DNA from: Escherichia coli
GTDB taxonomy: Bacteria > Pseudomonadota > Gammaproteobacteria > Enterobacterales > Enterobacteriaceae
NCBI RefSeq assembly: GCF_024502345.1
Contig: NZ_JALDNN010000001.1
Length of the DNA: 64,000 nucleotides
Strand: one strand, 5' to 3'
Shown: positions 1 to 64,000 of the stretch, in pieces
How positions within the stretch are numbered: the first letter of the stretch is position 1
Layout: every line of letters begins with the position of its first letter
Notes under the pieces: generated by a model
Told to the model about the DNA's origin: nothing
Databases searched by the model: none
The model's input: the letters and a program-made list of their open reading frames with translations, nothing else
Translations under genes and position numbers: made by a program

Positions 1-178
1 CGTGGCTGCGGCTTTTGCGGTTAACCCCATTGTTGGCGCGGCAGTGTTTGCCGCCAGTAAAGTGCTGGGGCCGCTGTGGAGCAAAGTCTCCATTTTGCGC
101 TATCACATTTCGGGTCCGCTGGACGATCCGCAAATCAACGAAGTGTTGCGCCAACCGCGTAAAGAAAAAGCGCAATGA
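1..178 (+). CDS. yhdP: YhdP C-terminal fragment (gene starts upstream of the window)
   Basis: Open frame from position 2 to TGA at 176..178, directly upstream of tldD on the same strand as in K-12; identity by synteny and weak recall of the C-terminus. Confidence 0.7.
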   Translation, partial: VAAAFAVNPIVGAAVFAASKVLGPLWSKVSILRYHISGPLDDPQINEVLRQPRKEKAQ

Positions 179-253
179 TTTGACGAGGGCGCGTAATTGC
201 CCCAATCTCATAGGATAATCGTTGCCAAAGGCCAACGAGCCAGAACATAACCG

Positions 254-288
254 TAGGCCGGATAGGGCGTTCACGCCGCATCCGGCAG
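254..288. repeat. REP (repetitive extragenic palindrome) element
   Basis: taggccggatagggcgttcacgccgcatccggcag matches the canonical REP palindrome GCCGGATG..GCGT; intergenic yhdP-tldD. Confidence 0.75.
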
Positions 289-318
289 CCGTAAAAAATC
301 CTCTACTGCAGTAACTAA

Positions 319-1779
<1,461 letters not shown>

Positions 1780-1827
1780 TAATTTCAGTATTTTCAGAAG
1801 GATAATTAATCTTTCTACGTGCACGAA

Positions 1828-1868
1828 CGGTCCCCTCGCTCCTCTGGGGTTAGGGTGAGGGGAACCCG
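1828..1868. repeat. GC-rich imperfect palindrome, box C-like intergenic repeat (TCCCCTCGCTC..GGGTGAGGGGAA)
   Basis: Inverted repeat tcccctc/gaggggaa; nearly identical arms recur at 20128..20160. Confidence 0.5.
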
Positions 1869-1906
1869 TTGGCACAGGTTTGTACAACGTAACAGTACAA
1901 TATGAA

Positions 1907-2836
1907 TTACTTCTCTTTCCCGCGCCCGTGCATCTCCTGAAACAATTTACCGACCTCAACAAAATAATCCGTCAGCGAGTTGATCACGACCTGTACCTTC
2001 AGCGGCAGCTTATCTTTTTCGGTATATAACGCATAAACCGGGCGTGGATCTGACTGATAACGCGGCAGCAGGATCTCCAGCTCCCCACGATTGATCTCGT
2101 TGATCACCCACATCAGCGGCACGTAGGCGATCCCGGCACCCGCCGTTAGCCAGCGCACCAGCGTCATCGGATCATTAGTCACAAATCTCCCTTGCGGGAT
2201 CAGGCGAGTCGAGATCCCTTCCGGTGCGATCAGTTCAAATTCATTGTCGGGCCGCACGCTGTATTCAAGCCATGAATGGCTACTTAAATCGGCGGGTTTT
2301 TCCGGTATGCCGTATTGTGTGAGATAGCTTTTCGCGGCGCACACCACCATTGGCATCGCGCCAAGACGGCGGGAAAACAGGCTGGAATCCTGCAACGCGC
2401 CGACGCGGATCACCACATCCAGACCGTCGGCAATCAGGTCGGGGGCTGGAATTCCGGTAACCAGATTGACGCTCAAACCTGGGTATTCTTTCAGCATTTT
2501 TGCTGTCAGCCCGGCGAGAACATTTTGTGCCATAGTTGAAGAACAGCCAATGCGTAGCGTCCCGATGGGGGTGTTATTGAAGGCATACAGTTGCTCATGA
2601 ACATCCTGCACTTCATGAAGCATCCGACGGCAGCCCTGGTAGTAAATTCTGCCGGCTTCGGTCAGGCCAATGCTGCGTGTGCTACGGTTTAACAGCTTTA
2701 CCTGCAACTCATCTTCCAGTTTTGACACCGTCTGACTGATGGACGAAACGCTCATCTGTAGCTGTCTGGCGGCGGCGGTAAAAGAGCCAAATTCAACTAC
2801 TTTGGCAAACACCGACATGCGTTTTAGTCGTTCCAT
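1907..2836 (-). CDS. aaeR: LysR-type transcriptional activator of aaeXAB
   Basis: ORF track 309 aa with N-terminal LysR HTH (MSVFAKVVEFGSFTAAARQLQMSVSSISQ); divergent from aaeXAB. Confidence 0.93.
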   Translation of the reverse strand: MERLKRMSVFAKVVEFGSFTAAARQLQMSVSSISQTVSKLEDELQVKLLNRSTRSIGLTEAGRIYYQGCRRMLHEVQDVHEQLYAFNNTPIGTLRIGCSSTMAQNVLAGLTAKMLKEYPGLSVNLVTGIPAPDLIADGLDVVIRVGALQDSSLFSRRLGAMPMVVCAAKSYLTQYGIPEKPADLSSHSWLEYSVRPDNEFELIAPEGISTRLIPQGRFVTNDPMTLVRWLTAGAGIAYVPLMWVINEINRGELEILLPRYQSDPRPVYALYTEKDKLPLKVQVVINSLTDYFVEVGKLFQEMHGRGKEK

Positions 2837-3018
2837 TATTCACTCTGACTTAAAAGTGATTTAGATCACATAATATAGATAACAGCATAACAGTTACGCT
2901 AATATATTAAATATCAATCTACAGCAATGTTGCTCTCGCCCGGCTTTCCATGCCCTTCTCTGCGGCGACAGATGCTGAAAATAATAACGCCTGCTCTCTC
3001 TATACAACCAAGGTCAAC

Positions 3019-3222
3019 ATGAGTCTGTTTCCCGTTATCGTGGTGTTTGGGCTGTCCTTCCCACCGATATTTTTTGAATTGCTTTTATCACTGGCGATTT
3101 TCTGGCTGGTGCGCCGGGTACTTGTGCCAACAGGTATCTACGACTTTGTCTGGCATCCGGCGTTGTTCAACACCGCGCTCTATTGCTGCTTGTTTTATTT
3201 GATATCGCGACTGTTCGTTTGA
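3019..3222 (+). CDS. aaeX: AaeX small membrane protein
   Basis: 67-aa product [14 protein letters not shown]...; ATG at 3019 chosen over the longer track ORF starting at 2950. Confidence 0.85.
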
Positions 3223-3229
3223 GGTTGAA

Positions 3230-4162
3230 GTGAAAACACTAATAAGAAAATTCTCCCGTACGGCCATCACGGTCGTATTAGTCATTCTGGCCTTCATCGC
3301 AATTTTTAATGCCTGGGTCTATTACACCGAATCCCCCTGGACGCGTGACGCGCGCTTTAGCGCTGACGTCGTTGCGATCGCGCCGGACGTTTCTGGACTC
3401 ATTACCCAGGTGAATGTTCATGATAACCAGCTGGTGAAAAAAGGACAGATACTGTTCACCATCGACCAGCCGCGCTATCAAAAGGCGCTTGAGGAAGCGC
3501 AAGCCGATGTTGCTTATTATCAGGTACTGGCACAGGAGAAACGCCAGGAGGCCGGACGTCGTAACCGTCTCGGTGTGCAGGCGATGTCTCGCGAAGAGAT
3601 CGACCAGGCTAACAACGTACTACAAACGGTTCTGCATCAGTTAGCGAAAGCGCAGGCGACCCGCGATCTGGCAAAACTGGATCTTGAACGCACGGTGATC
3701 CGCGCGCCAGCAGATGGCTGGGTGACCAACCTCAACGTCTATACCGGTGAGTTTATTACTCGAGGATCAACGGCGGTTGCGCTGGTGAAACAGAACTCCT
3801 TCTATGTACTGGCCTATATGGAAGAAACTAAGCTGGAAGGGGTGCGTCCGGGGTATCGTGCAGAGATCACGCCGCTTGGCAGTAACAAAGTGCTGAAAGG
3901 GACTGTTGATAGTGTTGCCGCTGGGGTCACCAACGCCAGCAGCACGCGTGACGACAAAGGGATGGCGACCATCGACTCTAACCTTGAATGGGTGCGTTTG
4001 GCGCAACGTGTTCCGGTTCGTATTCGTCTCGACAACCAGCAAGAGAACATCTGGCCTGCGGGCACCACTGCTACAGTGGTGGTCACTGGCAAACAAGATC
4101 GCGACGAAAGCCAGGATTCGTTCTTCCGTAAAATGGCCCATCGCCTGCGTGAGTTTGGTTAA
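3230..4162 (+). CDS. aaeA: p-hydroxybenzoic acid efflux pump, membrane fusion subunit
   Basis: ORF track 310 aa; GTG start at 3230; N-terminal TM segment then HlyD-like coiled coil. Confidence 0.92.
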
Positions 4163-4167
4163 TCACG

Positions 4168-6135
4168 ATGGGTATTTTCTCCATTGCTAACCAACATATT
4201 CGCTTTGCGGTAAAACTGGCGACCGCCATTGTACTGGCGCTGTTTGTTGGCTTTCACTTCCAGCTGGAAACGCCACGCTGGGCGGTACTGACAGCGGCGA
4301 TTGTTGCCGCCGGTCCGGCCTTTGCTGCGGGAGGTGAACCGTATTCTGGCGCTATTCGCTATCGTGGCTTTTTGCGCATCATCGGCACATTTATTGGCTG
4401 TATTGCCGGACTGGTGATCATCATTGCGATGATCCGCGCACCATTATTGATGATTCTGGTGTGCTGTATCTGGGCTGGTTTTTGTACCTGGATATCCTCG
4501 CTGGTACGAATAGAAAACTCGTACGCGTGGGGGCTGGCCGGTTATACCGCGCTGATCATTGTGATCACCATTCAGCCGGAACCATTGCTTACGCCGCAGT
4601 TTGCCGTCGAACGTTGTAGCGAGATCGTTATCGGTATTGTGTGTGCGATTATGGCGGATTTGCTCTTTTCTCCGCGATCGATCAAACAAGAAGTGGCTCG
4701 AGAGCTGGAAAGTTTGCTGGTCGCGCAATATCAATTAATGCAACTCTGTATCAAGCATGGCGATGGTGAAGTTGTCGATAAAGCCTGGGGCGACCTGGTG
4801 CGACGCACCACGGCGCTACAAGGCATGCGCAGCAACCTGAATATGGAATCTTCCCGCTGGGCGCGGGCCAATCGACGTTTAAAAGCGATCAATACGCTAT
4901 CGCTGACGCTGATTACCCAATCCTGCGAAACTTATCTTATTCAGAATACGCGCCCGGAATTGATCACTGATACTTTCCGCGAATTTTTTGACACGCCGGT
5001 AGAAACCGCGCAGGACGTCCACAAGCAGCTCAAACGCCTGCGGAGAGTTATCGCCTGGACCGGGGAACGGGAAACGCCTGTCACCATTTATAGCTGGGTC
5101 GCGGCGGCAACGCGTTATCAGCTTCTCAAGCGCGGCGTTATCAGTAACACAAAAATCAACGCCACCGAAGAAGAGATCCTGCAAGGCGAACCGGAAGTAA
5201 AAGTAGAGTCAGCCGAACGTCATCATGCAATGGTTAACTTCTGGCGAACCACACTTTCCTGCATTCTGGGCACGCTTTTCTGGCTGTGGACGGGCTGGAC
5301 TTCCGGCAGTGGTGCAATGGTGATGATTGCGGTCGTGACGTCACTGGCAATGCGTTTGCCGAATCCACGCATGGTGGCGATCGACTTCATCTATGGGACG
5401 CTGGCCGCGCTGCCGTTAGGGCTGCTCTACTTTTTGGTGATTATCCCTAATACCCAACAGAGCATGTTGCTGCTGTGTATTAGCCTGGCAGTGCTGGGAT
5501 TCTTCCTCGGTATAGAAGTACAGAAACGGCGACTGGGCTCGATGGGGGCACTGGCCAGCACCATAAATATTATCGTGCTGGATAACCCGATGACTTTCCA
5601 TTTCAGTCAGTTTCTCGACAGCGCATTAGGGCAAATCGTCGGCTGTGTGCTCGCGTTCACCGTTATTTTGCTGGTGCGGGATAAATCGCGCGACAGGACC
5701 GGACGTGTACTGCTTAATCAGTTTGTTTCTGCCGCTGTTTCCGCGATGACTACCAATGTGGCACGTCGTAAAGAGAACCACCTCCCGGCACTTTATCAGC
5801 AGCTGTTTTTGCTGATGAATAAGTTCCCAGGGGATTTGCCGAAATTTCGCCTGGCGCTGACGATGATTATCGCGCACCAGCGCCTGCGTGATGCGCCGAT
5901 CCCGGTTAACGAGGATTTATCGGCGTTTCACCGACAAATGCGCCGCACAGCAGACCATGTGATATCTGCCCGTAGCGATGATAAACGTCGTCGGTACTTT
6001 GGCCAGTTGCTGGAAGAACTGGAAATCTACCAGGAAAAGCTACGCATCTGGCAAGCGCCACCGCAGGTGACGGAACCGGTTCATCGGCTGGCGGGGATGC
6101 TCCATAAGTATCAACATGCGTTGACCGATAGTTAG
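4168..6135 (+). CDS. aaeB: p-hydroxybenzoic acid efflux pump, inner membrane subunit
   Basis: ORF track 655 aa, polytopic membrane protein, directly downstream of aaeA. Confidence 0.93.
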
Positions 6136-6138
6136 GTC

Positions 6139-6168
6139 AAAACCGACGCCAAAAGTGTCGGTTTTTTC
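6139..6168 (+). terminator. Rho-independent terminator after aaeB
   Basis: Stem accgac/gtcggt followed by T6. Confidence 0.6.
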
Positions 6169-6226
6169 ATGGCTATACTTAGCGATGCACGGCAGAACTC
6201 GCCGCGAAACGTGACGGTGGCAACAG

Positions 6227-6499
6227 ATGAATATTTATACCTTTGATTTTGATGAGATTGAGAGTCAGGAGGATTTTTATCGTGACTTTAGCCAAACCTT
6301 TGGTCTGGCGAAAGATAAGGTACGCGATCTCGACTCACTATGGGATGTGTTAATGAACGATGTCCTGCCGCTACCACTTGAGATTGAATTTGTTCATCTG
6401 GGAGAGAAAACGCGTCGCCGTTTTGGCGCGTTAATATTGCTGTTTGATGAGGCAGAGGAAGAGCTGGAAGGGCATTTGCGTTTTAATGTTCGTCATTAG
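6227..6499 (+). CDS. yhcO: barstar-like ribonuclease inhibitor YhcO
   Basis: ORF track 90 aa, [21 protein letters not shown]...; barstar-like fold protein at this locus in E. coli. Confidence 0.85.
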
Positions 6500-6500
6500 C

Positions 6501-6529
6501 GCAAAAAAAAGCCCCCGAACCGGGGGCAA
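6501..6529 (-). terminator. Rho-independent terminator of yhcN (hairpin shared with the yhcO 3' end)
   Basis: gcccccgaaccgggggc hairpin at 6511..6527 with an A8 run on the plus strand, giving U8 after the hairpin on the minus strand. Confidence 0.7.
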
Positions 6530-6554
6530 TATCGTCGGACAAGACGATGAGGGT

Positions 6555-6818
6555 TTATTTGTACAGTTCAGCCGTAGCGTGCCAGGTGTCACCGCTACGA
6601 GCTTCAGTAATCTGGTAGGCCGTTGCGCCTTTCTCTTCCGCTTTTTTGTTCAGCATTTCACGCATATCCATTGGCGAAGACGCCACACCACTTACGGATA
6701 CGGTCCCGATTGCTTCACGATTTTGTGCTTGTGCAGCATCAATGGAGTCGGCAGCGAATGCACCGAAAGAGAGAACAGAAAGTACGCTTAATGCAGCAAC
6801 AGTGGTTTTGATTTTCAT
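6555..6818 (-). CDS. yhcN: DUF1471 periplasmic stress-induced protein YhcN
   Basis: 87 aa with signal peptide MKIKTTVAALSVLSVLSFGAFA; ATG at 6818 with a GAGG Shine-Dalgarno, preferred to the longer track ORF. Confidence 0.85.
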   Translation of the reverse strand: MKIKTTVAALSVLSVLSFGAFAADSIDAAQAQNREAIGTVSVSGVASSPMDMREMLNKKAEEKGATAYQITEARSGDTWHATAELYK

Positions 6819-7182
6819 GATTTTTACCTCGACATAATCTTTTAGCTGGGCCTTTGTTTCGTGACCCATATCACAAAATCAAGTATACACTAATTATTGA
6901 GCTAATTAATACCGCGCTAACTGTTTCAGTTGATACTAAGTGTTAAAAATGTGAATTTTAATAACAAAAAAGTATTAAAAACACGGTTATTTATTATAAA
7001 TACCAGTTTTTTCAATCAGATAATGAATTTTGCATAATGTGCTTTTTTTACCGTATGTATTCACTATGTGAATGATATGTCGCGGTAAAACGCACTATTC
7101 GTTAAATGAATCGCAGGGGAAAGCAGGGGATTGAGAGGGATAAGCAACATTTTCCCCGCCGCCAGAAGCGACGGGGCAGAGA

Positions 7183-7656
<474 letters not shown>

Positions 7657-7675
7657 TCACCCGATATGGTGGTTG

Positions 7676-7715
7676 ATACAACATTATTGTGCATACAGAT
7701 GAATTTTTATGCAAA
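7676..7715. promoter_or_regulatory. candidate ARG box pair (ArgR autoregulation operator)
   Basis: ATGAATTTTTATGCA resembles the ARG box consensus TNTGAATWWWWATTCANW, about 45-60 bp upstream of the argR ATG. Confidence 0.45.
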
Positions 7716-8012
7716 CAGTCAGCCCTGAAGAAGGCTGAAATAATGTTATGAAAGAGCGGGATTTTATCAAATTTCGTTATTGAGAAACATGCCTGCGTCA
7801 CGGCATGCAAATTCTGCTTAAAAGTAAATTAATTGTTATCAAATTGATGTTGTTTTGGCTGAACGGTAGGGTATATTGTCACCACCTGTTGGAATGTTGC
7901 GCTAATGCATAAGCGACTGTTAATTACGTAAGTTAGGTTCCTGATTACGGCAATTAAATGCATAAACGCTAAACTTGCGTGACTACACATTCTTGAGATG
8001 TGGTCATTGTAA

Positions 8013-9026
<1,014 letters not shown>

Positions 9027-9046
9027 TTGATTAGCGGATAATAAAA

Positions 9047-9078
9047 AACCGGAGCACAGACTCCGGTTTTTTGTTTTG
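9047..9078 (+). terminator. Rho-independent terminator after mdh
   Basis: ccggagcacagactccgg hairpin followed by a T-run. Confidence 0.75.
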
Positions 9079-9088
9079 AGCGCACGAC

Positions 9089-10156
9089 TCAATTGGTTGC
9101 CGGATATTCCTGAATGGTGACCTGCAGCGTTAACTGCTTATCATCACGCATCACTACAACCGGGATCACCGAACCAGGGCGAATTTCTGCCACCTGATCC
9201 ATCGTCTCCAGAGCAGAGATGGCCGGTTTGTTATCCACCGAAATAATCAGATCGTTGACCTGAATACCCGCATTCGCCGCCGGGCCGTCAGGTGACACTT
9301 CATTAACCACGATCCCTTGCAGTTGATCTATACCACCGCCCTGCGCGTGCAGTGGTGCGATCTCGCGTCCGCCGATACCAATGTAGCCGCGGATCACGCG
9401 ACCATCGCGGATCAGCTTATCCATAATTTTGGTTGCTAACTGGAAAGGAATCGCAAAGCCGATACCTTCCGGCGTTTCGCCATCGTTACTCTTATCAAAC
9501 GACAGCGTGTTAATGCCCATCAGTTCGCCCAGCGAGTTCACCAGCGCGCCGCCAGAGTTACCGTGGTTAATGGAAGCATCGGTTTGTAGGAAGTTTTGCC
9601 GCCCGGTCGGGTTCAGACCGATTCGACCCGTGGCACTAATAATCCCCTGGGTAATGGTCTGCCCGAGGTTGTACGGGTTACCGATCGCCAGTACCACGTC
9701 GCCAATGTGCGGTACGCGACGTGCATTAATTGGAATGGTAGGTAAACCGCCAGTGGCATTAATTTTAAGTACCGCCAGATCGGTTAGAGAGTCAGATCCC
9801 ACCAGCAATGCTTCAAATACACGTCCATCCTGTAAGGCGACGATGATCTGATCGGCGTCGTTGATGACGTGTTTATTGGTGATGATATAACCGCGTTGAT
9901 CCATGATTACACCGGATCCCAGGGTGCGGATCTCAAGCTGGTTGTGAGAGTTGGTGTTCAAACCACGGTTGTAAACGTTAACCACCGCTGGCGCGGCGCG
10001 GCGAACCGCCAGATTATAACTGGCAGGCGTCTCATCGGTACTGTCAAATTGCGGAGTGGAAAGCGGGTTAAGGCTGCGCAGCGAAGGCATGGCAACCAGC
10101 AGAATAGCGCCGACAATTAATCCAATCGCAACGGAACGTAAGAGCTTCACAAACAT
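9089..10156 (-). CDS. degS: inner-membrane serine endoprotease DegS (sigma-E stress sensor)
   Basis: ORF track 355 aa; trypsin-like protease plus one PDZ domain. Confidence 0.95.
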   Translation of the reverse strand: MFVKLLRSVAIGLIVGAILLVAMPSLRSLNPLSTPQFDSTDETPASYNLAVRRAAPAVVNVYNRGLNTNSHNQLEIRTLGSGVIMDQRGYIITNKHVINDADQIIVALQDGRVFEALLVGSDSLTDLAVLKINATGGLPTIPINARRVPHIGDVVLAIGNPYNLGQTITQGIISATGRIGLNPTGRQNFLQTDASINHGNSGGALVNSLGELMGINTLSFDKSNDGETPEGIGFAIPFQLATKIMDKLIRDGRVIRGYIGIGGREIAPLHAQGGGIDQLQGIVVNEVSPDGPAANAGIQVNDLIISVDNKPAISALETMDQVAEIRPGSVIPVVVMRDDKQLTLQVTIQEYPATN

Positions 10157-10245
10157 GATGGAGGCGTCATTAAAAAAGGGAACGGCAGCAGCATACCACG
10201 AGTTAACCGGACATCACACGTCAGCCTGATGCCCGGTTTACGACA

Positions 10246-11613
10246 TTAACGCATCAGCAGATAGATGCTTTCATTGCCGCGTACAATTTGCAGGGCGATG
10301 ATGGCCGGTTTTGCCGTCAGCACTTTACGCATTTCAGCAATCGAGTTCACCCGATCGCGGTTGACGCCAATGATCACATCGTCTTTTTGCAAGCCAGCCT
10401 GAGCAGCTGGGCTTCCTTTGACAACTTCATCGATCTTAATACCTTTGCCGCCATCTTTTAGCTGACCATCGCTCAACGTTGCACCTTCCAGCGCTGGCGT
10501 GATCATTTCAGCGCTGGCCGACGAAGAGGTGCTGGTATCGAGCGTCACTTCTACTTCCAGTGGTTTGCCGTTACGCAGCAGGCCAAGCTTCACTTTCGTG
10601 CCCGGCTCGGTGGTCGCGATACGAGAGCGCAACTCAGCAAAGCTATTCAGCGGTTTGCCGTTGAGGCTGGTAATAATATCGCCCGCTTTGACGCCCGCTT
10701 TCGCCGAGCCAGAACCTGGCAACACTTCGCTGACAAACGCGCCACGCTGCACGTCAAGGTTGAAGGCTTTGGCGATATCGGCACTCATCTCGGTGCCTTT
10801 GATGCCTAACAAACCGCGTTTGATTTCACCAAAGTCGATAAGCTGCTGCGCCAGTGTTCGCGCCATATTACTGGGGATGGCAAATCCAATTCCGACGCTC
10901 CCGCCGCCAGGCGCAAGGATTGCAGTGTTGATGCCAATTAACTCTCCGTTAAGGTTTAACAGTGCACCGCCGGAGTTACCGCGGTTAATGGAAGCATCTG
11001 TCTGGATAAAGTTTTCCAGACCTTCAAGATTCAACCCGCTGCGTCCTAATGCGGAAACAATGCCAGAGGTGGCGGTTTGCCCAAGGCCAAATGGGTTACC
11101 GACCGCCACGGCAAAATCACCGACGCGCAATTTATCGGAGTCGGCAATAGCGATTTGCGTTAATTTGCTCGGGTTTTGAATTTGCAACAGGGCGATATCG
11201 CTCTGGTCATCGCTACCAATCAGTTTTGCATCAAACTCGCGCCCATCATTGAGCTGAATACTGATTTTCTGTGCCTGATTAATCACATGGTTGTTGGTCA
11301 GCACATAGCCTTTACTGGCGTTGATGATGACACCGGAGCCTAAACCTTCGAAGGGTTGTGCAGGTTGATCCGGTAAATCATCACCAAAAAACTTTTTGAA
11401 TTCTTCCGGGATTTTCTGTCCCTGACTGGCCGTTCCTTCCACCCGTACGCTCACCACTGCCGGAAGCACTTTTTCCAGCATTGGAGCCAGACTGGGGAGG
11501 GGGGCCTGATCGGCAACCTGGCCTGGAATCGACGCGACGGCCTGAAATGACGCCGAGAGAGTTAACCCGACACTTAACGCTAATGCACTCAACAGCTGGG
11601 TTTGTTTTTTCAT
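10246..11613 (-). CDS. degQ: periplasmic serine endoprotease DegQ
   Basis: 455 aa from MKKQTQLLSALALSVGLTLSASFQAVA signal peptide; protease plus two PDZ domains. Confidence 0.95.
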   Translation of the reverse strand: MKKQTQLLSALALSVGLTLSASFQAVASIPGQVADQAPLPSLAPMLEKVLPAVVSVRVEGTASQGQKIPEEFKKFFGDDLPDQPAQPFEGLGSGVIINASKGYVLTNNHVINQAQKISIQLNDGREFDAKLIGSDDQSDIALLQIQNPSKLTQIAIADSDKLRVGDFAVAVGNPFGLGQTATSGIVSALGRSGLNLEGLENFIQTDASINRGNSGGALLNLNGELIGINTAILAPGGGSVGIGFAIPSNMARTLAQQLIDFGEIKRGLLGIKGTEMSADIAKAFNLDVQRGAFVSEVLPGSGSAKAGVKAGDIITSLNGKPLNSFAELRSRIATTEPGTKVKLGLLRNGKPLEVEVTLDTSTSSSASAEMITPALEGATLSDGQLKDGGKGIKIDEVVKGSPAAQAGLQKDDVIIGVNRDRVNSIAEMRKVLTAKPAIIALQIVRGNESIYLLMR

Positions 11614-11766
11614 TATTCCTGCTCTCGTACCTGAATGATAAGAAAAGAGATTCAAAACAGTTTGATGTTATTGAATTTTCAGACGGCTAACAATGAGACA
11701 CCAGATTAAATGATAGTCGGGGAGGGAGAGAAGAGGAGGGCGCAATGGCTGCGCCCGAAAAATAAA

Positions 11767-12165
11767 TTAGTCGCGCTTCGCGCCAGTACGCAGCAGGCCG
11801 GATGCGCCTTCAGAATAGTCGCGAGGCATCTGCACCGGTGCCTGATCGTTGCTGGCTTCAGACTCTGCCAGACGATTACGGAACGGGTTTGCTTCAGCAG
11901 ACAGTTCCGGCAGCAGGCTGCTGGAGCTTTTCGCCATGTGCTGATACAGCTGGCGATAGTCGTGCGCCATGGTATCCAGTAATTCCGCGCTGCGGGCAAA
12001 GTGGCTAACCAGCTCTTCGCGATACTCGTCCAGTTCAGCTTTATTCTTTTCCAGTTCGTACTGCAACGCCTGTTGCTGGCGTAGTTTACGATTACCAAAA
12101 CGCATGGCCACAGCACCAATAATGATGCCGACGACTAACCCAATTAGCGCATATTCCCAGGTCAT
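11767..12165 (-). CDS. zapG: cell division protein ZapG (YhcB)
   Basis: 132 aa from MTWEYALIGLVVGIIIG..., N-terminal TM helix plus coiled coil. Confidence 0.85.
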   Translation of the reverse strand: MTWEYALIGLVVGIIIGAVAMRFGNRKLRQQQALQYELEKNKAELDEYREELVSHFARSAELLDTMAHDYRQLYQHMAKSSSSLLPELSAEANPFRNRLAESEASNDQAPVQMPRDYSEGASGLLRTGAKRD

Positions 12166-12358
12166 GAACATCTCCCGTTGTCTTTTGTTTCCGTAGGGTG
12201 TTGGCTTCAGGCTCCATGCCTGCGGCTGATTATGCCACTATAACCGTTAATTCCACAGAAGTGGAATCCCGACTGCATATCGCGTAGTGTAGAACGGCCT
12301 TTTTTTCGTCAACCGTGAACAACGGCGCACCGATTATTCAAGGAATAACAATAAGATC

Positions 12359-13486
12359 ATGCAAAGCGTTACCCCAACATCGCAATACCTGAAGGCGCTC
12401 AATGAAGGCAGCCATCAACCCGACGACGTTCAAAAAGAGGCCGTCAGCCGCCTGGAAATTATTTATCAGGAACTCATCAATAGCACGCCACCAGCCCCCA
12501 GGACGAGTGGGCTAATGGCGCGGGTCGGTAAGCTGTGGGGTAAACGCGAAGACACAAAGCATACGCCAGTGCGTGGCTTATATATGTGGGGCGGTGTAGG
12601 ACGCGGGAAAACCTGGCTGATGGACCTTTTCTATCAAAGCCTGCCGGGAGAGCGGAAACAGCGCCTGCACTTTCACCGTTTTATGCTGCGGGTGCACGAA
12701 GAGTTAACTGCCTTACAGGGGCAGACCGATCCGCTGGAAATTATTGCCGATCGCTTTAAAGCCGAAACTGACGTGCTCTGTTTTGACGAATTTTTTGTTT
12801 CTGATATTACCGACGCCATGCTACTTGGCGGTCTGATGAAAGCCCTGTTCGCCCGCGGTATTACCCTGGTAGCGACGTCAAATATTCCGCCGGATGAACT
12901 TTATCGAAATGGCTTGCAACGTGCGCGTTTTCTGCCTGCAATCGATGCCATTAAACAGCATTGTGATGTAATGAATGTGGACGCTGGTGTTGATTATCGA
13001 CTGCGTACACTCACTCAGGCGCATCTGTGGCTTTCGCCACTCAACGATGAAATCCGGGCGCAAATGGATAAACTATGGTTGGCGCTGGCGGGGGCGAAAC
13101 GAGAAATTTCACCAACGTTAGAAATCAACCATCGGCCATTAGCGACAATGGGCGTCGAGAACCAGACGCTGGCGGTCTCTTTTACTACGCTGTGCGTCGA
13201 CGCCCGCAGTCAGCATGACTATATTGCGCTCTCACGTCTCTTTCATACGGTCATGTTGTTTGATGTACCAGTTATGACGCGGTTGATGGAGAGCGAAGCG
13301 CGGCGCTTTATTGCGCTGGTGGATGAGTTTTACGAGCGCCATGTCAAATTAGTGGTGAGTGCAGAAGTGCCGCTGTATGAAATTTATCAGGGTGAGCGGC
13401 TGAAGTTTGAGTTCCAGCGTTGCCTGTCACGTCTGCAAGAGATGCAAAGCGAAGAGTATCTGAAGCGCGAGCATTTGGCGGGTTAA
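12359..13486 (+). CDS. zapE: cell division ATPase ZapE (YhcM)
   Basis: ORF track 375 aa; Walker A GGVGRGKT. Confidence 0.93.
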   Translation: MQSVTPTSQYLKALNEGSHQPDDVQKEAVSRLEIIYQELINSTPPAPRTSGLMARVGKLWGKREDTKHTPVRGLYMWGGVGRGKTWLMDLFYQSLPGERKQRLHFHRFMLRVHEELTALQGQTDPLEIIADRFKAETDVLCFDEFFVSDITDAMLLGGLMKALFARGITLVATSNIPPDELYRNGLQRARFLPAIDAIKQHCDVMNVDAGVDYRLRTLTQAHLWLSPLNDEIRAQMDKLWLALAGAKREISPTLEINHRPLATMGVENQTLAVSFTTLCVDARSQHDYIALSRLFHTVMLFDVPVMTRLMESEARRFIALVDEFYERHVKLVVSAEVPLYEIYQGERLKFEFQRCLSRLQEMQSEEYLKREHLAG

Positions 13487-13617
13487 AACCTGCCACAAAT
13501 CACAAAAAGGGGTCGATCTTTGACCCCGACTTCTCTATAATCCTGCGACCCCACGTTACAAGAAAGTTTTTTTCCCAAAACTTTTTGTGTGCTGGCATAG
13601 GCTATTCGAAGGGGTAG

Positions 13618-14133
<516 letters not shown>

Positions 14134-14145
14134 TCGGGATTATAG

Positions 14146-14541
<396 letters not shown>

Positions 14542-14577
14542 TTGGCTTCTGCTCCGGCAGAAAACAATTTTCGAAAA

Positions 14578-14601
14578 AACCCGCTTCGGCGGGTTTTTTT
14601 A
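14578..14601 (+). terminator. Rho-independent terminator after rpsI
   Basis: cccgcttcggcggg hairpin followed by T7. Confidence 0.8.
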
Positions 14602-14935
14602 TGGCTAAAATCTGAATCAGCGTAAAAACTGGAATGTTGCTTTTTGCTGCCACCTGACAGACAGGTAAAACAAAAACCACATCGCCAATAAGGGACTAAG
14701 TCAACTATTTCAGACTAAAGCGCATCTCTTTTTCCCCATTTCCGGCATCGACTCACCACAAAGGTCGCAAAATCTGGTAAACTATCATCCAATTTTCTGC
14801 CCAAATGTCGGGTATTGCTCATTTTTTGTTTGATTTTCGAACAAAGAGAGTCGTTCCTTACTGGGTAACACAACTTCTGACTGGCCACCTGGTGGCTGGT
14901 AGCAGTAAAAATTCTGACTATACCTGGAGGTTTTC

Positions 14936-15574
14936 ATGGCTGTCGCTGCCAACAAACGTTCGGTAATGACGCTGTTTTCCGGTCCTACTGACATCTATAG
15001 CCATCAGGTCCGCATTGTGCTGGCTGAGAAAGGTGTAAGTTTCGAGATCGAACACGTGGAAAAGGACAATCCGCCTCAGGATCTGATTGACCTCAACCCG
15101 AATCAGAGCGTTCCGACCCTGGTGGATCGTGAGCTGACCCTGTGGGAATCTCGCATCATTATGGAATATCTGGATGAGCGTTTCCCGCATCCGCCACTGA
15201 TGCCTGTTTACCCGGTAGCTCGCGGTGAAAGCCGTCTGTACATGCATCGCATCGAAAAAGACTGGTACACGCTGATGAACACCATCATCAACGGTTCAGC
15301 TTCTGAAGCAGATGCCGCACGTAAGCAACTGCGCGAAGAACTGCTGGCGATTGCGCCGGTCTTCGGTCAGAAGCCGTACTTCCTGAGTGATGAGTTCAGC
15401 CTGGTCGATTGCTACCTTGCTCCGCTGCTGTGGCGTCTGCCGCAACTGGGTATCGAGTTCAGCGGCCCGGGTGCGAAAGAGCTGAAAGGCTATATGACCC
15501 GCGTCTTTGAGCGTGACTCTTTCCTTGCTTCTTTAACTGAAGCAGAACGTGAAATGCGTCTGGGCCGGAGTTAA
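14936..15574 (+). CDS. sspA: stringent starvation protein A
   Basis: ORF track 212 aa, GST-like. Confidence 0.96.
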   Translation: MAVAANKRSVMTLFSGPTDIYSHQVRIVLAEKGVSFEIEHVEKDNPPQDLIDLNPNQSVPTLVDRELTLWESRIIMEYLDERFPHPPLMPVYPVARGESRLYMHRIEKDWYTLMNTIINGSASEADAARKQLREELLAIAPVFGQKPYFLSDEFSLVDCYLAPLLWRLPQLGIEFSGPGAKELKGYMTRVFERDSFLASLTEAEREMRLGRS

Positions 15575-15579
15575 TCTGT

Positions 15580-16077
15580 ATGGATTTGTCACAGCTAACA
15601 CCACGTCGTCCCTATCTGCTGCGTGCATTCTATGAGTGGTTGCTGGATAACCAGCTCACGCCGCACCTGGTGGTGGATGTGACGCTCCCTGGCGTGCAGG
15701 TTCCTATGGAATATGCGCGTGACGGGCAAATCGTACTCAACATTGCGCCGCGTGCTGTCGGCAATCTGGAACTGGCGAATGATGAGGTGCGCTTTAACGC
15801 GCGCTTTGGTGGCATTCCGCGTCAGGTTTCTGTGCCGCTGGCTGCCGTGCTGGCTATCTACGCCCGTGAAAATGGCGCTGGCACGATGTTTGAACCTGAA
15901 GCTGCCTACGATGAAGATGCCAGCATCATGAATGATGAAGAGGCATCGGCAGACAACGAAACCGTTATGTCGGTTATTGATGGCGACAAGCCAGATCACG
16001 ATGATGACACTCATCCTGACGATGAACCTCCGCAGCCACCACGCGGTGGTCGACCGGCATTACGCGTTGTTAAGTAA
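15580..16077 (+). CDS. sspB: ClpXP specificity-enhancing adaptor SspB
   Basis: ORF track 165 aa, acidic C-terminal tail ending RGGRPALRVVK. Confidence 0.96.
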   Translation: MDLSQLTPRRPYLLRAFYEWLLDNQLTPHLVVDVTLPGVQVPMEYARDGQIVLNIAPRAVGNLELANDEVRFNARFGGIPRQVSVPLAAVLAIYARENGAGTMFEPEAAYDEDASIMNDEEASADNETVMSVIDGDKPDHDDDTHPDDEPPQPPRGGRPALRVVK

Positions 16078-16080
16078 TAC

Positions 16081-16112
16081 AAAACAGGCCCTGGTGGCCT
16101 GTTTTGTCTTTT
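16081..16112. terminator. terminator hairpin between convergent sspB and dcuD
   Basis: acaggccctggtggcctgt hairpin with a T-rich run. Confidence 0.6.
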
Positions 16113-16118
16113 AATGGC

Positions 16119-17467
16119 TTAATAAAATAGCGTGATTGTGGCAATCATATTCACCACGAAACCGACTGCCATGGGGATCGCTGTCCGCTTCACCACCGCA
16201 AAAGGCGAAACGCCTGCAATTCCTGACGTAACGACTACCACCGCAGTAATCGGCGAAACCGCGCGCGCTAGCGTCGTGGCAAAATGCATCGGCATAATCA
16301 TTACAACCGCTGGTACATGTAGTCCGGCTGCGATATTCGGAATAAGACTGGCAAATGACATAAACGGCGCATTGCCAGAGCCCATCACAATGGCACAAAT
16401 GGCAATGACCAGCGCCATAATAATCATCACGCCAATACCGCCCAGACCAGAATGCTCCGCACCCCTGATAACCGCATCGACAGTGCCAATCGTCGTTAAG
16501 CCTTTCGCAAATATTTCACCCGCGACCACCAGCGTTACGACGTTGGCAAACTGCGTACCCATGCCGTCAAAAAACGCCTGCACATCGTCCATTGTTTCGC
16601 GCAAGTTATGCTTGCGGAAGAACTCAACAAACATCGTCACCGTCAAACTCAGTAACATCACCACCACCAGATGCAGTTCTGACTGCATCAGCCCGATGTG
16701 GGCAAGGAATAGCGAGCCGAGCATCAGGATTAACGGCATCACAGGTAAAATGGCGTAATAGAGCGGCGGGACATTATCGAGAGCTTTTTGCTCTGCCTGT
16801 TCGTGATTGATATTTTTATCTTTTTTGTCAAAAGCGCGTTGCACGAAAAAGTGGGAGATCGCCACCGAGATAATGACGCAAGAGGCGACCGGAAGCTGGT
16901 AGTGGAAGAAGTAAGTGGCAATTTTCATTCCCGCGACCTGGGCTGCAAAAATGGAGTTCGTTTCCAGAATCCCCCACTCAATGGACATTGTGGTTGCGAT
17001 AACCGCCACCGCAGAGAGACGGCTTACTCCCAGACTCACCAGTGTCGGAAATAAGGTGACCATCAGCAACATACCCAGGCCGGAGGCGCTGGTAATAAAC
17101 TGCGCCATGATTTGGCCGATGACGTAAGTTGCCGACAGAATAATATACGGCGAGCGAATGAGTTTTAACGGGCGGCTTAACAAGCTCACCATCGCGCGAC
17201 TGGCTCCTGTGCGCTCCATGTAGCGGGCATAACCGCCCACCGCCATAATCGACAGCCCCAATCCGGCAATGCGGTTGGACAGCATGCGCAGGATTTCATT
17301 ATAAATATCGACGATCAAGTAGCCGCTGCTTTTGGCGGGATCGAGTACACCACCGAACCCTAACCAGACACCGCACATCATCAGGAAGATACCTGCGGCA
17401 GCCAGCACCACCTGAGGTTTGTAGTTTTTCAGGATCAAATAGCCCATCGTAATTAATACGATGACAG
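16119..17467 (-). pseudogene. dcuD: C4-dicarboxylate transporter DcuD with its 5' end (start codon plus about 7 codons) displaced by IS1
   Basis: ORF track 442 aa from an internal Met; the frame stays open upstream (VIVLIT) straight into the IS1 left end at 17468; native DcuD as I recall it is 455 aa starting MFGIIIS. Confidence 0.75.
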
Positions 17468-17490
17468 GGTGATGCTGCCAACTTACTGAT
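17468..17490. repeat. IS1 left terminal inverted repeat
   Basis: 23-bp imperfect inverted repeat of 18213..18235. Confidence 0.9.
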
Positions 17491-17522
17491 TTAGTGTATG
17501 ATGGTGTTTTTGAGGTGCTCCA

Positions 17523-17798
17523 GTGGCTTCTGTTTCTATCAGCTGTCCCTCCTGTTCAGCTACTGACGGGGTGGTGCGTAACGGCAAAAGCACCGCCGGA
17601 CATCAGCGCTATCTCTGCTCTCACTGCCGTAAAACATGGCAACTGCAGTTCACTTACACCGCTTCTCAACCCGGTACGCACCAGAAAATCATTGATATGG
17701 CCATGAATGGCGTTGGATGCCGGGCAACCGCCCGCATTATGGGCGTTGGCCTCAACACGATTTTCCGCCATTTAAAAAACTCAGGCCGCAGTCGGTAA
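17523..17798 (+). CDS. insA: IS1 InsA
   Basis: ORF track 91 aa [24 protein letters not shown]..., matches InsA. Confidence 0.97.
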
Positions 17799-18220
17799 CC
17801 TCGCGCATACAGCCGGGCAGTGACGTCATCGTCTGCGCGGAAATGGACGAACAGTGGGGATACGTCGGGGCTAAATCGCGCCAGCGCTGGCTGTTTTACG
17901 CGTATGACAGGCTCCGGAAGACGGTTGTTGCGCACGTATTCGGTGAACGCACTATGGCGACGCTGGGGCGTCTTATGAGCCTGCTGTCACCCTTTGACGT
18001 GGTGATATGGATGACGGATGGCTGGCCGCTGTATGAATCCCGCCTGAAGGGAAAGCTGCACGTAATCAGCAAGCGATATACGCAGCGAATTGAGCGGCAT
18101 AACCTGAATCTGAGGCAGCACCTGGCACGGCTGGGACGGAAGTCGCTGTCGTTCTCAAAATCGGTGGAGCTGCATGACAAAGTCATCGGGCATTATCTGA
18201 ACATAAAACACTATCAATAA
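17717..18220 (+). CDS. insB: IS1 InsB (made as InsAB' transposase after a -1 frameshift)
   Basis: ORF track 167 aa [21 protein letters not shown]..., in the -1 frame relative to insA. Confidence 0.95.
17774..17780 (+). promoter_or_regulatory. IS1 programmed -1 ribosomal frameshift site (A6C)
   Basis: AAAAAAC heptamer in the insA/insB overlap. Confidence 0.8.
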
Positions 18221-18235
18221 GTTGGAGTCATTACC
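18213..18235. repeat. IS1 right terminal inverted repeat
   Basis: 23-bp imperfect inverted repeat; contains the insB stop codon. Confidence 0.9.
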
Positions 18236-18315
18236 AGAAAACCCTGCCATTTTCCCCTACTTTCAATCCTGTGATAGGATGTCACTGATGATGTTAATCA
18301 CACTGACCTTACAGA

Positions 18316-19107
18316 ATGGGCCTTATGAACGCATTTGATTCGCAAACCGAAGATTCTTCACCTGCAATTGGTCGCAACTTGCGTAGCCGCCCGCTGGCGC
18401 GTAAAAAACTCTCCGAAATGGTGGAAGAAGAGCTGGAACAGATGATCCGCCGTCGTGAATTTGGCGAAGGTGAACAATTACCGTCTGAACGCGAACTGAT
18501 GGCGTTCTTTAACGTTGGGCGTCCTTCGGTGCGTGAAGCGCTGGCAGCGTTAAAACGCAAAGGTCTGGTGCAAATAAACAACGGCGAACGTGCCCGCGTC
18601 TCACGTCCTTCTGCGGACACCATCATCGGCGAGCTTTCCGGCATGGCGAAAGATTTCCTTTCTCATCCTGGTGGGATTGCCCATTTCGAACAATTACGTC
18701 TGTTCTTTGAATCCAGCCTGGTGCGCTATGCGGCTGAACACGCCACCGATGAGCAAATCGATTTGCTGGCAAAAGCACTGGAAATCAACAGTCAGTCGCT
18801 GGATAACAACGCGGCATTCATTCGCTCAGACGTTGATTTCCACCGCGTGCTGGCGGAGATCCCAGGTAACCCAATCTTCATGGCGATCCACGTTGCCCTG
18901 CTCGACTGGCTGATCGCCGCACGTCCAACCGTGGCTGATCAGGCTCTGCACGAGCATAACAACGTTAGCTATCAACAGCATATTGCGATCGTTGACGCGA
19001 TCCGCCGCCACGATCCTGACGAAGCCGATCGTGCGTTGCAATCGCATCTCAACAGCGTCTCTGCTACCTGGCACGCCTTCGGTCAGACCACCAACAAAAA
19101 GAAATAA
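18316..19107 (+). CDS. nanR: sialic acid regulon repressor NanR (GntR family)
   Basis: ORF track 263 aa; only 80 bp separates its ATG from the IS1 right end. Confidence 0.94.
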
Positions 19108-19170
19108 TGCCACTTTAGTGAAGCAGATCGCATTATAAGCTTTCTGTATGGGGTGTTGCTTAATTGATCT

Positions 19171-19193
19171 GGTATAACAGGTATAAAGGTATA
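19171..19193. promoter_or_regulatory. NanR operator: three tandem GGTATA hexamers in the nanA promoter
   Basis: GGTATAacaGGTATAaaGGTATA, about 40 bp upstream of the nanA ATG. Confidence 0.8.
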
Positions 19194-19228
19194 TCGTTTA
19201 TCAGACAAGCATCACTTCAGAGGTATTT

Positions 19229-20122
19229 ATGGCAACGAATTTACGTGGCGTAATGGCTGCACTCCTGACTCCTTTTGATCAACAACAAGCACTGGATAAA
19301 GCGAGTCTGCGCCGCCTGGTTCAGTTCAATATTCAGCAGGGCATTGACGGTTTATACGTGGGTGGTTCGACCGGCGAAGCCTTTGTACAAAGCCTTTCCG
19401 AGCGTGAACAGGTACTGGAAATCGTCGCCGAAGAGGCGAAAGGTAAGATTAAACTCATCGCCCACGTCGGTTGCGTCAGCACCGCCGAAAGCCAACAACT
19501 TGCGGCATCGGCTAAACGTTATGGCTTCGATGCCGTCTCCGCCGTCACACCGTTCTACTATCCTTTCAGCTTTGAAGAACACTGCGATCACTATCGGGCA
19601 ATTATTGATTCGGCGGATGGTTTGCCGATGGTGGTGTACAACATTCCAGCCCTGAGCGGGGTAAAACTGACCCTGGATCAGATCAACACCTTGGTTACGC
19701 TGCCTGGTGTCGGCGCGCTGAAACAGACCTCTGGCGATCTCTATCAGATGGAACAGATCCGTCGTGAACATCCTGATCTGGTGCTCTATAACGGTTACGA
19801 CGAAATCTTCGCTTCCGGCTTGCTGGCGGGCGCAGACGGCGGTATCGGCAGTACTTACAATATCATGGGCTGGCGCTATCAGGGGATCGTGAAGGCGCTG
19901 AAAGAAGGCGATATCCAGACCGCGCAGAAACTGCAAACTGAGTGCAATAAAGTCATTGATTTACTGATCAAAACGGGCGTATTCCGCGGCCTGAAAACTG
20001 TTCTGCATTATATGGATGTTGTTTCTGTGCCGCTGTGCCGCAAACCGTTTGGTCCGGTAGATGAAAAATATCTGCCAGAACTGAAGGCGCTGGCCCAGCA
20101 GTTGATGCAAGAGCGCGGGTGA
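19229..20122 (+). CDS. nanA: N-acetylneuraminate lyase
   Basis: ORF track 297 aa. Confidence 0.96.
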
Positions 20123-20127
20123 GTTGT

Positions 20128-20160
20128 TTCCCCTCGCTCGCCCCTACCGGGTGAGGGGAA
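20128..20160. repeat. GC-rich imperfect palindrome, same family as 1828..1868
   Basis: ttcccctcgctc..gggtgaggggaa in the nanA-nanT spacer. Confidence 0.5.
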
Positions 20161-20230
20161 ATAAACGCATCTGTACCCTACAATTTTCATACCAAAGCGT
20201 GTGGGCATCGCCCACCGCGGGAGACTCACA

Positions 20231-21721
20231 ATGAGTACTACAACCCAGAATATCCCGTGGTATCGCCATCTCAATCGTGCACAATGGCGGGCATTTTCCG
20301 TTGCCTGGTTGGGATATCTGCTTGACGGTTTTGATTTCGTTTTAATCGCCCTGGTACTCACCGAAGTACAAGGTGAATTCGGGCTGACGACGGTGCAGGC
20401 GGCAAGTCTGATCTCCGCAGCCTTTATCTCTCGCTGGTTCGGCGGCCTGATGCTCGGCGCTATGGGTGACCGCTACGGGCGTCGTCTGGCAATGGTCACC
20501 AGCATCGTTCTCTTCTCGGCCGGGACGCTGGCCTGCGGCTTTGCGCCAGGCTACATCACCATGTTTATCGCTCGTCTGGTCATCGGCATGGGGATGGCGG
20601 GTGAATACGGTTCCAGCGCCACCTATGTCATTGAAAGCTGGCCAAAACATCTGCGTAACAAAGCCAGTGGCTTTCTGATTTCAGGCTTCTCTGTGGGGGC
20701 CGTCGTTGCCGCTCAGGTCTACAGCTTGGTGGTTCCGGTCTGGGGCTGGCGTGCGCTGTTCTTTATCGGCATTTTGCCAATCATCTTTGCTCTCTGGCTG
20801 CGTAAAAACATCCCGGAAGCGGAAGACTGGAAAGAGAAACACGCAGGTAAAGCACCAGTACGCACAATGGTGGATATTCTCTACCGTGGTGAACATCGCG
20901 TTGCCAATATCGTAATGACACTGGCGGCGGCTACTGCGCTGTGGTTCTGCTTCGCCGGTAACCTGCAAAATGCCGCGATCGTCGCTGTTCTTGGGCTGTT
21001 ATGCGCCGCAATCTTTATCAGCTTTATGGTGCAGAGTACGGGCAAACGCTGGCCAACTGGCGTAATGCTGATGGTGGTCGTGTTGTTTGCTTTCCTCTAC
21101 TCATGGCCGATTCAGGCGCTGCTGCCAACGTATCTGAAAACCGATCTGGCTTATAACCCGCATACTGTCGCCAATGTGCTGTTCTTTAGTGGCTTTGGCG
21201 CGGCGGTGGGGTGCTGCGTCGGTGGCTTCCTCGGTGACTGGCTGGGAACCCGCAAAGCGTACGTTTGTAGTCTGTTGGCCTCGCAGCTGCTGATTATTCC
21301 GGTATTTGCGATTGGCGGTGCAAACGTCTGGGTGCTCGGTCTGTTACTGTTCTTCCAGCAAATGCTTGGACAAGGGATCGCCGGGATCTTACCAAAACTG
21401 ATTGGCGGTTATTTCGATACCGACCAGCGTGCAGCGGGCCTGGGCTTTACCTACAACGTTGGCGCATTGGGCGGTGCACTGGCCCCAATCATCGGCGCGT
21501 TGATCGCTCAACGTCTGGATCTGGGTACTGCGCTGGCATCGCTCTCGTTCAGTCTGACATTTGTGGTGATCCTGCTGATTGGTCTGGATATGCCTTCCCG
21601 CGTTCAGCGTTGGCTGCGCCTGGAAGCATTGCGTACTCATGACGCTATCGACGGCAAACCATTTAGCGGTGCCGTGCCATTTGGCAGCGCCAAAAACGAT
21701 TTAGTCAAAACCAAAAGTTAA
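20231..21721 (+). CDS. nanT: sialic acid:H+ symporter (MFS)
   Basis: 496 aa from [22 protein letters not shown]...; track ORF trimmed by 10 codons. Confidence 0.95.
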
Positions 21722-21768
21722 TCCTGTTGCCCGGTCTATGTACCGGGCCTTTCGCTAAGGGAAGATGT

Positions 21769-22454
21769 ATGTCGTTACTTGCACAACTGGATCAAAAAAT
21801 CGCTGCTAACGGTGGCCTGATTGTCTCCTGCCAGCCGGTTCCTGACAGCCCGCTCGATAAACCCGAAATCGTCGCAGCCATGGCATTAGCGGCAGAGCAG
21901 GCGGGCGCGGTTGCCATTCGCATCGAAGGTGTGGCAAATCTGCAAGCCACGCGTGCGGTGGTGAGCGTGCCGATTATTGGAATTGTGAAACGCGATCTGG
22001 AGGATTCTCCGGTACGCATCACGGCCTATATTGAAGATGTCGATGCGCTGGCGCAGGCGGGCGCGGACATTATCGCCATTGACGGCACCGACCGCCCGCG
22101 TCCGGTGCCTGTTGAAACGCTGCTGGCACGTATTCATCATCACGGTTTACTGGCGATGACCGACTGCTCAACGCCGGAAGACGGCCTGGCATGCCAAAAG
22201 CTGGGAGCCGAAATTATTGGCACTACGCTTTCTGGCTATACCACGCCTGAAACGCCAGAAGAGCCGGATCTGACGCTGGTGAAAAGGTTGAGCGACGCCG
22301 GATGTCGGGTGATTGCCGAAGGGCGTTACAACACGCCTGCTCAGGCGGCTGATGCGATGCGCCACGGCGCGTGGGCGGTGACGGTCGGTTCTGCCATTAC
22401 GCGTCTTGAACACATTTGTCAGTGGTACAACACAGCGATGAAAAAGGCGGTGCT

Positions 22455-22458
<4 letters not shown>
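21769..22458 (+). CDS. nanE: N-acetylmannosamine-6-phosphate 2-epimerase
   Basis: 229 aa from [24 protein letters not shown]... Confidence 0.95.
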
Positions 22459-23791
<1,333 letters not shown>

Positions 23792-23866
23792 ATTTATTAG
23801 ATCAGGCGTGACCTGACCCATCTTTGGCACAGAGCCAAACCTGAACTGACGGACCGCTCTGTGCCA

Positions 23867-24172
23867 TTACCTGACGTTGTATTCTTTTATGTTAACACCC
23901 TTGATACTGTATATACCTGTCCGCTTAATTCGCTTGCCCTTTTTATTCGTAATAGTTGCTGTAAGTGTACTGCAGCGAATGGAATGACGTTCATCAATCA
24001 CCAGCCGAATTGCTTCTGAAGCATCTTCCACCTCTAGAAGGTCGTGAGTCTTATTTAAGCCGAATGGAACAAGGTGGAAGGCAGTTTTTCCTGATGATTT
24101 TCTGGTTATTTTTACTGGATACAACACATCACCACTTTTATGGATTAATTCAAGCTGTTCAATGTAAATCAT
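23867..24172 (-). CDS. hypothetical small basic protein (101 aa from the ATG at 24172), no family recognised
   Basis: ATG preceded by AAGGAAAG Shine-Dalgarno, 16 nt after the stop of the upstream YhcG-like ORF; AT-rich; the track's 113-aa version uses a TTG start. Confidence 0.4.
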   Translation of the reverse strand: MIYIEQLELIHKSGDVLYPVKITRKSSGKTAFHLVPFGLNKTHDLLEVEDASEAIRLVIDERHSIRCSTLTATITNKKGKRIKRTGIYSIKGVNIKEYNVR

Positions 24173-24188
24173 GGCAACTTTCCTTCGT

Positions 24189-24668
24189 TTATTTGCATGA
24201 ATATACAAACCGAAAATAGGAGATGCAATACAAAAGCTGTGGAAATATCAAACAGCCTCTCAATTTGGCAGACAGCGTCTGCCAAATCTTTGCCGATGGG
24301 AATTCTGCAGATGGTGTCTGCGGAATTCCCAATGGTGTTAATTCGCCAGACACTGTCTGGCGAATTTCAACATGTTGAAAAAAGAGGTAAAAAAGCCTCA
24401 TTTGGCGTAAGTTTTTTGCAGAGAACCCACGCTTATACCTTAGACTTAAATCCTTTGATAGTCGCTTGATTAGCTGCGCACCATACGCAGCCCTTGCCTC
24501 GCCACCTTGTTCAAATTCGACAATTCGTCGGCCAATTTCCCAGTATGTCGCGGTCATCAGCGCGTTAACGCTACGTACCGTTTCCGTCCGGACGCTATCG
24601 ACCAGGTGAATAATATCGTCGTGGATTTGCTGGTAGCCTGTTGAGGTTCTCTCTGAGAGCGATTCCAT
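24189..24668 (-). CDS. yhcG: YhcG/DUF1016-family N-terminal domain ORF (159 aa); either a truncated yhcG remnant or a short stand-alone variant
   Basis: First ~96 aa (ATYWEIGRRIVEFEQGGEARAAYGAQLIKRLSKDLSLRYKRGFSAKNLRQMRLFYLFF) look like the DUF1016 N-terminal domain; then three 13-14-codon repeats and a hydrophobic tail; too short for the 375-aa K-12 YhcG. Confidence 0.5.
   Translation of the reverse strand: MESLSERTSTGYQQIHDDIIHLVDSVRTETVRSVNALMTATYWEIGRRIVEFEQGGEARAAYGAQLIKRLSKDLSLRYKRGFSAKNLRQMRLFYLFFQHVEIRQTVSGELTPLGIPQTPSAEFPSAKIWQTLSAKLRGCLIFPQLLYCISYFRFVYSCK
24263..24366. repeat. array of three palindromic or quasi-palindromic units with centres 39 bp apart
   Basis: atttggcagacagcgtctgccaaat / gggaattctgcag..ctgcggaattccc / aattcgccagacactgtctggcgaatt, all built on GCCAGAC/GTCTGGC-type arms. 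Confidence 0.7.
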
Positions 24669-24851
24669 TATCTGTCCCTTTATATGGCGCTGCGTTGAAT
24701 AATGGAATCAGCTATACGCCGGGCATCTACCGGTAACAATCCAGATGAGCGTATTACATTGGTTTTCTTCAGATTATGCGAGGCGCTTTCCAGAAAGAAA
24801 GGAGAATTTCAGCGCCGACTCTTTTCTGAGGAGGCGGCGCTGGGACAGAGC

Positions 24852-26282
<1,431 letters not shown>

Positions 26283-29200
26283 TTACTGCGCCTGCACGCG
26301 CAACTCTGCTGCGCTACGACTACGATGACCCAGCAGTGCTTTTACATCACTGGACTTCGGTTTAACCAGCGCAAATTTAGTGGCGAAGGTTGACCAGTTC
26401 GCCAGAATCTCTTCACCGCGCTGAGAGCCAGTATGCTGAACATGCTCGGTGATAAGACCGCGCAGATGCTCTTCATGGATCGCCAGATCGTCAACGCTTA
26501 AGACCTCGACCAGTTCCGGGTTAACGCGTTTGCGGAAATCACCGCTTTCATCGAGAACGTAAGCGAAGCCGCCGGTCATGCCCGCACCGAAGTTAACGCC
26601 GGTTTTACCCAGAATACAGACAATACCGCCCGTCATATATTCACAGCCGTTGTCGCCAATGCCTTCTACCACGGTGATAGCACCGGAGTTCCGCACGCCG
26701 AAACGTTCACCCGCGCGGCCTGCGGCATACAGACGACCACCGGTCGCGCCATACAGGCAGGTGTTGCCGATAATACTTGCTTCATGGCTGCGGAAGGCGG
26801 AACCAACCGGAGGACGAATGGCGATTAAGCCGCCCGCCATGCCTTTACCGACATAGTCGTTGGCATCCCCGGTCAGGTACAGTTCCACGCCGCCCGCGTT
26901 CCATACACCGAAACTCTGGCCTGCGGTGCCGTTGAAGTACGCTTTGATAGGATCGGCTGCCAGCCCCTGATCGCCGTGCGTCTGGGCGATATAGCCTGAA
27001 AGCGACGCGCCCACGGAGCGATCGGTATTGCGGATATCGAACCAGAAGGTTTTGCTCTGGCGTTCATCGACAAACGGTTTCGCCTGTTGCAGCAACTGCG
27101 CGTTCAGCAGGCCGTTATCAAACGGCGGGTTGTTTTCGGTGCAGTAGAGTGCCTTACCTGGATGCGGTTCGGCGGTCTCCAGCAGCTTCGACAGCGCCAG
27201 TTTTTGCTGTTTGGCGGTGAAACCGTCCAGTTCTTTCAGCAGGTCGGTGCGACCAATCAGATCCACCAGACGCGTTACGCCCAGCTGTGCCATCAGCTCG
27301 CGGGTTTCACGGGCAATAAATTCAAAGTAATTGGTAACCTTGAACGGCAGGCCGTGATAGTGGTTCTTACGCAGTTTGTCATCCTGAGTTGCTACACCCG
27401 TTGCGCAGTTGTTCAGATGGCAAATACGTAGATATTTACAGCCGAGCGCCACCATAGGGCCAGTGCCGAAGCCGAAGCTTTCTGCGCCGAGAATCGCCGC
27501 CTTGATGATATCGACACCCGTTTTCAGGCCGCCATCGACCTGCAAACGGATCTTGTGACGCAAGCCGTTAGCAACCAGCGCCTGCTGGGTTTCAACAAGC
27601 CCCAGCTCCCACGGACAGCCTGCGTATTTCACCGATGAAAGCGGACTTGCGCCGGTGCCGCCGTCATAGCCTGCGATGGTGATTAAATCGGCATAAGCTT
27701 TTGCCACGCCAGTCGCGATGGTGCCTACGCCCGGTTCGGAAACCAGCTTCACGGAGATCATCGCTTTCGGGTTAACCTGCTTGAGGTCGAAAATGAGCTG
27801 CGCTAAGTCCTCGATAGAGTAGATATCGTGGTGCGGCGGCGGGGAGATCAGCGTCACTCCGGGCACCGAATAGCGCAGTTTGGCGATGTAAGGAGTGACT
27901 TTATCACCCGGCAACTGACCGCCTTCGCCCGGCTTCGCGCCCTGGGCGACTTTAATCTGAATGACGTCGGCATTGACCAGATACGCCGGAGTAACCCCAA
28001 AGCGACCGGAAGCCACCTGCTTGATGCGCGACACTTTGTTGGTGCCGTAGCGCGCCGGATCTTCACCGCCTTCACCGGAGTTTGAGTTACCGCCGATGCT
28101 GTTCATCGCTTCCGCCAGCGCCTCGTGGGCTTCCGGGCTTAACGCGCCGATAGACATCGCGGCGGTATCAAAGCGTTTAAACAGTTCGCTTGCCGGTTCA
28201 ACATCAGCAATGTTGACCGCGTTTTCACCCGGCGTAATTGCCAGCAGATCGCGCAGCGTGGTTGCCGGACGCTCATTAACCAGCTTCGCGTATTCCTGAT
28301 AGTCGCTGTACTCGCCGCTCTGTACCGCCTGTTGCAGCGTGCGCACCACGTCCGGGTTGTAGGCGTGGTATTCGCCGCCGTGGACGTATTTCAGCAGGCC
28401 GCCCTGGCTGATGGGCTTGCGCGCCAGCCAGGCACGTTTCGACAGATTCAGCAGATCCTGCTGGAAGTCTTCAAAGCTCGCCCCCCCAATGCGGCTGACC
28501 GCCCCCTGGAAGCACAGGCCCACTACATCATCGTGCAGACCGACCGCTTCAAACAGTTTCGAGCAGCGGTAAGAGGCGATGGTGGAGATGCCCATTTTGG
28601 ACATGATTTTGTACAAGCCTTTGTTGATGCCGTTACGGTAGTTGAGCATCACGGTACGATAATCTTTGGCAATCGCATGGGTGTCTACCAGGCGGCCCAG
28701 CGTTTCATAGGCAAGGTATGGATAAATAGCCGTCGCGCCGAAGCCCAGCAACACGGCGAAGTGGTGCGGATCGCGGGCGCTGGCGGTTTCGACGATGATG
28801 TTGGCATCGCAGCGCAGGCTTTGATCGACCAGACGGGTCTGGATCGCGCCAACCGCCATCGGAGCCGGAACCGGCAGGCGATCTTTAGCGATATTCCGGT
28901 CGGAGAGCACCAGCAACACGGTGCCGCTACGTACCATTTTTTCGGCTTTGTCGCACAGCTCTTTGACTGTCGCTTCGAGCGTGGTTTTAGTGACGTCAAA
29001 GGTGATATCCAGCGTATCTGCGCGGTAGTGCTCCTCTTTCATCGTCGTGAGCTGTTTGAAATCGGAGTAGAGCAGAATCGGCGATTTAAAGCTTAAACGG
29101 TGCGCCTGGCCCTCTGCTTCACAGAAGACGTTCATTTCACGACCAATGCTGGTGGCGAGCGACATAACATGCGCTTCACGCAGCGGGTCGATTGGCGGGT

Positions 29201-30743
29201 TAGTCACCTGGGCAAACTGCTGGCGGAAGTAGTCGTAAATAATGCGCGGCTGACTGGAGAGCACGGCGAATGGGGTATCATCGCCCATCGAACCGACCGC
29301 TTCCTGACCGTTTTCGCCCAGTACGCGAATTACGGAGTCCAGCTCTTCCGCGCTGTAGTTAAACTGTTTCTGGTAGCTGGCAAGCGTGTCGTCGTCCAGT
29401 TCGCGGCTACCCACTTCTTCATCGGGCAGATCTTCAAACGGTACCAGTCGGCGGACGTTTTTCTCCATCCACTCTTTATAAGGGTGGCGGCTTTTCAGAT
29501 CGTCATCGGTTTCTGCCGAGTGCAGAATACGTCCACTGCGAGTGTCGATCACCATCAGTTCGCCTGGCCCGACGCGGCCTTTTTCGACCACTTCGTCAGG
29601 CTGGTAATCCCAGATACCGACTTCAGAGGCGCAGGTGATGAGCTTATCTTTGGTGATGACGTAGCGCGCCGGACGCAGACCGTTACGGTCGAGGTTACAG
29701 GCAGCAAAACGACCGTCAGACATCACGATGCCCGCCGGGCCATCCCACGGCTCCATATGCATGGAGTTAAAGTCAAAGAAGGCACGCAGTTCCGGGTCCA
29801 TATCCGGGTTGTTCTGCCAGGCGGGTGGTACTAATAGACGCATGGCGCGGATGATATCCATCCCGCCTGCCAGCAGCAGTTCCAGCATGTTATCCATCGA
29901 ACTGGAGTCAGAGCCGGTTTCGTTGACGAACGGTGCGGCGTCGTGCAGGTCAGGGATAAGCGGTGTCTGGAATTTATAAGTACGCGCACGCGCCCATTGG
30001 CGGTTACCGGTGATGGTGTTGATTTCACCATTATGCGCCAGGTAGCGGAACGGTTGCGCCAGCGGCCAGCGCGGTACGGTGTTAGTGGAGAAGCGCTGGT
30101 GGAACAGGCAAATGGCCGATTCCAGACGCAGGTCCGCAAGATCCAGATAAAAGCGCGGCAGATCCGCCGGCATACACAGACCTTTATAGATGTTCACCAG
30201 ATTCGACAGGCTACAGACGTAGAAGTCTTTGTCGGCTTCGAGACGCTTTTCAATGCGACGGCGGGTGATAAACAGACGGCGCTCCATATCGCGTGGACGC
30301 CAGCCTGCCGGGGCGTTCACAAAAATTTGCTCAATGCGTGGCAGAGAGGAGAGGGCGATTTCACCCAGCACGCCTTCGTTAGTGGGGACATCACGCCAGC
30401 CCACAATCGACAAGGTTTCGCGTTGCAGCTCTTCTTCAACGATGCGGCGTGCGGCAGCAGCGAGTTCAGGATCTTTATTCAGGAAGAGCATCCCGACAGC
30501 GTAGTTTTTTGCTAAACGCCAGCCGCGCTCCTGCGCAACGATGCGAAAAAAGCGATCCGGTTTTTGTAATAGCAAGCCGCAACCGTCACCAGTTTTACCA
30601 TCGGCGAGAATCGCGCCACGGTGCTGCATACGGGCCAGTGCGTGTATTGCAGTACGCACTACCTTGTGGCTAGGTTCGCCTTCTATGTGGGCGATCAGGC
30701 CGAAACCACAGTTATCCCTCTCAAGGGATTTATCGTACAACAT
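26283..30743 (-). CDS. gltB: glutamate synthase large subunit
   Basis: Track ORF 1522 aa; I place the start at [15 protein letters not shown] (1486 aa), which has a GGAGG Shine-Dalgarno 8 nt upstream. Confidence 0.95.
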
Positions 30744-31417
30744 ATCGTGAACCTCCCCCAGGCTCTGCGGGAACCCCACTACCGAACCGCTGCGCACGGG
30801 CACAGAAAGAGCGTGGCGACGGGGGTTGCGTGTCATACGCGCGCCTCGCATTCGCCCCCTTGTTGTCCTTTTCGCATCGGTTAATACGGTGAAGAGGGGA
30901 TCTCAATTACTGCATAAATATGATGAGCAGGCTGCTCATCCAGAAAGCTTCCAGCGGATCTCCAACTTATCGGGAAAGCTGATACAGGTCAAATGGCAAG
31001 CTTATTGGTACAGAAATGTGCTTTAGCGCAAAATTCTTTATTAAATGGCTGAAATTAAAATAGATTTTATCTTTAAGGCTAAAAGGGAAGTCGTTAGAGA
31101 AACAGTCAATTCCTGACTGTCATAAAGGCGTGTTAACCCTTATCCTGCCTTGAACTGACGAGAAAACCAGCATTTTATACTGCCTTAATTGGTAATGACG
31201 TTTCATGCTACTGTTTTTGCCTAAAATCCATAAGGAGATAAAAAAATCTGACACAAGATAAGCAAAAGTGATTTATGTGATTATGCATGAAATTTCGGTA
31301 ATTTTGATTGATTATGCAGTTGATAAAAGCAGGCCGGGACGATTGATCCAGGTCATCGCCGAATTGAGCTAAAAATGGCAGGCTTTGGCCTCTTTTCAAG
31401 GCGCGGTCTATCAGATT

Positions 31418-32347
31418 ATGCAGTTACAGAAATTAGTCAATATGTTTGGTGGTGATCTCACCCGTCGTTATGGGCAAAAGGTGCATAAGCTGACGCTGCA
31501 CGGCGGTTTTAGCTGCCCTAACCGTGACGGTACCATCGGGCGTGGTGGCTGCACATTCTGTAATGTGGCCTCGTTTGCCGATGAAGCGCAGCAGCATCGT
31601 TCCATTGCCGAGCAACTGGCGCACCAGGCGAATTTAGTTAACCGCGCTAAACGCTATCTGGCCTACTTTCAGGCGTATACCAGCACCTTTGCGGAAGTTC
31701 AGGTGCTGCGTTCTATGTATCAGCAGGCGGTGAGCCAGGCCAATATTGTCGGTTTGTGTGTTGGTACCCGCCCGGACTGCGTGCCGGATGCGGTGCTGGA
31801 TCTGCTTTGCGAATATAAGGACCAGGGTTACGAAGTGTGGCTGGAGCTGGGGCTACAAACCGCCCACGACAAAACACTGCATCGCATCAACCGCGGCCAT
31901 GATTTTGCCTGTTATCAGCGTACAACCCAGCTGGCACGTCAGCGCGGGCTGAAGGTGTGTTCCCACTTAATTGTCGGCCTGCCTGGCGAAGGGCAGGCTG
32001 AATGTTTGCAAACGCTGGAGCGAGTGGTTGAAACCGGCGTGGACGGCATAAAGCTGCATCCGCTGCATATTGTGAAAGGCAGCATTATGGCGAAAGCCTG
32101 GGAAGCGGGGCGTTTGAACGGTATTGAACTGGAGGATTACACGCTCACTGCCGGAGAAATGATTCGCCATACGCCACCGGAAGTGATCTACCACCGCATT
32201 TCCGCCAGCGCCCGTCGTCCGACGCTGCTTGCTCCTCTGTGGTGCGAAAATCGATGGACGGGAATGGTCGAGCTGGATCGCTATCTGAATGAACATGGCG
32301 TACAGGGATCGGCGCTGGGACGTCCGTGGCTACCTCCTACGGAGTAG
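31418..32347 (+). CDS. yhcC: radical SAM family protein YhcC
   Basis: 309 aa from MQLQKLVNMFGGDLTRRYGQKVHKLTLHGGFSCPNRDG...; divergent from gltB. Confidence 0.88.
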   Translation: MQLQKLVNMFGGDLTRRYGQKVHKLTLHGGFSCPNRDGTIGRGGCTFCNVASFADEAQQHRSIAEQLAHQANLVNRAKRYLAYFQAYTSTFAEVQVLRSMYQQAVSQANIVGLCVGTRPDCVPDAVLDLLCEYKDQGYEVWLELGLQTAHDKTLHRINRGHDFACYQRTTQLARQRGLKVCSHLIVGLPGEGQAECLQTLERVVETGVDGIKLHPLHIVKGSIMAKAWEAGRLNGIELEDYTLTAGEMIRHTPPEVIYHRISASARRPTLLAPLWCENRWTGMVELDRYLNEHGVQGSALGRPWLPPTE

Positions 32348-32442
32348 GTCGTTGAGGGGAATTCCGCATTTCTCACACAATTTATAACGTAACTGTCAGA
32401 ATTGGGTATTATTGGGGCAGGTTGTCGTGAAGGAATTCCCTA

Positions 32443-34779
32443 ATGAAGCAAATTCGTCTGCTGGCGCAGTATTATGTTGACCTGATGATGAAGTTAGGTC
32501 TGGTGCGCTTCTCAATGTTGCTGGCGCTGGCCCTCGTCGTTCTTGCCATTGTGGTACAAATGGCGGTAACCATGGTGCTGCATGGTCAGGTCGAAAGCAT
32601 TGATGTTATTCGTTCTATCTTCTTTGGTTTGCTGATTACGCCGTGGGCGGTCTACTTTCTATCGGTGGTCGTCGAGCAACTGGAGGAGTCACGACAACGT
32701 CTGTCACGGCTGGTGCAAAAACTGGAGGAGATGCGCGAGCGCGATTTGAGCCTCAACGTTCAGTTAAAAGATAATATTGCCCAGCTAAATCAGGAAATTG
32801 CCGTTCGTGAAAAAGCGGAAGCAGAACTGCAGGAAACCTTCGGCCAACTGAAAATTGAAATCAAAGAGCGCGAAGAGACACAAATTCAGCTCGAGCAGCA
32901 ATCCTCATTCTTACGTTCCTTCCTTGATGCTTCACCCGACCTGGTTTTTTATCGTAACGAAGATAAAGAGTTTTCCGGCTGTAACCGCGCGATGGAGCTG
33001 CTGACCGGAAAAAGCGAAAAACAACTGGTTCATCTGAAACCTGCTGATGTTTACTCACCGGAAGCCGCTGCGAAAGTCATTGAAACCGATGAAAAAGTGT
33101 TCCGTCATAATGTGTCACTGACCTATGAACAGTGGCTGGATTACCCGGACGGGCGCAAAGCCTGCTTTGAAATCCGTAAAGTGCCGTACTACGACCGCGT
33201 GGGTAAACGTCACGGTTTGATGGGCTTTGGTCGCGACATTACCGAGCGTAAGCGGTATCAGGATGCGCTTGAACGGGCCAGCCGCGACAAAACGACGTTT
33301 ATCTCCACCATCAGTCACGAATTGCGTACACCGCTGAACGGTATCGTCGGCCTGAGCCGCATTCTGCTGGATACCGAACTCACCGCCGAGCAGGAAAAAT
33401 ATCTCAAAACTATCCATGTTTCGGCCGTCACGCTGGGGAATATCTTTAACGATATTATCGACATGGATAAGATGGAACGGCGCAAGGTCCAGCTTGATAA
33501 TCAGCCGGTTGATTTCACCAGCTTCCTTGCCGATCTGGAAAATCTCTCCGCATTGCAGGCGCAACAAAAAGGATTGCGCTTTAACCTGGAGCCTACGCTG
33601 CCATTACCGCATCAGGTCATTACCGACGGGACGCGTTTACGGCAGATCCTGTGGAACCTCATCAGTAACGCCGTCAAATTCACCCAGCAAGGCCAGGTTA
33701 CCGTGCGCGTGCGCTACGATGAAGGCGATATGCTGCATTTTGAAGTGGAAGACTCTGGTATCGGCATTCCGCAGGATGAGCTGGATAAAATCTTCGCCAT
33801 GTATTACCAGGTGAAAGACAGTCATGGCGGTAAACCTGCCACCGGCACCGGTATTGGTCTGGCCGTTTCTCGTCGTCTGGCGAAAAATATGGGCGGCGAT
33901 ATTACGGTTACCAGCGAACAGGGCAAAGGTTCAACCTTTACGTTGACGATCCACGCACCGTCGGTGGCAGAAGAGGTCGATGATGCGTTTGATGAAGACG
34001 ATATGCCTTTACCGGCGCTGAATGTGCTACTGGTGGAAGACATTGAACTGAACGTGATTGTTGCGCGTTCTGTGCTGGAAAAATTAGGTAACAGCGTTGA
34101 TGTCGCCATGACCGGCAAGGCGGCGCTGGAGATGTTTAAACCGGGCGAATACGACCTGGTGTTGCTGGATATTCAGTTGCCAGATATGACCGGGCTGGAT
34201 ATCTCTCGTGAACTGACGAAGCGTTATCCGCGCGAGGATTTACCGCCGCTGGTGGCCTTAACCGCTAACGTGCTGAAAGACAAACAAGAGTACCTCAATG
34301 CTGGAATGGATGATGTGCTGAGTAAGCCGCTTTCTGTTCCGGCGCTAACCGCGATGATCAAGAAATTCTGGGATACCCAGGATGATGAGGAGAGTACGGT
34401 GACGACAGAAGAGAACAGTAAATCAGAAGCATTGCTCGATATTCCCATGCTGGAACAGTATCTCGAACTTGTAGGACCGAAGCTGATCACCGACGGGTTA
34501 GCGGTGTTTGAGAAGATGATGCCAGGCTATGTCAGCGTGCTGGAGTCGAATCTGACGGCGCAGGATAAAAAAGGCATTGTTGAGGAAGGACATAAAATTA
34601 AAGGTGCGGCGGGGTCAGTGGGGTTACGCCATCTGCAACAGCTGGGTCAGCAAATTCAGTCTCCTGACCTTCCTGCCTGGGAAGATAACGTCGGTGAATG
34701 GATTGAAGAGATGAAAGAAGAGTGGCGTCACGACGTAGAAGTGCTGAAAGCGTGGGTGGCAAAAGCCACTAAAAAATGA
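32443..34779 (+). CDS. arcB: aerobic respiration control sensor kinase ArcB
   Basis: ORF track 778 aa; two TM helices, PAS, HisKA/ATPase, receiver and HPt domains. Confidence 0.96.
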   Translation: MKQIRLLAQYYVDLMMKLGLVRFSMLLALALVVLAIVVQMAVTMVLHGQVESIDVIRSIFFGLLITPWAVYFLSVVVEQLEESRQRLSRLVQKLEEMRERDLSLNVQLKDNIAQLNQEIAVREKAEAELQETFGQLKIEIKEREETQIQLEQQSSFLRSFLDASPDLVFYRNEDKEFSGCNRAMELLTGKSEKQLVHLKPADVYSPEAAAKVIETDEKVFRHNVSLTYEQWLDYPDGRKACFEIRKVPYYDRVGKRHGLMGFGRDITERKRYQDALERASRDKTTFISTISHELRTPLNGIVGLSRILLDTELTAEQEKYLKTIHVSAVTLGNIFNDIIDMDKMERRKVQLDNQPVDFTSFLADLENLSALQAQQKGLRFNLEPTLPLPHQVITDGTRLRQILWNLISNAVKFTQQGQVTVRVRYDEGDMLHFEVEDSGIGIPQDELDKIFAMYYQVKDSHGGKPATGTGIGLAVSRRLAKNMGGDITVTSEQGKGSTFTLTIHAPSVAEEVDDAFDEDDMPLPALNVLLVEDIELNVIVARSVLEKLGNSVDVAMTGKAALEMFKPGEYDLVLLDIQLPDMTGLDISRELTKRYPREDLPPLVALTANVLKDKQEYLNAGMDDVLSKPLSVPALTAMIKKFWDTQDDEESTVTTEENSKSEALLDIPMLEQYLELVGPKLITDGLAVFEKMMPGYVSVLESNLTAQDKKGIVEEGHKIKGAAGSVGLRHLQQLGQQIQSPDLPAWEDNVGEWIEEMKEEWRHDVEVLKAWVAKATKK

Positions 34780-34891
34780 CCCCGGCTAGACCGGGGTGCG
34801 CGAATACTGCGCCAACACCAGGGAAATCTTGGCTGCGCCGTAAATTATTATGATGAGTTACAAGGGCACAGCACTGTTTTTCAGGCCGCAC
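34771..34891 (-). ncRNA. arcZ: ArcZ small regulatory RNA (SraH/RyhA)
   Basis: Minus strand reads GTGCGGCCTGAAAAACAGTGCTGTGCCC...GCGCAGTATTCGCGCACCCCGGTCTAGCCGGGGTCATTTTTT, matching ArcZ as I recall it; its terminator overlaps the arcB stop codon. Confidence 0.85.
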
Positions 34892-35008
34892 GCAGTTAAG
34901 ATAGCAAAACTTAAATGATTTGTTACATGAATCAGTTAAATGTGTGATGCGTACCATTTTTATTAAAAAAATTAATGTGTTTCAGTCAATTGCGAAAGGA
35001 TGATCACA

Positions 35009-35662
35009 ATGAAGAAAATTGGCGTAATTCTGAGCGGATGCGGCGTCTATGACGGTTCTGAAATTCATGAAGCGGTGTTGACGTTGTTAGCTATTTCACG
35101 CAGCGGTGCGCAGGCGGTCTGCTTTGCACCGGATAAGCAGCAGGTTGATGTTATCAACCATTTAACTGGCGAAGCGATGACGGAAACGCGCAACGTGCTG
35201 ATTGAAGCGGCACGAATAACGCGCGGTGAAATCCGTCCTCTGGCCCAGGCCGATGCCGCTGAACTGGATGCGTTGATTGTGCCGGGGGGGTTTGGCGCGG
35301 CGAAGAATTTAAGCAATTTTGCCACTCTTGGTAGCGAATGCACCGTTGACCGTGAATTAAAGGCGCTGGCACAAGCGATGCATCAGGCCGGAAAACCGCT
35401 TGGTTTTATGTGTATTGCCCCGGCGATGCTGCCGAAAATTTTCGATTTCCCGCTGCGTTTGACCATCGGTACTGATATCGATACCGCAGAAGTGCTGGAA
35501 GAGATGGGCGCGGAGCATGTGCCGTGTCCTGTCGATGATATCGTGGTTGATGAAGACAATAAGATTGTCACCACCCCAGCATATATGCTGGCGCAGAACA
35601 TTGCAGAAGCGGCGAGCGGCATTGATAAGCTGGTTTCCCGCGTGCTGGTTCTGGCTGAATGA
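35009..35662 (+). CDS. elbB: ElbB, DJ-1/PfpI family glyoxalase-like protein
   Basis: 217 aa from [21 protein letters not shown]... Confidence 0.9.
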
Positions 35663-36387
35663 GTAAAAGCCGCTTAACGGTGTTTAGTTTCGTTCGCCGT
35701 TTTCTTTTGCGGTTAATGGTTGTCCTCGCCGTTTTCTGGGGCGGGGGCATCGCGTTGTTTAGCGTTGCGCCTGTTCCCTTCTCAGCGGTAATGGTCGAGC
35801 GACAGGTCAGCGCCTGGCTGCATGGCAATTTTCGTTACGTGGCACATTCTGACTGGGTCAGTATGGATCAAATCTCGCCGTGGATGGGACTGGCGGTGAT
35901 TGCCGCAGAAGATCAGAAATTTCCTGAGCACTGGGGCTTTGATGTCGCTTCCATTGAGAAAGCCCTGGCGCACAATGAGCGCAATGAAAACCGTATTCGC
36001 GGTGCTTCAACGATTTCTCAACAGACAGCCAAAAATCTCTTTTTATGGGATGGGCGTAGCTGGGTTCGAAAAGGGCTGGAAGCCGGATTAACGCTGGGGA
36101 TAGAAACTGTCTGGAGCAAAAAGCGTATCCTGACGGTTTACCTGAATATCGCCGAATTTGGCGACGGTGTGTTTGGCGTCGAAGCTGCGGCACAACGTTA
36201 TTTCCACAAACCCGCGAGCAAACTTACCCGATCGGAAGCTGCCTTACTGGCAGCTGTATTACCTAATCCACTTCGTTTCAAAGTCTCCGCGCCATCGGGC
36301 TACGTGCGCAGCCGTCAGGCGTGGATTTTACGGCAGATGTATCAGTTAGGCGGTGAGCCGTTTATGCAACAACACCAGCTGGATTAA
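35659..36387 (+). CDS. mtgA: monofunctional peptidoglycan glycosyltransferase
   Basis: ORF track 242 aa; start overlaps the elbB stop. Confidence 0.93.
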
Positions 36388-37016
36388 GCTTCGCGCGAAG
36401 CGAGGGCCAGCGTTTTGCTCTCACGAGGTTGCAGATCTTTCTGCAGGGCAATAGCCAGCGCCGGTTGGGCGATAAATCGTTTCCACAACCGCTCTTGCTT
36501 ACGCAGACAACACCACTTTGACCAGGTCGCCAGTGGAATCAATGTGCTTTCACCAATGTTGTCGCAGACAACGGGGATAACCTCTGACTCACTAATGCGG
36601 TGACAGAGGATATTCTGCGGCTTCAGCGACATCGTCACGATACGGTTATCCTGCAAATAACACTTCAGATGTTTCAGTAACTGGCGCAGTTGTGCAACGT
36701 CTTCTTCGTAACGGCATTGTTCAGCAAATTCGGTCAGCGTAATGGAGGGCTTGCCGTCAAAATCGGCAATCACATCGTAGACATAACCGGTTCCGCAATC
36801 CGTCTCAACGGTACCGTGATAGCGCGGTATTCCACTCCAGTCTTTTAACCGGCGACCAAGATGCGCGTAGTACTTTAACTCACGACGGATCTCTTTATCG
36901 CCACCATCGCCACGATGGTAGACAATCTTGATACAGCGTTGGGCATCTTCCGGATGCGCATAACATTTCCGATGTCTTCCGGTGCCCAGGGGACTTTGTT
37001 CAGATAAGCGAATCAT
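36384..37016 (-). CDS. yrbL: YrbL, PhoP/PmrA-regulated protein
   Basis: ORF track 210 aa; its 3' end overlaps the mtgA 3' end by 4 bp. Confidence 0.88.
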
Positions 37017-37089
37017 GCCATCTCCTGGAAATATTTTCTGACGATCTCCAGTATGGTCGATTAACTTAAACGAAACCTAAACAATGCTT

Positions 37090-37106
37090 CTTAAGGTTTT
37101 CTTAAG
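37090..37106. promoter_or_regulatory. candidate PmrA (BasR) box CTTAAG-N5-CTTAAG upstream of yrbL
   Basis: Perfect direct repeat cttaag gtttt cttaag, about 75-90 bp upstream of the yrbL ATG. Confidence 0.55.
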
Positions 37107-37229
37107 GTTCTTCTGAAAGTAAAAAGCGCACGAAATGTACAATTGACGTTGATTGAGAACGATTTCAGTACGTGATTTTCTTATTGTCGGGGGGAGTTTG
37201 AAGGGAGTTGTATGTCAAAGTGATGAAGA

Positions 37230-37502
37230 TTAATCTTCATCAAAACCAGAATTAAAGAGGGCGATAACGGCGGCCAGTGCTTCCTCTTCCTGTGGACCGG
37301 TCGCTTCAACTTCAATCTGCCGCCCTTTGGCAGAATCCAACATCAGCAGCGCAATAACGCTGTTGGCTTCAGCCTCGGTGCCTTCGTCATTACGTAACAG
37401 CACTTCAGCGTCAAAACCCTGCATTAATTCAAACAGCTTCATTGCAGGCCGGGCATGCATGCCCAGCTTGTTTGTGATTTCAACAGTTTGCTTGACGGTC
37501 AT
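37230..37502 (-). CDS. ptsO: nitrogen-related phosphocarrier protein NPr
   Basis: ORF track 90 aa, HPr-like. Confidence 0.93.
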
Positions 37503-38353
37503 GGTTTACGTTTTTCCAGCGTACGATGGCGTGACTGGACGTTTTTACCGCGCGAGCGGAAGTAGTCAGCCAGTTGCTCTGCAATATACACCGAACGGTG
37601 CTTCCCGCCGGTACAACCAATGGCGACCGTCAAGTAGCTACGGTTGTTGGTTTCCAGCATAGGTAACCATAGCTCAAGATAGCTTCGCGTCTGGTAGATA
37701 AAATTGTGTACTTCTGTGTGGCGGTCGAGGAACGCGGCGACAGGTTTATCAAGACCCGTCATTGGACGCAGTTTCGGATCCCAGTGCGGGTTCGGCAAGA
37801 AGCGCACGTCAAAGACGTAATCTGCATCGATAGGGATACCGTGTTTGAAGCCGAAAGACTCAAAGACCATGGTCAGTTCGCGTTCACGTTTACCCAGCAG
37901 ACGGGTACGCAGCATTTCAGCCAGCTCGTGAACGGACATTTCTGAGGTATCGACAATCAGATCCGCTCGCGAACGCAGAGGCTCCAGCAAATCGCTTTCT
38001 TTGTCGATAGCACTTTCCAGCGACAGGTTTTTGCTGGAAAGCGGATGCAGTCGGCGCGTGTCACTGTAACGACGAATTAAGGTATTACGGTCGGCATCCA
38101 GGAACAGGAGTTGCGGTGAGAAAGCGTCAGGCAGGTTACTCATCGCCTGTTCGAATATTTCTGGTGACTCCGGCATATTACGAACATCAATGCTGACGGC
38201 GGCAGAAATCTCGCGATCGGCCAGGGTTCGAGCCAGATCGGGTAACAACACTACGGGAAGGTTATCCACGCAGTAAAAACCCATATCTTCCAGCGCACGC
38301 AGGGCGACAGATTTACCTGAACCTGAACGTCCGCTGACGATCATCAGTACCAT
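37499..38353 (-). CDS. rapZ: RNase adaptor protein RapZ (YhbJ)
   Basis: ORF track 284 aa; Walker A GRSGSGKS. Confidence 0.94.
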
Positions 38354-38398
38354 GTACTGTTTCTCCTCACAACGTCTAAAAGAGACATTACCGAATAA

Positions 38399-38890
38399 CT
38401 ACGCTTCATCCGGAGTACCTTCGGTATCCGTAATGATTTGATACAGCTCTTCATCGCTCTGGGCTGCGCGTAAACGGCGGCAGATGGTTTTGTCCGCCAG
38501 ACGTTTCGCCACCAGCGACAGAGTATGCAGGTGCGTTTTAGTTTGGTCTGCCGGCACCAGCAGGGCAAAAAGTAAGTCCACCGGTTGGTTGTCGATGGCA
38601 TCGAAAGCTATAGGCGTTTCGAGCTGAACGAAAACGCCAACGGCGCGCAGAGTATCTTCTTCCAGTTTGCCATGCGGAATGGCAATACCATTGCCGATAC
38701 CGGTACTGCCCATTTTTTCCCGCGTCAGGATAGCTTCAAAAACCACCTGAGGCGGCAGGCTAAGTTGTTTCGCCGCCAGCTCGCTGATGATTTCCAGGGC
38801 GCGTTTTTTGCTCTGACAGTGGACGCGGCTTCGCGTACATTCCCTGTTAAGAACACTGCTAAGCTGTAGAGTTGTATCATTATTTGTCAT
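38399..38890 (-). CDS. ptsN: nitrogen PTS EIIA(Ntr)
   Basis: 163 aa from MTNNDTTLQLSSVLNREC... Confidence 0.93.
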   Translation of the reverse strand: MTNNDTTLQLSSVLNRECTRSRVHCQSKKRALEIISELAAKQLSLPPQVVFEAILTREKMGSTGIGNGIAIPHGKLEEDTLRAVGVFVQLETPIAFDAIDNQPVDLLFALLVPADQTKTHLHTLSLVAKRLADKTICRRLRAAQSDEELYQIITDTEGTPDEA

Positions 38891-39007
38891 AATTTCACCT
38901 AAGAACCTGCCCACTCAAACAGTGGAACAGGCTCGGAGCATTAACCGTACAAATGGCCCGTTGTGCCGCACAACAGGCCGCCATGCACATGCTAATTGCC
39001 CGGACAA

Positions 39008-39295
39008 TTAGTGTTGTTTCAGTTTATCTTTATGTTTGGTCAACTGGCGTGCCAGCTTATCAATTAAGCCATCAATGGCAGCGTACATGTCCTGACCTTC
39101 CGCGCTGGCATGAATTTCACCACCGTTTACATGCAGTGTTGCATCTGAGGTGTGGGTGACTTTCTCCACTTTCAGAACAACATAGACCTGGTTGATTCGG
39201 TCAAAATATTGCTCAAGTTTGGCAAATTTGGCTGTAACAAATTCGCGCAGTGCCTCGGTGATCTCGACGTTATTTCCGGTAATGTTGAGCTGCAT
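39008..39295 (-). CDS. hpf: ribosome hibernation promoting factor
   Basis: 95 aa from MQLNITGNNVEITEALREFV... Confidence 0.93.
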   Translation of the reverse strand: MQLNITGNNVEITEALREFVTAKFAKLEQYFDRINQVYVVLKVEKVTHTSDATLHVNGGEIHASAEGQDMYAAIDGLIDKLARQLTKHKDKLKQH

Positions 39296-39317
39296 AGTGT
39301 CTTCCTTATCGGTTGGG

Positions 39318-40751
39318 TCAAACGAGCTGTTTACGCTGGTTTGACGGCGGAATGGATAAAGACTCTCGGTACTTCGCAACAGTGCGGCGTGCCACCATGA
39401 TACCTTGTTCCGACAGCAAAGAGGTTAACTTGCTGTCGCTCAACGGTTTCGCTGGGTTTTCCGCCGCGATTAATTTCTTCACCAGCGCACGAATCGCCGT
39501 GGAGGAAGCTTCGCCGCCGCCCTCGGTATTGACGTGACTGGAAAAGAAATACTTCAGTTCAAAAATGCCTCGTGGACTATGCAGGTATTTTTGCGTGGTC
39601 ACGCGAGATATCGTCGATTCATGCATTTCGACAGCCTGGGCGATATCGGCCAGTACCATCGGTTTCATATATTCTTCACCTTGCTCAAAGAAGGCTTGCT
39701 GCTGTTCAACGATACAGCGACTCACGCGCAGTAGCGTATCGTTACGGCTTTCCAGACTCTTGATCAACCATTTGGCATCCTGCAGATTGCTGCGGATAAA
39801 CTGGCTGTCACCATCGTTGCGCGCGTTATTGCACATCGAGGCGTAGTGCTGGTTGATTTGCAGACGCGGAATGCTGTCACTGTTGAGTTCTACCGTCCAG
39901 TGACCGTTATGCTTACGCACCAGCACATCTGGAATGACATACTCAGGTTCGCCAGTCTGGATCGACTGCCCGGGGCGCGGATCGAGCGACTGGATCAGAT
40001 TGACGGCTTCTTTCAGCACATCTTCTTTCAGACGCGTGACGCGCATTAAAGTGCGGAAGTCGTGATTGGCTAACAGATCGAGATGATCGCTAATGATCAG
40101 TCTGGCCTCTTCCAGCCACGGCGTGGTTTTATCGAATTGGGAGAGTTGGATTAGCAGGCAGTCACGCAGATCTTTTGCCGCTACACCGACCGGATCAAAC
40201 CGTTGGATCCGCTTAAGGACGGCTTCAACCTCGTCGATGTCGATCTCTTCATCGCCCATACTTTCGAGAATATCTTCCAGCGGGACAGTCAGATAACCGG
40301 TGTCATCAACGGCATCGACGATAGAGGTAGCAATAGCGCGGTCAGTGTCGGAAAACGGTGTCAGCTCGACCTGCCACATCAGGTAATCCTGCAAGGTCTG
40401 CGTCGTTTCGCCCTGATAGACCGGCAGCTCATCGTCAATGTAGTCACCGCTGGTGCCGGATGGTGTACCAGCGGTGTAAATGGTGTCCCAACTGGCATCG
40501 AGCGGCAGCTCTTCCGGCATCTCTTTTTGTTCGAGCGCGTCGGCGGTGTCCAGCGTTTCACTGTCTTGCGTTTCGCGGGTGTCGATTTCTTCATGAGTGT
40601 CGATTTGCTCAAGCAGCGGATTACTCTCCAGCGCCTGCTGTAGCTCCTGCTGAAGTTCCAGCGTCGACAACTGCAACAGACGAATTGCCTGTTGAAGCTG
40701 TGGCGTCATCGCCAGTTGTTGGCTAAGCCTGAGTTGCAAACCTTGCTTCAT
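39318..40751 (-). CDS. rpoN: RNA polymerase sigma-54 factor
   Basis: ORF track 477 aa; C-terminal RpoN box [10 protein letters not shown]. Confidence 0.96.
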
Positions 40752-40798
40752 GTTCAGAATCGTACTCTCCTGCTAAAACGTCGCAAACTTCTACCCTA

Positions 40799-41524
40799 TC
40801 AGAGTCTGAAGTCTTCCCCAAGGTATACACGCTTAACGTGTTCGTCTTGTAAGATTTCTGTAGGCGTGCCGTGGGCGATCAAATGCCCCTGACTGACGAT
40901 ATAAGCGCGTTCACAAACCGCCAGTGTTTCACGCACGTTGTGGTCAGTGATCAGCACGCCCAGGCCGCTGTCGCGCAGGTGCTCAATGATGCGTTTAATG
41001 TCGATAACCGAGATCGGGTCAACCCCGGCAAACGGTTCGTCGAGCAGAATAAATTTCGGATTCGCAGCCAGTGCGCGGGCAATTTCTACACGGCGACGTT
41101 CACCCCCGGAGAGTGACTGCCCCATGCTGTCACGCAGGTGCTCAATGTGAAACTCTTCCATCAGCTCGTTCGCGCGGTCTTCACGTTGTTCAGCAGACAA
41201 GTCGTCACGAATTTGCAGTACCGCCATCAGGTTATCGTAAACGCTGAGGCGACGGAAAATGGAGGCTTCCTGCGGCAGATATCCGATACCGCGGCGCGCG
41301 CGTGCATGCAGAGGCAGCAGACTGATATCGTCATCATCAATAATGATGTTGCCCGCATCGCGCGGCACAATGCCAACAACCATATAGAAAGTGGTGGTCT
41401 TACCGGCACCGTTTGGCCCCAGCAGACCGACAATTTCCCCGGAGTTGACGGTCAGGCTGACGTCTTCTACCACGCGACGGCCTTTATAGGCTTTTGCAAG
41501 GTTCTTTGCAGTTAATGTTGCCAT
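40799..41524 (-). CDS. lptB: LPS export ABC transporter ATPase LptB
   Basis: ORF track 241 aa; Walker [10 protein letters not shown]. Confidence 0.96.
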
Positions 41525-41530
41525 AACGAA

Positions 41531-42088
41531 TTAATTACCCTTCTTCTGTGCCGGGGTCTGGCCTTTGTTGTTTTTGTCCTGCAGCTGCGACGGCACCAGA
41601 ACGGTGGTTACGCGCTTGCCTTTGTCGCTGAAAGCCTGCATTTTCTGCTCTTTCACCAGGTAAGTGATCTTATCGCCCTTAATGTTGCTATCGACCTGCT
41701 GCAGATAAGCATTACCCGTCAGAACGACAAAATCTTTTGCCAGTTCGTAGTGCATCTGGGAAGCGTGACCTTCAACGGGTTTACCGTTGTCCTGCATCTG
41801 GTAGAACGTTGCCGGTTTACCGTAGCCGTCAATCACTTCTTTACCTTGTTCGCCACCCGGACGGGTAACGACCACTTTGTCGGCATTAATTTTGATGGTG
41901 CCCTGGGTGACGATGACATTACCGGTAAAGGTAACCACGTTGCCTTGCATATCAAGAGATTGCTGGTCCGATTCAATGTGGATCGGCTGATCAGTGTCTC
42001 CGGTTACGGCAAATGCCGGAATGCTGGCGGCCAGAAGTGAGCTGGCAAGCACAAGATTAAGGCTGAGTTTGTTTGTTTTGAATTTCAT
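41531..42088 (-). CDS. lptA: LPS transport periplasmic protein LptA
   Basis: 185 aa from MKFKTNKLSLNLVLASSLLAASIPAFA signal peptide. Confidence 0.94.
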   Translation of the reverse strand: MKFKTNKLSLNLVLASSLLAASIPAFAVTGDTDQPIHIESDQQSLDMQGNVVTFTGNVIVTQGTIKINADKVVVTRPGGEQGKEVIDGYGKPATFYQMQDNGKPVEGHASQMHYELAKDFVVLTGNAYLQQVDSNIKGDKITYLVKEQKMQAFSDKGKRVTTVLVPSQLQDKNNKGQTPAQKKGN

Positions 42089-42632
42089 AGGATGTTCTAA
42101 CCTTTTCAATCAGCTCGGCGTTCTTGCTGCGTAAGTTGCCGCGCATTTTCAGACCGCTGGAGTTAAATGTTGTTCCGTATAACGTGACGAGGTCTTCAGA
42201 GGTAACATCCTGCGTCACCAGATTGATCTGCGCGTTATCCGTCGTGATTCTGCGAAGTTGAGAGTCCGGCACAAGTGCGTTGACTTCAACGTGTCCATAT
42301 AAATAGAGCATCCGGTCATTGGTCAGCTTGGCTTTATCTGCTTTTACGGACCATGTCGGGATTTTATCCTTATCAAACGTGGTAAGTACCGGCTGCGTAA
42401 ACCACGAAACGGCCTGATCGGAATAATATTCAACGTGTTGAGCAATCAATCGATAGCTTAGTGCCCCTTCTGGGTTATAGACGAGCGTGTCCGTATGCTC
42501 GCTTTTATAGGTGGGATCATTGTTGTTGACGACCACCTGGGCGGTATCGTCTTTTTCGGCCATATTAATGCCGATCATCACCAGAACCGCCAGTGATAGC
42601 ACAATGATAACCCAACGTCTGGCTTTACTCAT
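42057..42632 (-). CDS. lptC: LPS export protein LptC
   Basis: ORF track 191 aa, N-terminal TM anchor. Confidence 0.93.
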   Translation of the reverse strand: MSKARRWVIIVLSLAVLVMIGINMAEKDDTAQVVVNNNDPTYKSEHTDTLVYNPEGALSYRLIAQHVEYYSDQAVSWFTQPVLTTFDKDKIPTWSVKADKAKLTNDRMLYLYGHVEVNALVPDSQLRRITTDNAQINLVTQDVTSEDLVTLYGTTFNSSGLKMRGNLRSKNAELIEKVRTSYEIQNKQTQP

Positions 42633-43195
42633 ATCGATTGCCCTTTGGCTTCATCCAGTTTGCCCCGCGCCAGGAGTAATAAGTCGCAAACTTCGCGCAC
42701 TGCGCCACGACCGCCAGCAATGCGCGTCACGTAATCGGCGCGCGGGATCAACAGTGGATGCGCATCGGCCACGGCGACGCTTAAACCCACTTTTTCCATT
42801 ACCGGCCAGTCGATGAGATCATCGCCGACATAAGCCACATTTTCTGGGGCAATCGCCAATTTTTCCAGCAGATCGCTAAAGGCGATCAGTTTGTTTGACT
42901 GCCCCTGATACAAGTGAGTGATCCCCAATGTGGCACAACGATCTTCTACCAGTTTAGCCTTTCGCCCGGTAATGATAGCGACTTCAATATCAGAGGTGAG
43001 CGCACAACGAATGCCATAACCGTCACGAACATTGAACGCTTTCAGCTCTTCGCCGTTATTGCCCATATAAATCAGGCCATCTGACAGTACGCCATCAACG
43101 TCGAGGATTAGCAGACGAATGTTCTCTGCTTTTGCTATAACGTCGGCGCTGACAGGGCCGTAACAGGTCGCAAGCGACGCACCTGCTTTGCTCAT
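42629..43195 (-). CDS. kdsC: KDO 8-phosphate phosphatase
   Basis: ORF track 188 aa, HAD family. Confidence 0.94.
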   Translation of the reverse strand: MSKAGASLATCYGPVSADVIAKAENIRLLILDVDGVLSDGLIYMGNNGEELKAFNVRDGYGIRCALTSDIEVAIITGRKAKLVEDRCATLGITHLYQGQSNKLIAFSDLLEKLAIAPENVAYVGDDLIDWPVMEKVGLSVAVADAHPLLIPRADYVTRIAGGRGAVREVCDLLLLARGKLDEAKGQSI

Positions 43196-43215
43196 TGTTG
43201 TTTATCCTTGAATCT

Positions 43216-44202
43216 TTACACTACGCCTGCACGCAGTAAATCATGCATATGTAACACACCGAGTAAATGGTCGCCATCGGCAACCATCACGGAGGTGATA
43301 TGGCGGGACTGCATTAAGTTCAGTGCCTCAACGGCCAGAATGCCAGGGCGCACGCGTATTCCCCCCGGCGTCATCACATCGGCAATACTTAACTGACGAA
43401 CATCCACGCCCATATCGAAGACACGGCGTAAATCACCGTCGGTAAAGATGCCTTCAATCATCATATTGTCATCGCAAATGACAGTCATACCAAGATTTTT
43501 GCGGGTAACTTCCAGCAACGCGTCACGCAGACTGGCCGTTTTCTTAACATGCGGGATCTCATCGCCCGTATGCATAATATCGTTTACGCGCAGCAGAAGT
43601 TTACGACCCAGTGCGCCGCCTGGGTGTGAGAGCGCAAAATCTTCAGCAGTAAAGCCGCGTGCTTTTAACAGCGCGACAGCGAGGGCATCGCCCATAACCA
43701 GCGTGGCGGTGGTGCTGCTGGTCGGTGCCAGCCCTAACGGACAGGCTTCTTTCGCTACTTTAACACACAGATGCACATCTGCGGCGCGCGCCATGCTGCT
43801 CTCCGGGCGACCGGTGATGCAGATTAACGGTACGTGAAGACGCTTAAGCACTGGAATTAAGGCAGTGATTTCGCTGGATTCACCTGAGTTAGAGATAGCA
43901 ATCACCACATCCTGTGGGGTGACCATGCCTAAATCACCATGCGCGGCTTCACCAGGATGGACGAAAAATGAAGGTGTACCGGTGCTGGCAAACGTTGCGG
44001 CCATTTTGCGCCCGATGTGCCCCGATTTCCCCATCCCCATGACGACAACTTTCCCTTTACACCAGAACATCTTTTCACAGGCAAGCGTGAAATTCTGATT
44101 GATGTATTGATCAAGCTCCGCCAGGCATTCACGTTCAATCGCCAGGACTTCTTTACCTGCTTGCTGAAAGTCAAAACCCGGTTGTAACTCTACGTGCGAC
44201 AT
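43216..44202 (-). CDS. kdsD: D-arabinose 5-phosphate isomerase
   Basis: 328 aa from MSHVELQPGFDFQQAGKEVL...; SIS plus tandem CBS domains. Confidence 0.94.
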   Translation of the reverse strand: MSHVELQPGFDFQQAGKEVLAIERECLAELDQYINQNFTLACEKMFWCKGKVVVMGMGKSGHIGRKMAATFASTGTPSFFVHPGEAAHGDLGMVTPQDVVIAISNSGESSEITALIPVLKRLHVPLICITGRPESSMARAADVHLCVKVAKEACPLGLAPTSSTTATLVMGDALAVALLKARGFTAEDFALSHPGGALGRKLLLRVNDIMHTGDEIPHVKKTASLRDALLEVTRKNLGMTVICDDNMMIEGIFTDGDLRRVFDMGVDVRQLSIADVMTPGGIRVRPGILAVEALNLMQSRHITSVMVADGDHLLGVLHMHDLLRAGVV

Positions 44203-44215
44203 AATGCGTTTCCAG

Positions 44216-45193
44216 TTATTCAACGAGTATTGGCGATAACCAGTACAACATCGCCAGCCATACGATAAATCCGCCAGTTAATAATACCCCTACACCACGG
44301 CCCGGTTGCGGGGAGCGCCGCCAGCACAGCAACGCAAAAATAATGCTCACCAGCAACATCACGCTGTAGTCACGACTGTACGCCAGTGGATCAATCTCTC
44401 CTGGCGTTATCAGCGCGGGTAAACCCAACACGATGACAATATTAAAAATGTTTGCGCCAATGATATTTCCGACAGCAATGTCGTTTTCACCTTTGCGAAC
44501 GCCCGCTATTGCGGTTGCCAGTTCCGGCAGGCTGGTTCCGATAGCAATTGCCGTCAGACCCATCGTCAACTCGCTGATGGCAAAGTAATTCGCCAGCACC
44601 GTGGCGTTATCAACCACCATCCGCGTGGCCACTGGCATGATGATAAGCGCAATGCCGAGCCATAAAAACGCGACGGGCAATCCGCCGTCACGCGGCAGCT
44701 CTGCAAGCTGCTCTCTGGTCAGGCTGTCAGTCCCCTGACGTTCAGCCTGACGTGCAAGTTTAACAATGAACAGCAGCCATAGCACAGCCAGAAAGAGGAG
44801 AAAGATACCATCGCTGCGACTAAGTTGTCCGTCATAGAGTACGGAACCGGCCACCACGCTGACCAACAACATTAAGGGTAATTCACGGCGTAGAACATCA
44901 GAATGGACGGTAAAAGGACGAACCAGCGCAGCCAGACCGAGGATCAGCAATATATTGATAATGTTTGAGCCGAGGGCTGTACCAACGGCTAAATCGCGTT
45001 GTTCGTGCAGAGACGCGGCAAGCGAGACGATGATTTCTGGTAACGATGTACCAATACTGACCACCGTCATGCCGATGATCAGCGGCGGGATGCCAAAGGT
45101 TCGGCAAAGAATAGACGCGGCAAAAACCAGGCGGTCGGCACTGTAAACGACCAAAAGTAAACCAACAATTAACAGTGCCGTAGCTAAAAGCAT
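44216..45193 (-). CDS. yrbG: YrbG, Ca2+/Na+ antiporter family membrane protein
   Basis: ORF track 325 aa, polytopic. Confidence 0.9.
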   Translation of the reverse strand: MLLATALLIVGLLLVVYSADRLVFAASILCRTFGIPPLIIGMTVVSIGTSLPEIIVSLAASLHEQRDLAVGTALGSNIINILLILGLAALVRPFTVHSDVLRRELPLMLLVSVVAGSVLYDGQLSRSDGIFLLFLAVLWLLFIVKLARQAERQGTDSLTREQLAELPRDGGLPVAFLWLGIALIIMPVATRMVVDNATVLANYFAISELTMGLTAIAIGTSLPELATAIAGVRKGENDIAVGNIIGANIFNIVIVLGLPALITPGEIDPLAYSRDYSVMLLVSIIFALLCWRRSPQPGRGVGVLLTGGFIVWLAMLYWLSPILVE

Positions 45194-45402
45194 CTAACGT
45201 CCTTTCTTCAGGTATACTCGCCGGTCCGCTGAAGATTTTCAGAAAGCCGTAACGGATTCTTAATTTTGACTTTATGCGGCTAAAAAGTAAAACAAATGCC
45301 AGCTTTCGCTAACCACGGCGGGTAATATTCTGTAAATATGTTGGGTTCAAGGTTAAATTGAGCGCCATGCTTAGAAAATCAACGCAAGACGAAGGGTGAA
45401 TT

Positions 45403-47002
<1,600 letters not shown>

Positions 47003-47006
47003 GTTC

Positions 47007-47558
47007 ATGCAAACGAAAAAAAATGAAATTTGGGTGGGTATCTTTTTATTAGCAGCACTACTGGCGGCGCTGTTTGTTTGCCTGAAGGCGGCGAACGTGA
47101 CGTCCATACGTACTGAACCGACCTATACGCTTTATGCGACGTTCGATAACATTGGCGGCCTGAAAGCGCGCTCTCCGGTCAGTATTGGTGGCGTTGTTGT
47201 GGGCCGGGTGGCGGATATTACGCTGGACCCGAAAACCTATCTGCCGCGCGTAACGCTGGAAATTGAACAACGTTATAACCACATTCCTGATACCAGTTCG
47301 CTGAGCATTCGTACTTCCGGCCTGCTGGGGGAACAATATCTGGCATTAAACGTTGGTTTTGAAGACCCGGAACTGGGGACTGCTATCCTGAAGGATGGCG
47401 ATACAATTCAGGACACCAAGTCTGCGATGGTGCTGGAAGATCTCATTGGTCAGTTCCTTTACGGTAGTAAAGGCGATGACAATAAGAATAGTGGCGATGC
47501 GCCAGCTGCTGCGCCAGGTAATAATGAAACCACTGAACCTGTGGGTACAACGAAATAA
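47007..47558 (+). CDS. mlaD: MCE-domain phospholipid-binding protein MlaD
   Basis: 183 aa from MQTKKNEIWVGIFLL... Confidence 0.94.
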   Translation: MQTKKNEIWVGIFLLAALLAALFVCLKAANVTSIRTEPTYTLYATFDNIGGLKARSPVSIGGVVVGRVADITLDPKTYLPRVTLEIEQRYNHIPDTSSLSIRTSGLLGEQYLALNVGFEDPELGTAILKDGDTIQDTKSAMVLEDLIGQFLYGSKGDDNKNSGDAPAAAPGNNETTEPVGTTK

Positions 47559-48211
<653 letters not shown>

Positions 48212-48212
<1 letters not shown>

Positions 48213-48505
48213 TGAGCGAGTCACTGAGCTGGATGCAGACGGGTGACACGCTGGCGTTATCCGGAGAGCTGGATCAGGACGTTCTGCTACCGCTTTGGGA
48301 AATGCGTGAGGAAGCGGTGAAGGGGGTTACCTGCATCGATCTTAGCCGTGTGTCCCGCGTGGATACGGGGGGACTGGCACTGCTGCTCCATCTTATCGAT
48401 CTGGCGAAAAAGCAGGGCAACAATGTGACGCTTCAGGGGGTAAACGACAAAGTGTATACCCTGGCGAAATTGTATAATTTGCCTGCTGATGTTCTGCCTC
48501 GTTAA
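48212..48505 (+). CDS. mlaB: STAS-domain protein MlaB
   Basis: 97 aa from MSESLSWMQTGDTLALSGELD...; ATG at 48212 overlaps the mlaC stop. Confidence 0.9.
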
Positions 48506-48664
48506 ATTTTTTCAGGCCGGATATGGCGTTAACCGCCTGTCCGGCAAACCTGCCTGCAAGTCGAGCCTTGTCTGATTTATCAGCGAGGCTTTTTGCTTAT
48601 TTATGCCAGCGCAACTTTGCTCTAAGATGTTTCGCTGGTTTATTAACTGATGATTGAAGATCCC

Positions 48665-48919
48665 ATGGAAAATAATGAAATTCAGAGCGTGTTGATGAAC
48701 GCTCTCTCCCTCCAGGAAGTCCACGTTTCCGGCGATGGCAGCCACTTTCAGGTTATTGCCGTGGGTGAGTTGTTTGACGGCATGAGTCGGGTTAAAAAAC
48801 AGCAGACGGTCTATGGTCCGCTGATGGAATATATTGCGGATAACCGCATTCATGCTGTGTCGATCAAAGCGTATACCCCTGCGGAGTGGGCGCGCGATCG
48901 CAAACTGAACGGCTTTTGA
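48665..48919 (+). CDS. ibaG: BolA-family acid stress protein IbaG (YrbA)
   Basis: 84 aa from [21 protein letters not shown]... Confidence 0.9.
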
Positions 48920-48973
48920 GCTATGGGCGATTCGCCGGTAGCGGATATGAATTGTTAACTGAGAACAAACTAA

Positions 48974-50233
<1,260 letters not shown>

Positions 50234-50280
50234 TCGTCTGAAAGCTGGCAGCCCCGTACGCGGGGCTACCGCCAGACCAC

Positions 50281-50559
50281 TCATTTTTTCGGTTTAGTGT
50301 AGCTACGCATCAACTGCGTTCTGTCGATAAACTCATGGGTCTGCGGATCATGGTAGCGTGATGGCCAGATAACCCAGGGGTCAGTTCCCAGGGCCTTCGC
50401 AATAATCATCTCTCCTTTCGGCCATGGGCGCGATAATGCATTCGCCAGCGTTGAGGAACTCAAACCATTTCTGCGAGATTCCGCCGCCATTGACGTTCCC
50501 TTCTTGCGCAAACCCGCAATGATGTCAGCGGGATGCCAGTCAATGAAATTACTTTCCAT
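50281..50559 (-). CDS. sfsB: Ner-like DNA-binding regulator SfsB (Nlp)
   Basis: ORF track 92 aa. Confidence 0.88.
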   Translation of the reverse strand: MESNFIDWHPADIIAGLRKKGTSMAAESRRNGLSSSTLANALSRPWPKGEMIIAKALGTDPWVIWPSRYHDPQTHEFIDRTQLMRSYTKPKK

Positions 50560-50787
50560 CTTTCCTCACTCCTTAAGTTAGTCGCTTTCATTCAGAACAC
50601 TTCTTCTGTCGAGCATCACTATACTCCTGATGGCCGATTGCTCTAAAAAGTTCCTGTAAAGAGTGTGAATATTCAGAATATATAAAGATGTATACACTGG
50701 TTTTTCAGTGCATTATTACGCTGAATAAGTATTCTTATGGAGTTTACTGGAATCATCCCGCGCACTGCGCGGGATGAGGGGAGGGGA

Positions 50788-51759
50788 TTAACGATCGCGT
50801 TGAACAGCGATGTGCGCGAGGCCGATGAGTGCTTCTCGCCAAGGGGTGTCCGGGAGCACCTGTAACGCTGCGATGGCTTTGTCTGCTTCTTCCTCGGCGC
50901 GCTGACGCGTCCATTCAAGAGATCCACAAGCGTTCATTGCTTCCAGAACCGGTTCCAGAAGATGGCGACCGTTACCCTGTTCGATGGCGGTACGGATCAT
51001 CTGTGCCTGTTCTGGTGTGCCATGATGCATCGCATGCAGCAGCGGCAGCGTCGGTTTACCTTCGTTCAGATCGTCGCCGACGTTTTTACCTAACTGTTCG
51101 CCATCGGCATTGTAATCGAGTAAATCGTCGATCAACTGGAAAGCAGTGCCGAGATAGCGCCCATAATCCTGCAGGCCTTTCTCCTCCTCCGGCGTACAGC
51201 CAGCCAGAATTCCGGAACACTGCGCGGCAGCCTCAAACAGACGCGCGGTTTTGCTATAGATAACGCGCATGTAGTTTTCTTCAGTGATGTCCGGATCGTT
51301 AACATTCATCAGTTGCAGAACTTCACCTTCTGCGATGACGTTTACGGCTTCTGACATGACTTCCAGCACTTTGAGTGAACCGAGGCTGGTCATCATCTGG
51401 AAAGCGCGGGTATAAATAAAATCGCCTACCAGCACGCTGGCGGCATTGCCAAATGCGGCGTTGGCGGTAGCTTTACCCCTGCGCATATCTGATTCATCCA
51501 CAACGTCGTCGTGCAGCAGAGTCGCCGTGTGGATAAACTCGATCAGGGCAGCAATGGTGACATGCGCATTTCCCTCATAGCCAACAGCTCGTGCAGCCAG
51601 TACAGCAATCATCGGACGAATACGTTTACCGCCGCCGCTGACGATGTAATAGCCTAACTGATTGATCAGTTGGACGTCGGAATTAAGCTGCTCAAGGATT
51701 GCCGCATTAACACCCGCCATATCTTGCGCGGTTAACTCATTGATTTTTTCTAAATTCAT
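50788..51759 (-). CDS. ispB: octaprenyl diphosphate synthase
   Basis: ORF track 323 aa; DDxxD motifs DDVVDESD and DDLLD. Confidence 0.95.
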   Translation of the reverse strand: MNLEKINELTAQDMAGVNAAILEQLNSDVQLINQLGYYIVSGGGKRIRPMIAVLAARAVGYEGNAHVTIAALIEFIHTATLLHDDVVDESDMRRGKATANAAFGNAASVLVGDFIYTRAFQMMTSLGSLKVLEVMSEAVNVIAEGEVLQLMNVNDPDITEENYMRVIYSKTARLFEAAAQCSGILAGCTPEEEKGLQDYGRYLGTAFQLIDDLLDYNADGEQLGKNVGDDLNEGKPTLPLLHAMHHGTPEQAQMIRTAIEQGNGRHLLEPVLEAMNACGSLEWTRQRAEEEADKAIAALQVLPDTPWREALIGLAHIAVQRDR

Positions 51760-51981
51760 CGCAAAAGCCGGGCTTTTCGCCCCGATTACCTTACTGTGAA
51801 CAAAGGCAACTTAGGGTTTATGGTTAGGAATATAGGGTGATTGTACTGAAAAAATGGCACAGATAAACGTTACCGTACAAGTTGTGTTTTTTTTCTTCGT
51901 GTATTGACTGTAGCACTTGTCAAAGGCGTGCGTTTTGCGTAATATTCGCGCCCTATTGTGAATATTTATAGCGCACTCTGA

Positions 51982-52607
<626 letters not shown>

Positions 52608-52633
52608 GTTTTTCGCGTCCCGGTAACGGATGA

Positions 52634-52668
52634 AAGCCCCGCAACACGTTGCGGGGCTTTTTACATTC
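52634..52668 (+). terminator. Rho-independent terminator after rpmA
   Basis: gccccgcaacacgttgcggggc hairpin followed by T5. Confidence 0.7.
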
Positions 52669-52733
52669 GATAACCGGTAAAAATGCGCATGGTGCGACGT
52701 TAATCCGCAAATGCGCTTTGCAGGGAATACGGT

Positions 52734-53699
52734 ATGAAGCAGCAGGCAGGCATTGGCATTCTTTTGGCGCTCACCACAGCAATTTGCTGGGGGGCGTTGC
52801 CAATCGCAATGAAGCAGGTGCTGGAGGTGATGGAACCTCCGACAATCGTGTTTTACCGTTTCTTGATGGCGAGTATTGGCCTGGGTGCCATTCTTGCGGT
52901 GAAGAAGAGGTTGCCGCCATTACGCGTGTTTCGTAAGCCACGCTGGTTGATTTTGTTGGCAGTGGCGACCGCCGGGCTGTTTGGGAACTTCATCCTGTTC
53001 AGCTCATCCTTGCAATACCTGAGTCCGACCGCTTCGCAGGTGATTGGGCAACTCTCGCCAGTTGGCATGATGGTTGCCAGCGTATTTATCCTGAAAGAGA
53101 AAATGCGCAGCACTCAGGTTGTAGGGGCATTGATGCTCCTGAGCGGCCTGGTGATGTTTTTTAACACCAGTCTGGTCGAGATATTTACAAAGCTCACCGA
53201 TTACACCTGGGGAGTTATCTTTGGGGTCGGTGCGGCGACGGTTTGGGTGAGTTATGGCGTGGCGCAAAAGGTTTTATTGCGTCGGCTGGCCTCACCGCAG
53301 ATCCTGTTTTTACTGTACGCTTTATGTACAATTGCGCTCTTCCCTCTGGCAAAGCCTGGAGTGATAGCGCAGCTTAGCCACTGGCAGCTCGCATGTTTAA
53401 TTTTTTGCGGACTGAATACATTGGTAGGATATGGCGCCCTGGCGGAAGCGATGGCTCGCTGGCAGGCAGCGCAGGTGAGCGCGATCATCACGCTCACCCC
53501 ACTGTTTACGCTGTTTTTTTCAGATCTTTTATCACTGGCCTGGCCCGATTTCTTCGCCAGACCGATGTTAAACCTTTTAGGTTATCTCGGTGCGTTTGTC
53601 GTGGTTGCGGGCGCGATGTATTCCGCCATTGGTCATCGTATTTGGGGCGGATTACGTAAGCATACAACGGTGGTATCGCAACCCCGCGCAGGCGAATGA
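52734..53699 (+). CDS. yhbE: EamA/DMT-family inner membrane transporter YhbE
   Basis: ORF track 321 aa. Confidence 0.88.
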   Translation: MKQQAGIGILLALTTAICWGALPIAMKQVLEVMEPPTIVFYRFLMASIGLGAILAVKKRLPPLRVFRKPRWLILLAVATAGLFGNFILFSSSLQYLSPTASQVIGQLSPVGMMVASVFILKEKMRSTQVVGALMLLSGLVMFFNTSLVEIFTKLTDYTWGVIFGVGAATVWVSYGVAQKVLLRRLASPQILFLLYALCTIALFPLAKPGVIAQLSHWQLACLIFCGLNTLVGYGALAEAMARWQAAQVSAIITLTPLFTLFFSDLLSLAWPDFFARPMLNLLGYLGAFVVVAGAMYSAIGHRIWGGLRKHTTVVSQPRAGE

Positions 53700-54887
<1,188 letters not shown>

Positions 54888-54894
54888 TCAGCAA

Positions 54895-54924
54895 AACCCC
54901 GGCCATGTGCCGGGGTTTCTTTTT
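54895..54924. terminator. terminator hairpin between convergent obgE and dacB
   Basis: ccccggccatgtgccgggg hairpin followed by a T-rich run. Confidence 0.7.
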
Positions 54925-54926
54925 GA

Positions 54927-56360
54927 CTAATTGTTCTGATAAATATCTTTATACAAACGGCTTTCAAAACGCACTAACGGAATACGGCGATTACGCTGAT
55001 CCGCAGGTTCTACTGCATAGCCAGAAAGATATTGTACAAACGCCATTCGTTGCCCGCTCGCTGTGGTAATGAATCCCGCCAGGTTATATACCCCCTGCAA
55101 CGAACCGGTTTTCGCTGAGACTTTTCCATCCACGCCCGCCTGATGCAGACCTGCACGGTACTGCAAAGAGCCGTCATAGCCCGCCAGCGGCAGCATGGAG
55201 ATAAAGTTAAGTTCATTGTCGTGTTGGGCAATGTATTGCAGCACCTGCATCATGGTGGCGGGGGCAATCAGGTTATGCCGCGAAAGCCCTGAACCATCGG
55301 CAATAATGGTGTTTCCAATATCGACACCGGCTTGCTGGCGCAGGATCTGACGCACGGCGTCCGACCCGGCCCGCCATGTTCCAGGCACATTGAAGCGCGC
55401 ATGGCCTATCATGCGGAAAACCGTATCGGCGATCATGTTGTCCGACTTTTTCAGCATAATCTTAAGCAGATCGTGCAACGGGGCCGACTGTTTACTGGCA
55501 ACTACCGTTCCAAGTTCGTTAACCTGAGTCTGGCGCAGCAGTGTTCCGCTCCAGGTGATACCTGCCTGTTTTAACTCATCTTTCAGAATTGCCCCGGCAT
55601 AGCTGGCTCCATCCTGCACGGCAAAAGCCAACGGGAGCGGCTCAGAACGTTGCGGCAGGCATCCCGTTAGCGTAAAGCGGTTCAGGTCGCCTGGTACGAC
55701 ATCCAGTTCGCAGTATTGCGCTTCGGCAGAACCACGGGGGAGTGTGCGTACCTGGCTGAACATCGTAACGGGGTAATAAGATGCCACGCGTATAAAAGCC
55801 ATATCACCAGGTTTTGGGGCACTGTAGAGCGAGACGGAGAAACAGTTGCGGTCAACTATGGCGGCGGCAGGCGGAGCGCTAAAGCATTGTGTCATGTCAT
55901 TCCATGGCCAGCCGGGGGCTTTATCGTGGCTGGCGAAAATGGAGGTATCTATCAACACATTGCCATCGATTTGGTTGACGCCAGATTTTTTCAAAGTCGC
56001 GACCATATTGCGAATATCCTGACGTTTTAACGTCGGATCGGCACCAAATCGCGCCACTAAGTCACCCTTAAGTACGCCGTTTTCCACATTGCCTTTGGTT
56101 TCAAGCGTCGTGGTAAAACGAAAATCGGGGCCGAGTTGAATCAACGCCGCCAGCGCAGTAATCACTTTCTGCGTACTGGCGGGCAGCGCCATCTGCTGAC
56201 TGTGGTAATCAATAGCGGGGGCCGACGCGCCGACTTTTTGCACCATCAGGGCAAGGTTGGCACCAGCGGGGAGTTGAGTAATGTACTCATCAACATTTGC
56301 GGCCTGAACACTAAACGCTATACAGCTGGTCAATCCGATGATAAATCTGGAAAATCGCAT
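54927..56360 (-). CDS. dacB: D-alanyl-D-alanine carboxypeptidase/endopeptidase PBP4
   Basis: ORF track 477 aa with signal peptide. Confidence 0.95.
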   Translation of the reverse strand: MRFSRFIIGLTSCIAFSVQAANVDEYITQLPAGANLALMVQKVGASAPAIDYHSQQMALPASTQKVITALAALIQLGPDFRFTTTLETKGNVENGVLKGDLVARFGADPTLKRQDIRNMVATLKKSGVNQIDGNVLIDTSIFASHDKAPGWPWNDMTQCFSAPPAAAIVDRNCFSVSLYSAPKPGDMAFIRVASYYPVTMFSQVRTLPRGSAEAQYCELDVVPGDLNRFTLTGCLPQRSEPLPLAFAVQDGASYAGAILKDELKQAGITWSGTLLRQTQVNELGTVVASKQSAPLHDLLKIMLKKSDNMIADTVFRMIGHARFNVPGTWRAGSDAVRQILRQQAGVDIGNTIIADGSGLSRHNLIAPATMMQVLQYIAQHDNELNFISMLPLAGYDGSLQYRAGLHQAGVDGKVSAKTGSLQGVYNLAGFITTASGQRMAFVQYLSGYAVEPADQRNRRIPLVRFESRLYKDIYQNN

Positions 56361-56460
56361 AATCTCGCGCTAACAACCTGGAATCGAGCCGTCATACTAC
56401 GGCGCAACGCCCTATAAAGTAAACGATGACCCTTCGGGAACTTCAGGGTAAAATGACTAT

Positions 56461-56513
56461 CAAAATGTGAATTGTAGCTGACCTGGGACTTGTACCCGGG
56501 TCGGTATTTTTTT
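56461..56513 (+). ncRNA. graL: candidate GraL, the greA leader RNA ended by an attenuator hairpin
   Basis: -10-like TAAAAT at 56449..56454, then hairpin gacctggg..cccgggtc and a T7 run about 95 nt upstream of the greA ATG. Confidence 0.4.
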
Positions 56514-56607
56514 GCTTCTGGTCCCGGTGAGGAGTTATGCCGGGCAGGCCGAACAGCCGGGGTGGGTGAAGACTTGCCCCATCAGGAATATTCAAGAGGT
56601 ATAACAA

Positions 56608-57084
<477 letters not shown>

Positions 57085-57130
57085 GAATTACCCAATACTC
57101 AAGATGTTGATGTATTGTAAAGAAAGGAAA

Positions 57131-57152
57131 AAGGCCGCTATGCGGCCTTTTA
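57131..57152 (+). terminator. Rho-independent terminator after greA
   Basis: aaggccgctatgcggcctt hairpin followed by T. Confidence 0.7.
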
Positions 57153-57239
57153 TCAACGAACAGAGCGTGGCATTTTGCTCTCCTGCCTGCGGAAAACCCC
57201 TCGTTTTACACAGCAAATGTGTGTAACTTTAGGATAATC

Positions 57240-57533
57240 TTAGCGTGGCAGCGAGATTTTACGTTCTTTAGTTGGGCGATAAAGCACCAGCGTTTTACCG
57301 ATGACCTGTACATTACAGGCGCCGGTTTCGCGCACGATAGCTTCCACGATCAAGGTTTTAGTTTCGCGATCTTCGGTGGCGATTTTCACCTTGATGAGTT
57401 CATGGTGCTCTAACGCTTGTTCAATCTCGGCCAGCACCCCTTCGGTCAAACCATTACTGCCAAGCAGAACAACTGGCTTGAGCGGATGTGCCAGACCTTT
57501 CAGGTGCTGTTTTTGTTTAGTACTCAGATTCAT
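57240..57533 (-). CDS. yhbY: ribosome assembly RNA-binding protein YhbY
   Basis: ORF track 97 aa. Confidence 0.92.
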   Translation of the reverse strand: MNLSTKQKQHLKGLAHPLKPVVLLGSNGLTEGVLAEIEQALEHHELIKVKIATEDRETKTLIVEAIVRETGACNVQVIGKTLVLYRPTKERKISLPR

Positions 57534-57658
57534 CGTATTTTTTGCTTACGTTGGGATTGAAAACGGGTCATTCTACCGCCATCTCCCATATATCACCAAA
57601 TAGGCGCGTAAAAATTTACGCAATTGGTTACGATGAGTTATCCCCATGGGAAAGTTAA

Positions 57659-58288
57659 ATGACAGGTAAGAAGCGTTCTGCCAGCTCCAGCCGCTGGCTT
57701 CAGGAACACTTTAGCGATAAATATGTTCAACAGGCACAGAAAAAGGGGTTACGTTCCCGTGCCTGGTTTAAACTTGATGAAATACAGCAAAGTGACAAAC
57801 TCTTTAAACCGGGAATGACGGTTGTCGACCTTGGTGCTGCTCCGGGTGGTTGGTCACAATATGTGGTCACCCAAATTGGCGGCAAAGGCCGCATCATCGC
57901 TTGCGATCTTTTACCTATGGATCCTATCGTTGGTGTGGACTTTCTTCAGGGCGATTTTCGTGATGAACTGGTGATGAAAGCACTGCTGGAGCGCGTTGGC
58001 GACAGCAAAGTCCAGGTTGTCATGTCCGATATGGCACCAAACATGAGCGGAACACCGGCGGTGGATATCCCCCGTGCCATGTATCTGGTGGAACTGGCGC
58101 TAGAAATGTGTCGTGATGTATTAGCGCCAGGTGGCAGTTTTGTAGTGAAGGTGTTCCAGGGCGAAGGTTTCGATGAGTATCTAAGGGAAATTCGCTCCCT
58201 GTTTACGAAGGTCAAAGTTCGTAAGCCGGACTCTTCTCGTGCACGTTCGCGGGAAGTGTATATTGTAGCGACCGGGCGTAAACCCTAA
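57659..58288 (+). CDS. rlmE: 23S rRNA 2'-O-ribose U2552 methyltransferase RlmE (FtsJ)
   Basis: ORF track 209 aa; SAM-binding motif [13 protein letters not shown]. Confidence 0.96.
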
Positions 58289-58387
58289 CCGGGAGATTTC
58301 AGACGAAAGTTTGAAAGATGCTGGATATAGAGTATCCTGACGCTGTTTTTAACACAGTTGTAATAAGAGGTTAATCCCTTGAGTGAC

Positions 58388-60322
58388 ATGGCGAAAAACC
58401 TAATACTCTGGCTGGTCATTGCCGTTGTGCTGATGTCAGTATTCCAGAGCTTTGGGCCCAGCGAGTCTAATGGCCGTAAGGTGGATTACTCTACCTTCCT
58501 ACAAGAGGTCAATAACGACCAGGTTCGTGAAGCGCGTATCAACGGACGTGAAATCAACGTTACCAAGAAAGATAGTAACCGTTATACCACTTACATTCCG
58601 GTTCAGGATCCGAAATTACTGGATAACCTGTTGACCAAGAACGTCAAGGTTGTCGGTGAACCGCCTGAAGAACCAAGCCTGCTGGCTTCTATCTTCATCT
58701 CCTGGTTCCCGATGCTGTTGCTGATTGGTGTCTGGATCTTCTTCATGCGTCAAATGCAGGGCGGCGGTGGCAAAGGTGCCATGTCGTTTGGTAAGAGCAA
58801 AGCGCGCATGCTGACGGAAGATCAGATCAAAACGACCTTTGCTGACGTTGCGGGCTGCGACGAAGCAAAAGAAGAAGTTGCTGAACTGGTTGAGTATCTG
58901 CGCGAGCCGAGCCGCTTCCAGAAACTCGGCGGTAAGATCCCGAAAGGCGTCCTGATGGTCGGTCCTCCAGGTACCGGTAAAACGCTGCTGGCGAAAGCGA
59001 TTGCAGGCGAAGCGAAAGTTCCGTTCTTTACTATCTCCGGTTCTGACTTCGTAGAAATGTTCGTCGGTGTGGGTGCATCCCGTGTTCGTGACATGTTCGA
59101 ACAGGCGAAGAAAGCGGCACCGTGCATCATCTTTATCGATGAAATCGACGCCGTAGGCCGCCAGCGTGGCGCAGGTCTGGGCGGTGGTCACGATGAACGT
59201 GAACAGACTCTGAACCAGATGCTGGTTGAGATGGATGGCTTCGAAGGTAACGAAGGTATCATCGTTATCGCCGCGACTAACCGTCCGGACGTTCTCGACC
59301 CGGCCCTGCTGCGTCCTGGCCGTTTCGACCGTCAGGTTGTGGTCGGCTTGCCAGATGTTCGCGGTCGTGAGCAGATCCTGAAAGTTCACATGCGTCGCGT
59401 ACCATTGGCACCCGATATCGACGCGGCAATCATTGCCCGTGGTACTCCTGGTTTCTCCGGTGCTGACCTGGCGAACCTGGTGAACGAAGCGGCACTGTTC
59501 GCTGCTCGTGGCAACAAACGCGTTGTGTCGATGGTTGAGTTCGAGAAAGCGAAAGACAAAATCATGATGGGTGCGGAACGTCGCTCCATGGTGATGACGG
59601 AAGCGCAGAAAGAATCGACGGCTTACCACGAAGCGGGTCATGCGATTATCGGTCGCCTGGTGCCGGAGCACGATCCGGTGCACAAAGTGACGATTATCCC
59701 ACGCGGTCGTGCGCTGGGTGTGACTTTCTTCTTGCCTGAGGGCGACGCAATCAGCGCCAGCCGTCAGAAACTGGAAAGCCAGATTTCTACGCTGTACGGT
59801 GGTCGTCTGGCAGAAGAGATCATCTACGGGCCGGAACATGTTTCTACCGGTGCGTCCAACGATATTAAAGTTGCGACCAACCTGGCACGTAACATGGTGA
59901 CTCAGTGGGGCTTCTCTGAGAAATTGGGTCCACTGCTGTACGCGGAAGAAGAAGGTGAAGTGTTCCTCGGCCGTAGCGTAGCGAAAGCGAAACATATGTC
60001 CGATGAAACTGCACGTATCATCGACCAGGAAGTGAAAGCACTGATTGAGCGTAACTATAATCGTGCGCGTCAGCTTCTGACCGACAATATGGATATTCTG
60101 CATGCGATGAAAGATGCTCTCATGAAATATGAGACTATCGACGCACCGCAGATTGATGACCTGATGGCACGTCGCGATGTACGTCCGCCAGCGGGCTGGG
60201 AAGAACCAGGCGCTTCTAACAATTCTGGCGACAATGGTAGTCCAAAGGCTCCTCGTCCGGTTGATGAACCGCGTACGCCGAACCCGGGTAACACCATGTC
60301 AGAGCAGTTAGGCGACAAGTAA
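58388..60322 (+). CDS. ftsH: ATP-dependent zinc metalloprotease FtsH
   Basis: 644 aa from [19 protein letters not shown]...; Walker A GPPGTGKT, zinc motif HEAGH. Confidence 0.97.
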
Positions 60323-60355
60323 GTTCCCGCATCAGATGACTGTATTTGTACCGAA

Positions 60356-60384
60356 AACCCCGGGGCGTGCTCCGGGGTTTTTTC
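60356..60384 (+). terminator. Rho-independent terminator after ftsH
   Basis: ccccggggcgtgctccgggg hairpin followed by T7. Confidence 0.75.
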
Positions 60385-60411
60385 TTATCAATTCATACCA
60401 GGGATAACATC

Positions 60412-61260
60412 ATGAAACTCTTTGCCCAGGGTACTTCACTGGACCTTAGCCATCCTCACGTAATGGGGATCCTCAACGTCACGCCTGATTCCTTTTCGGA
60501 TGGTGGCACGCATAACTCGCTGATAGATGCGGTGAAACATGCGAATCTGATGATCAACGCTGGCGCGACGATCATTGACGTTGGTGGCGAGTCCACGCGG
60601 CCAGGGGCGGCGGAAGTTAGCGTTGAAGAAGAGTTGCAACGTGTTATTCCTGTGGTTGAGGCAATTGCTCAACGCTTCGAAGTCTGGATCTCGGTCGATA
60701 CATCCAAACCAGAAGTCATCCGTGAGTCAGCAAAAGTTGGCGCTCACATTATTAACGATATCCGCTCCCTTTCCGAACCTGGCGCTCTGGAGGCGGCTGC
60801 AGAAACCGGTTTACCGGTTTGTCTGATGCATATGCAGGGAAATCCAAAAACCATGCAGGAAGCCCCGAAGTATGACGATGTCTTTGCAGAAGTGAATCGC
60901 TACTTTATTGAGCAAATAGCACGTTGCGAGCAGGCGGGTATCGCAAAAGAGAAATTGTTGCTCGACCCCGGATTCGGTTTCGGTAAAAATCTCTCCCATA
61001 ACTATTCATTACTGGCGCGCCTGGCTGAATTTCACCATTTCAACCTGCCGCTGTTGGTGGGTATGTCACGAAAATCGATGATTGGGCAGCTGCTGAACGT
61101 GGGGCCGTCCGAGCGCCTGAGCGGTAGTCTGGCCTGTGCGGTCATTGCCGCAATGCAAGGCGCGCACATCATTCGTGTTCATGACGTCAAAGAAACCGTA
61201 GAAGCGATGCGGGTGGTGGAAGCCACTCTGTCTGCAAAGGAAAACAAACGCTATGAGTAA
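60412..61260 (+). CDS. folP: dihydropteroate synthase
   Basis: 282 aa from [32 protein letters not shown]... Confidence 0.96.
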
Positions 61261-62590
61261 TCGTAAATATTTCGGTACCGATGGGATTCGTGGTCGTGTA
61301 GGGGATGCGCCGATCACACCTGATTTTGTGCTTAAGCTGGGTTGGGCCGCGGGTAAAGTGCTGGCGCGCCACGGCTCCCGTAAGATTATTATTGGTAAAG
61401 ACACGCGTATTTCTGGCTATATGCTGGAGTCAGCACTGGAAGCGGGTCTGGCGGCAGCGGGCCTTTCCGCACTCTTCACTGGCCCGATGCCAACACCGGC
61501 CGTGGCTTATCTGACGCGTACCTTCCGCGCAGAGGCCGGAATTGTGATATCTGCATCGCATAACCCGTTCTACGATAATGGCATTAAATTCTTCTCTATC
61601 GACGGCACCAAACTGCCGGATGCGGTAGAAGAGGCCATCGAAGCGGAAATGGAAAAGGAGATCAGCTGCGTTGATTCGGCAGAACTGGGTAAAGCCAGCC
61701 GTATCGTTGATGCCGCGGGTCGCTATATCGAGTTTTGCAAAGCCACGTTCCCGAACGAACTTAGCCTCAGTGAACTGAAGATTGTGGTGGATTGTGCAAA
61801 CGGTGCGACTTATCACATCGCGCCGAACGTGCTGCGCGAACTGGGGGCGAACGTTATCGCTATCGGTTGTGAGCCAAACGGTGTAAACATCAATGCCGAA
61901 GTGGGGGCTACCGACGTTCGCGCGCTCCAGGCTCGTGTGCTGGCTGAAAAAGCGGATCTCGGTATTGCCTTCGACGGCGACGGCGATCGCGTGATTATGG
62001 TTGACCATGAAGGCAATAAAGTCGATGGCGATCAGATCATGTATATCATCGCGCGTGAAGGTCTTCGTCAGGGCCAGCTGCGTGGTGGCGCTGTGGGTAC
62101 ATTGATGAGCAACATGGGGCTTGAACTGGCGCTGAAACAGTTAGGAATTCCATTTGCGCGCGCGAAAGTGGGTGACCGCTACGTACTGGAAAAAATGCAG
62201 GAGAAAGGCTGGCGTATCGGTGCAGAGAATTCCGGTCATGTGATCCTGCTGGATAAAACCACTACCGGTGACGGCATCGTTGCTGGCTTGCAGGTGCTGG
62301 CGGCGATGGCACGTAACCATATGAGCCTGCACGACCTTTGCAGCGGCATGAAAATGTTCCCGCAGATTCTGGTTAACGTACGTTACACCGCAGGTAGCGG
62401 CGATCCACTTGAGCATGAGTCAGTTAAAGCCGTGACCGCAGAGGTTGAAGCTGCGCTGGGCAACCGTGGACGCGTGTTGCTGCGTAAATCCGGCACCGAA
62501 CCGTTAATTCGCGTGATGGTGGAAGGCGAAGACGAAGCGCAGGTGACTGAATTTGCACACCGCATCGCCGATGCAGTAAAAGCCGTTTAA
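61253..62590 (+). CDS. glmM: phosphoglucosamine mutase
   Basis: ORF track 445 aa; active-site SASHNP. Confidence 0.97.
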
Positions 62591-62610
62591 AGCGATAAAT
62601 GACTGGCTAA

Positions 62611-62637
62611 AAAGGCGGCGATTGTCGCCTTTTTTCT
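62611..62637 (+). terminator. Rho-independent terminator after glmM
   Basis: aggcggcgattgtcgcct hairpin followed by T6. Confidence 0.75.
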
Positions 62638-62817
62638 CAGCGAACACATCGGTTTTGCTGTTTTTTTCCGCAGTTGATACAATGCGATAAAATTGCCCTT
62701 GCGAAGGTCATTCGCTTTGGTTAGTATTCACACCCGCTTCAGTGGGAAAGATTAAAAACTCCCGCTTTATTGGTTGAAGCATTGGTACGCGGCAACTCCG
62801 CAAGGAACAGGTTGATT

Positions 62818-63150
62818 ATGTACGAAGCTCTTTTGGTAGTTTTCCTTATTGTGGCAATTGGCCTTGTTGGTCTGATCATGCTGCAGCAAGGTAAAGGCGC
62901 TGATATGGGAGCCTCCTTCGGAGCAGGCGCTTCCGCTACGCTGTTTGGTTCAAGTGGTTCTGGTAACTTCATGACCCGCATGACGGCGCTGCTGGCAACG
63001 TTATTCTTCATCATCAGTCTGGTGCTGGGTAACATCAATAGCAACAAAACCAATAAAGGTAGCGAATGGGAAAATCTGAGTGCACCGGCGAAAACCGAAC
63101 AAACTCAGCCAGCTGCTCCGGCTAAGCCGACCAGCGATATCCCGAACTAA
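62818..63150 (+). CDS. secG: preprotein translocase subunit SecG
   Basis: 110 aa from MYEALLVVFLIVAIGLVGLIMLQQGKGADMGASFG... Confidence 0.96.
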   Translation: MYEALLVVFLIVAIGLVGLIMLQQGKGADMGASFGAGASATLFGSSGSGNFMTRMTALLATLFFIISLVLGNINSNKTNKGSEWENLSAPAKTEQTQPAAPAKPTSDIPN

Positions 63151-63164
63151 AAAGTAGTATCCGT

Positions 63165-63251
63165 GCCGAGGTGGTGGAATTGGTAGACACGCTACCTTGA
63201 GGTGGTAGTGCCCAATAGGGCTTACGGGTTCAAGTCCCGTCCTCGGTACCA
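63165..63251 (+). tRNA. leuU: tRNA-Leu, anticodon GAG
   Basis: 87 nt GCCGAGGTGGTGGAATTGGTAGACACGCTACCTTGAGGTGGTAG...GGTACCA with long variable arm and encoded CCA; 14 nt after secG. Confidence 0.95.
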
Positions 63252-63263
63252 AATTCCAGAAAA

Positions 63264-63290
63264 GAGACGCTGAAAAGCGTCTTTTTTCGT
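63264..63290 (+). terminator. Rho-independent terminator after leuU
   Basis: agacgctgaaaagcgtct hairpin followed by T6. Confidence 0.8.
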
Positions 63291-63325
63291 TTTATAAGCC
63301 AGGTTAAGTATTCTTAATTTGATAA

Positions 63326-64000
63326 CTATTTACCTAGGCATAAATCTGTTTCATCTAGTTTGAAATCTGTAATTTCTAACTTTTGCATTATTACCGGAAG
63401 CACTTGGTGAATTATTCTCATGCCAGTAAGGATCTCGTTCATGTATATATCTGGATGAATGCGAGATTTATTGAAATCGAAACGTTCGGCTTCTGCTGCA
63501 ACGCTAAGTTGGTCAGCGGTGTTATAAACCATTTCCAGAAGTTCGGCTCTTAACGGAATTCCCGCCCTGAATGCCATCATCTTGAGTTGATTCAACCAAT
63601 TTTCGTAGTCTTTTTTAACTCTATAACGAAATTCTTTAAAGTTTGACGCAACAGGAGTATCAATTTCAATTTTGCATGCAGCAAGTGATATCAATGAACT
63701 CTGAATATTGATGGCTTCGCTTGAATAGACATCTAAATCGTCGTCCTGAATCAACTCATCAACATATGCTATGTAGAAACCATAAACATCATTCAGAGCA
63801 TGATAAATATCATTAATTACAGAACAATGAGCATTGCTCTCTAATATCTCCCAAAAAGCCTCTTCTTCATCAGCATTATCGTCGTCAATATTAAGTCCTT
63901 CAGGAAAGGAAAGAGGTGTAGGAAAACCTATTCGCTTTAATACATCAATTGTTTCTTCAACCAAAAAACCATCTTCGTCAGTAAGAAGTTGTGTTATATA
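63326..64000 (-). CDS. C-terminal part (at least 224 aa) of an acidic hypothetical protein; its start lies beyond the window edge
   Basis: Minus-strand frame is open from the window edge (..YITQLLTDEDGF..) to the stop at 63326; the track's start at 63964 is a TTG; AT-rich; convergent on leuU; not the yhbX I expect here. Confidence 0.5.
   Translation of the reverse strand, partial: YITQLLTDEDGFLVEETIDVLKRIGFPTPLSFPEGLNIDDDNADEEEAFWEILESNAHCSVINDIYHALNDVYGFYIAYVDELIQDDDLDVYSSEAINIQSSLISLAACKIEIDTPVASNFKEFRYRVKKDYENWLNQLKMMAFRAGIPLRAELLEMVYNTADQLSVAAEAERFDFNKSRIHPDIYMNEILTGMRIIHQVLPVIMQKLEITDFKLDETDLCLGK

Follow-up and report, generated by a model that had tools for sequence, protein, structure and literature searches.

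A decayed BoxC element in the convergent tldD/aaeR gap of Escherichia coli

The hairpin in the convergent gap between tldD and aaeR was analyzed within a window of 64,000 nucleotides of Escherichia coli DNA (the whole stretch under study) and, judged by its sequence and orthology, is a real but ordinary member of the BoxC repeat family, the family assignment having already been published for this exact locus. The most probable reading, given a probability of roughly 85%, is that positions 1819-1875 hold a resident BoxC which has decayed to a tolerated, largely neutral hairpin relic that does not terminate transcription, and that the hairpin between nanA and nanT is most likely a second relic. 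What is new is local, namely the decay of this allele, how frequent it is and the allelic series to which it belongs, the likely relic in the nanA-nanT gap, and the interchange of BoxC and REP elements at the same positions.

Sequence, fold and family assignment

The two arms of the element, TCCCCTCGCTC (1831-1841) and GGGTGAGGGGAA (1853-1864), and the 11-nt spacer between them, CTCTGGGGTTA (1842-1852), were read directly in the window. The element lies in a gap of 127 nt that separates the stop codons of two convergent genes, and it begins 40 nt past the stop of tldD and 31 nt past that of aaeR. The initial annotation had described an imperfect hairpin at this place; the arms are as it described them, and a folded segment of 66 nt gave strong structures on both strands, with -32.6 kcal/mol (z -3.1) on the plus strand and -29.8 kcal/mol (z -4.1) on the minus strand. 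The palindrome is wider than first reported, however, as the inverted flanks GTGCACGAACGG and CCGTTGGCAC carry the stem out to the limits given in Table 1. The order on the plus strand, C block followed by G block, is the sense of the tldD mRNA, and the tldD transcript bears the G-rich sense of the element.

Table 1. Coordinates of the BoxC element, its parts, the neighboring genes and other features of the window
Feature	Position	Strand	Basis or remark
tldD CDS	334..1779	+	Names from strain 104 annotation and MG1655
Whole decayed BoxC, interrupted 22-bp stem-loop	1819..1875	+	Fold, alignment A1; MG1655 ortholog is TMECO 14 / HPGQ 37
5' flank GTGCACGAACGG, outer stem arm	1819..1830	+	Fold; ten MG1655 BoxC loci compared
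Block 1 (C block) CCCCTCGCTCC	1832..1842	+	One C>T against consensus CCCTCNCCC and against MG1655 CCCCTCGCCCC
GGGG, leftover of block 2	1846..1849	+	TGAGGG (6 bp) of MG1655 missing in the window (alignment A1)
Loop 2 TTA, type A signature of BoxC/TMECO	1850..1852	+	Sequence and published catalogue
Block 3 (second G block) GGGTGAGGGG, intact, now paired with block 1	1853..1862	+	Sequence, fold
3' flank ACCCGTTGGCAC, outer stem arm complementary to 1819-1830	1864..1875	+	Fold; MG1655 BoxC loci compared
aaeR CDS, convergent with tldD	1907..2836	-	Names from strain 104 annotation and MG1655
nanA-nanT hairpin, two-block, BoxC-like: UUUCCCCUCGCUCG / loop CCCCUAC / CGGGUGAGGGGAAA	20127..20161	+	Sequence, fold, other genera
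ArcZ sRNA	34784-34891	-	Rfam, above gathering score
greA leader	56391-56512	+	Rfam, above gathering score
tRNA	63165-63248	+	Rfam, above gathering score

Both arms had also been said to recur in a second element, given as 20128..20160, and the same two arms were indeed found at 20129-20160, with TCCCCTCGCTC at 20129-20139, a spacer of 9 nt, and GGGTGAGGGGAA at 20149-20160. The pattern CCCCTCGCTC-N5-25-GGTGAGGGG has exactly two matches in the 64 kb, these being the tldD/aaeR and nanA-nanT sites, and had none in 100 dinucleotide-preserving shuffles of the window. That the two hairpins are unrelated chance palindromes has nothing in its favor beyond their short length; it is contradicted by the shuffles and by the occurrence of the family at tens of copies per genome, is refuted for the tldD element by its orthology to a catalogued repeat, and retains a practically negligible probability.

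The window runs opposite to the coordinates of MG1655, where it corresponds to about 3.33-3.392 Mb. Under the name TMECO, which they equate with the former BoxC/PIT, Holder et al. 2015 (PMC4666352) list 23 copies in MG1655 in their Table 1, no. 14 being CCCTCGCCCCTTTGGGGTGAGGGTTAGGGTGAGGGG at 3,390,529-3,390,494, and Kaplan et al. 2016 (PMC5100583) place HPGQ no. 37 of group HPG1 between aaeR and tldD in theirs. The MG1655 ortholog of the window element, CCCTCGCCCCTTTGGGGTGAGGGTTAGGGTGAGGGG, equals TMECO no. 14 in both sequence and coordinates, and the flanks of the element are identical to those in the MG1655 aaeR/tldD gap, which establishes orthology to the catalogued copy. The proposal that the hairpin is a dispersed, box C-like intergenic repeat is thus correct, because the element is orthologous to a published BoxC/PIT copy and the family has many copies per genome. 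The TMECO consensus (PMC4666352) is CCCTCNCCC-N3-6-GGGNGAGGG-N3-GGGNGAGGG, in which a C block is followed by two G blocks in direct repeat, and the MG1655 tldD/aaeR gap shows this same order in reading GGTCCCCTCGCCCCTTTGGGGTGAGGGTTAGGGTGAGGGGAACC.

Further copies were sought by BLAST. Per E. coli genome, a query of 54 nt from the window matched at a median of 12 places and the corresponding MG1655 allele at 18, nearly all of them chromosomal. Ten MG1655 copies fetched by their published coordinates were all intergenic. These ten type A copies share the core, a 5' flank of approximately GCAC.GGACGGTC and a 3' flank of GAAC...GCAC, which together form an outer stem, and the tldD copy bears both flanks, GTGCACGAACGGTC on the 5' side and GAACCCGTTGGCAC on the 3' side, like the nine others. 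A longer BoxC palindrome of about 56 bp was already described in the 1990s, and the repeat has been catalogued since then. The BoxC/PIT elements are also treated by Hoyne & Maher (2000, 2002). Within tandem gene pairs of MG1655 the G-rich sense of BoxC falls on the mRNA at adk and ycjD/fabI and the C-rich sense at pstA-pstB and yihS-yihR, in agreement with the reported lack of bias in orientation relative to transcription (Holder 2015, Kaplan 2016).

Annotation resources gave no repeat call here: no repeat is annotated at the tldD/aaeR or the nanA-nanT site in the RefSeq record of MG1655, Rfam at its gathering threshold has no match at the element, and a permissive Rfam scan of 1700-2000 returned only chance-level matches (E 6.8 and 9.8). 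A query of 301 bp across the gap was 100% identical to E. coli strain 104 (NZ_CP029164.1) and was present in 5,425 of 5,426 complete E. coli genomes.

The suggested comparison with the published repeats gave a BoxC ortholog on the one hand and no similarity to the REP (PU) consensus on the other. REP/BIME elements resemble BoxC in being short GC-rich extragenic palindromes that lie after stop codons and in convergent gaps, but their sequences are dissimilar (compare window 255-287, GCCGGATAGGGCGTTCACGCCGCATCCGG). Palindromes of the REP type occur in the window at that position, in the yhdP/tldD gap, and at 48514-48546 (a 79% copy); none of the repeat families in the window links the BoxC element to these two copies, and the sequences are unrelated by eye. 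REP elements have an associated transposase, RAYT. We know of no transposase associated with BoxC.

The decayed allele and its allelic series

Relative to TMECO no. 14 (PMC4666352), the window element has kept the locus, the flanks, block 1, the TTA of loop 2, block 3, the outer inverted flanks and the intergenic setting, but it lacks block 2 and departs from the consensus. The differences from MG1655 are a 6-bp deletion that takes out the middle G block and two substitutions, C>T in block 1 and T>C in loop 1. Block 1 reads CCCTCGCTC, with one mismatch to the consensus CCCTCNCCC, against CCCTCGCCC in the MG1655 ortholog; where block 2 (GGGNGAGGG) should follow 3-6 nt past block 1, only the four G residues at 1846-1849 are left; and the TTA at 1850-1852 is followed by GGGTGAGGG at 1853-1861, as expected of block 3. 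Consequently the TMECO consensus pattern, which matches the MG1655 ortholog, has no match in the 64-kb window, and a four-G-tract pattern (tracts of G3 or more, loops of 1-7 nt), which likewise matches the MG1655 ortholog, has none at 1819-1875. The only motif of four G tracts (G4 type) in the window lies elsewhere, at 44011-44038 on the minus strand (GGGGATGGGGAAATCGGGGCACATCGGG).

The element in seven E. coli strains was compared in one alignment (A1). Strain 9000 carries a canonical BoxC with GGGGAGAGGG as block 2, and MG1655 has GGGGTGAGGG in its place; the window, a BL21 derivative and 19AR1321 share the 6-bp deletion and have lost block 2; FDAARGOS_1266 has a 12-bp deletion; and in N96 the whole tldD/aaeR gap, equivalent to window 1780-1906, is replaced by one of 81 nt that contains a REP element and from which BoxC is gone. 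The C>T change in block 1 is common to the window and BL21, while at the middle base of loop 1 MG1655 has T, BL21 has A, and the window, 19AR1321 and FDAARGOS_1266 have C. Among the 5,425 complete E. coli genomes, the shares of the allele classes, estimated from BLAST identity bands, were about 50% for the 6-bp deletion, about 38% for the full-length element and about 10% for shorter forms. About 10 of the 5,425 genomes are without most of the usual tldD/aaeR gap.

All of the alleles seen, the 6-bp and 12-bp deletions and the REP replacement included, retain a stem-loop, with folding energies of -32 to -36 kcal/mol. As the two G blocks repeat each other directly at a distance of 12 nt, replication slippage between them is suggested as the simplest cause of the deletions; Holder 2015 (PMC4666352) likewise names slippage as a possible cause and reports mutated or degenerated TMECOs in many strains. 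The proposed history is that a 6-bp deletion by slippage between the two G blocks would have removed block 2, and the two substitutions would have come afterwards; triplex and G4 potential would thereby have been lost, leaving a plain stem-loop. After a deletion of this kind the C block still finds a G block as its partner, so that the hairpin is retained automatically and no selection is required.

The same loss bears on the question of whether the element acts through its DNA. As single strands in vitro, BoxC sequences adopt a hairpin, a purine-motif intrastrand triplex or a G-quadruplex (PMC4666352, PMC5100583), and Kaplan 2016 (PMC5100583) describes a K+-dependent G4 and Mg2+-dependent alternative folds. 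A non-B structure, either a triplex or a switch between G-quadruplex and hairpin, could on this basis regulate the neighboring genes or promote local variation. A stable triplex (CD, NMR) and a K+-dependent G4 are reported for the full BoxC in vitro (PMC4666352, PMC5100583), and TMECO loci were more variable than control gaps (PMC4666352); BoxC sites are described as hypervariable between strains (PMC4666352), and the tldD/aaeR locus is itself polymorphic. Even for the full element, however, DMS footprinting did not detect the triplex in vivo, and in double-stranded DNA the duplex wins (PMC4666352). In the window allele, two of the three matched blocks of the triplex architecture are retained, and the G-quadruplex-hairpin-duplex switch of HPG1, to which the orthologous HPGQ no. 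37 belongs and with which the window element shares a C-rich arm followed by G tracts (PMC5100583), needs four G3 tracts (GGGAGAGGGTTAGGGTGAGGG) against the three found here. With block 2 lost, neither a three-block triplex nor an intramolecular G4 is any longer possible, the G4 state is gone, and the hairpin, or its duplex, is what is left. A regulatory or mutagenic role of the DNA structure is accordingly improbable for this allele.

The hairpin between nanA and nanT

The second hairpin is located between the nanA stop codon (20120-20122) and the nanT ATG (20231). A folded segment of 61 nt gave -36.2 kcal/mol (z -6.8) on the plus strand and -19.1 kcal/mol (z -1.2) on the minus strand, the difference being due to two G.U wobble pairs in the hairpin. 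This asymmetry was considered as a sign of selection at the RNA level and set aside as not significant, as it rests on two changes and about half of the possible transitions preserve pairing. The hairpin is absent from Table 1 of Holder (PMC4666352) and from Table 1 of Kaplan (PMC5100583), and in place of the three-block consensus it has CCCTCGCTC and GGGTGAGGG alone, 9 nt apart. Across E. coli it is nearly invariant.

The nanA-nanT gap was compared in nine other genera, which were fetched via their NanA homologs. Pseudocitrobacter has an inverted pair of full BoxC elements, a reversed one of type A and a forward one of type B, and Kluyvera has a degenerate BoxC; the gap is occupied by REP-like elements in Citrobacter, Enterobacter, Yokenella, Trabulsiella and Superficieibacter, and by other hairpins in Salmonella and K. 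aerogenes. The right arm of the E. coli hairpin and its downstream flank (GGGTGAGGGGA...AAACGCATC) align positionally with block 3 in the forward BoxC of Pseudocitrobacter, while the left arm opens with CCCCTC, like the reversed one, and aligns loosely with a BoxC block. Inverted TMECO pairs are described as losing their inner parts, after which a hairpin remains (Holder 2015, PMC4666352). Since the corresponding place in Pseudocitrobacter is occupied by a full inverted BoxC pair, the E. coli hairpin at 20127-20161 is probably the collapsed relic of a BoxC or of such a pair, a reading held with moderate confidence on account of the loose alignment of the left arm. Its link to the tldD element is plausible but indirect. 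Gene conversion between the tldD and nanA sites, which have 11 + 12 nt in common, was considered and rejected, as the single C>T change relative to MG1655 already explains the extra identity.

Shortly before the nanT ATG, within 20196-20233, there is a small separate hairpin, GTGGGCATCGCCCAC (20201-20215), accompanied by CGCGGGAGACTCAC. E. coli, Salmonella, Kluyvera, K. aerogenes, Pseudocitrobacter and Superficieibacter all conserve it, and the base of its stem shows a compensatory change (G-C, A-T, G.T). A Rho termination region is reported at MG1655 3,372,577, 3 nt upstream of the nanT ATG (Adams 2021, PMC7815308), and the region of this hairpin may be a nanT leader or attenuator.

Transcription past the element and the wider family

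The initial annotation had suggested that the hairpin after tldD could act as a terminator, which, for two convergent genes, might be intrinsic and bidirectional. Its position, 40 nt and 31 nt from the two stops in a convergent gap, would suit such a role, the GC-rich stem-loop downstream of a stop codon is a feature shared with intrinsic terminators, and Kaplan et al. 2016 (PMC5100583) consider termination plausible for some copies. Unlike an intrinsic terminator, however, the tldD element has no U-tract after the stem on either strand, the tail being AACCCGUUGGCAC on the plus strand and ACCGUUCGUGCAC on the minus strand; the nanA hairpin likewise has none, and a terminator scan called neither. 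PIT elements had no promoter or terminator activity according to Hoyne & Maher 2002, in the form in which that work is cited in PMC4666352.

Transcription in MG1655 points the same way. Supplementary file 2 of Adams et al. 2021 (PMC7815308) gives a Rho termination region with its top coordinate at MG1655 3,390,148 (-), antisense inside aaeR (Rho score 5.99, p 5.5e-18), which is about 350 nt beyond BoxC on the tldD strand. Without bicyclomycin, coverage drops across this coordinate from 148 to 26; in its presence the values are 231 upstream and 243 downstream (PMC7815308). As bicyclomycin brings the downstream coverage back in full, transcription on the tldD strand continues through BoxC and is terminated past it in a Rho-dependent way, although the analysis was based on windows of 800 nt and is compatible with partial termination at the hairpin. 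For two further convergent BoxC gaps, zntA/tusA (MG1655 3,607,955 -) and fimH/gntP (4,551,233 +), the Rho regions are again antisense within the facing gene (PMC7815308), which implies read-through of BoxC as at tldD/aaeR; in these two cases the read-through transcripts bear the opposite, C-rich orientation of the element.

In a curated Term-seq list for MG1655, no 3' end falls on the tldD or the nanA hairpin, and no entry bears the name tldD, aaeR or adk. This absence is weak evidence, because MG1655 carries the full BoxC and the nan operon is presumably poorly expressed, through NanR repression, under the conditions in which the 3'-end data were obtained. Taken together, the lack of a U-tract, the negative published assays and the read-through to a downstream Rho region leave the terminator suggestion without support; the tldD hairpin probably does not act as a terminator, and an intrinsic one serving both genes is highly improbable. 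Under the preferred reading of a neutral relic, the element would be transcribed within the tldD 3' region without ending transcription, termination would follow by Rho about 350 nt further on, as in MG1655, and the hairpin would at most slow 3'-to-5' exonucleases.

Such slowing could also be the function of the element. In this case the hairpin would stabilize the 3' end of the mRNA, trimming after Rho termination would stop at the stem, and the tldD mRNA and the nanA segment relative to nanT would be protected. Several observations are in line with this: a strong stem-loop (-32 to -36 kcal/mol) is present in every allele seen; in other strains and genera the corresponding place behind the stop codon is taken by different palindromic repeats; in MG1655 both hairpins have a Rho region downstream of them, at 3,390,148 and 3,372,577 (PMC7815308); and the nanA hairpin is far more stable on the sense strand. 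They have to be weighed against the curated Term-seq list, in which the missing ends include those of adk, a gene also followed by a BoxC, against the occurrence of BoxC in both orientations within tandem pairs, for which the literature reports no bias, and against the fact that the hairpin survives automatically when one of the two direct G blocks is lost. A stabilizing role of the tldD hairpin, which the initial annotation had offered as the other option, is possible, but as an explanation of the element it is considered rather unlikely. The retention of a hairpin in all tldD/aaeR alleles and in the nanA-nanT and adk-hemH gaps could nevertheless reflect a 3' stem-loop that is selected rather than neutral.

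In E. coli the adk/hemH gap exists in two unrelated versions, about 54% of genomes having the MG1655 type with BoxC and about 46% diverging right after the adk stop. Two gaps of the other type that were fetched are shorter and carry a different hairpin. The BoxC-less allele is a wholly different gap, so that no clean empty site from which insertion boundaries or target duplications could be read was found at adk/hemH. The MG1655 version of this gap also has a terminator-like hairpin, AGGCCGGATATTCATTCGGCCTTTT.

Beyond E. coli, TMECO has been reported in 262 proteobacterial genomes (Holder 2015, PMC4666352). One genome per species was scanned for the 16-mer GGGTTAGGGTGAGGGG, which gave at least 120 matches within about 25 genomes. 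Among the matches listed, nearly all share the architecture TCCCCTCTCCC-loop-GGGAGAGGG-TTA-GGGTGAGGGG, and this near-identical core is multi-copy in Proteobacteria and, with the exact GGGTTAGGGTGAGGGG, also outside them in the Chloroflexi MAG SB0662_bin_28, Verrucomicrobia, Planctomycetes (Pirellulales), Thermodesulfobacteriota and Aerophobetes. Also among the matches listed, each lineage carries the BoxC core within a longer repeat of its own, and often a second BoxC-like unit forms an inverted pair with it. A Clostridia MAG was matched as well among those listed. A match in Desulfurococcales was discarded, as it is without a hairpin and looks like chance. It may be, though this is a speculative reading that we regard as rather unlikely, that the BoxC core is the conserved recognition module in a family of non-autonomous mobile elements that spans several phyla and is mobilized by a widely distributed, putative enzyme; if so, the tldD and nanA elements would be decaying fossils of that family in E. 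coli.

Within the literature searched, no functional study of BoxC/TMECO after 2016 was found, and no cellular function of BoxC has been shown. The present finding carries little weight for the window itself; its interest lies in BoxC as a strikingly conserved repeat without a known function or mode of spread. The exchange of different palindromic repeats at the same positions after stop codons may point to selection for a 3' stem-loop or, alternatively, to insertion targeted to hairpins, and the full-length, 6-bp-deleted, 12-bp-deleted and REP-replaced alleles constitute a natural series with which it may be asked whether BoxC acts at tldD/aaeR.

Follow-up and report, generated by a model that had tools for sequence, protein, structure and literature searches.

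yhcO of Escherichia coli is the kept inhibitor half of an ancestral RNase–barstar operon

Barstar systems and the yhcO locus

The barstar of Bacillus amyloliquefaciens (PDB 1BRS, 1A19) is the inhibitor of barnase, and its residues D35, W38 and D39 form the plug for the active site of the RNase. YhcO of Escherichia coli shares ~20% identity with this protein, with barstar Y29, G31, T42 and W44 not conserved, and differs from it in having no cognate RNase in its genome and a putative promoter of the sigma-S type, as of a stress gene. Imm-Barstar is also a listed immunity family in polymorphic toxin systems (Zhang et al. 2012, PMC3482391). Orphan immunity genes of the CDI, Rhs and T6SS systems are like yhcO in that the genome holds no toxin for them whilst cognate toxins are found in other bacteria, but yhcO is unlike them in being a core gene that occurs in single copy, is held under strong purifying selection, is not strain-variable and does not lie in a cassette array; it stems from a simple secreted-RNase pair, whereas the orphan genes of polymorphic toxin systems relate to a delivered toxin.

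The RNase–barstar operons of Serratia, Yersinia (Y. pestis YPO3690-type included) and Xenorhabdus hold barstars that are orthologs of YhcO by synteny and tree, with which E. coli YhcO shares 51–57% identity (Serratia and Yersinia) and 44% (Xenorhabdus). YhcO and these paired barstars have in common a tldD/aaeR-aaeXAB neighbourhood and the invariant segments LLF(D/E)EAEEELEG and LDxLWDV, whilst the FGxNLDALWDVVTG signature of the paired proteins reads x(V/I)x(D/N)LDSLWDV in E. coli YhcO. The E. coli locus departs from the paired loci in that the RNase gene has been deleted and yhcO has a putative promoter of its own, and its right flank is yhcN-argR as against darP-pmbA. Finally, in close relatives of E. 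coli, the Erwiniaceae, a barnase-family RNase with an adjacent barstar lies at srfB/srfC; this pair resembles the ancestral yhcO pair in its make-up but occupies another locus, belongs to another barstar lineage and coexists with solo yhcO.

The window analysed here is one stretch of E. coli DNA of 64 kb, in which the genes run in the order tldD, aaeR, aaeX, aaeA, aaeB, yhcO, yhcN, argR, mdh, degS, degQ. AaeB (FUSC family) ends at 6135, upstream of yhcO, and yhcN (PF07338, DUF1471-type) is convergent with yhcO. The two convergent genes are:

6227..6499, plus strand: yhcO coding sequence, 90 aa and a TAG stop in the ORF list, with evidence from Pfam, PDB 2CX6, fold searches and the RefSeq annotation
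6555..6818, minus strand: yhcN (DUF1471 / YdgH-BhsA-like stress protein), 87 aa as annotated, with a longer ORF reaching 6869

The product shows 100% identity to PDB 2CX6 (‘hypothetical protein yhcO’, with the title ‘ribonuclease inhibitor Barstar’) and 77% to 5F4C from Salmonella, and it matches Pfam PF01337 (Barstar) over residues 1–81 with 37.6 bits (cut-off 23.4, E 2.1e-9), in line with its RefSeq label of ‘barstar family protein’. It has the barstar alpha/beta fold of three parallel strands and four helices. A PDB profile search with a 37-sequence alignment was partly circular in that barstar was itself a row of the alignment, and fold and family are therefore assigned here from Pfam and the fold searches. 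The NCBIfam, PADLOC and PHROGs collections held no family for YhcO or for the Serratia barstar and RNase, so that no connection with known defence systems or with phages emerged; Rfam, run on positions 5800–7400, returned sub-threshold chance matches only. An earlier note made from the letters of this DNA had read the gene as encoding a 90-aa barstar-fold protein between the aaeB efflux gene and the DUF1471 gene yhcN, all of which agrees with the structure, the Pfam matches and the ORF list, whilst the position at which it had ended the locus, 6869, is the limit of the longest possible yhcN ORF and lies beyond the annotated gene (6555–6818). Public databases already record the gene together with its fold and family and, by implication, its orphan status.

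RNase–barstar pairs at orthologous loci

Full-length relatives of YhcO at 30–48% identity came out of a search of 1.84 billion representative proteins, and the first ones that we looked up were encoded directly 3′ of a PF00545 (barnase-family) ribonuclease gene. We then scanned loci with a 10-sequence alignment, using one genome per species, which yielded 80 Enterobacterales loci that were searched further by tblastn. At all 24 Serratia and Yersinia loci, including that of Y. pestis, an RNase gene ends 0–10 nt before the yhcO counterpart, and this RNase–barstar pair sits downstream of aaeR-aaeXAB. The PF00545 RNases encoded there are 149–157 aa long, begin with a hydrophobic, signal-peptide-like N-terminus, share 54–62% identity with barnase and retain the equivalents of barnase K27, R59, E73, R83, R87 and H102, residues whose roles are established in the barnase literature. 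The Xenorhabdus locus runs yhdP, a CN-hydrolase gene, tldD, RNase and barstar, a chromosomal neighbourhood that it shares with E. coli, and Xenorhabdus and two further assemblies have the arrangement tldD-RNase-barstar-darP-pmbA. PF00545 RNases thus accompany the yhcO orthologs of Yersiniaceae, Morganellaceae and others, and the earlier note's suggestion that an orphan immunity gene of this kind can mark an ancient toxin locus is borne out by the pairs at the orthologous Serratia, Yersinia and Xenorhabdus loci.

The situation is different in the families to which E. coli and its close relatives belong. At 55 of 55 Enterobacteriaceae and Erwiniaceae loci, and likewise in the window, tblastn found yhcO intact and the RNase absent. 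The Enterobacteriaceae in this solo set included Escherichia, Citrobacter, Enterobacter, Lelliottia, Buttiauxella and others, and the Erwiniaceae included Pantoea, Erwinia and Izhakiella, with the family assignments checked. The gap between the upstream gene and yhcO at the 55 loci is ~50 nt, which leaves no room for an RNase remnant. A neighbour-joining (NJ) tree recovered the solo YhcO clade as monophyletic in 199 of 200 replicates, and in 167 of them joined a solo clade to the paired barstars that Yersiniaceae and Xenorhabdus have at the syntenic locus. The simplest history to account for this pattern would be a single deletion of the RNase gene on the stem of Enterobacteriaceae plus Erwiniaceae. 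Together with the selection statistics given below, synteny and tree show that yhcO is the kept half of an ancestral RNase–barstar operon. The searchable literature, which is incomplete, yielded no description of this synteny with an RNase gene of Yersinia and Serratia or of the undiminished constraint on yhcO.

No counterpart of the cognate RNase that accompanies the barstar at the orthologous Serratia, Yersinia and Xenorhabdus loci was found for yhcO. Across the whole 64-kb window, tblastn queries of barnase, RNase Sa and RNase T1 reached a best E of 0.3, and the earlier observation of no barnase-type RNase within 5 kb of the gene thus extends to the full stretch. A search of whole genomes, which had been proposed as one way to check that observation, pointed in the same direction: with sensitive blastn, neither the Serratia RNase gene nor the DNA of the Erwinia RNase–barstar pair had a match in 5,426 complete E. 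coli genomes, whilst in a control the Serratia barstar gene found yhcO in 4985 of them. This absence is defined at the DNA level, where homologs below roughly 65% nucleotide identity would be missed. The K-12 proteome is not known to contain a PF00545 domain. Among mobile elements, tblastn with the RNase matched only Bacillus, Clostridium and mislabelled Proteus chromosomes in 72,556 plasmid records (with no Enterobacteriaceae plasmid among them) and nothing in 50,697 phage records, and with YhcO it matched only chromosomal pieces filed as plasmids or phages.

By contrast with typical orphan immunity genes, yhcO is a core gene, as its locus, with the same neighbours, is present in 5425 of the 5426 complete E. 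coli genomes and in all Enterobacteriaceae and Erwiniaceae species sampled. The genes around it (aaeB, yhcN and argR) are housekeeping or stress genes and not a toxin/immunity array. The description of yhcO as an orphan immunity-type gene consequently holds as far as the missing cognate RNase is concerned, but has to be amended in that the gene is core, constrained and preceded by what looks like its own sigma-S-type promoter.

Many Erwiniaceae carry a second RNase–barstar pair elsewhere in the genome, adjoining srfB/srfC; for example, in Pantoea sp. BAV 3049 the srf-locus pair and solo yhcO are found on one contig. The srf-locus barstar has 35% identity to YhcO and falls outside the YhcO lineage in the tree. 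Among the best 120 RNase relatives from each of two protein searches, the sole Enterobacteriaceae label belonged to a ‘K. pneumoniae’ sequence, which we rejected as an Enterobacteriaceae RNase; its 5.3-kb contig shows the gene order of the Erwinia srf locus and is therefore probably contamination.

Constraint on yhcO and its binding surface

All 56 solo orthologs are intact ORFs of 88–94 aa. Their median dN/dS (pairwise Nei–Gojobori) was 0.14 (235 pairs), compared with 0.08 for the paired barstars (139 pairs). Reading the higher solo value as relaxation was rejected, as the neighbouring genes carry an equal offset (aaeA 0.085 in the solo set vs 0.049 in the paired set; aaeR 0.062 vs 0.033). 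The offset, roughly 1.8-fold and alike in yhcO, aaeA and aaeR, is thus a property of the two species sets and implies no yhcO-specific relaxation.

The residues D36, W39, D40, E75 and E79, the equivalents of barstar D35, W38, D39, E76 and E80, do not vary in any of the 56 solo or the 24 RNase-paired sequences; E77, like E75 and E79, is invariant in both clades. They are encoded by two short segments:

6326..6346, plus strand: codons D34-L-D36-S-L-W39-D40 in helix alpha-2, with the DxxxD motif, placed by the alignments and corresponding to barstar D35, W38 and D39
6446..6472, plus strand: codons D74-E75-A-E-E-E79-L-E-G82, the acidic start of helix alpha-4, corresponding to barstar E76 and E80

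The definition of the DxxxD motif is that given for Imm-Barstar (PMC3482391). Other positions at the edge of the interface have changed in the solo clade: F31, G32, A33, N34 and T43 (barstar Y30, G31, E32, N33 and T42), all invariant in the paired barstars, are variable or replaced, P48 has become invariant, and one residue has been inserted. Schreiber, Buckle and Fersht reportedly found in 1994 that the acidic residues of barstar are needed for binding and come at a cost in stability. That such costly hot-spot residues are nevertheless invariant argues for a binding function retained by YhcO. The alignments show a binding surface that is remodelled rather than abandoned, and the remodelling may mean either weaker binding of barnase or a different partner.

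Expression signals and the possible present role of YhcO

The region upstream of yhcO holds the following elements:

6140..6167, plus strand: terminator-like hairpin after aaeB, AAACCGACGC-caaaa-GTGTCGGTTT, followed by a T-run
6173..6182, plus strand: putative yhcO promoter with a sigma-S-type −10 element, CTATACTTAG (C at −13, TATACT hexamer)
6216..6220, plus strand: Shine-Dalgarno-like GGTGG, 6 nt before the yhcO ATG

The hairpin at 6140..6167, which is absent from the list made by a simple hairpin scan, is conserved ahead of yhcO at every Escherichia locus and in Pseudocitrobacter, and its terminator-like form suggests that it insulates yhcO from aaeB transcription. Escherichia and Pseudocitrobacter also lack the aldehyde dehydrogenase gene that most relatives have between aaeB and yhcO. 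The element CTATACTTAG at 6173–6182, which we take to fit the sigma-S −10 consensus, is identical in the Escherichia loci L006–L011 and in locus L035. The putative promoter fits with the published RpoS dependence of yhcO, which ranks among the 100 most RpoS-dependent genes with a wild-type/rpoS expression ratio of 214 (PMC2907692). Acid shift induces yhcO as well (PMC2270276), and over-expression of LldR raises its mRNA, in a 2023 paper that lists the function of the gene as unknown (PMC10272880). Two proposed LldR sites lie within the yhcO coding sequence, at 6298–6314 and 6363–6379, with 8 of 14 matches each.

Downstream, the 71-nt stretch between the convergent genes folds more stably than its shuffles (z −3.1 for the plus strand, −2.7 for the minus strand) and contains two hairpins:

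6503..6527, minus strand: yhcN intrinsic terminator from the hairpin scan and folding, a G+C hairpin (6527–6511) followed by T8 (6510–6503)
6530..6549, plus strand: second hairpin of 7 pairs (3 G-C) followed by AGGGTTTATTT, a weak candidate for a yhcO terminator

The hairpin at 6511–6527, GCCCCCGGTTCGGGGGC, has 7 G-C pairs and a loop of 3, exactly where the earlier note had drawn a terminator shared by the two genes. On the plus strand, however, it has A8 before it and AATATCG after it, and since a T8 run follows the stem on the minus strand only, we assign it to yhcN; a bidirectional terminator would carry a U-run after the hairpin on both strands, and yhcO has none here. The hairpin can therefore be called shared only in a loose sense. 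With its GGGTTTATTT, the hairpin at 6530–6549 may serve as the end of the yhcO transcript, and it is the better candidate of the two, though a weak one.

How the kept inhibitor might act today can be outlined from its ancestry. Early Enterobacterales had, in the tldD/aae neighbourhood, an operon that joined a secreted RNase of the barnase family to a cytoplasmic barstar, and from it the RNase gene was, in the simplest history, deleted once on the stem of Enterobacteriaceae and Erwiniaceae whilst the barstar gene was kept. YhcO would be a tight-binding inhibitor that inserts helix alpha-2 (D36, W39, D40) and the acidic beginning of helix alpha-4 (E75, E79) into the RNase, blocking the basic active-site cleft of guanyl RNases of the barnase/N1-T1 type both sterically and electrostatically in the manner of barstar. 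As E. coli is without such an enzyme, the targets would be foreign RNases, which may be secreted by or delivered from neighbours such as Serratia, Yersinia, Hafnia, Proteus, Erwinia and Bacillus. In Escherichia, a sigma-S-type promoter of its own would drive yhcO in stationary phase and under acid stress, when the envelope is presumed to be most permeable. The plasmid and phage searches revealed no way for a foreign RNase of the barnase type to enter the E. coli cytoplasm. Barnase made in E. coli without barstar is known to be toxic, as Hartley reportedly found in 1988, and it follows that chromosomal yhcO at its native level gives growing cells no protection. An AF2 single-chain model of YhcO fused through (GGGGS)x6 to the mature Serratia RNase, with a paired alignment, had both domains well folded at a pLDDT of about 90 but docked them without confidence (pTM 0.54); in the absence of a cognate-pair control, the model is uninformative on binding. 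The literature found on yhcO, b3239 and the barstars of Yersinia and Enterobacteriaceae, orphan barstars included, consists of transcriptome lists and in-silico annotation only. Taken together, we consider it slightly better than an even chance that yhcO, as the surviving inhibitor of the ancestral operon, still acts against foreign barnase-type RNases under stress; that YhcO still plugs the basic active site of such now foreign enzymes is by itself about an even call.

This reading has to be weighed against others. YhcO may have been co-opted after the loss of the RNase for a different, endogenous basic partner and now be a stationary-phase regulator instead of an immunity factor against foreign RNases, a possibility that we regard as the main rival, although we think it unlikely. 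Candidate partners would be another nuclease, an RNA-binding protein or the E. coli toxins of the RelE/YoeB type, which have a barnase-like BECR fold. Several observations are consistent with co-option, namely the clade-specific changes at the periphery of the interface, where F31, G32, A33, N34 and T43 are no longer invariant, P48 is, and a residue has been inserted; the constraint on yhcO relative to its neighbour genes, undiminished although the RNase in cis is gone; the ties of yhcO expression to the RpoS, acid and LldR regulons; and the co-regulation of Salmonella yhcO with a virulence regulon. Erwiniaceae, moreover, retain solo yhcO though their own RNase has a dedicated barstar next to it, and Imm-Barstar is paired with a second BECR toxin family, Ntox21, as well (Zhang et al. 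2012, PMC3482391). Yet the residues that have stayed invariant are exactly those that barstar uses against barnase, PADLOC, PHROGs and NCBIfam offer no alternative family, and the literature search turned up no partner or interaction data for YhcO.

The orphan status itself would vanish if E. coli encoded an unlinked cognate RNase of the barnase type, for example in an Rhs or CdiA C-terminus or an accessory island. An unlinked RNase does lie on one contig with solo yhcO in Pantoea sp. BAV 3049, and an E. coli homolog below the identity reached by the DNA-level search would have escaped it. Two divergent enterobacterial RNase genes nevertheless gave 0 matches in the 5,426 complete genomes in which the barstar control worked, Enterobacteriaceae plasmids gave none either, the only Enterobacteriaceae label among the best 120 RNase relatives of each protein search is the probable contaminant, and a strain-variable toxin would not account for a core gene, all of which makes such an RNase very improbable. 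The view that yhcO is a decaying, functionless relic, kept by chance or through overlapping signals such as the yhcN terminator, could draw on the missing partner gene and on the lack of any reported phenotype or activity (PMC10272880). It has next to no probability left, as all 56 species and virtually every E. coli genome keep an intact ORF, dN/dS is 0.14 without an excess over the neighbours, the functional residues are invariant and transcription is strong and RpoS-dependent (PMC2907692); the selection data effectively refute it.

The preferred reading remains that of an inhibitor which outlived its operon and still meets foreign RNases. A wider version, which we put forward as tentative and think unlikely, is that a solo barstar, fixed in the core genome of two whole families from before their divergence and as constrained as ever after the deletion of its RNase, gives innate immunity of broad spectrum to the barnase-type RNases of competitors, or has been repurposed, under sigma-S control, to inhibit an endogenous nuclease or a toxin whose fold resembles that of barnase. 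The finding is correct but modest in that the gene was already known. YhcO is among the remaining E. coli y-genes that have a solved structure and still await assignment of a function, and its descent from a barnase–barstar operon that is still intact in Yersinia pestis, Serratia and Xenorhabdus sharpens a vague annotation. Should YhcO neutralise the RNases of neighbouring bacteria, it would be a natural case of an immunity gene that has outlived its toxin and joined the general stress response; should it not, its invariant acidic surface would point to an endogenous partner. In either variant of the wider version, if true, YhcO would be the first immunity-type protein shown to have been converted into a universal housekeeping factor of a stress regulon.

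Left side of yhcO

Most Enterobacterales carry a gene for an aldehyde dehydrogenase (PF00171) of about 484-508 aa in the interval that separates aaeB from yhcO, or from the RNase gene, as in three of the loci compared with the window:

L012, 5428-6954, aldehyde dehydrogenase gene
L045, 5493-6947, aldehyde dehydrogenase gene
L084, 4818-6316, aldehyde dehydrogenase gene

The gene is missing from the aaeB-yhcO gap of the window (6136-6226), and from this position in Escherichia, Pseudocitrobacter and Serratia. Y. pestis has it as two overlapping ORFs, and this split gene is probably a pseudogene. Where both genes are present, yhcO starts ~50 nt past the aldehyde dehydrogenase stop codon and is preceded by a G+C hairpin, an arrangement which suggests that the two are co-transcribed. 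Separately, the E. albertii locus L008 carries a ~790-bp insert between aaeB and yhcO (6212-7000); this insert has a repeated unit inside it (translation '...PDALRLSGLQGNCIILN...') and looks like a REP/BIME-type repeat cluster.

Two LldR-box candidates have been published for yhcO (PMC10272880). Both fall inside the coding sequence rather than upstream of it (window 6298-6314 and 6363-6379), and each matches the consensus at only 8 of 14 positions.

Other RNase-barstar pairs and barstar genes

Erwiniaceae have a second pair, of a barnase-family RNase and a barstar, which runs convergently to srfB/srfC (SrfB, Virul_Fac). The same gene order occurs on a 5.3-kb contig labelled K. pneumoniae, which is probably contamination. 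The loci with this order are:

L086/L087, 6001-6757, second RNase and barstar pair
L088, 6001-6729, second RNase and barstar pair
L094, 4001-4802, second RNase and barstar pair
L093, 3145-3874, second RNase and barstar pair

In Proteus mirabilis, an RNase at about 501.9-502.2 kb adjoins a barstar at 502.2-502.5 kb, the latter 36% identical to YhcO; the database matches concerned (H13/H14, H53/H54) lie in records of ~4.08 Mb from a plasmid collection, which are chromosomes mislabelled as plasmids.

In the assembly of Corynebacterium lipophiloflavum DSM 44291, a tiny 241-bp scaffold (L042) is 100% identical to E. coli yhcO codons 1-58 and is almost certainly E. coli contamination. The 255-aa protein P0214, from a 1489-bp metagenome contig, has its barstar domain at the C-terminus (residues 176-248), and its N-terminal 170 residues gave no Pfam matches. 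This longer protein could be either a fusion or an error of gene calling.

Right flank of yhcO

Convergent with yhcO lies a gene of the DUF1471 (yhcN) family. E. coli has a single copy of it (window 6555-6818), and in other genera two or three paralogs stand in tandem:

L012, 7342-7978, DUF1471 region
L045, 7355-8463, DUF1471 region

In Xenorhabdus, Serratia, Yersinia and two further assemblies (loci L001, L063, L084, L090 and L091), the barstar gene is followed by darP (yjgA) and pmbA, which places the paralogs tldD and pmbA close together. The right flank in E. coli-type genomes is yhcN-argR-mdh (window 6500-9026), not darP-pmbA. These differing right flanks place a rearrangement breakpoint right where yhcO ends (3'), on the branch that also lost the RNase.

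Follow-up and report, generated by a model that had tools for sequence, protein, structure and literature searches.

The argR operator of Escherichia coli has been described since 1987. For E. coli K-12 it was reportedly published by Lim et al. 1987 (PNAS 84:6697), Tian et al. 1992 and Charlier et al. 1992, who are reported to have placed it at exactly the sequence considered here. Lim et al. 1987 are also said to have found two argR promoters, of which the operator overlaps just one, and the promoter of this operator region is named argRp1 in RegulonDB. Like the argR operator, the canonical ArgR operators (argF, argI, argA, argECBH, argD, argG, carAB P2, artJ, artP and hisJ) consist of tandem 18-bp imperfect palindromes of the type WNTGAATWWWWATTCANW. 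They overlap the promoter and are recognised by hexameric ArgR with L-arginine (PMC6640053; PMC4865122). With this co-repressor, the hexamer occupies paired ARG boxes from one face of the helix, bending the DNA (PMC4381063; PMC6640053), and the spacer between the two boxes may be 2 or 3 bp long (PMC4381063). In repressible, strongly repressed promoters the ARG boxes overlap the -10 and/or -35 elements (PMC6640053). At carAB P2, ArgR sterically blocks RNA polymerase, while polymerase coming from the upstream promoter carAB P1 is not stopped (PMC6524683). ArgR has also been stated to auto-regulate itself (PMC7505660).

We analysed a 64,000-nt stretch of E. coli DNA (hereafter the window), which includes the mdh-argR region: positions 7100-8200 matched 5425 of 5426 complete E. 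coli genomes, and the features under the match were argR and mdh. The argR coding sequence (156 aa, 7183..7653, minus strand) was taken from the list of open reading frames and corresponds to the argR annotated in 5425 E. coli genomes and in MG1655. The divergent mdh starts at 8089 on the plus strand, leaving an AT-rich spacer of 435 bp (38% GC) between the two genes. Close to argR, window coordinates convert to K-12 coordinates by subtraction from 3,392,356, and over the 120 bp located 5' of argR the sequence is identical with that of K-12 MG1655. Both boxes, the 2-bp spacer between them and the overlap with the proximal promoter match K-12 as well, with no detectable difference at the site. 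The element is thus already known; it is the described E. coli argR operator together with the argRp1 promoter. The strain differs from K-12 elsewhere, for example by being without the gltF-yhc region. Beside gltD, positions 23300..24900 carry nanQ and fragments of DUF1016 and of a transposase, in place of gltF and the yhcA-G region found in K-12. This arrangement was present over at least 80% of the query in only 721 of 5425 genomes, marking a strain-variable junction.

The segment of interest, 7676..7715, is located 23-62 bp upstream of the argR start codon. On the argR strand, positions 7715..7678 read TTTGCATAAAAATTCATC-TG-TATGCACAATAATGTTGT, that is, two 18-bp ARG boxes placed 2 bp apart. 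Very probably, 7678..7715 is argR's own ArgR operator, a two-box site lying on the core of argRp1 and mediating steric negative autoregulation. This reading is built on what was observed: the match to the motif, how strong that match is statistically, how far it is conserved and where it lies with respect to the published transcription start. As in other ArgR operators of the E. coli type, the cognate ArgR (156 aa) is at hand, being encoded immediately downstream of the operator, and argR is at once the gene under regulation and the gene that supplies the repressor.

Box 1 (TTTGCATAAAAATTCATC, 7698..7715, minus strand) is the strong one, recognised by weight matrix, consensus match and conservation, and it covers the -35 region of argRp1. 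On the plus strand it contains TGAATTTTTATGCA at 7700..7713; nowhere else in the 64 kb does a sequence come within one mismatch of TGAATWWWWATTCA, for which 0.14 matches are expected by chance. The original prediction had described a palindrome one mismatch away from the ARG box core, about 45-60 bp upstream of argR, and both statements proved correct. Since argR lies on the minus strand, the 15-mer 7699..7713 occupies 46-60 bp before the A of its ATG. The single mismatch is TGCAT for TGAAT on the argR strand, which ranks second in frequency among the variants of real ARG boxes; C was found at this position in 5 of the 20 boxes used to train our matrix, and a degenerate ARG box consensus with TGMAT has been published (PMC7826281). 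Box 2 (TATGCACAATAATGTTGT, 7678..7695, minus strand) is weak, was recognised by weight matrix and conserved core, and covers the -10 hexamer and the start site. Between the boxes lies the 2-bp spacer TG (7696..7697, minus strand). The prediction had also mentioned a degenerate partner box upstream. The partner is indeed degenerate (6.8 bits, see below), but it is upstream only in plus-strand coordinates; in the sense of argR transcription it is located downstream of the strong box, between the latter and the start codon. The inverted repeat formed by 7690-7700 and 7703-7713 is simply made up of the TGCAT half-sites of both ARG boxes.

Published data touch on this sequence in two further ways. 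Box 1 is identical at 18 of 21 positions to the strict consensus of 31 RegulonDB ArgR sites, which served as a decoy that titrated ArgR in vivo and de-repressed six arg promoters (PMC7826281). The primers used in that work carry the native argR flanks 7688-7697 and 7716-7725 (PMC7826281). A decoy built on box 1 provides indirect in vivo support that such a sequence binds ArgR. Furthermore, an ArgR site was predicted at CTGACTGTTTGCATAAAAATTC in the supplement of PMC2760140. A paper on ciprofloxacin and ARG boxes was set aside as evidence on argR, as it concerns argI.

For scoring, a position weight matrix was derived from 20 boxes of ten K-12 MG1655 operators, symmetrised, with argR left out. 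From each control region (argA, argECBH, argD, argF, argI, argG, carAB, artJ, artP and hisJ) the best consensus-like tandem with a 3-bp spacer was taken, and the tandems chosen coincide with the operators described in the literature. With this matrix, which is biased toward the consensus because its training sites were picked by consensus seeding, box 1 reached 17.3 bits and ranked first among 63,983 window positions, and box 2 reached 6.8 bits (rank 35). The pair scored 24.1 bits at its 2-bp spacing, and the next-best pair of this spacing in the window had 9.8 bits. Box 2 is tied to a single register: its score was +6.8 bits at 2 bp, the only positive value, compared with -20.5 bits at 1 bp and -4.2 bits at 4 bp, and the 3-bp register was ruled out at -12.5 bits.

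When each of the ten known operators was scored with itself left out of the training, values of 19.0-39.2 bits were obtained, so that the argR pair falls inside the range, among artP, artJ and argD. The scan with the ArgR motif that had been proposed as a check of the prediction was therefore favourable. The combination of a strong and a weak box proved common among these operators (leave-one-out scores of 5.2/20.5 bits for artJ, 6.1/17.5 for artP, 18.0/8.2 for argD and 12.8/6.2 for hisJ). Box 2 of argR nevertheless scores under every self-scored training box and is comparable only to the weakest leave-one-out boxes. The 435-bp spacer was also shuffled 5000 times with its dinucleotides preserved; a box scoring no lower than box 1 was then encountered 33 times and a pair scoring no lower than the argR pair 5 times.

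The scan also contained an internal positive control. The best pair with a 3-bp spacer in the window was found at 31282..31320 in the yhcC-gltB intergenic spacer (26.9 bits); it reads TATGCATGAAATTTCGGT AAT TTTGATTGATTATGCAGT and lies about 430-470 bp upstream of the gltB open reading frame start at 30851. The published footprint of ArgR at gltBDF spans -361 to -318 relative to the start of gltB (PMC1784095), and the gltB promoter has been used as a positive control in ChIP (PMC4381063). The pair matches the expected position of this far-upstream site, and the control thus worked. This documented target likewise consists of tandem ARG boxes by weight matrix, but it has a 3-bp spacer and is positioned more than 300 bp upstream of its promoter, from where it cannot act by promoter occlusion, whereas the argR site lies on the core promoter. 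Additional ARG-box-like matches were a 3-bp pair at 50660..50698 in the ispB-sfsB-murA region (17.5 bits) and two single matches, one at 24192..24209 at the 3' end of a 159-aa open reading frame beside gltD (16.4 bits) and one at 25623..25640 inside gltD (15.3 bits). These three may be chance occurrences or minor ArgR sites.

We then compared the 150 bp upstream of argR in 20 genera of Enterobacterales. Start codon and ribosome-binding site aside, the only invariant columns of the alignment were 7700-7714 in box 1 and 7686-7692 in box 2; the flanks of the boxes diverge. The invariant part of box 2 comprises its left half and centre (a TGCA-AAT core); in its right half, ATTCA is not retained. 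The spacer between the boxes is constant in length at 2 bp and free in sequence across the 20 genera, and an alignment of the whole mdh-argR spacer agrees with this. By this alignment, no part of the proximal 150 bp upstream of argR is better conserved across the Enterobacterales than the operator. In most other genera box 2 carries TGCAT and scores 13-15 bits. Within E. coli, the 50-bp operator stretch was identical in 5416 of 5421 genomes, in contrast to the surrounding 1.1 kb, for which 1060 E. coli genomes fell into the band of 95-99% identity.

A wider scan used one genome per species and yielded 79 argR loci spanning Enterobacterales, Vibrionales, Aeromonadales, Pasteurellales, Alteromonadales and Oceanospirillales. 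In 41 of them the 150 bp upstream of argR contained a box scoring 15 bits or more, compared with 0.33% of 1521 control windows (150 bp each, drawn from the 79 argR loci themselves). Such boxes were detected in 23 of 26 Enterobacterales and in 8 of 8 Shewanella, where the box abuts a perfect TTGACA and the promoter layout is thus different. The repressor's own motif is therefore conserved upstream of orthologous regulator genes, as expected under negative autoregulation. Statistics and conservation together exclude a chance origin of the argR operator motif.

The position of the operator relative to the promoter was examined by enumerating sigma-70-like hexamers on the argR strand and by recourse to published starts. 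The proximal promoter argRp1 (7679..7715, minus strand) offers TTGCAT (7714..7709) or TTTGCA (7715..7710) as -35 and CACAAT (7691..7686) as -10, separated by 17 or 18 nt; the combination TTGCAT-17 nt-CACAAT predicts a start near 7679. We infer this assignment of hexamers from their sequence and spacing. Mendoza-Vargas et al. 2009 reported an argR start 27 nt before the start codon, labelled 'Known sigma 70', with argRp1 at distance -1, and predicted the -35 of argRp1 in CTGTTTGCA (PMC2760140 Table S1). This start corresponds to about 7680 in the window and was represented by a single 454 read (frequency 1) together with agreement with RegulonDB, 1 nt apart (PMC2760140). The supplements of Kim 2012 with transcription start sites contained neither an argR entry nor a coordinate match. 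An alternative -10 hexamer, AATAAT (7688..7683), was ruled out, as it would sit at about -8 to -3 from the mapped start.

Given the published start at -27, the boxes extend from about -35 to +3, box 1 occupying approximately -35 to -18 and box 2 approximately -15 to +3, and the operator covers the whole core promoter. As at other repressed promoters, the ARG boxes overlap the -35 and -10 elements. The predicted overlap with the argR promoter was therefore borne out and extends to the start site of argRp1. Autoregulation of argR, the second part of the prediction, is likewise supported, as far as sequence can tell, by the matrix scan, conservation and promoter overlap, in line with the literature (PMC7505660).

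The name argRp1 implies a second argR promoter. A candidate distal promoter was found at 7743..7770 on the minus strand, with TTGATA (7770..7765) and TAACAT (7748..7743) separated by 16 nt and a predicted start at about 7736. It was the sole match of a sigma-70 consensus scan in 7550-8150; its -35 TTGATA is at least 90% conserved in the 20 genera and its -10 is conserved in the closer genera.

The assignment of box 2 as an ArgR contact deserves separate consideration. Its conserved core coincides with the -10 hexamer, and its conservation alone is thus no proof of ArgR binding. Box 1 might be the only true ArgR contact, with the second box conserved as the -10 and start of argRp1, so that ArgR would repress through one box, supplemented by non-specific contacts. 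Genera differ freely in the right half of box 2 (ATGTTGT, ATCCTAT, CAGCCGC and others), the invariant part of the box, CA-AAT, equals the -10 candidate, and the box scores low in E. coli; non-specific contacts by spare ArgR subunits have moreover been proposed in ChIP-exo work (PMC4381063). On the other hand, the TGCA half-site occurs in the exact 20-bp register in 20 of 20 genera with the spacer fixed at 2 bp, no register other than this one scores positively, box 2 reaches 13-15 bits in most genera, and strong-plus-weak pairs are normal for footprinted operators. Published descriptions of the argR operator likewise have two boxes 2 bp apart, which speaks against a single box. A second ARG box is thus present in tandem, at one of the two spacings (2 or 3 bp) in question, weak and with an unconserved right half. 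The fixed register and the TGCA half-site favour box 2 as a probably genuine but weak ArgR contact, and a one-box operator seems improbable.

Far less credible still is the notion that the palindrome is mere promoter sequence, a -35 TTGCAT followed by an AT-rich spacer, that its likeness to an ARG box is coincidental and that ArgR does not control argR through it. The TTGCAT half of box 1 does double as -35 candidate, consistent with the published -35 prediction (PMC2760140), and the region is AT-rich (38% GC). However, the invariant columns run on through AAAAATTCA (7700-7708), which belongs to the promoter spacer and is under no sigma-70 sequence constraint, and the site is the top matrix match in 64 kb. 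Strong boxes are also present upstream of argR in Shewanella, Pseudoalteromonas, Haemophilus and Endozoicomonas, where promoter layouts differ, and ArgR is autoregulated according to the literature (PMC7505660). Finally, although the site is located in the shared mdh-argR spacer and ArgR is able to affect gltBDF from a far-upstream position (PMC1784095), a role for the site in divergent mdh transcription or in another ArgR function (e.g. as accessory binding site in recombination) instead of argR autoregulation is most unlikely, since the site lies 23-62 bp from the argR ATG and about 375 bp from that of mdh, directly covers the mapped argRp1 start, and keeps its distance to argR across genera, whereas the mdh-proximal spacer varies in length and sequence.

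The remainder of the mdh-argR spacer contained several other features. A block at 7811..7856 is almost invariant in 11 enterobacterial genera, and more strongly conserved than the ARG boxes. It lies just upstream of a likely mdh promoter (-10 TATATT near 7873..7878) and contains ACAACATCAATTTGATAACAATTAAT (7828..7853, minus strand), a predicted ArcA site (PMC2760140, supplementary file 6). At 7787..7801, GTGAnnnAGGCATGT is conserved across Escherichia, Citrobacter, Enterobacter, Kluyvera, Klebsiella and Mangrovibacter. In E. coli it is contained in a hairpin, CATGCC-N8-GGCATG (7788..7807), which is not conserved as such. This hairpin and another at 7720-7737 were dismissed as functional structures, their stems not being conserved in relatives. 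Positions 7900..7915, in the mdh leader or upstream of it, form a near-perfect 16-bp palindrome, CGCTAATGCATAAGCG. A similar copy, TTATGCATTAGA, is present in E. albertii, the palindrome is not conserved in the other aligned genera, and the motif AATGCATAA recurs at about 7956. Searches of the mdh-argR spacer against Rfam returned only chance snoRNA matches (E-values 0.35 and 0.65), and no intrinsic terminators were found in it.

Returning to the two-box operator, we infer from knowledge of the ArgR family that ArgR would bind physically at argR, in dependence on arginine, and act there by a steric mechanism. When arginine is abundant, hexameric ArgR carrying L-arginine would bind both boxes on one face of the DNA, with box 1 contributing most of the binding energy and box 2 serving as a weak auxiliary. 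ArgR positioned on 7678..7715 would occlude the -35 and -10 hexamers of argRp1, so that RNA polymerase could not initiate there and the repressor would limit its own synthesis. The second promoter, about 55 bp further upstream, would probably be less affected or unaffected by the operator and provide a floor of transcription.

The argR operator differs from the canonical ones in that the regulated gene encodes the regulator itself. Its boxes are 2 bp apart (20 bp from centre to centre) instead of the canonical 3 bp (21 bp), and the pair is near the bottom of the range of operator scores, at 24.1 bits compared with 39 for argF and argI. From its position in this range, weaker binding than at canonical operators can be predicted. 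The low score and the non-canonical spacing together suggest a modest affinity and mild repression.

A possible, though rather doubtful, explanation of the conserved 2-bp spacer is that it results geometrically from the embedding of both promoter hexamers in the ARG boxes, which would couple the strength of the promoter to that of the operator. In such an arrangement, TTGCAT of box 1 would serve as -35 and CATAAT of box 2 as -10. The 20-bp period of the boxes would then produce exactly the optimal promoter spacer of 17 nt, compared with 18 nt for the canonical period of 21 bp. Window position 7689 is C (TGCAC in the box, CACAAT in the hexamer) in E. coli, E. albertii and Citrobacter and T (TGCAT, CATAAT) in most other aligned Enterobacterales. 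The change from T to C lowers the score of box 2 from 13.1 to 6.8 bits and the match of the -10 hexamer from 5/6 to 4/6.

As the element has been described before, the finding has little significance beyond correct annotation; the operator would close the negative feedback loop of the arginine regulon, a textbook single-input module. The layout of strong box, 2-bp spacer and weak box, fixed across the Enterobacterales and coincident with the -35 and -10 hexamers, represents a minor refinement, and in other gammaproteobacteria, whose promoter layouts differ, argR is also widely preceded by an ARG box. If the proposed coupling of promoter and operator were true, the T-to-C change would have lowered both the quality of the -10 hexamer and the affinity of box 2, thereby resetting the autoregulatory set-point in the clade of E. 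coli, E. albertii and Citrobacter.

Follow-up and report, generated by a model that had tools for sequence, protein, structure and literature searches.

A single IS1 in place of 318 bp between dcuD and nanR of Escherichia coli: a probable adjacent deletion within a series of nested IS1 alleles

Reif and Saedler reportedly described IS1-mediated adjacent deletions in 1975. Intramolecular target-primed transposition of IS1 and Tn9 gives deletions after which the element has no direct repeats (PMC9330008), and the same article cites Turlan & Chandler 1995 for adjacent (replicative) deletions by IS1. A stepwise course was described for IS150 in the E. coli long-term evolution experiment, where insertion was followed by an adjacent deletion lacking a target-site duplication (TSD), which was sometimes extended later (PMC11708052). 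The ends of IS1 can also create fusion promoters (Prentki et al. 1986, as cited in PMC9330008). In a laboratory evolution experiment, IS5 insertions in the dcuD-nanR intergenic region were fixed where up-regulation of nanK was beneficial. We found no literature linking dcuD with IS1.

The locus studied here lies in a 64-kb stretch of E. coli DNA, referred to below as the window. As in the IS1 adjacent deletions, an intact IS1 was kept, the loss begins exactly at one IS end and no duplication is present; the endpoints are variable yet clustered, and the other junction is the same as in the progenitor insertion. Unlike the laboratory-selected IS1 deletions, a class defined by transposase dependence and RecA independence, the window carries a natural chromosomal allele that is known here from its sequence. 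The IS150 case shares with this locus the succession of insertion and deletion, which is paralleled here by the strains QEC11-421 and LR-48 and by EC31 and CFSAN061770. It differs in the IS family and in the extent of the deletions, which here reach about 0.3 kb into a narrow hotspot and not over many kb, with strain TOE3 as the exception. The IS5 case likewise involves a mobile element between dcuD and nanR, under conditions that made reduced repression by NanR advantageous; the element is a different one, and the benefit there was inferred from the experimental design. The rearrangement in the window would be the product of an ordinary and well-known IS1 mechanism, and the exact allele appears to be new among the genomes searched.

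The interval 17468..18235 of the window (plus strand) is a complete, IS1B-like IS1 of 768 bp with insA-insB' reading toward nanR, and it is the sole IS1 within the window. Identity to annotated IS1A and IS1B copies was 98-99.9%, and the element has the length of about 768 bp and the imperfect terminal inverted repeats of about 23 bp (GGTGATGCTGCC... and GGTAATGACTCC...) that characterize IS1. The left repeat, IRL (GGTGATGCTGCCAACTTACTGAT, 17468..17490, plus strand), is an exact match and holds the IS1's own promoter region; a consensus promoter scan called a promoter-like site, CTGCCA-16-TATGAT, in or near IRL at 17475-17502. The right repeat, IRR (18213..18235, plus strand), ends with ...GGAGTCATTACC at 18235 and adjoins native DNA at -80. 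Negative positions are given relative to the nanR ATG throughout, which places the dcuD ATG at -380. On the plus strand, insA (17523..17798, 91 aa) matched Pfam Zn_ribbon_InsA and HTH_Tnp_IS1, and the insB' frame, the catalytic part of the transposase (17717..18220), matched DDE_Tnp_IS1 with an E value of 2e-78; the Pfam identifiers are PF03811, PF12759 and PF03400. An A6C motif for -1 frameshifting was read from the sequence at 17774-17780 (plus strand). Because insA and insB' are open, three IS1 Pfam domains are present and the A6C motif is in place, the element is predicted to be functional. The 8-9 bp target-site duplication that surrounds a simple IS1 insertion is absent.

Alignment of both flanks to the nanR-dcuD region of MG1655 showed that IS1 stands in for 318 bp of the reference (NC_000913.3 3374570-3374887), which comprise dcuD nt 1-19 and 299 of the 379 intergenic bp. 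The two 9-bp flanks, CGATGACAG at the left end and AGAAAACCC at the right end, are unrelated and form no direct repeat. The left flank (17459..17467, corresponding to -407..-399) is the surviving copy of a target in dcuD codons 5-7 that is used repeatedly in other strains and is called hotspot A below. On the right, exactly 80 bp of native DNA (18236-18315) remain 5' of the nanR ATG at 18316. An earlier sequence-only reading had described a complete 768-bp IS1 at 17468-18235 without a target-site duplication and with at most 80 bp of native DNA before the nanR start. The exact IRL and IRR, the intact frames and the exact mapping of the flanks to MG1655 agree with this description, and the value of 80 bp turned out to be exact. 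The same mapping ruled out that misread flanks had masked a 9-bp repeat.

The dcuD gene (16119..17467, minus strand) is 5'-truncated. Its sequence is native from nt 20 of the CDS, and the promoter, the RBS and codons 1-6 are gone. As the sequence-only reading had stated, the MFGIIIS start of dcuD is missing, with the first 19 nt of the CDS deleted compared to MG1655. The reading had also placed IS1 next to codon 8; the element actually adjoins codon 7 at its second base, and complete codons begin with codon 8. Since MG1655 DcuD begins with MFGIIIS, the window gene is truncated, and a reference protein beginning at MGYLIL was ruled out, as MG1655 DcuD begins with MFGIIIS and matches the DcuC model from position 1. 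The dcuD frame does run without a stop into IS1, as had been noted, and remains open there for 34 codons. The suggestion that this could give a hybrid IS1-DcuD N-terminus failed: there is no ATG, GTG or TTG among the 34 in-frame IS1 codons, which rules out a hybrid protein made from a canonical start codon. The first usable start is thus the native Met14 (17447), from which the longest dcuD ORF extends over 442 aa (16119-17447), and the only product to be expected would be DcuD without residues 1-13.

The Pfam DcuC model was covered from 13 to 460 by the window ORF and from 1 to 460 by MG1655 DcuD, and the full-length match with N-terminus and native start that defines the DcuC family is not present in the window gene. 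Without its promoter, RBS, start codon and 13 N-terminal residues, the window dcuD is most likely non-functional. An equivalent 442-aa ORF in other genomes is labelled by PGAP as an intact DcuC transporter, and such automated annotation of the truncated ORF is misleading. Janausch and Unden are said to have noted in 1999 that expression of dcuD in K-12 had not been reported. Taken alone, the rearrangement would be a routine IS1 scar that inactivates a cryptic transporter gene without a known phenotype.

Similar to the fusion promoters formed at IS1 ends, outward -35-like hexamers are located at promoter distance from native hexamers on both sides of the element, according to our own reading of the sequence. 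At IRL, an outward TTGGCA (minus strand 17481-17476) is found 17 bp from a native TATTAA (17458-17453) toward dcuD, and at IRR, an outward TTGGAG facing nanR is found 17 bp from a native TGCCAT. Neither TTGGCA-17-TATTAA nor TTGGAG-17-TGCCAT was called by the consensus promoter scan. From a fusion promoter at IRL, transcripts would begin near the ATG of Met14, a prediction to which we attach little weight.

The survey covered 5,426 complete E. coli genomes, and the junctions were mapped in 20 loci from other strains. An IS1 end was located exactly at -399 in 20 of the 5,426 genomes. In 20AR0300, GPEC206-621, QEC11-421 and GmM062, IS1 was present as a simple insertion in the same orientation as in the window, with CGATGACAG duplicated (-407..-399) and the intergenic region complete, whereas in FDAARGOS_1282 and Evo1 the duplicated CGATGACAG surrounds an IS1 in the opposite orientation. 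The hotspot A target was used by at least five IS1 variants (IS1A-like, IS1X4 and several mosaics), and the copies were found in at least seven dcuD haplotypes. The occurrence of both orientations in combination with differing IS1 variants and haplotypes argues that hotspot A is a true insertion hotspot that was hit many times independently.

A hairpin scan identified a 7-bp inverted repeat, CATCGTA-N5-TACGATG, in the 5' coding end of dcuD (17445..17463, MG1655 -421..-403). The hotspot A target is positioned on the right arm of this repeat, and a simple insertion in strain 102651 has its target, AGCCCATCG (-425..-417), on the left arm, mirror-symmetric to CGATGACAG. The repeat may define hotspot A. 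A third IS1 target in the vicinity was found in AH01 at -371..-363. Other candidate causes of IS1 targeting were rejected: the IHF consensus WATCAANNNNTTR had no match in the 470-bp region, and the native IS1-end-like sequence GGTAATGATGAG at -100 showed 8/12 identity to either inverted repeat, too weak for an attractor.

A second cluster of IS1 ends, hotspot B, spans -61..-115 upstream of nanR. Simple insertions were mapped there at -115..-107 in EC31, at -69..-61 in EP91B and at -79..-72 both in the 042 group, in the opposite orientation, and in K-12 C3026, which carries an IS1A with an 8-bp duplication of GAAAACCC (2257-3024 of its locus). The IS1A in C3026 shows that hotspot B is hit in laboratory lineages as well. 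Megablast had suggested that EP91B and C3026 share the right junction of the window; this was refuted by exact mapping, which resolved the two as the separate insertions at -69..-61 and -79..-72. No IS1 insertion was seen among the mapped loci in the approximately 245 bp of 27%-GC DNA between hotspots A and B.

At least seven alleles, the window's included, keep the -399 junction and have lost DNA rightward from it, with right ends at -76, -79, -80, -82, -85, -94 and, in TOE3, beyond. Taking the window (right end -80) as the reference, IS1 has the same orientation in LR-48 (-82), in FDAARGOS_943 (-94), in QDFD216, MIN9 and 50EVAW (-85, where two IS1 copies enclose 3.5 kb of foreign DNA) and in TOE3 (right end next to gltD, with nanR and the nan operon gone), and the opposite orientation in JX21CE35 (-79) and PRO_A-1443 (-76). 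A mirror case was found in CFSAN061770, where the anchor is at -115 and a leftward deletion extends to -368. The exact -399/-80 allele was absent from the 5,426 E. coli genomes and, in exact junction scans, from species-representative genomes and from metagenome contigs; alleles that differ from it by 2 bp and 14 bp do occur. The sharp twin IS1 hotspots with their recurrent nested deletions offer a clean natural system for the study of IS1 target choice and deletion formation.

Two of the deletion structures have further features of their own. In QDFD216, the locus (1984-7024, with the same spacing in MIN9 and 50EVAW) has IS1 at -399 and at -85, and the foreign DNA of about 3.5 kb contains a phytase-like esterase gene along with remnants of IS66, IS3 and IS5. 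The left IS1 of QDFD216 is chimeric, its 5' 103 bp being those of the resident copy and the rest IS1X2-like, and the flanks are identical to those of QEC11-421 and LR-48. In TOE3 (locus 3301-4650), the IS1 at the dcuD junction is fused to gltD-adjacent DNA, and nanR, nanATEKQ and yhcG are all deleted. The TOE3 allele would represent a much larger deletion from the same dcuD anchor.

A progenitor and a derivative with the same IS copy in the same lineage were seen in two pairs of strains. A comparison between QEC11-421, which has a simple insertion, and LR-48, with the deletion to -82, showed 0/3000 SNPs in the flanks and the same unusual mosaic IS1, with the two copies 2 nt apart. Likewise, EC31, with the simple insertion at -115..-107, and CFSAN061770, with the deletion -368/-115, have identical flanks and an identical IS1. 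Both pairs show a route that leads from an insertion to a one-sided deletion. In the lineage of the window, the only counterpart was FDAARGOS_943 (-94), the closest complete genome at approximately 99.3-99.4% identity, whose IS1 differs at 7 sites. Its flanks showed 0/1300 and 1/1700 SNPs compared to the window, the left junction is shared, and 14 bp more are present on the right. A simple-insertion progenitor of the window's own lineage was not found among the 5,426 complete E. coli genomes.

We consider it probable, with modest confidence, that the window allele arose by intramolecular transposition of IS1, that is, as an adjacent deletion. IS1 would first have inserted in the ordinary way at CGATGACAG in dcuD codons 5-7, with IRL facing the body of dcuD. 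Later, the IRR end would have attacked hotspot B about 320 bp away by intramolecular target-primed replicative transposition, and this event would have removed 327 bp, made up of the 318 native bp and the duplicated 9 bp to the right of IS1. The outcome would be one intact IS1 fused to nanR -80 without a target duplication, and the duplication would be missing in the window because the second copy of CGATGACAG went with the deletion. The order of events and a transpositional rather than homologous chemistry are what we infer here.

The sequence-only reading had ascribed the removal of the dcuD start and of part of the intergenic region to an IS1 adjacent deletion or to recombination between IS1 copies. 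The comparative evidence supported this, since other E. coli carry the progenitor state without the deletion, and a series of alleles combines the same left junction with differing right ends. In the window, one junction is that of the duplicated progenitor insertion, and a contiguous stretch of 318 bp plus one copy of the duplication is missing from the other IS end. Because the -399 junction is constant while the nanR-side junction varies, the dcuD insertion can be regarded as the resident anchor, and such a combination, one end fixed and the other variable, is characteristic of deletions that extend from a resident IS. An adjacent deletion is favored since the IS1 sequence is preserved within the progenitor/derivative pairs, the pattern of a fixed anchor and variable ends recurs, and the spacing never indicates two copies around native DNA.

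The same sequence product is predicted both by an adjacent deletion and by homologous recombination between two IS1 copies. According to the latter, which is a serious though clearly less probable explanation, a first IS1 would have inserted at hotspot A and a second in the same orientation at hotspot B (target AGAAAACCC, -80..-72), and RecA-dependent recombination between the 768-bp direct repeats would then have deleted one IS1 together with the 318 bp. Hotspot B has taken up simple insertions 1-10 bp away from the right junction of the window (at -79..-72, in either orientation, and at -69..-61) and also at -115..-107, which makes a two-IS1 intermediate plausible, although it would be short-lived. 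In addition, the right junction of JX21CE35 (-79) coincides with the simple insertions in 042 and C3026. Against such an intermediate, no genome was seen in which IS1 occupies both sites and native DNA separates the copies: among the genomes with both junctions, the spacing always fitted one IS1 or the 5-kb structure of QDFD216. Moreover, recombination would have required three events (two insertions and a crossover) where two suffice for an adjacent deletion, and the IS1 sequences preserved in the pairs (0 and 2 differences) would have required a second copy of the same variant or an invisible crossover.

The IS1 copies themselves add to the case for recombination, as they are mosaics of differing variants. 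A difference of 1 nt separates the window IS1 from the copies in EC31, CFSAN061770 and JX21CE35, whereas a comparison between the IS1B-like copy of the window and the IS1A-type copy of FDAARGOS_943 showed 7 nt differences at positions 262-444, the same positions that separate IS1A-like from IS1B-like copies. Mosaics were found in LR-48/QEC11-421, in GPEC206-621 and in the left copy of QDFD216, and in six fetched loci in all, with blocks up to approximately 10% divergent (positions 4-157, or 393/487-764) joined to IS1A/B-like remainders. The strong mosaicism of the copies at the locus indicates that IS1 variants often recombine or undergo gene conversion in these lineages. To account for the difference in IS1 between the window and FDAARGOS_943, one has to invoke gene conversion, separate insertions at the hotspot, or recombination, and a recombinant copy would explain it easily. 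With two different second insertions and crossovers within the first 261 bp, both differences between these genomes, the type of IS1 and the right junction, would be accounted for.

An adjacent deletion from hotspot A could also be reversed in its order, with IS1 inserting first at -80..-72 and its IRL end then deleting leftward to hotspot A, by chance or by preference. Leftward deletion does occur at the locus, as in the step from EC31 to CFSAN061770 (anchor -115, end -368), and hotspot A is a preferred target. The junction conserved across the alleles and in FDAARGOS_943 is nevertheless -399, while the nanR side varies, and this marks hotspot A as the anchor and makes the reverse order very unlikely. 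Scarcely credible, finally, is an insertion with deletion in one step and without a prior copy, whether IS1 entered a break, a mechanism proposed for IS5 and IS481, or the deletion was mediated by the IS-excision enhancer (IEE): IS movement without a TSD coupled to rearrangements has been proposed (PMC11708052) and IEE acts on IS1-family elements (PMC9330008), but the left junction matches, nucleotide for nucleotide, a hotspot where ordinary duplicated insertions are the rule, stepwise progenitor/derivative pairs exist, and no IEE gene was visible within the window.

The sialic-acid repressor gene nanR is intact in the window (18316..19107, plus strand) and encodes 263 aa with a T207A substitution compared to K-12. 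nanA and nanT are located 3' of nanR, with nanE, nanK and nanQ further on, and both nanR and nanATEKQ are intact. The remaining 80 bp of native upstream DNA (18236..18315, plus strand) lie within hotspot B. From our own reading of these 80 bp, TGaTAGGAT at 18272-18280 (-44..-36, plus strand) is a candidate extended -10 element. When the retained 80 bp and the ends of IS1 were scanned for consensus promoters, the only one called was that of the IS1 IRL. In MG1655, the scan returned two nanR-directed promoter-like sites at -253..-192, inside the deleted part, and the number of such sites in the MG1655 region was no higher than in shuffled sequence. The part of the literature that was searched gave nothing relevant on an experimentally determined start site or promoter of nanR.

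All IS1 junctions seen in any mapped genome spare at least 69 bp 5' of nanR, which is compatible with a proximal nanR promoter under constraint, without proving one. IS1 in the opposite orientation was found close to nanR in 042, JX21CE35 and PRO_A-1443 (-72/-79, -76), and in these strains NanR is identical to that of K-12. Because the opposite-orientation alleles keep nanR intact, an obligatory dependence of nanR on read-through from insA-insB is somewhat weakened, and with it the suggestion of the sequence-only reading that the nanR promoter may rely on read-out from IS1. If the nanR promoter lies farther 5' than 80 bp, the sialic-acid catabolic and fimbrial-switch regulon would be expressed differently in strains carrying alleles of this kind, with a bearing on gut colonisation.

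The fixed IS5 insertions in the laboratory evolution experiment make a regulatory effect of insertions between dcuD and nanR conceivable. Together with the clustering of the endpoints, they are compatible with recurrent IS1 insertions and deletions ending 61-115 bp 5' of nanR being convergent regulatory mutations. Such mutations would lower or rewire nanR transcription and partly derepress the sialic-acid regulon (nanATEK, nanCMS and fimB control) in gut-adapted E. coli and Shigella. We regard this as doubtful; if true, the window allele would be one form of a natural switch built on IS elements.

Outside the dcuD-nanR region, several differences between the window and other genomes were observed. 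The 470 bp at 23793-24262, between nanQ (yhcH) and a yhcG remnant, did not align to FDAARGOS_943, where 781 bp of yhcG take their place, and contain a minus-strand ORF of 113 aa at 23867-24208. The highest SNP density against FDAARGOS_943 was found in the neighbouring yhcG/gltD region, with 14-31 SNPs per kb. At about 60362-60373, between ftsH and folP, FDAARGOS_943 carries an IS4-like ISEc60 that the window does not have; the alignment blocks at this site overlap by 12 bp, consistent with a target duplication. With respect to the window region at ~24300-25500, K-12 genomes needed approximately 12 kb extra to span the 24-kb query, with the yhcD fimbrial usher among the features, and both the window and FDAARGOS_943 appear to be without this extra segment, which we take to be gltF-yhcADEF, between gltD and yhcG.

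Follow-up and report, generated by a model that had tools for sequence, protein, structure and literature searches.

A complete, likely mobile IS1R with an intact A6C frameshift site adjoins a probable IS1-mediated deletion between dcuD and nanR in Escherichia coli

A copy of IS1 situated between dcuD and nanR in an Escherichia coli chromosome raises two linked questions: whether the A-rich heptamer in the overlap of insA and insB still supports production of a full transposase, leaving the element able to move, and whether the element has already altered the genes that adjoin it. The window, by which we mean the whole 64,000-nt stretch of DNA that was analyzed, is otherwise collinear with the E. 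coli core chromosome, running from aaeB to sspB and then through nan, glt, arcB and rpoN to ftsH, and in single-piece alignments to complete E. coli genomes its three parts reached best identities of 99.4%, 98.8% and 99.7%. The middle value belongs to 18236–43000 (nan-glt-arcB-rpoN), which at full coverage is more divergent than either flank. The account that we favor overall, and hold to be very probable, sees in the heptamer the -1 frameshift site of a complete autonomous IS1R that is likely mobile and that sits beside a prior local deletion.

Read directly from the letters of the window, AAAAAAC occupies element positions 307–313 (all feature coordinates are collected in Table 1), and its plus-strand context in the insA frame is ..CGC CAT TTA AAA AAC TCA GGC.., in which CAT TTA AAA AAC TCA encodes H L K N S. 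The start coordinates of insA and of the insB' frame in the ORF list leave remainders of 0 and 2 modulo 3, respectively, so insB lies in the -1 frame relative to insA; the first-pass annotation had described exactly this arrangement, with the heptamer inside the insA/insB overlap, and the coordinates bear it out. The A_AAA_AAC phase permits -1 re-pairing of AAA on AAA, and translation through a -1 slip at the AAA codon 17775–17777, with base 17777 re-read, gives a 232-residue InsAB' fusion with zero internal stops. This copy should thus be able to make InsAB', as had been anticipated, since the predicted fusion is uninterrupted and carries the full IS1 transposase domains. The insA start, offset to element position 56, matches the starts of RefSeq IS1 coding sequences at four other E. 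coli loci, and the RefSeq label on the homologous coding sequence elsewhere, which also spans 698 nt, is 'IS1-like element ... transposase, programmed frameshift'.

Taken by itself the number of such heptamers is unremarkable: AAAAAAC occurs 24 times on the two strands of the window against an expectation of 15.5 ± 4.3, a count reached in 5 of 100 shuffles and hence not significantly over expectation, as would suit a chance A-run with no recoding role. It is the context that makes the site non-random and that rules this reading out. The heptamer stands in canonical position and phase within an element identical to reference IS1, the motif is invariant across the 15 other distinct IS1 copies in the comparison, some of them isoforms that are 6–10% divergent, the homologous coding sequence bears the programmed-frameshift annotation in RefSeq, and mutation of the motif shifts IS1 transposition about 900-fold (PMC12428005); the probability that we leave to a chance run is vanishingly small. 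Folding the 100 nt 3' of the heptamer (17781–17880), under a model that pseudoknots lie outside of, gave an MFE of -32 kcal/mol, no different from the average of the shuffles (z = 0.03), and so lent no support to a downstream stimulatory structure; a possible pseudoknot at the IS1 frameshift region has been mentioned (PMC12428005). The frameshift mechanism and its rate, about 1.6–2%, were measured on other IS1 copies (PMC12428005, PMC12903888), with about 1.6% of IS1 transcripts translated into InsAB' (PMC12903888), and both frameshifting and transposition by the window copy would be expected to occur. That IS1 carries an A6C frameshift site is already known, textbook biology.

The element that houses the heptamer has its ends set by imperfect 23-bp inverted repeats whose arms are 78% complementary, and a search of the 64,000-nt window found no second IS1 copy, leaving this as the sole IS1 sequence. 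Within 17300–18400 the promoter scan, in which counts were at or below shuffle expectation, returned CTGCCA-16-TATGAT as the only sigma-70-like match; a weak IS1 promoter located partly over IRL has been described (PMC12428005), and the present site would be its counterpart, with a putative promoter function. Pfam models place Zn_ribbon_InsA at residues 1–36 of InsAB', HTH_Tnp_IS1 at 43–86 and DDE_Tnp_IS1 at 102–232 (E = 3.7e-78), with PF03811, PF12759 and PF03400 all scoring far over their cut-offs, and the NCBIfam equivalog NF033558 (transpos_IS1) scores 243.8 bits against a cut-off of 100. With all of the testable element-defining features found, the element is a member of the IS1 family, of the IS1R isoform. 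The 8- or 9-bp target-site duplication that marks a simple insertion is absent at this copy because 318 bp have been lost here relative to MG1655; such a duplication belongs to the insertion event and not to the element, and its absence is no argument against IS1 membership.

Table 1. Features of the IS1 copy and its flanks (window coordinates) and IS1 alleles of the dcuD–nanR spacer in this and other E. coli (MG1655-oriented coordinates; deletion alleles as left/right junction)
Feature	Coordinates	Strand	Description
Complete IS1	17468–18235	+	768 bp; ends set by inverted repeats
IRL	17468–17490	+	GGTGATGCTGCCAACTTACTGAT, 23 bp; same as IRL of MG1655 IS1A-D
Promoter-like site CTGCCA-16-TATGAT	17475–17502	+	overlaps IRL; candidate IS1 promoter
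insA	17523–17798	+	ORF, GTG start, 91 aa; repressor InsA, zinc ribbon and HTH
insB' frame	17717–18220	+	ORF, 167 aa; -1 relative to insA; DDE catalytic part
insA/insB overlap	17717–17798	+	82 nt, from ORF coordinates; holds the heptamer
A6C slippery heptamer	17774–17780	+	A_AAA_AAC phase in insA frame; -1 programmed frameshift site
Transframe insAB' coding region	17523–18220	+	698 nt; 232 aa after base 17777 is read twice
IRR	18213–18235	+	ATCAATAAGTTGGAGTCATTACC, 23 bp; same as K-12 IS1A-D end
5'-truncated dcuD	16119–17467	-	abuts IRL; ORF from internal Met, 442 aa versus 455 in MG1655
nanR upstream remnant	18236–18315	+	80 bp kept right of IRR
nanR	18316–19107	+	intact, 263 aa
20AR0300, QEC11-421	1605–1613		simple insertion, 9-bp duplication (CGATGACAG); exactly the left site of the window
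EC31	1897–1905		simple insertion, 9-bp duplication
K-12 C3026	1933–1940		simple insertion, 8-bp duplication; one base off the right junction of the window
EP91B	1943–1951		simple insertion, 9-bp duplication
This window	1613/1932		deletion allele
LR-48	1613/1930		deletion allele
FDAARGOS_943	1613/1918		deletion allele
CFSAN061770	1644/1897		deletion allele
TOE3	1613/sequence 0.57 kb from gltD		deletion allele; interval from IS1 to gltD carries no annotated nan genes

Over 768 of 768 nt the window IS1 is identical to the copy that lies beside catA1 on plasmid R100 (NC_002134.1, 21225–21992), and the two InsAB' proteins show no differences. Point mutations that would inactivate the transposase, for which the first-pass annotation had proposed a comparison with reference isoforms, are absent relative to active copies, there being 0 differences in 768 positions to R100. 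We take the R100 copy to be the reference IS1R. The original work on IS1 frameshifting and cointegration reportedly used R100-derived IS1. Compared with the MG1655 copies, the element differs from IS1B and IS1C at 2 nt, one of which places L217 in the window InsAB' where IS1B/C have Q217 and the other of which is synonymous, at C127 of the window copy; 7 nt separate it from IS1A, with F81 versus L81 and R130 versus S130 (window first). Changes private to K-12 copies are absent from the window element, namely L217Q of IS1B/C, H193Y of IS1D, which sits two residues past the E of the RIERHN motif, presumably the catalytic glutamate, and the stop at 163 of IS1F, whose insB carries a pseudogene annotation. 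IS1F and IS1X2, both divergent isoforms, also have R130, which makes S130 private to IS1A/E, and both likewise have L81, which makes F81 the derived state. Copies of IS1 at 99% identity or more are found in at least 4,960 plasmid records from more than 10 genera, among them Escherichia, Klebsiella, Enterobacter, Salmonella, Citrobacter and Shigella, and the best 25 of those plasmid matches are 100% identical to the window IS1.

Whether an element of this sequence moves can be judged from its relatives. In strain DAM a 768/768-identical copy splits yfcU, with the 9-bp duplication CCGTCGAAA on both sides, evidence that the isoform does transpose. Clinical isolates have also provided published de novo insertions of IS1R, one locus being nfsA (PMC10569738) and the other the region upstream of mgrB (bioRxiv 10.1101/134684). 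The competing reading is that the window copy is intact yet almost immobile, like K-12 IS1B, IS1C and IS1D, with F81 in the HTH, or the chromosomal context, crippling the binding or activity of InsAB', and that it would move only when another IS1 provides transposase in trans. This reading draws on strain BW25113, in which more than 99.9% of IS1 transposition is due to IS1A and IS1E (PMC12428005, 2025) and IS1B, C, D and F hardly move (about 1 event per 10^10 cells), L81F in the HTH being the speculated harmful cause (PMC12428005); such near-immobile copies move once InsAB' is over-supplied in trans (PMC12903888). The window copy, only 2 nt from IS1B/C, has the derived F81 in common with IS1B, C and D, and IS1A/E, shown to transpose in BW25113, have L81 and S130 and not the F81 and R130 found here. 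Every immobile K-12 copy, however, has an extra defect of its own (L217Q, H193Y or the stop at 163) that the window copy lacks, and the fresh duplication around the identical copy in yfcU, the presence of the isoform in thousands of plasmids across genera and the new IS1R insertions in clinical isolates all argue against near-immobility, which we consider very unlikely. Judged from its sequence, the window IS1 is, with good confidence, intact and potentially mobile, as the first-pass annotation had proposed from the heptamer; the full identity to R100 IS1, the two intact ends and the yfcU copy point the same way, and F81 keeps the conclusion at likely and not certain. Most likely, the copy would move at the usual low IS1 frequency.

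The flanks of the element record what it has left behind. The left flank (17459–17467) is CGATGACAG and the right flank (18236–18244) is AGAAAACCC, and comparison of the two found no 8- or 9-bp target-site duplication, the left 9-mer having no copy to the right of IRR. We mapped both flanks on MG1655 in the orientation of the window, which puts the ATG of dcuD (minus strand) at 1632 and that of nanR at 2012: the left flank stops at 1613 and the right flank begins at 1932, so that 318 bp are gone and IS1 stands in their place. The lost interval takes in the beginning of dcuD (19 nt, start codon included), the upstream/promoter region of that gene and most of the dcuD–nanR spacer, the left break falling at dcuD codon 7. 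The truncated dcuD is probably a pseudogene without a promoter. Its exact 442-aa product occurs elsewhere only in FDAARGOS_943 and one draft genome; the RefSeq name of this ORF in sibling genomes is 'DcuC'. On the other side nanA, nanT, nanE, nanK and yhcH follow nanR as full-length ORFs, collinear with E. coli genomes. In the MG1655 spacer the scan found only two sigma-70-like matches facing nanR, a number not above chance, and both are within the deleted interval, so expression of nanR may rely on other signals or IS1 read-through. The two matches occupy 3682–3743 of the MG1655 dcuD–nanR region extract.

The same spacer has been a repeated target in other E. coli (Table 1). In a search that joined same-orientation hits only, with alleles expressed in MG1655-oriented coordinates, at least five simple-insertion sites and five IS1-adjacent deletion alleles were tallied in roughly a dozen genomes. 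Among 5,426 complete E. coli genomes none has the exact 1613/1932 allele, and the best single-piece matches span 2 and 14 bp more; these distances are those of the right ends of the siblings LR-48 and FDAARGOS_943, which have the left junction in common with the window. In TOE3 the nan operon, from nanR through yhcH, is absent beside an IS1 with this same left junction. The 20-mer adjoining IS1 in TOE3 is not present in the window, whose match to this TOE3 flank begins 569 bp on, at gltD, so the size of the TOE3 deletion is approximate. The first-pass annotation had called the element relevant to the stability of the nan and dcuD loci, and this was an understatement, as the window has already lost 318 bp, among them the start of dcuD, and TOE3 is without the nan operon.

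Isoform comparisons connect some of these alleles to one another. The unusual IS1 isoform of QEC11-421 recurs in LR-48, almost unchanged and over its whole length, and EC31 and CFSAN061770 agree with each other in both isoform and right junction; to judge from these matches, both couples look like precursor/product pairs. IS1 copies at the identical dcuD left junction are differing mosaic isoforms, with 0 to 18 nt differences from the window copy clustered in blocks, a pattern that suggests either that IS1 copies have undergone gene conversion or that the same 9-mer has been hit more than once. The insertion in C3026, a laboratory derivative of K-12 (NZ_CP014272.1, ~3477.8–3478.6 kb), is an IS1A with the 8-bp duplication GAAAACCC, lies 72–79 bp upstream of nanR and is absent in MG1655. 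Away from this locus, strain Nord1 (NZ_CP139953.1, ~323.7–324.4 kb) has a 768/768 IS1 between yjiK and a gene for a DGQHR-domain protein, without a target-site duplication, which suggests another IS1-associated rearrangement.

Because other E. coli have simple insertions at both ends of the missing interval, together with sibling deletion alleles, the likeliest origin of the 318-bp loss appears to be an IS1-mediated adjacent deletion, and the order of events would be insertion and then deletion. Deletions adjacent to IS1 have been documented experimentally over 11–66 kb, including nfsB, with an abortive-transposition model cited (PMC10569738). None of the genomes compared showed a precursor with exactly the window isoform in its dcuD site. 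The loss could also have arisen by homologous recombination between two direct IS1 copies, one at target 1605–1613 in dcuD and the other at 1932–1940 upstream of nanR, the product sequence being identical under both models. Simple insertions of both kinds exist in the right orientation (20AR0300 and QEC11-421 on the left, C3026 one base off on the right), and the mosaic isoforms at the junction indicate that IS1 copies do recombine. Recombination would, however, take two insertions and one recombination for each of three alleles (1918, 1930 and 1932), for which adjacent deletion is the cheaper route, with a single insertion plus one event each; the 23 records covering at least 80% of the query showed no double-IS1 intermediate, and the LR-48 isoform is nearly that of the single-insertion QEC11-421 along its entire length. 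We regard recombination as an unlikely, though credible, source of the 318-bp loss.

With adjacent deletion as the preferred origin, the following sequence of events can be proposed. A weak promoter in IRL would start the IS1 transcript (PMC12428005, PMC12903888), and most ribosomes would terminate at the insA stop codon (17796–17798) to yield the InsA repressor, which would repress the promoter and compete at the IS1 ends (PMC12428005, PMC12903888). A rare -1 slip on A_AAA_AAC, for which site and phase were computed here and the rate comes from the literature, would instead give the 232-aa InsAB', and this protein, whose activity we infer, would act preferentially in cis on the intact 23-bp IRL and IRR. 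It would be expected to give simple insertions that duplicate 8 or 9 bp of target, cointegrates and adjacent deletions. At this locus the putative first step would be a simple insertion in dcuD at the 9-bp target CGATGACAG, and the second an adjacent deletion proceeding from the IRR end into an AT-rich IS1 target hot spot ~80 bp upstream of nanR. The window IS1 has thus probably already acted on its surroundings.

For annotation, the value of these observations is that the element can be recorded as an intact IS1 with a programmed-frameshift transposase and that the dcuD entry should carry a 5'-truncation flag, the gene being a pseudogene or, at the least, promoterless. The further IS1-adjacent deletions in sibling strains, one of which takes in the whole nan operon, mark the locus as structurally unstable. 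The window allele removes the only sigma-70-like candidate nanR promoters and puts nanR 80 bp downstream of IS1, and recurrent IS1 activity in the dcuD–nanR spacer, with a possible effect on nan regulation, amounts to a small population-genomics curiosity. A broader proposal, that a recurrent IS1 insertion/deletion hot spot rewires the regulation of sialic-acid catabolism in gut E. coli and Shigella, would apply if the events are selected; we think it decidedly unlikely.

Among known systems the closest is IS1R of R100 (NR1), which flanks catA1 and the r-determinant, as in Tn9, and which has the same ends, promoter region, insA, A6C site and insB' as the window copy, the R100 and window InsAB' both being WP_095033700.1; unlike the R100 element, the window copy is chromosomal, between dcuD and nanR, and is without a target-site duplication. 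K-12 IS1A and IS1E agree with it in length, IRL, IRR, A6C site and frame layout, but differ at 7 nt, with L81 in InsA and InsAB' where the window has F81 and S130 in InsAB' where the window has R130. The type II copies IS1B and IS1C, 2 nt away, have both F81 and R130 in common with it, and differ in Q217 (L217 in the window) and in the synonymous C127 of the window copy. Deletions of the nfsB type (PMC10569738) likewise start exactly at an IS1 end, keep the IS1 and leave no target duplication, and in the sibling alleles of the window deletion one junction is common and the other varies; in contrast to the 11–66 kb of those deletions, the loss here is 318 bp and was deduced by comparison. Finally, the -1 frameshift sites of the IS3/IS150/IS911 type likewise place an X_XXY_YYZ heptamer in the overlap between an upstream regulatory/DNA-binding ORF and a catalytic ORF downstream of it, and their heptamers, like that of IS1, keep the ratio of transposase to regulator low. 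The window site differs from that type in that folding detected no convincing downstream stimulatory stem-loop (z = 0.03), and the IS1 family has its own DDE_Tnp_IS1 domain.

Follow-up and report, generated by a model that had tools for sequence, protein, structure and literature searches.

A Stem Loop in the nanA-nanT Spacer of Escherichia coli as a Probable Two-Block Derivative of the BoxC Intergenic Repeat

The palindrome found between nanA and nanT, inside the sialic acid (nan) operon of Escherichia coli, is very probably a degenerate, two-block derivative of the intergenic repeat known as BoxC, PIT (potential intrastrand triplex) or TM-ECO. What is new here is the hairpin as a member, missing from the published K-12 census, of an already known repeat family; it is not a new kind of system. 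The finding is a modest one and is largely explained, and its regulatory context is informative.

The window, i.e., the whole stretch of 64,000 nt that was analysed, is E. coli chromosome and runs from yhdP/tldD by way of nanR-nanATEK-yhcH, then gltBD and arcB, as far as rpoN. Gene annotation was taken from near-identical genomes, the closest of which is strain FDAARGOS_943 (99.8%). The first-pass annotation placed the palindrome inside the nanATEK operon at the nanA-nanT junction, and the gene coordinates confirm this (Table 1). The nanA-nanT spacer is 108 nt long in both the window and K-12, and the two sequences are identical.

Two other observations concern the window at large. Overlapping open reading frames of 91 and 167 aa (17523-18220), between dcuD/dcuC and nanR, match an IS1A transposase annotated at the same place in FDAARGOS_943; K-12 has no IS1 there. 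An Rfam scan of the window detected the ArcZ sRNA, the greA leader and a tRNA (34784-34891, 56391-56512 and 63165-63248), all of them known features in their expected places.

Table 1. Window coordinates of features at the nanA-nanT junction and of the related element between tldD and aaeR.
Feature	Position	Strand	Basis or remark
nanA	19229-20122	+	open reading frame list and annotation in near-identical genomes
nanA stop codon TGA	20120-20122	+	1 nt separates it from the stem base at 20124 (stem starts 2 nt after the stop)
Hairpin, very probably BoxC-derived, two-block	20124-20164	+	predicted fold, z -6.2; arms in common with 1831-1864; family consensus; Pseudocitrobacter BoxC pair at the orthologous site
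5′ arm of hairpin	20124-20140	+	pyrimidine block TCCCCTCGC...
Loop of hairpin	20141-20147	+	CCCCTAC
3′ arm of hairpin	20148-20164	+	includes ..GGGTGAGGGGA, which is the RH block in BoxC
Linker between the two hairpins	20165-20200	+	predicted mostly unpaired; rich in C and poor in G (11 and 4 nt); includes the predicted Spot 42 site as well as AAAUAAA, an A-rich stretch
Spot 42 complement, predicted site	20170-20181	+	UCUGUACCCUAC; perfect 12-nt match to Spot 42 nt 1-12 (spf from K-12)
nanT leader hairpin	20201-20215	+	GTGGGC-ATC-GCCCAC; conserved; just upstream of the Shine-Dalgarno sequence
Shine-Dalgarno sequence GGAG	20220-20223	+	
Rho termination region, best coordinate	20228	+	K-12 3,372,577 (minus strand), 3 nt ahead of the start codon of nanT (Supplementary file 2 of Adams et al. 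2021)
nanT coding sequence	20231-21721	+	ATG at 20231; 496 codons plus stop
Related (sister) element	1831-1863	+	between convergent genes tldD and aaeR; 33-nt allele

The arms of the nan hairpin form 17 pairs, 14 of them Watson-Crick and three G-T, around a 7-nt loop. The palindrome first noted at 20128-20160 is the core of this longer stem. The sense RNA has a predicted folding energy of -26.1 kcal/mol, as against -11.2 ± 2.4 kcal/mol for shuffled sequences, and none of 200 shuffles folded as well. The antisense strand reaches only -17.6 kcal/mol because the G-U pairs turn into C-A mismatches, which leaves the sense fold 8.5 kcal/mol more stable. Two long-range pairings within the spacer, GCGGGUG with CAUCUGU and UGAGU with ACUCA, were also considered and are too weak to interpret.

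The nan hairpin does not have the form of an intrinsic terminator, in which a GC-rich stem is directly followed by a U tract: the bases after the stem are AAAUAAACGCAUC / AAATAAACGC, and a promoter and terminator scan found nothing at the hairpin. Nor is its sequence related to the REP consensus (GCCGGATG..., a GTAGGCCGGATAAGGC-type palindrome). In the Rfam scan of the whole window no match above the gathering threshold falls on the hairpin, and a search of the spacer at E≤10 returned only unrelated families, with best E-values of 1.6-7.

The hairpin has a relative in the same window, in the intergenic region between tldD and aaeR. It had been stated earlier that the nan palindrome has the same arms as an element at 1828-1868, and this is correct. 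The 11-nt block TCCCCTCGCTC is common to both elements (20129-20139 and 1831-1841), as is the 12-nt block GGGTGAGGGGAA (20149-20160 and 1853-1864). The pattern CCCCTC-N5-30-GAGGGG is found at these two sites only in the 64 kb, with 0.04 sites expected, and none of 100 shuffles contained two or more. The interiors of the two elements differ in sequence and in length, with 29 nt between the pattern ends in one and 31 nt in the other. Thus the two are diverged relatives; the description of the nan palindrome as a second copy of the same repeat holds for the family, but not for the sequence as such.

The K-12 sister copy is a full 39-nt three-block element. It is listed as TM-ECO no. 14 (3,390,494-529, between aaeR and tldD; PMC4666352, Table 1) and is HPGQ 37 of Kaplan et al. 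2016 (PMC5100583). Relative to K-12, the window allele has lost 6 nt from the purine block and carries two substitutions. Alleles of 39 nt (K-12), 33 nt (window), 32 nt and 27 nt (strain H105) are found in E. coli strains, the length steps being of 6 nt and situated inside G-rich direct repeats. The 27-nt allele of H105 is a plain hairpin.

BoxC, PIT and TM-ECO denote one family, present in 23 copies in K-12 (Holder et al. 2015, PMC4666352), and the same elements have been described under the names HPG1 and HPG2 as a G-quadruplex/hairpin switch (Kaplan et al. 2016, PMC5100583). Further sources on the family are Bergler 1992 and Hoyne & Maher 2000, 2002. The canonical element consists of a Y block (CCCTCGCCCC), a loop, an R block (GGGGAGAGGG), a TTA or CCG junction and an RH block (GGGTGAGGGG); TTA defines type A and CCG type B, before the RH block GGGTGAGGG(G) (PMC4666352). 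For the family, triplex formation and G-quadruplex/hairpin switching have been seen in vitro, and instability and hypervariability have been reported, while in vivo footprinting of a canonical copy did not detect the triplex (PMC4666352). Holder et al. also describe TM-ECOs that have degenerated and stem loops resulting from a "palindrome effect", and they report an inverted arrangement of types A and B at five K-12 sites (PMC4666352). According to Hoyne & Maher 2002, as cited in PMC4666352, PIT/BoxC elements show no promoter or terminator activity.

Of the Y block, the nan copy retains the first 8-9 nt, and it has the RH block in full. Compared with the Y block CCCTC(G/T)CCC(C), it has CCCCTCGC at 20130-20137 but goes on with TCGCCCC where CCC(C) is expected, which looks like a doubling of TCGC. 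On the 3′ side, CCGGGTGAGGGGA at 20147-20159 contains the RH block and resembles the type-B junction CCGGGGTGAGGGG. The central R block GGG(G)AGAGGG, which pairs with Y, is absent, and the interior of the nan copy reads TCGCCCCTACC. Since one of the three blocks is missing and only two G runs are left, the nan copy does not have the sequence that a triplex or a G-quadruplex requires. Judged by its sequence, it should therefore form an ordinary hairpin only, and neither an intrastrand triplex nor a four-tract G-quadruplex. Its distribution is that of the family, i.e., intergenic, dispersed and multi-copy: one copy is in the nanA-nanT spacer and one at 1831-1863, with 23 in K-12. The first-pass annotation was right in relating the palindrome to the 1828-1868 element, but it did not recognise the family, the missing middle block or the adjoining Spot 42 site.

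The nan hairpin is absent from the main texts of both publications and from the list of 23 copies in K-12 (PMC4666352, PMC5100583). It was also not found by gene name or arm sequence in the accessible parts of the PMC4666352 supplement.

To place the arms in a wider setting, one genome per bacterial species was scanned for TCCCCTCGC-N5-30-GGTGAGGGGA. The scan gave at least 120 loci; E. coli is outside the matches listed, which come from Enterobacter, Pseudomonas, Bordetella, Devosia, Aeromonas, Verrucomicrobia, Planctomycetes, cyanobacteria, Chloroflexi, Thiomargarita and others. The three-block architecture (TCCCCTCGCCCC, loop, GGGGAGAGGG, TTA or CCG, GGGTGAGGGGA) is present in 92 of the 120 matches listed, and a minority of the 120 are ordinary terminator-like hairpins with the same arms. 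A near-identical 39-nt BoxC core spans phyla. In distant single genomes (a Verrucomicrobia MAG, Thiomargarita and one more) a BoxC-like core is found inside longer repeats, the flanks of which are conserved as well.

The nanA-nanT spacers of ten other genera were fetched via NanA/NanT homologues. It should be noted that the 90%-identity protein cluster containing E. coli NanA also takes in full-length NanT proteins, so that cluster membership is unreliable for both; presumably mis-assembled or fused reading frames, e.g., the 407-aa P0001, provide the link. The members listed for the cluster come from E. coli, Salmonella and Citrobacter only. Two NanA matches at 94% identity are E. coli sequences with assembly frameshifts, and their spacer is identical.

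In Pseudocitrobacter faecalis, the nanA stop codon is followed by a type-A BoxC in reverse orientation and a type-B BoxC in forward orientation. The flanks are homologous to those of E. coli and align as TGAGTT.. on the left and ..AAACGCATC..CATACCAAAGCG on the right. This spacer (3395-3530 of its locus) is given as 200 nt, with two full inverted BoxC elements for which a single, very long hairpin is predicted. Kluyvera displays a partial forward element after the nanA stop, also between homologous flanks, which ends in ..GGGGAAAT as in E. coli. From these alignments, the nan copy is probably what remained when a BoxC element, or a pair of them in inverted orientation, that formerly occupied this site collapsed. 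The loop junction of CCCTA with CCGGG fits the collapse of an inverted A+B pair. Extra indels in the left arm, where TCGC is repeated, are needed under an origin from an inverted pair as well as under one from a single element with a canonical Y block. The series of 39, 33, 32 and 27 nt at the sister locus is proposed as the decay route that the nan copy followed.

Other genera have other sequences after the nanA stop. Stems of unrelated sequence are found in Salmonella, Klebsiella aerogenes and Superficieibacter, that of Salmonella being weak. Two species of Citrobacter, Yokenella and Enterobacter have REP-like palindromes, and Trabulsiella has other GC-rich palindromes. All 11 genera sampled display some stem loop just after the nanA stop, formed by unrelated sequences (REP-like, BoxC and others). 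The sense strand gives the stronger fold in 7 of the 11, a mixed result in which several z-scores are weak and which is therefore not used as support.

Within E. coli the nan spacer is almost invariant. A 136-nt query over the spacer is matched at ≥99% identity in 5393 of 5408 genomes, with 15 at 95-99% and none at 90-95%. An equal-sized query over the tldD-aaeR locus gave 365 genomes at ≥99%, 2222 at 95-99% and 2834 at 90-95%; the 33-nt allele of the window is shared at ≥99% by only 365 of 5421. In an evenly spaced sample of the matches, the nan spacer was 100% identical in about 70% of genomes. Between the window and K-12 there are 28 differences in 298 third codon positions of nanA and 20 in 497 of nanT. 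At that rate about six changes would be expected in the spacer, where none of the 108 positions differs. However, the nanR-nanA and nanT-nanE spacers likewise show no differences between the window and K-12, and so it may be the Spot 42 site, the nanT leader or a low diversity of the region, and not the hairpin, that accounts for the conservation.

The only variant seen in the core stem is 20131 C>T in strain E2348/69, which changes a C-G pair to U-G and keeps the pairing. Other substitutions in the spacer are 20126 G>T, at an outer G-U pair, and 20188 C>T, in the linker; indels consist of an extra T in a T run and a rare deletion at the nanT start. In one genome of 5409, E. coli 01G17CRGN001 (3182-3193 of the locus), the spacer has been deleted entirely, hairpin included, along with the last part of nanA and the first part of nanT, and the two genes are annotated as pseudogenes in this strain.

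The sequence that follows the hairpin contains a complement to the 5′ end of the small RNA Spot 42 (Table 1). The predicted site begins 6 nt after the stem and, at 50-61 nt upstream of the start codon of nanT, falls outside the usual ribosome-binding region. Two papers cite nanT as a target of Spot 42. Salmonella has kept 11 of the 12 nt, with CTGTACCC unchanged, and the site is absent from the aligned spacers of Pseudocitrobacter and Kluyvera. The linker as a whole may be a loading region for Rho or Hfq.

Between the linker and nanT is a second, smaller stem loop. The nanT leader (20186-20230) reads ATTCATACCAAAGCG-N-GTGGGC..GCCCAC-CGCGGGAGACTCAC in the window, and ATTCATACCAAAGCG..GTGGGC..GCCCAC-CGCGGGAGACTC is found in five of six aligned genera. 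The hairpin and the Shine-Dalgarno sequence are present in all six, Salmonella being the one that differs upstream. The closing pair of this hairpin varies among genera (G-C, G-T or A-T). A second group of genera, made up of Citrobacter, Yokenella, Enterobacter and Trabulsiella, has a different nanT leader, AATCGTCGGGAGAGTAAAATG.

Published transcript data show polarity at this junction, as the first-pass annotation had supposed in proposing a difference between nanA and nanT expression. In the data of Adams et al. 2021 (PMC7815308), a Rho termination region with a Rho score of 2.1 and p of 6e-5 has its best-scoring coordinate at the equivalent of window 20228. Without bicyclomycin there are 164 reads upstream and 58 downstream, a 2.8-fold drop; with bicyclomycin the reads are 205 and 152, a drop of 1.35-fold. 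The decrease is largely relieved by bicyclomycin and is therefore Rho-dependent. The Rho score is computed over 800-nt windows, and thus the polarity is placed at the junction, not at a nucleotide (PMC7815308).

The Term-seq data of the same study, from LB at two densities and M63 glucose, media in which nan is uninduced, have no 3′ end at K-12 3,372,6xx (PMC7815308). An entry for nan is also missing from the TERMITe supplements. The sole Term-seq entry of nanA is an internal 3′ end at K-12 3,373,531 on the minus strand (about window 19274), 45 nt inside the nanA frame, with ~54,000 reads in LB; it is not flagged as a Rho region (PMC7815308). This 3′ end suggests premature termination or processing early in nanA.

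The explanation considered best, held tentatively and with something less than even confidence as a whole, is that the BoxC-derived hairpin serves as a barrier to 3′ exonucleases. The hairpin would be transcribed within the nanATEK-yhcH mRNA and form an RNA stem loop of about -26 kcal/mol, predicted on the sense strand, 2 nt after the nanA stop. It would not act as an intrinsic terminator, and polarity would come from events downstream, i.e., from pairing of Spot 42/Hfq at 20170-20181 together with Rho-dependent termination in the spacer or early in nanT. Exonucleases working 3′ to 5′ may then trim the transcript back to the hairpin and halt there, by analogy with the REP stem loops in malEFG. 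The nanA segment would outlive the RNA distal to it in nanT, and the NanA:NanT ratio may exceed 1 and vary with catabolite state. By analogy, the whole scheme would parallel that of Spot 42 and Rho at galT-galK.

The central step, protection of nanA mRNA by the hairpin when nanT is silenced, is put forward a shade more cautiously than the explanation as a whole. It is consistent with the z-score of the sense-strand hairpin (-6.2), the near-invariant spacer, the adjoining Spot 42 complement and the Rho region. Against it, a stable decay intermediate should give a Term-seq 3′ end, and none is listed at the foot of the hairpin under conditions in which nan is uninduced; in addition, permissive spacers collect REP and BoxC elements whether or not these have a function. 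The first-pass annotation offered partial termination and differential mRNA stability as alternatives for the nanA-nanT junction. Of these two, differential stability is plausible and is favoured over termination caused by the hairpin.

The main rival to the exonuclease barrier is that the hairpin is a dead BoxC remnant, harmless and without a role of its own, and this has perhaps one chance in three of being the correct reading. Having lost the middle block, it would be free of the direct repeats that are prone to slippage and therefore stable, and its invariance would be a side effect of constraint on the nanT leader and the adjoining Spot 42 site, or of low diversity. The 6-nt steps of the sister locus, which occur in just those G-rich repeats that the nan copy has lost, argue for this reading, as do the equal invariance of all nan spacers between the window and K-12, the merely weak and unrelated stem at this position in Salmonella and the lack of a listed Term-seq 3′ end at the hairpin (LB and M63 glucose, nan uninduced). 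The family, moreover, has no known function and is reported to show neither promoter nor terminator activity. However, zero changes in 108 positions, where about six are expected at the third-codon-position rate, and near-identity over about 5400 genomes count against this reading. The three G-U pairs and the C>U variant preserve pairing on the sense RNA only, and the presence of a stem loop just after the nanA stop in 11 of 11 genera sampled also speaks against a relic.

A stronger version of the functional reading is that BoxC, a selfish repeat and normally an unstable one, has been domesticated here, loss of the middle block having given a fixed sense-strand RNA hairpin. Combined with Rho-dependent termination and the predicted Spot 42 site, this hairpin would make a three-part intercistronic module that uncouples nanA from nanT under catabolite control, and the unrelated palindromes at the same position in other genera would represent convergent recruitment. 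This version is doubtful, at about one chance in four.

It is unlikely that the hairpin acts instead by presentation, keeping the A- and C-rich sequence 20162-20200 single-stranded beside the stem for Hfq/Spot 42 binding or for Rho loading, and so setting nanT repression without being a decay barrier. In its favour, the Spot 42 complement starts 6 nt past the stem with AAAUAAA between, the linker, with 11 C against 4 G, is predicted to be mostly unpaired, nanT has been cited as a target of Spot 42 and a Rho termination region falls at the spacer. The comparison of genera points the other way, since Salmonella, which does not have the nan hairpin, retains 11 of the 12 nt that match Spot 42 (CTGTACCC unchanged), and Pseudocitrobacter and Kluyvera have BoxC sequence without the Spot 42 site.

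Less probable again is a partial terminator or attenuator, at which RNA polymerase would pause or end so that fewer transcripts enter nanT. The stem is strong and GC-rich, reads drop over the junction (PMC7815308), and Kaplan et al. speculated that operon-internal copies of the family work as terminators (PMC5100583). However, the stem is followed by AAAUAAACGCAUC and by no U tract (T tract in the DNA), the terminator scan is empty at this site, and bicyclomycin largely relieves the drop in reads, which makes it Rho-dependent. In reporter tests PIT elements reportedly showed no terminator activity, and the Term-seq data contain no 3′ end at the stem (LB and M63 glucose, nan uninduced). The claim of partial termination caused by the hairpin is thus not upheld.

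A DNA-level structure (triplex, G-quadruplex or cruciform) that affects replication or local instability is highly improbable: the parent family shows triplex and G-quadruplex/hairpin switching in vitro and reported instability, but the nan copy lacks the R block and has two G runs only, its locus is the opposite of unstable (5393 of 5408 genomes at ≥99%, against 365 at the sister) and in vivo footprinting gave no sign of the triplex even in a canonical copy (PMC4666352).

The assignment gives a name, BoxC/PIT/TM-ECO, and an origin to a palindrome that is left blank in genome annotation, and it shows that two-block remnants are missing from the published K-12 census (23 copies). Within one window, and over about 5400 genomes, a canonical copy is hypervariable whereas a collapsed copy is frozen, a contrast that bears on whether the three-block structure of BoxC elements causes their instability. 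In addition, the hairpin, the Spot 42 site and the published Rho region are found together in a 108-nt spacer, which provides a model of how E. coli could make more of the aldolase than of the transporter.

With the BoxC/PIT/TM-ECO family, the nan copy shares the 5′ start TCCCCTCGC, the 3′ block GGGTGAGGGGA and the intergenic placement. It differs in having two blocks, with 31 nt between the arm ends, and in being without the capacity for triplex or G-quadruplex. It is also almost invariant in E. coli, whereas the family, and the tldD-aaeR copy with it, is hypervariable.

REP/BIME stem loops reportedly act as intercistronic stabilisers of mRNA, as described for malE-malF by Newbury, Higgins and co-workers in 1987. 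The nan hairpin resembles these in being a GC-rich palindromic repeat that is transcribed between genes of one operon, just past the stop codon of the upstream gene, and in being predicted to be stable enough to block 3′ exonucleases. REP-like palindromes also occupy exactly the nanA-nanT position in Citrobacter, Yokenella and Enterobacter. However, the nan hairpin belongs to another sequence family, one without a known transposase (RAYT) association, and a stabilising role would be assigned to it by analogy.

A second parallel is galT-galK, where discoordinate regulation by Spot 42 and Rho is said to have been described by Moller in 2002 and by Wang et al. in 2015. The nan site differs in that the Spot 42 complement is 50-61 nt upstream of the start codon and not over the ribosome-binding site, and we infer, for nan, that the hairpin is connected with Spot 42 and Rho. 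The likeness is in the arrangement: as in gal, the nan operon has an internal Spot 42 complement and Rho-dependent polarity at the same junction, with the upstream cistron left expressed.

What the first reader, a model, noticed from the sequence alone, without database searches (positions are those of the whole stretch)
23792..24851. K-12 block gltF-yhcADEF is missing between yhcH and gltD, replaced by a compact AT-rich two-ORF module
In the K-12 order I recall, yhcH is followed by yhcG, yhcF, yhcE (IS5-disrupted), yhcD, yhcA and gltF before gltD, about 8 kb. Here the yhcH stop (23791) and the gltD stop (24852) are only about 1.06 kb apart. That space holds a 159-aa ORF whose first ~96 residues look like a YhcG/DUF1016 N-terminal domain, then a 16-nt spacer with a strong AAGGA ribosome-binding site, then a 101-aa lysine/arginine-rich ORF I cannot place in any family. 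The 3' half of the segment (about 23870..24260) is visibly AT-rich compared with the flanking core genes. The tight stop-RBS-start spacing looks like a translationally coupled bicistron rather than a randomly decayed yhcG. Candidate readings are a truncated PD-(D/E)XK nuclease remnant, a small toxin-antitoxin or defence-type pair, or a strain-specific allele.
Basis: partly seen in the sequence, partly recalled or inferred. Interest (0 to 1): 0.6.

Follow-up and report, generated by a model that had tools for sequence, protein, structure and literature searches.

The report
Broken yhcG plus phage-derived orphan gene
Between the sialic-acid and glutamate-synthase genes this E. coli strain carries a truncated, dead copy of the nuclease gene yhcG joined to a 470-base patch of phage-type DNA with one small intact gene; this is a common strain variant rather than a new two-gene system, but the small gene belongs to an unstudied family that elsewhere sits inside restriction-enzyme operons.

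Summary
The sequence facts are all correct: ORF coordinates, 16-nt spacer, AAGGA site, low G+C and no family for the 101-aa ORF.

- **K-12 block.** Lacking gltF-yhcADEF is the normal state. Only about 21% of 5,426 complete E. coli genomes carry gltF. yhcG is the resident neighbour of gltD.
- **What is unusual.** A 470-bp foreign patch (23793..24262, 40% GC) replaces the last 780 bp of the yhcG region. This allele occurs in 719 genomes (13%), including ATCC 8739, 55989 and O104:H4.
- **The 159-aa ORF.** It is a yhcG pseudogene: 135 native residues plus 24 read from foreign DNA. The nuclease domain is lost.
- **The patch.** It holds a homologue of the P2 phage Z-region "left inverted repeat", starting right after the nanQ stop. 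It also holds an orphan 101-aa gene with 85 bp of its own leader and RBS. The apparent bicistron is therefore a fusion accident.
- **The 101-aa protein.** RefSeq calls it "transposase" without support. It belongs to a real, conserved family (dN/dS 0.08-0.3) of basic proteins about 100 aa long. Close relatives are solitary prophage genes. Distant ones lie in hsdR-X-hsdM-hsdS operons. The predicted fold recurs in proteins named HNH endonuclease and McrB-type ATPase.
- **Function.** Probably nucleic-acid binding linked to restriction. This is inferred, not shown.

The parts
23327..23791 (+). nanQ (yhcH), the intact left flank. Homology to other E. coli runs through its stop codon to 23792.
   Evidence: ORF list; RefSeq annotation of the identical allele; breakpoint mapping by blastn.
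23793..24262 (.). 470-bp foreign patch (40.4% GC). It replaces 780 bp of the common allele: the 59-bp nanQ-yhcG spacer plus the 3' 721 bp of yhcG (240 codons and the stop).
   Evidence: Breakpoints against E24377A and MG1655; present in 718-719 of 5,426 genomes at 99% identity or more; GC.
23793..23877 (.). Homologue of the 'left inverted repeat' that borders the variable Z (Z/fun) region of P2-like phages. Here it starts right after the nanQ stop codon, as it starts right after the stop of tail-fibre assembly gene G in P2.
   Evidence: blastn to P2-like prophages and phages at 73-81% identity, E down to 2e-9; feature annotated 'left inverted repeat' in AJ512683, AJ512682 and AJ512676.
23825..23866 (.). 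Perfect 11-bp inverted repeat TGGCACAGAGC-N20-GCTCTGTGCCA, the core hairpin of the P2-type repeat. It abuts the stop codon of the 101-aa gene.
   Evidence: the repeat finder I8; unique in the window, 0 expected by chance; RNA fold -26.6 / -36.7 kcal/mol, z -3.5 / -4.4. No T-run, so the scan does not call it an intrinsic terminator.
23867..24172 (-). Orphan 101-aa gene (WP_000639208.1, labelled 'transposase' in RefSeq). Basic (pI 9.7), mostly beta, from an uncharacterised family.
   Evidence: ORF; 101-aa homologues in Enterobacter, Yersinia and Cedecea; dN/dS 0.08-0.30; AF2 pLDDT 92.7; no Pfam, NCBIfam or PADLOC match and only a non-significant PHROG, E = 0.15.
24173..24258 (-). Native leader of the 101-aa gene, carrying its AAGGA ribosome-binding site. 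The stop codon that ends the chimeric yhcG' ORF (24189..24191) also lies here.
   Evidence: Conserved upstream of the homologues in Yersinia, Enterobacter and other genomes with different neighbours. Those copies keep up to about 250 bp upstream; E. coli keeps 85 bp.
24189..24668 (-). yhcG' chimeric ORF of 159 aa. Residues 1-135 (24263..24668) are native YhcG N-terminal domain. Residues 136-159 are read from the foreign leader. The PD-(D/E)XK nuclease domain is absent, so this is a pseudogene.
   Evidence: Protein comparison with the full 375-aa YhcG; PADLOC PDC-S02 match limited to residues 8-111; RefSeq 'incomplete; missing C-terminus'.
24263..24366 (.). Three palindromes spaced 39 nt apart inside yhcG, encoding the repeats IRQTVSGEL, IPQTPSAEF and IWQTLSAKL. 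The right breakpoint of the patch sits exactly at the edge of the first one.
   Evidence: the repeat finder I1-I3, I6, I7; pattern hits at 24268, 24307 and 24346; RNA fold -59.4 kcal/mol, z -8.8; junction sequences.
24669..24851 (.). Native yhcG upstream region abutting the gltD stop. It is collinear with the majority E. coli allele that lacks the K-12 fimbrial block.
   Evidence: 99% identity through to gltD in E24377A-type genomes. K-12 diverges at about 24796, where yhcF begins.
24852..26270 (-). gltD, the intact right flank.
   Evidence: ORF list and annotation.

Best explanation
The interval is an ordinary strain-variable locus that holds a decayed gene and a small piece of phage-derived DNA.

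**Shown**
- In most E. coli, gltD is followed directly by yhcG and then nanQ. yhcG is a 375-aa PD-(D/E)XK nuclease listed by PADLOC as defence candidate PDC-S02.
- In one allele, found in 13% of complete genomes, a 470-bp foreign patch replaced the nanQ-yhcG spacer and the last 240 codons of yhcG.
- Translation from the yhcG start now runs 135 native codons. It then runs 24 foreign codons to the first stop it meets. The nuclease domain is gone.
- The patch has two parts. One is a copy of the inverted repeat that borders the cargo (Z/fun) hotspot of P2-like phages. The other is a convergent 101-aa gene with 85 bp of its own leader and RBS.
- The tight stop-RBS-start arrangement is therefore inherited from the foreign gene's leader. 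It is not evolved coupling.
- The 101-aa gene belongs to a family under purifying selection.

**Inferred**
- The patch derives from a phage accessory-gene ('moron') cassette and arrived in a single event.
- The 101-aa protein is a small basic nucleic-acid-binding domain that works with restriction systems. Distant relatives are a fixed component of RtcR-HsdR-X-HsdM-HsdS operons. The same predicted fold occurs in proteins named HNH endonuclease and McrB-like ATPase.
- As an orphan here and in prophages, it most likely modulates restriction or DNA recognition (alleviation, decoy or exclusion), if it is expressed at all. Expression could come from the yhcG promoter or from a weak promoter in its leader.
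For: **Locus types and breakpoints:**

**Frequencies in 5,426 complete genomes**
- Window-type allele: 719.
- Intact yhcG 3' part: 3,671.
- gltF: 1,122-1,143.

**yhcG'**
- 135 native plus 24 foreign residues.
- PDC-S02 match to the N-terminal domain only, versus a full-length match for E24377A YhcG.
- RefSeq marks it as a pseudogene.

**Patch and leader**
- The patch is about 85% identical over 395-405 bp to solitary genes in Yersinia canariae and Enterobacter cloacae, including the 85-bp leader.
- The P2 left inverted repeat homology.

**The 101-aa family**
- 34 representative clusters (50% identity) by phmmer, nearly all about 100 aa.
- dN/dS 0.08-0.30.
- pI about 9-10.
- Confident AF2 model.
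- AFDB matches with TMq 0.65-0.8 to HNH and McrB/AAA_5 proteins.
- hsdR-X-hsdM(-hsdS) context in L027, L044/L045, L048 and L049, and hsdR directly upstream of X on the short contig L020.
- Prophage moron positions: L006, L013, L022-L026.
Against: - No expression data, and the consensus scan finds no promoter in 23700..24900.
- Only the left P2-type repeat is present, with no right repeat.
- The gene was not found in any sequenced phage or in a P2-like prophage. The P2 origin of the whole patch is therefore indirect.
- The structural link to HNH and McrB proteins rests on Foldseek matches to predicted models at 17-29% identity. Where the domain lies in those proteins was not checked.
- Two of five distant members examined by direct look-up are not in R-M operons: L039 lies beside an Mrr-type nuclease and L042 is in an unrelated context.
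- The E. coli copy has no hsd neighbour.
Confidence: 0.8

Rival explanations
1. The two ORFs are a functional, translationally coupled bicistron: a toxin-antitoxin or small defence pair made of a DUF1016 N-terminal domain protein and a basic partner.
For: The stop, 16-nt spacer with AAGGA, and ATG are real. Both ORFs are intact in about 718 genomes. yhcG is a PADLOC defence candidate, and some PDC-S02 models are short, N-terminal-only proteins.
Against: - The RBS, the spacer and ORF1's stop codon belong to the foreign gene's leader, which is conserved where the upstream genes are TetR, lambda P, a deaminase or an integrase.
- None of the close homologues examined has a DUF1016 neighbour.
- The last 24 residues of ORF1 are read-through of non-coding leader.
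- The 99.5-99.8% identity among carriers is too little divergence to show selection.
- Neither ORF matches a toxin or antitoxin family.
Confidence: 0.06
2. The 101-aa ORF is a transposase or insertion-sequence remnant, as RefSeq labels it, and the patch is a decayed IS.
For: RefSeq and UniRef name it 'transposase'. IS elements sit in or beside it in some strains: IS1 in E. coli 22F46 and an IS3-family element in Shigella.
Against: - No Pfam, NCBIfam or PADLOC match for any of 27 family members, and only a non-significant PHROG.
- No terminal inverted repeats flank the unit.
- The Shigella record P0002 is an in-frame fusion of an IS3-family OrfB C-terminus to this ORF, which plausibly seeded the name.
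- The fold is a small beta domain that matched no transposase, only SH3-like folds weakly.
Confidence: 0.03
3. The 101-aa gene is itself decaying junk. It is intact only because the acquisition is recent, is not expressed, and has no role in E. coli.
For: - Carriers differ by 0.5% or less, so intactness is uninformative.
- The copy keeps only 85 bp of a leader that is about 250 bp in other genera.
- No promoter was called.
- Shigella copies carry frameshifts and IS insertions, and one E. coli copy carries IS1.
Against: The family as a whole is under purifying selection. The retained leader is the most conserved non-coding part and holds a candidate -35/-10 pair (TTGCAT-17 nt-TATATT) plus the RBS (my reading, not a tool call). 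Read-through from the yhcG promoter is also possible.
Confidence: 0.35

Closest known systems
yhcG (DUF1016 / YhcG-family PD-(D/E)XK nuclease; PADLOC candidate PDC-S02) and its pseudogene alleles
   Same: ORF1 is yhcG at its normal chromosomal place. It is 133/135 identical to E24377A YhcG over the N-terminal domain.
   Different: The nuclease domain is deleted and replaced. Other strains inactivate yhcG differently (IS629 plus a group II intron) or carry a divergent 370-aa allele.
Cargo ('moron') cassettes of the P2-like phage Z/fun (TO) region, bordered by left and right inverted repeats (GenBank AJ512676, AJ512682, AJ512683; Nilsson, Karlsson & Haggard-Ljungquist 2004, Mol Biol Evol 21:1, cited from reference lists and memory, not read here)
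   Same: An 85-bp homologue of the left repeat with its hairpin. It starts at the stop codon of the upstream gene and is followed by an AT-rich cargo gene. P2 cassettes can also carry the cargo on the opposite strand (AJ512683 ORF1).
   Different: It lies in the chromosome next to nanQ, not between phage genes G and FI. There is no right repeat. This cargo gene was not found in any P2-like phage.
DNA-recognition domains fused to type IV restriction enzymes (McrB-family AAA+ proteins, HNH endonucleases)
   Same: The predicted fold matches a domain in AlphaFold models named HNH endonuclease, '5-methylcytosine-specific restriction protein B' and AAA_5 ATPase (TMq 0.65-0.80, E 1e-6 to 1e-3). The protein is basic.
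Small accessory ORFs embedded in type I restriction-modification operons
   Same: Homologues (phmmer E = 3e-10 to 8e-4 from the E. coli protein) sit between hsdR and hsdM, overlapping or within a few bases, in Chitinibacter, Aquitalea, Marinobacter and metagenomes.
   Different: The E. coli, Enterobacter and Yersinia clade is never next to hsd genes. It sits in prophage accessory positions or integrase islets.
Phage restriction-alleviation morons such as lambda Ral and Rac Lar (positional analogy only, from general knowledge)
   Same: A small prophage-borne gene near the N gene or the replication genes, with a family link to type I R-M.
   Different: There is no sequence or structural similarity, and no functional test. 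This is a lead, not a classification.

Membership tests
YhcG / DUF1016 PD-(D/E)XK nuclease (PDC-S02) | N-terminal DUF1016_N-type domain | tested here: met
   PADLOC PDC-S02 models match residues 8-111 at E = 1.3e-33. 133/135 residues are identical to E24377A YhcG.
YhcG / DUF1016 PD-(D/E)XK nuclease (PDC-S02) | C-terminal PD-(D/E)XK nuclease domain with catalytic D...(D/E)xK | tested here: not met
   The ORF leaves yhcG after residue 135. Full YhcG matches the PD_DExK model at residues 141-284, and none of that stretch is present here. RefSeq: 'missing C-terminus'.
Transposase / insertion sequence (RefSeq label of the 101-aa ORF) | Recognisable transposase catalytic or DNA-binding domain | tested here: not met
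   No Pfam, NCBIfam or PADLOC match for the protein or any of 27 relatives; the one PHROG hit is non-significant.
Transposase / insertion sequence (RefSeq label of the 101-aa ORF) | Terminal inverted repeats and multiple copies per genome | tested here: not met
   No flanking terminal repeats. Full-length copies occur once per E. coli genome, always at this locus; the second places reported in some genomes were not inspected individually, but the short partial matches examined are P2-type repeats in P2-like prophages.
Type II toxin-antitoxin or two-gene defence pair | The two genes are conserved together across genomes | tested here: not met
   The close homologues of the 101-aa gene that were examined have unrelated upstream genes.
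Type II toxin-antitoxin or two-gene defence pair | Toxicity of one product neutralised by the other | not testable with these tools
   Needs expression experiments.
P2-like Z/fun (TO) region cargo cassette | Left inverted repeat beginning at the stop of the upstream gene | tested here: met
   23793..23877 aligns to the annotated left inverted repeat of P2-EC58, EC53 and EC30 and to P2-like prophages, E down to 2e-9.
P2-like Z/fun (TO) region cargo cassette | Right inverted repeat closing the cassette | tested here: not met
   No match to the right repeat in 23700..24400. The hairpin pattern occurs once in the window.
P2-like Z/fun (TO) region cargo cassette | Location between tail-fibre assembly gene G and sheath gene FI of a P2-like prophage | tested here: not met
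   The flanks are nanQ and yhcG/gltD.
Type I R-M-embedded small protein 'X' (hsdR-X-hsdM-hsdS) | Sequence homology to the X proteins | tested here: met
   phmmer from the E. coli protein: P0044 3e-10, P0051 1.8e-6, P0061 7.9e-4 against 1.8 billion proteins. Shared motifs: H-x-SGD-LYP, TG..AFR, VR, GLY, SI.
Type I R-M-embedded small protein 'X' (hsdR-X-hsdM-hsdS) | Adjacent hsdR and hsdM genes | tested here: not met
   The neighbours here are nanQ and yhcG'/gltD.
DNA-reader domain of type IV restriction enzymes | Same fold as the fused domain in McrB or HNH proteins | tested here: inconclusive
   Foldseek matches to AlphaFold models, TMq 0.65-0.80. The matches are to predicted structures, and the position of the domain in those proteins was not inspected. 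No solved-structure match.
DNA-reader domain of type IV restriction enzymes | Binds (modified) DNA | not testable with these tools
   Only charge (pI 9.7) and context suggest it.

The most novel reading that the evidence does not exclude
The 101-aa protein represents an undescribed family of restriction-associated nucleic-acid-binding modules, seen in three settings:
- a fixed fourth subunit or regulator of an RtcR-controlled, EcoAI-like type I R-M cassette (hsdR-X-hsdM-hsdS);
- a domain fused to McrB- and HNH-type restriction enzymes;
- solitary copies in enterobacterial prophages, and the one stranded in this E. coli locus, which may have been co-opted as decoys or alleviators that tune host restriction.
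Probability: 0.25. Interest if true: 0.55.

Novelty: new member of a known kind. Interest (0 to 1): 0.33.

Why it matters
For the locus itself it matters little. It is one more example of a chromosomal defence-candidate gene (yhcG) being knocked out and patched with phage-derived DNA. The allele is already present, though poorly annotated, in hundreds of public genomes.

Three by-products are useful:

1. The RefSeq name "transposase" for WP_000639208.1 and its relatives appears to be an artefact and should be dropped.
2. A P2 Z-region border repeat sitting at a chromosomal gene's stop codon is a concrete case for the old proposal that these repeats move cargo between phages and chromosomes.
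3. The 101-aa family is real and conserved, has a confidently predicted fold with no solved relative, and has a consistent link to type I and type IV restriction systems. That makes it a cheap and testable candidate for a new restriction accessory or anti-restriction function.

Tried and rejected
- **Frameshifted yhcG.** Rejected. The 470 bp do not align to any yhcG allele, even with a 7-nt word size.
- **Family assignment of the 101-aa protein.** Pfam on the single sequence and on 27 members, NCBIfam, PHROGs, PADLOC and a PDB sequence profile all gave nothing significant.
- **Rfam on 23000..25500.** No RNA family.
- **Promoter and terminator scan.** None called.
- **Search for the gene in phages.** No sequenced phage has it. 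IMG/VR gave only two Yersinia-type prophage contigs at 59% identity. Plasmids gave two partial Klebsiella copies.
- **Search for a P2 right inverted repeat in the window.** None.
- **Looking for fused architectures by sequence.** Two repeat profile searches returned no HNH or AAA fusions, and the second added nothing to the first. The two fusion proteins found by phmmer (P0049, P0062) have N-terminal parts with no recognised family: Pfam found nothing for P0062, and P0049 was not scanned.
- **Profile-based locus scans.** Only a narrow clade alignment worked.
- **Nilsson et al. 2004.** The paper could not be read because it is not held. What it says about the repeats is cited from GenBank feature tables and from memory only.
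Full report
**1. Observation**

The window is the E. coli nan-glt region. The relevant features are:
- nanQ (yhcH) at 23327..23791 (+);
- gltD at 24852..26270 (-);
- a 159-aa ORF at 24189..24668 (-);
- a 101-aa ORF at 23867..24172 (-).

On the minus strand the junction reads TAA-ACGAAGGAAAGTTGCC-ATG. G+C is 38.4% over 23870..24260, against 51.7% for the whole window. Every descriptive statement is confirmed.

**2. The missing K-12 block is the common state**

Three arrangements were found among annotated genomes:
- K-12 carries the 7-kb gltF-yhcADEF fimbrial block.
- E24377A has gltD, full-length yhcG and nanQ, with nothing else between.
- The window type, as in ATCC 8739, has gltD, a truncated yhcG, a gene labelled "transposase", and nanQ.

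Counts among 5,426 complete genomes are:

| Feature | Genomes | Share |
|---|---|---|
| gltF present | 1,122-1,143 | 21% |
| Intact 3' part of yhcG | 3,671 | 68% |
| Window-type allele | 719 | 13% |

The window-type allele occurs in strains including 55989 and the O104:H4 outbreak lineage. Other strains carry a divergent 370-aa yhcG. Others have yhcG broken by IS629 and a group II intron. The fimbrial block is therefore not "replaced" by anything here. yhcG is the resident gene next to gltD.

**3. What actually changed**

blastn against E24377A shows homology up to 23792 and again from 24263. The 470 bp between (23793..24262, 40.4% GC) replace 780 bp of the common allele. Those 780 bp are the 59-bp nanQ-yhcG spacer and the last 240 codons of yhcG.

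The 159-aa ORF consists of 135 native YhcG residues followed by 24 residues read from the foreign DNA up to the first stop. Two of the 135 native residues differ from E24377A. Full YhcG matches PADLOC PDC-S02 models end to end, and a PD-(D/E)XK model at residues 141-284. The truncated ORF matches only over residues 8-111. RefSeq marks it as a pseudogene.

**4. The foreign patch has two recognisable parts**

(a) Positions 23793..23877 are 73-81% identical to the sequence that immediately follows the tail-fibre assembly gene of P2-like prophages and phages (E down to 2e-9).
- GenBank records AJ512683, AJ512682 and AJ512676 annotate that sequence as the "left inverted repeat" of the P2 Z region.
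- This region is the known variable cargo hotspot of P2-like phages, noted in PMC9122126 with reference to Nilsson et al. 2004.
- Its core is a perfect hairpin, TGGCACAGAGC-N20-GCTCTGTGCCA, at 23825..23866.
- As in P2, the repeat begins at the stop codon of the upstream gene.
- No right repeat is present.

(b) Positions 23854..24258 are about 85% identical to solitary 101-aa genes in Yersinia canariae and Enterobacter cloacae.
- Pairwise comparison of six copies shows homology always ends 4-13 bp after the stop, inside the hairpin region.
- Upstream, homology extends up to about 250 bp in other genera but only 85 bp in E. coli.
- The AAGGA site, the spacer and the TAA that ends yhcG' all lie in this conserved leader.
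- The "bicistron" is therefore a by-product of where the foreign leader was joined to yhcG.

**5. The 101-aa gene is real but unclassified**

- Homologues of 93-117 aa occur in Enterobacterales at 59-93% identity, and more distantly at 30-50% in other Proteobacteria. phmmer E-values against 1.8 billion proteins go down to 3e-10 for the distant ones.
- dN/dS among genera is 0.08-0.30.
- Members are basic, with pI mostly 9-10.
- No Pfam, NCBIfam or PADLOC model and no PDB sequence matches any member; the single PHROG hit is not significant.
- AlphaFold2 gives a confident model (pLDDT 92.7, pTM 0.82) of seven strands and one helix.
- The RefSeq name "transposase" is unsupported. A Shigella flexneri record (P0002) is an in-frame fusion of an IS3-family OrfB C-terminus to this ORF, and UniProt I6CFW0 is called "putative IS1 encoded protein". 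These are plausible sources of the name.

**6. Context and fold point to restriction systems**

Close relatives are solitary genes in prophage accessory positions:
- after the lambda-type O and P genes of a Rac-like remnant (L013);
- in the nin region of an Enterobacter prophage (L006);
- beside the N gene of Yersinia prophages (L022-L026);
- in integrase islets (L004, L033, L028).

None has a conserved partner.

Distant relatives lie between hsdR and hsdM, overlapping them or within a few bases. This holds in Chitinibacter (L027), in metagenomic contigs (L044/L045), in Aquitalea (L048) and in Marinobacter (L049). On the short contig L020 the homologue overlaps the end of hsdR, and the downstream gene was not identified. 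Three of these loci are preceded by an RtcR-like sigma-54 activator. Two other distant members are not in such operons: one sits beside an Mrr-type nuclease and one is in an unrelated context.

Foldseek against AFDB50 finds the same fold (TMq 0.65-0.80) inside proteins named HNH endonuclease, 5-methylcytosine-specific restriction protein B and AAA_5 ATPase.

From this I infer a small nucleic-acid-binding module that works with restriction enzymes. This is inference from charge, context and predicted folds. No binding or phenotype has been shown, and the E. coli copy has no hsd neighbour.

**7. Mechanism and verdict**

- Shown: yhcG is inactivated by replacement of its nuclease half with phage-type DNA. 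The allele has identical breakpoints and 99.5% or higher identity in about 719 genomes.
- Inferred: it arose in a single acquisition event, possibly helped by hairpins. The right breakpoint is exactly at the first of three 39-nt-spaced palindromes in yhcG. A fourth related palindrome lies in the deleted spacer.
- Unknown: whether the 101-aa gene is expressed in E. coli. It could be transcribed from the yhcG promoter, or from a weak candidate promoter in its conserved leader (TTGCAT-17-TATATT, my reading). The scan called no promoter.

The toxin-antitoxin or defence-pair reading and the transposase label are both rejected. The finding is a correct observation of an ordinary, already-sequenced strain variant. 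Its one interesting element is an uncharacterised small-protein family linked to restriction.

Noticed in passing
window 24263..24366 (and L002 3237..3266 in E24377A): Three palindromes exactly 39 nt (13 codons) apart lie inside yhcG. They encode the repeats IRQTVSGEL, IPQTPSAEF and IWQTLSAKL, and read as similar peptides on both strands. The predicted RNA structure is -59.4 kcal/mol (z = -8.8). A fourth related palindrome (GATTCTGCAGACACTGTCTGCAGAATTC) sits just 3' of full-length yhcG. The patch's right breakpoint is at the edge of the first palindrome. No other copies occur in the window.
   Followed up: partly
L027 933..9026; L048 64..8001; L049 46..8016: A conserved cassette occurs in Chitinibacter, Aquitalea and Marinobacter: an RtcR-like sigma-54 activator, an EcoAI-like HsdR of about 1,150 aa, a protein of about 100 aa, HsdM, then HsdS. 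This suggests an inducible type I R-M variant with an extra small subunit.
   Followed up: partly
protein P0002 (Shigella flexneri), UniProt I6CFW0, locus L012 4355..5052: IS elements repeatedly hit this small gene: an IS3-family OrfB C-terminus fused in frame upstream in Shigella, and IS1B inserted into the gene in E. coli 22F46. This probably explains the 'transposase' and 'IS1 encoded protein' names.
   Followed up: yes
window 23793..23877; L010 4001..4083; L011 4001..4081: The P2 Z-region left inverted repeat occurs in about 200 E. coli genomes just after the tail-fibre assembly gene of P2-like prophages. It is followed there by different cargo: an IS3 fragment, hypothetical genes, or a DUF3606 gene.
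   Followed up: partly
L046 3136..4248; L047 1..4237: yhcG is itself highly variable among E. coli. One allele is a divergent 370-aa protein that aligns with the window sequence only over its 5' part and the upstream region (about 94-95% identity). Another is split by IS629 and a group II intron (ltrA). About 19% of complete genomes have neither the common 3' half nor the window-type patch.
   Followed up: partly
window 24197..24469 (+): A 90-aa ORF on the opposite strand of yhcG' mirrors the palindrome-encoded peptide repeats (SIWQTASAK..., ILQMVSAEF..., IRQTLSGEF). It is almost certainly a by-product of the palindromes rather than a gene.
   Followed up: no
This could be a defence or toxin islet.
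   Followed up: no
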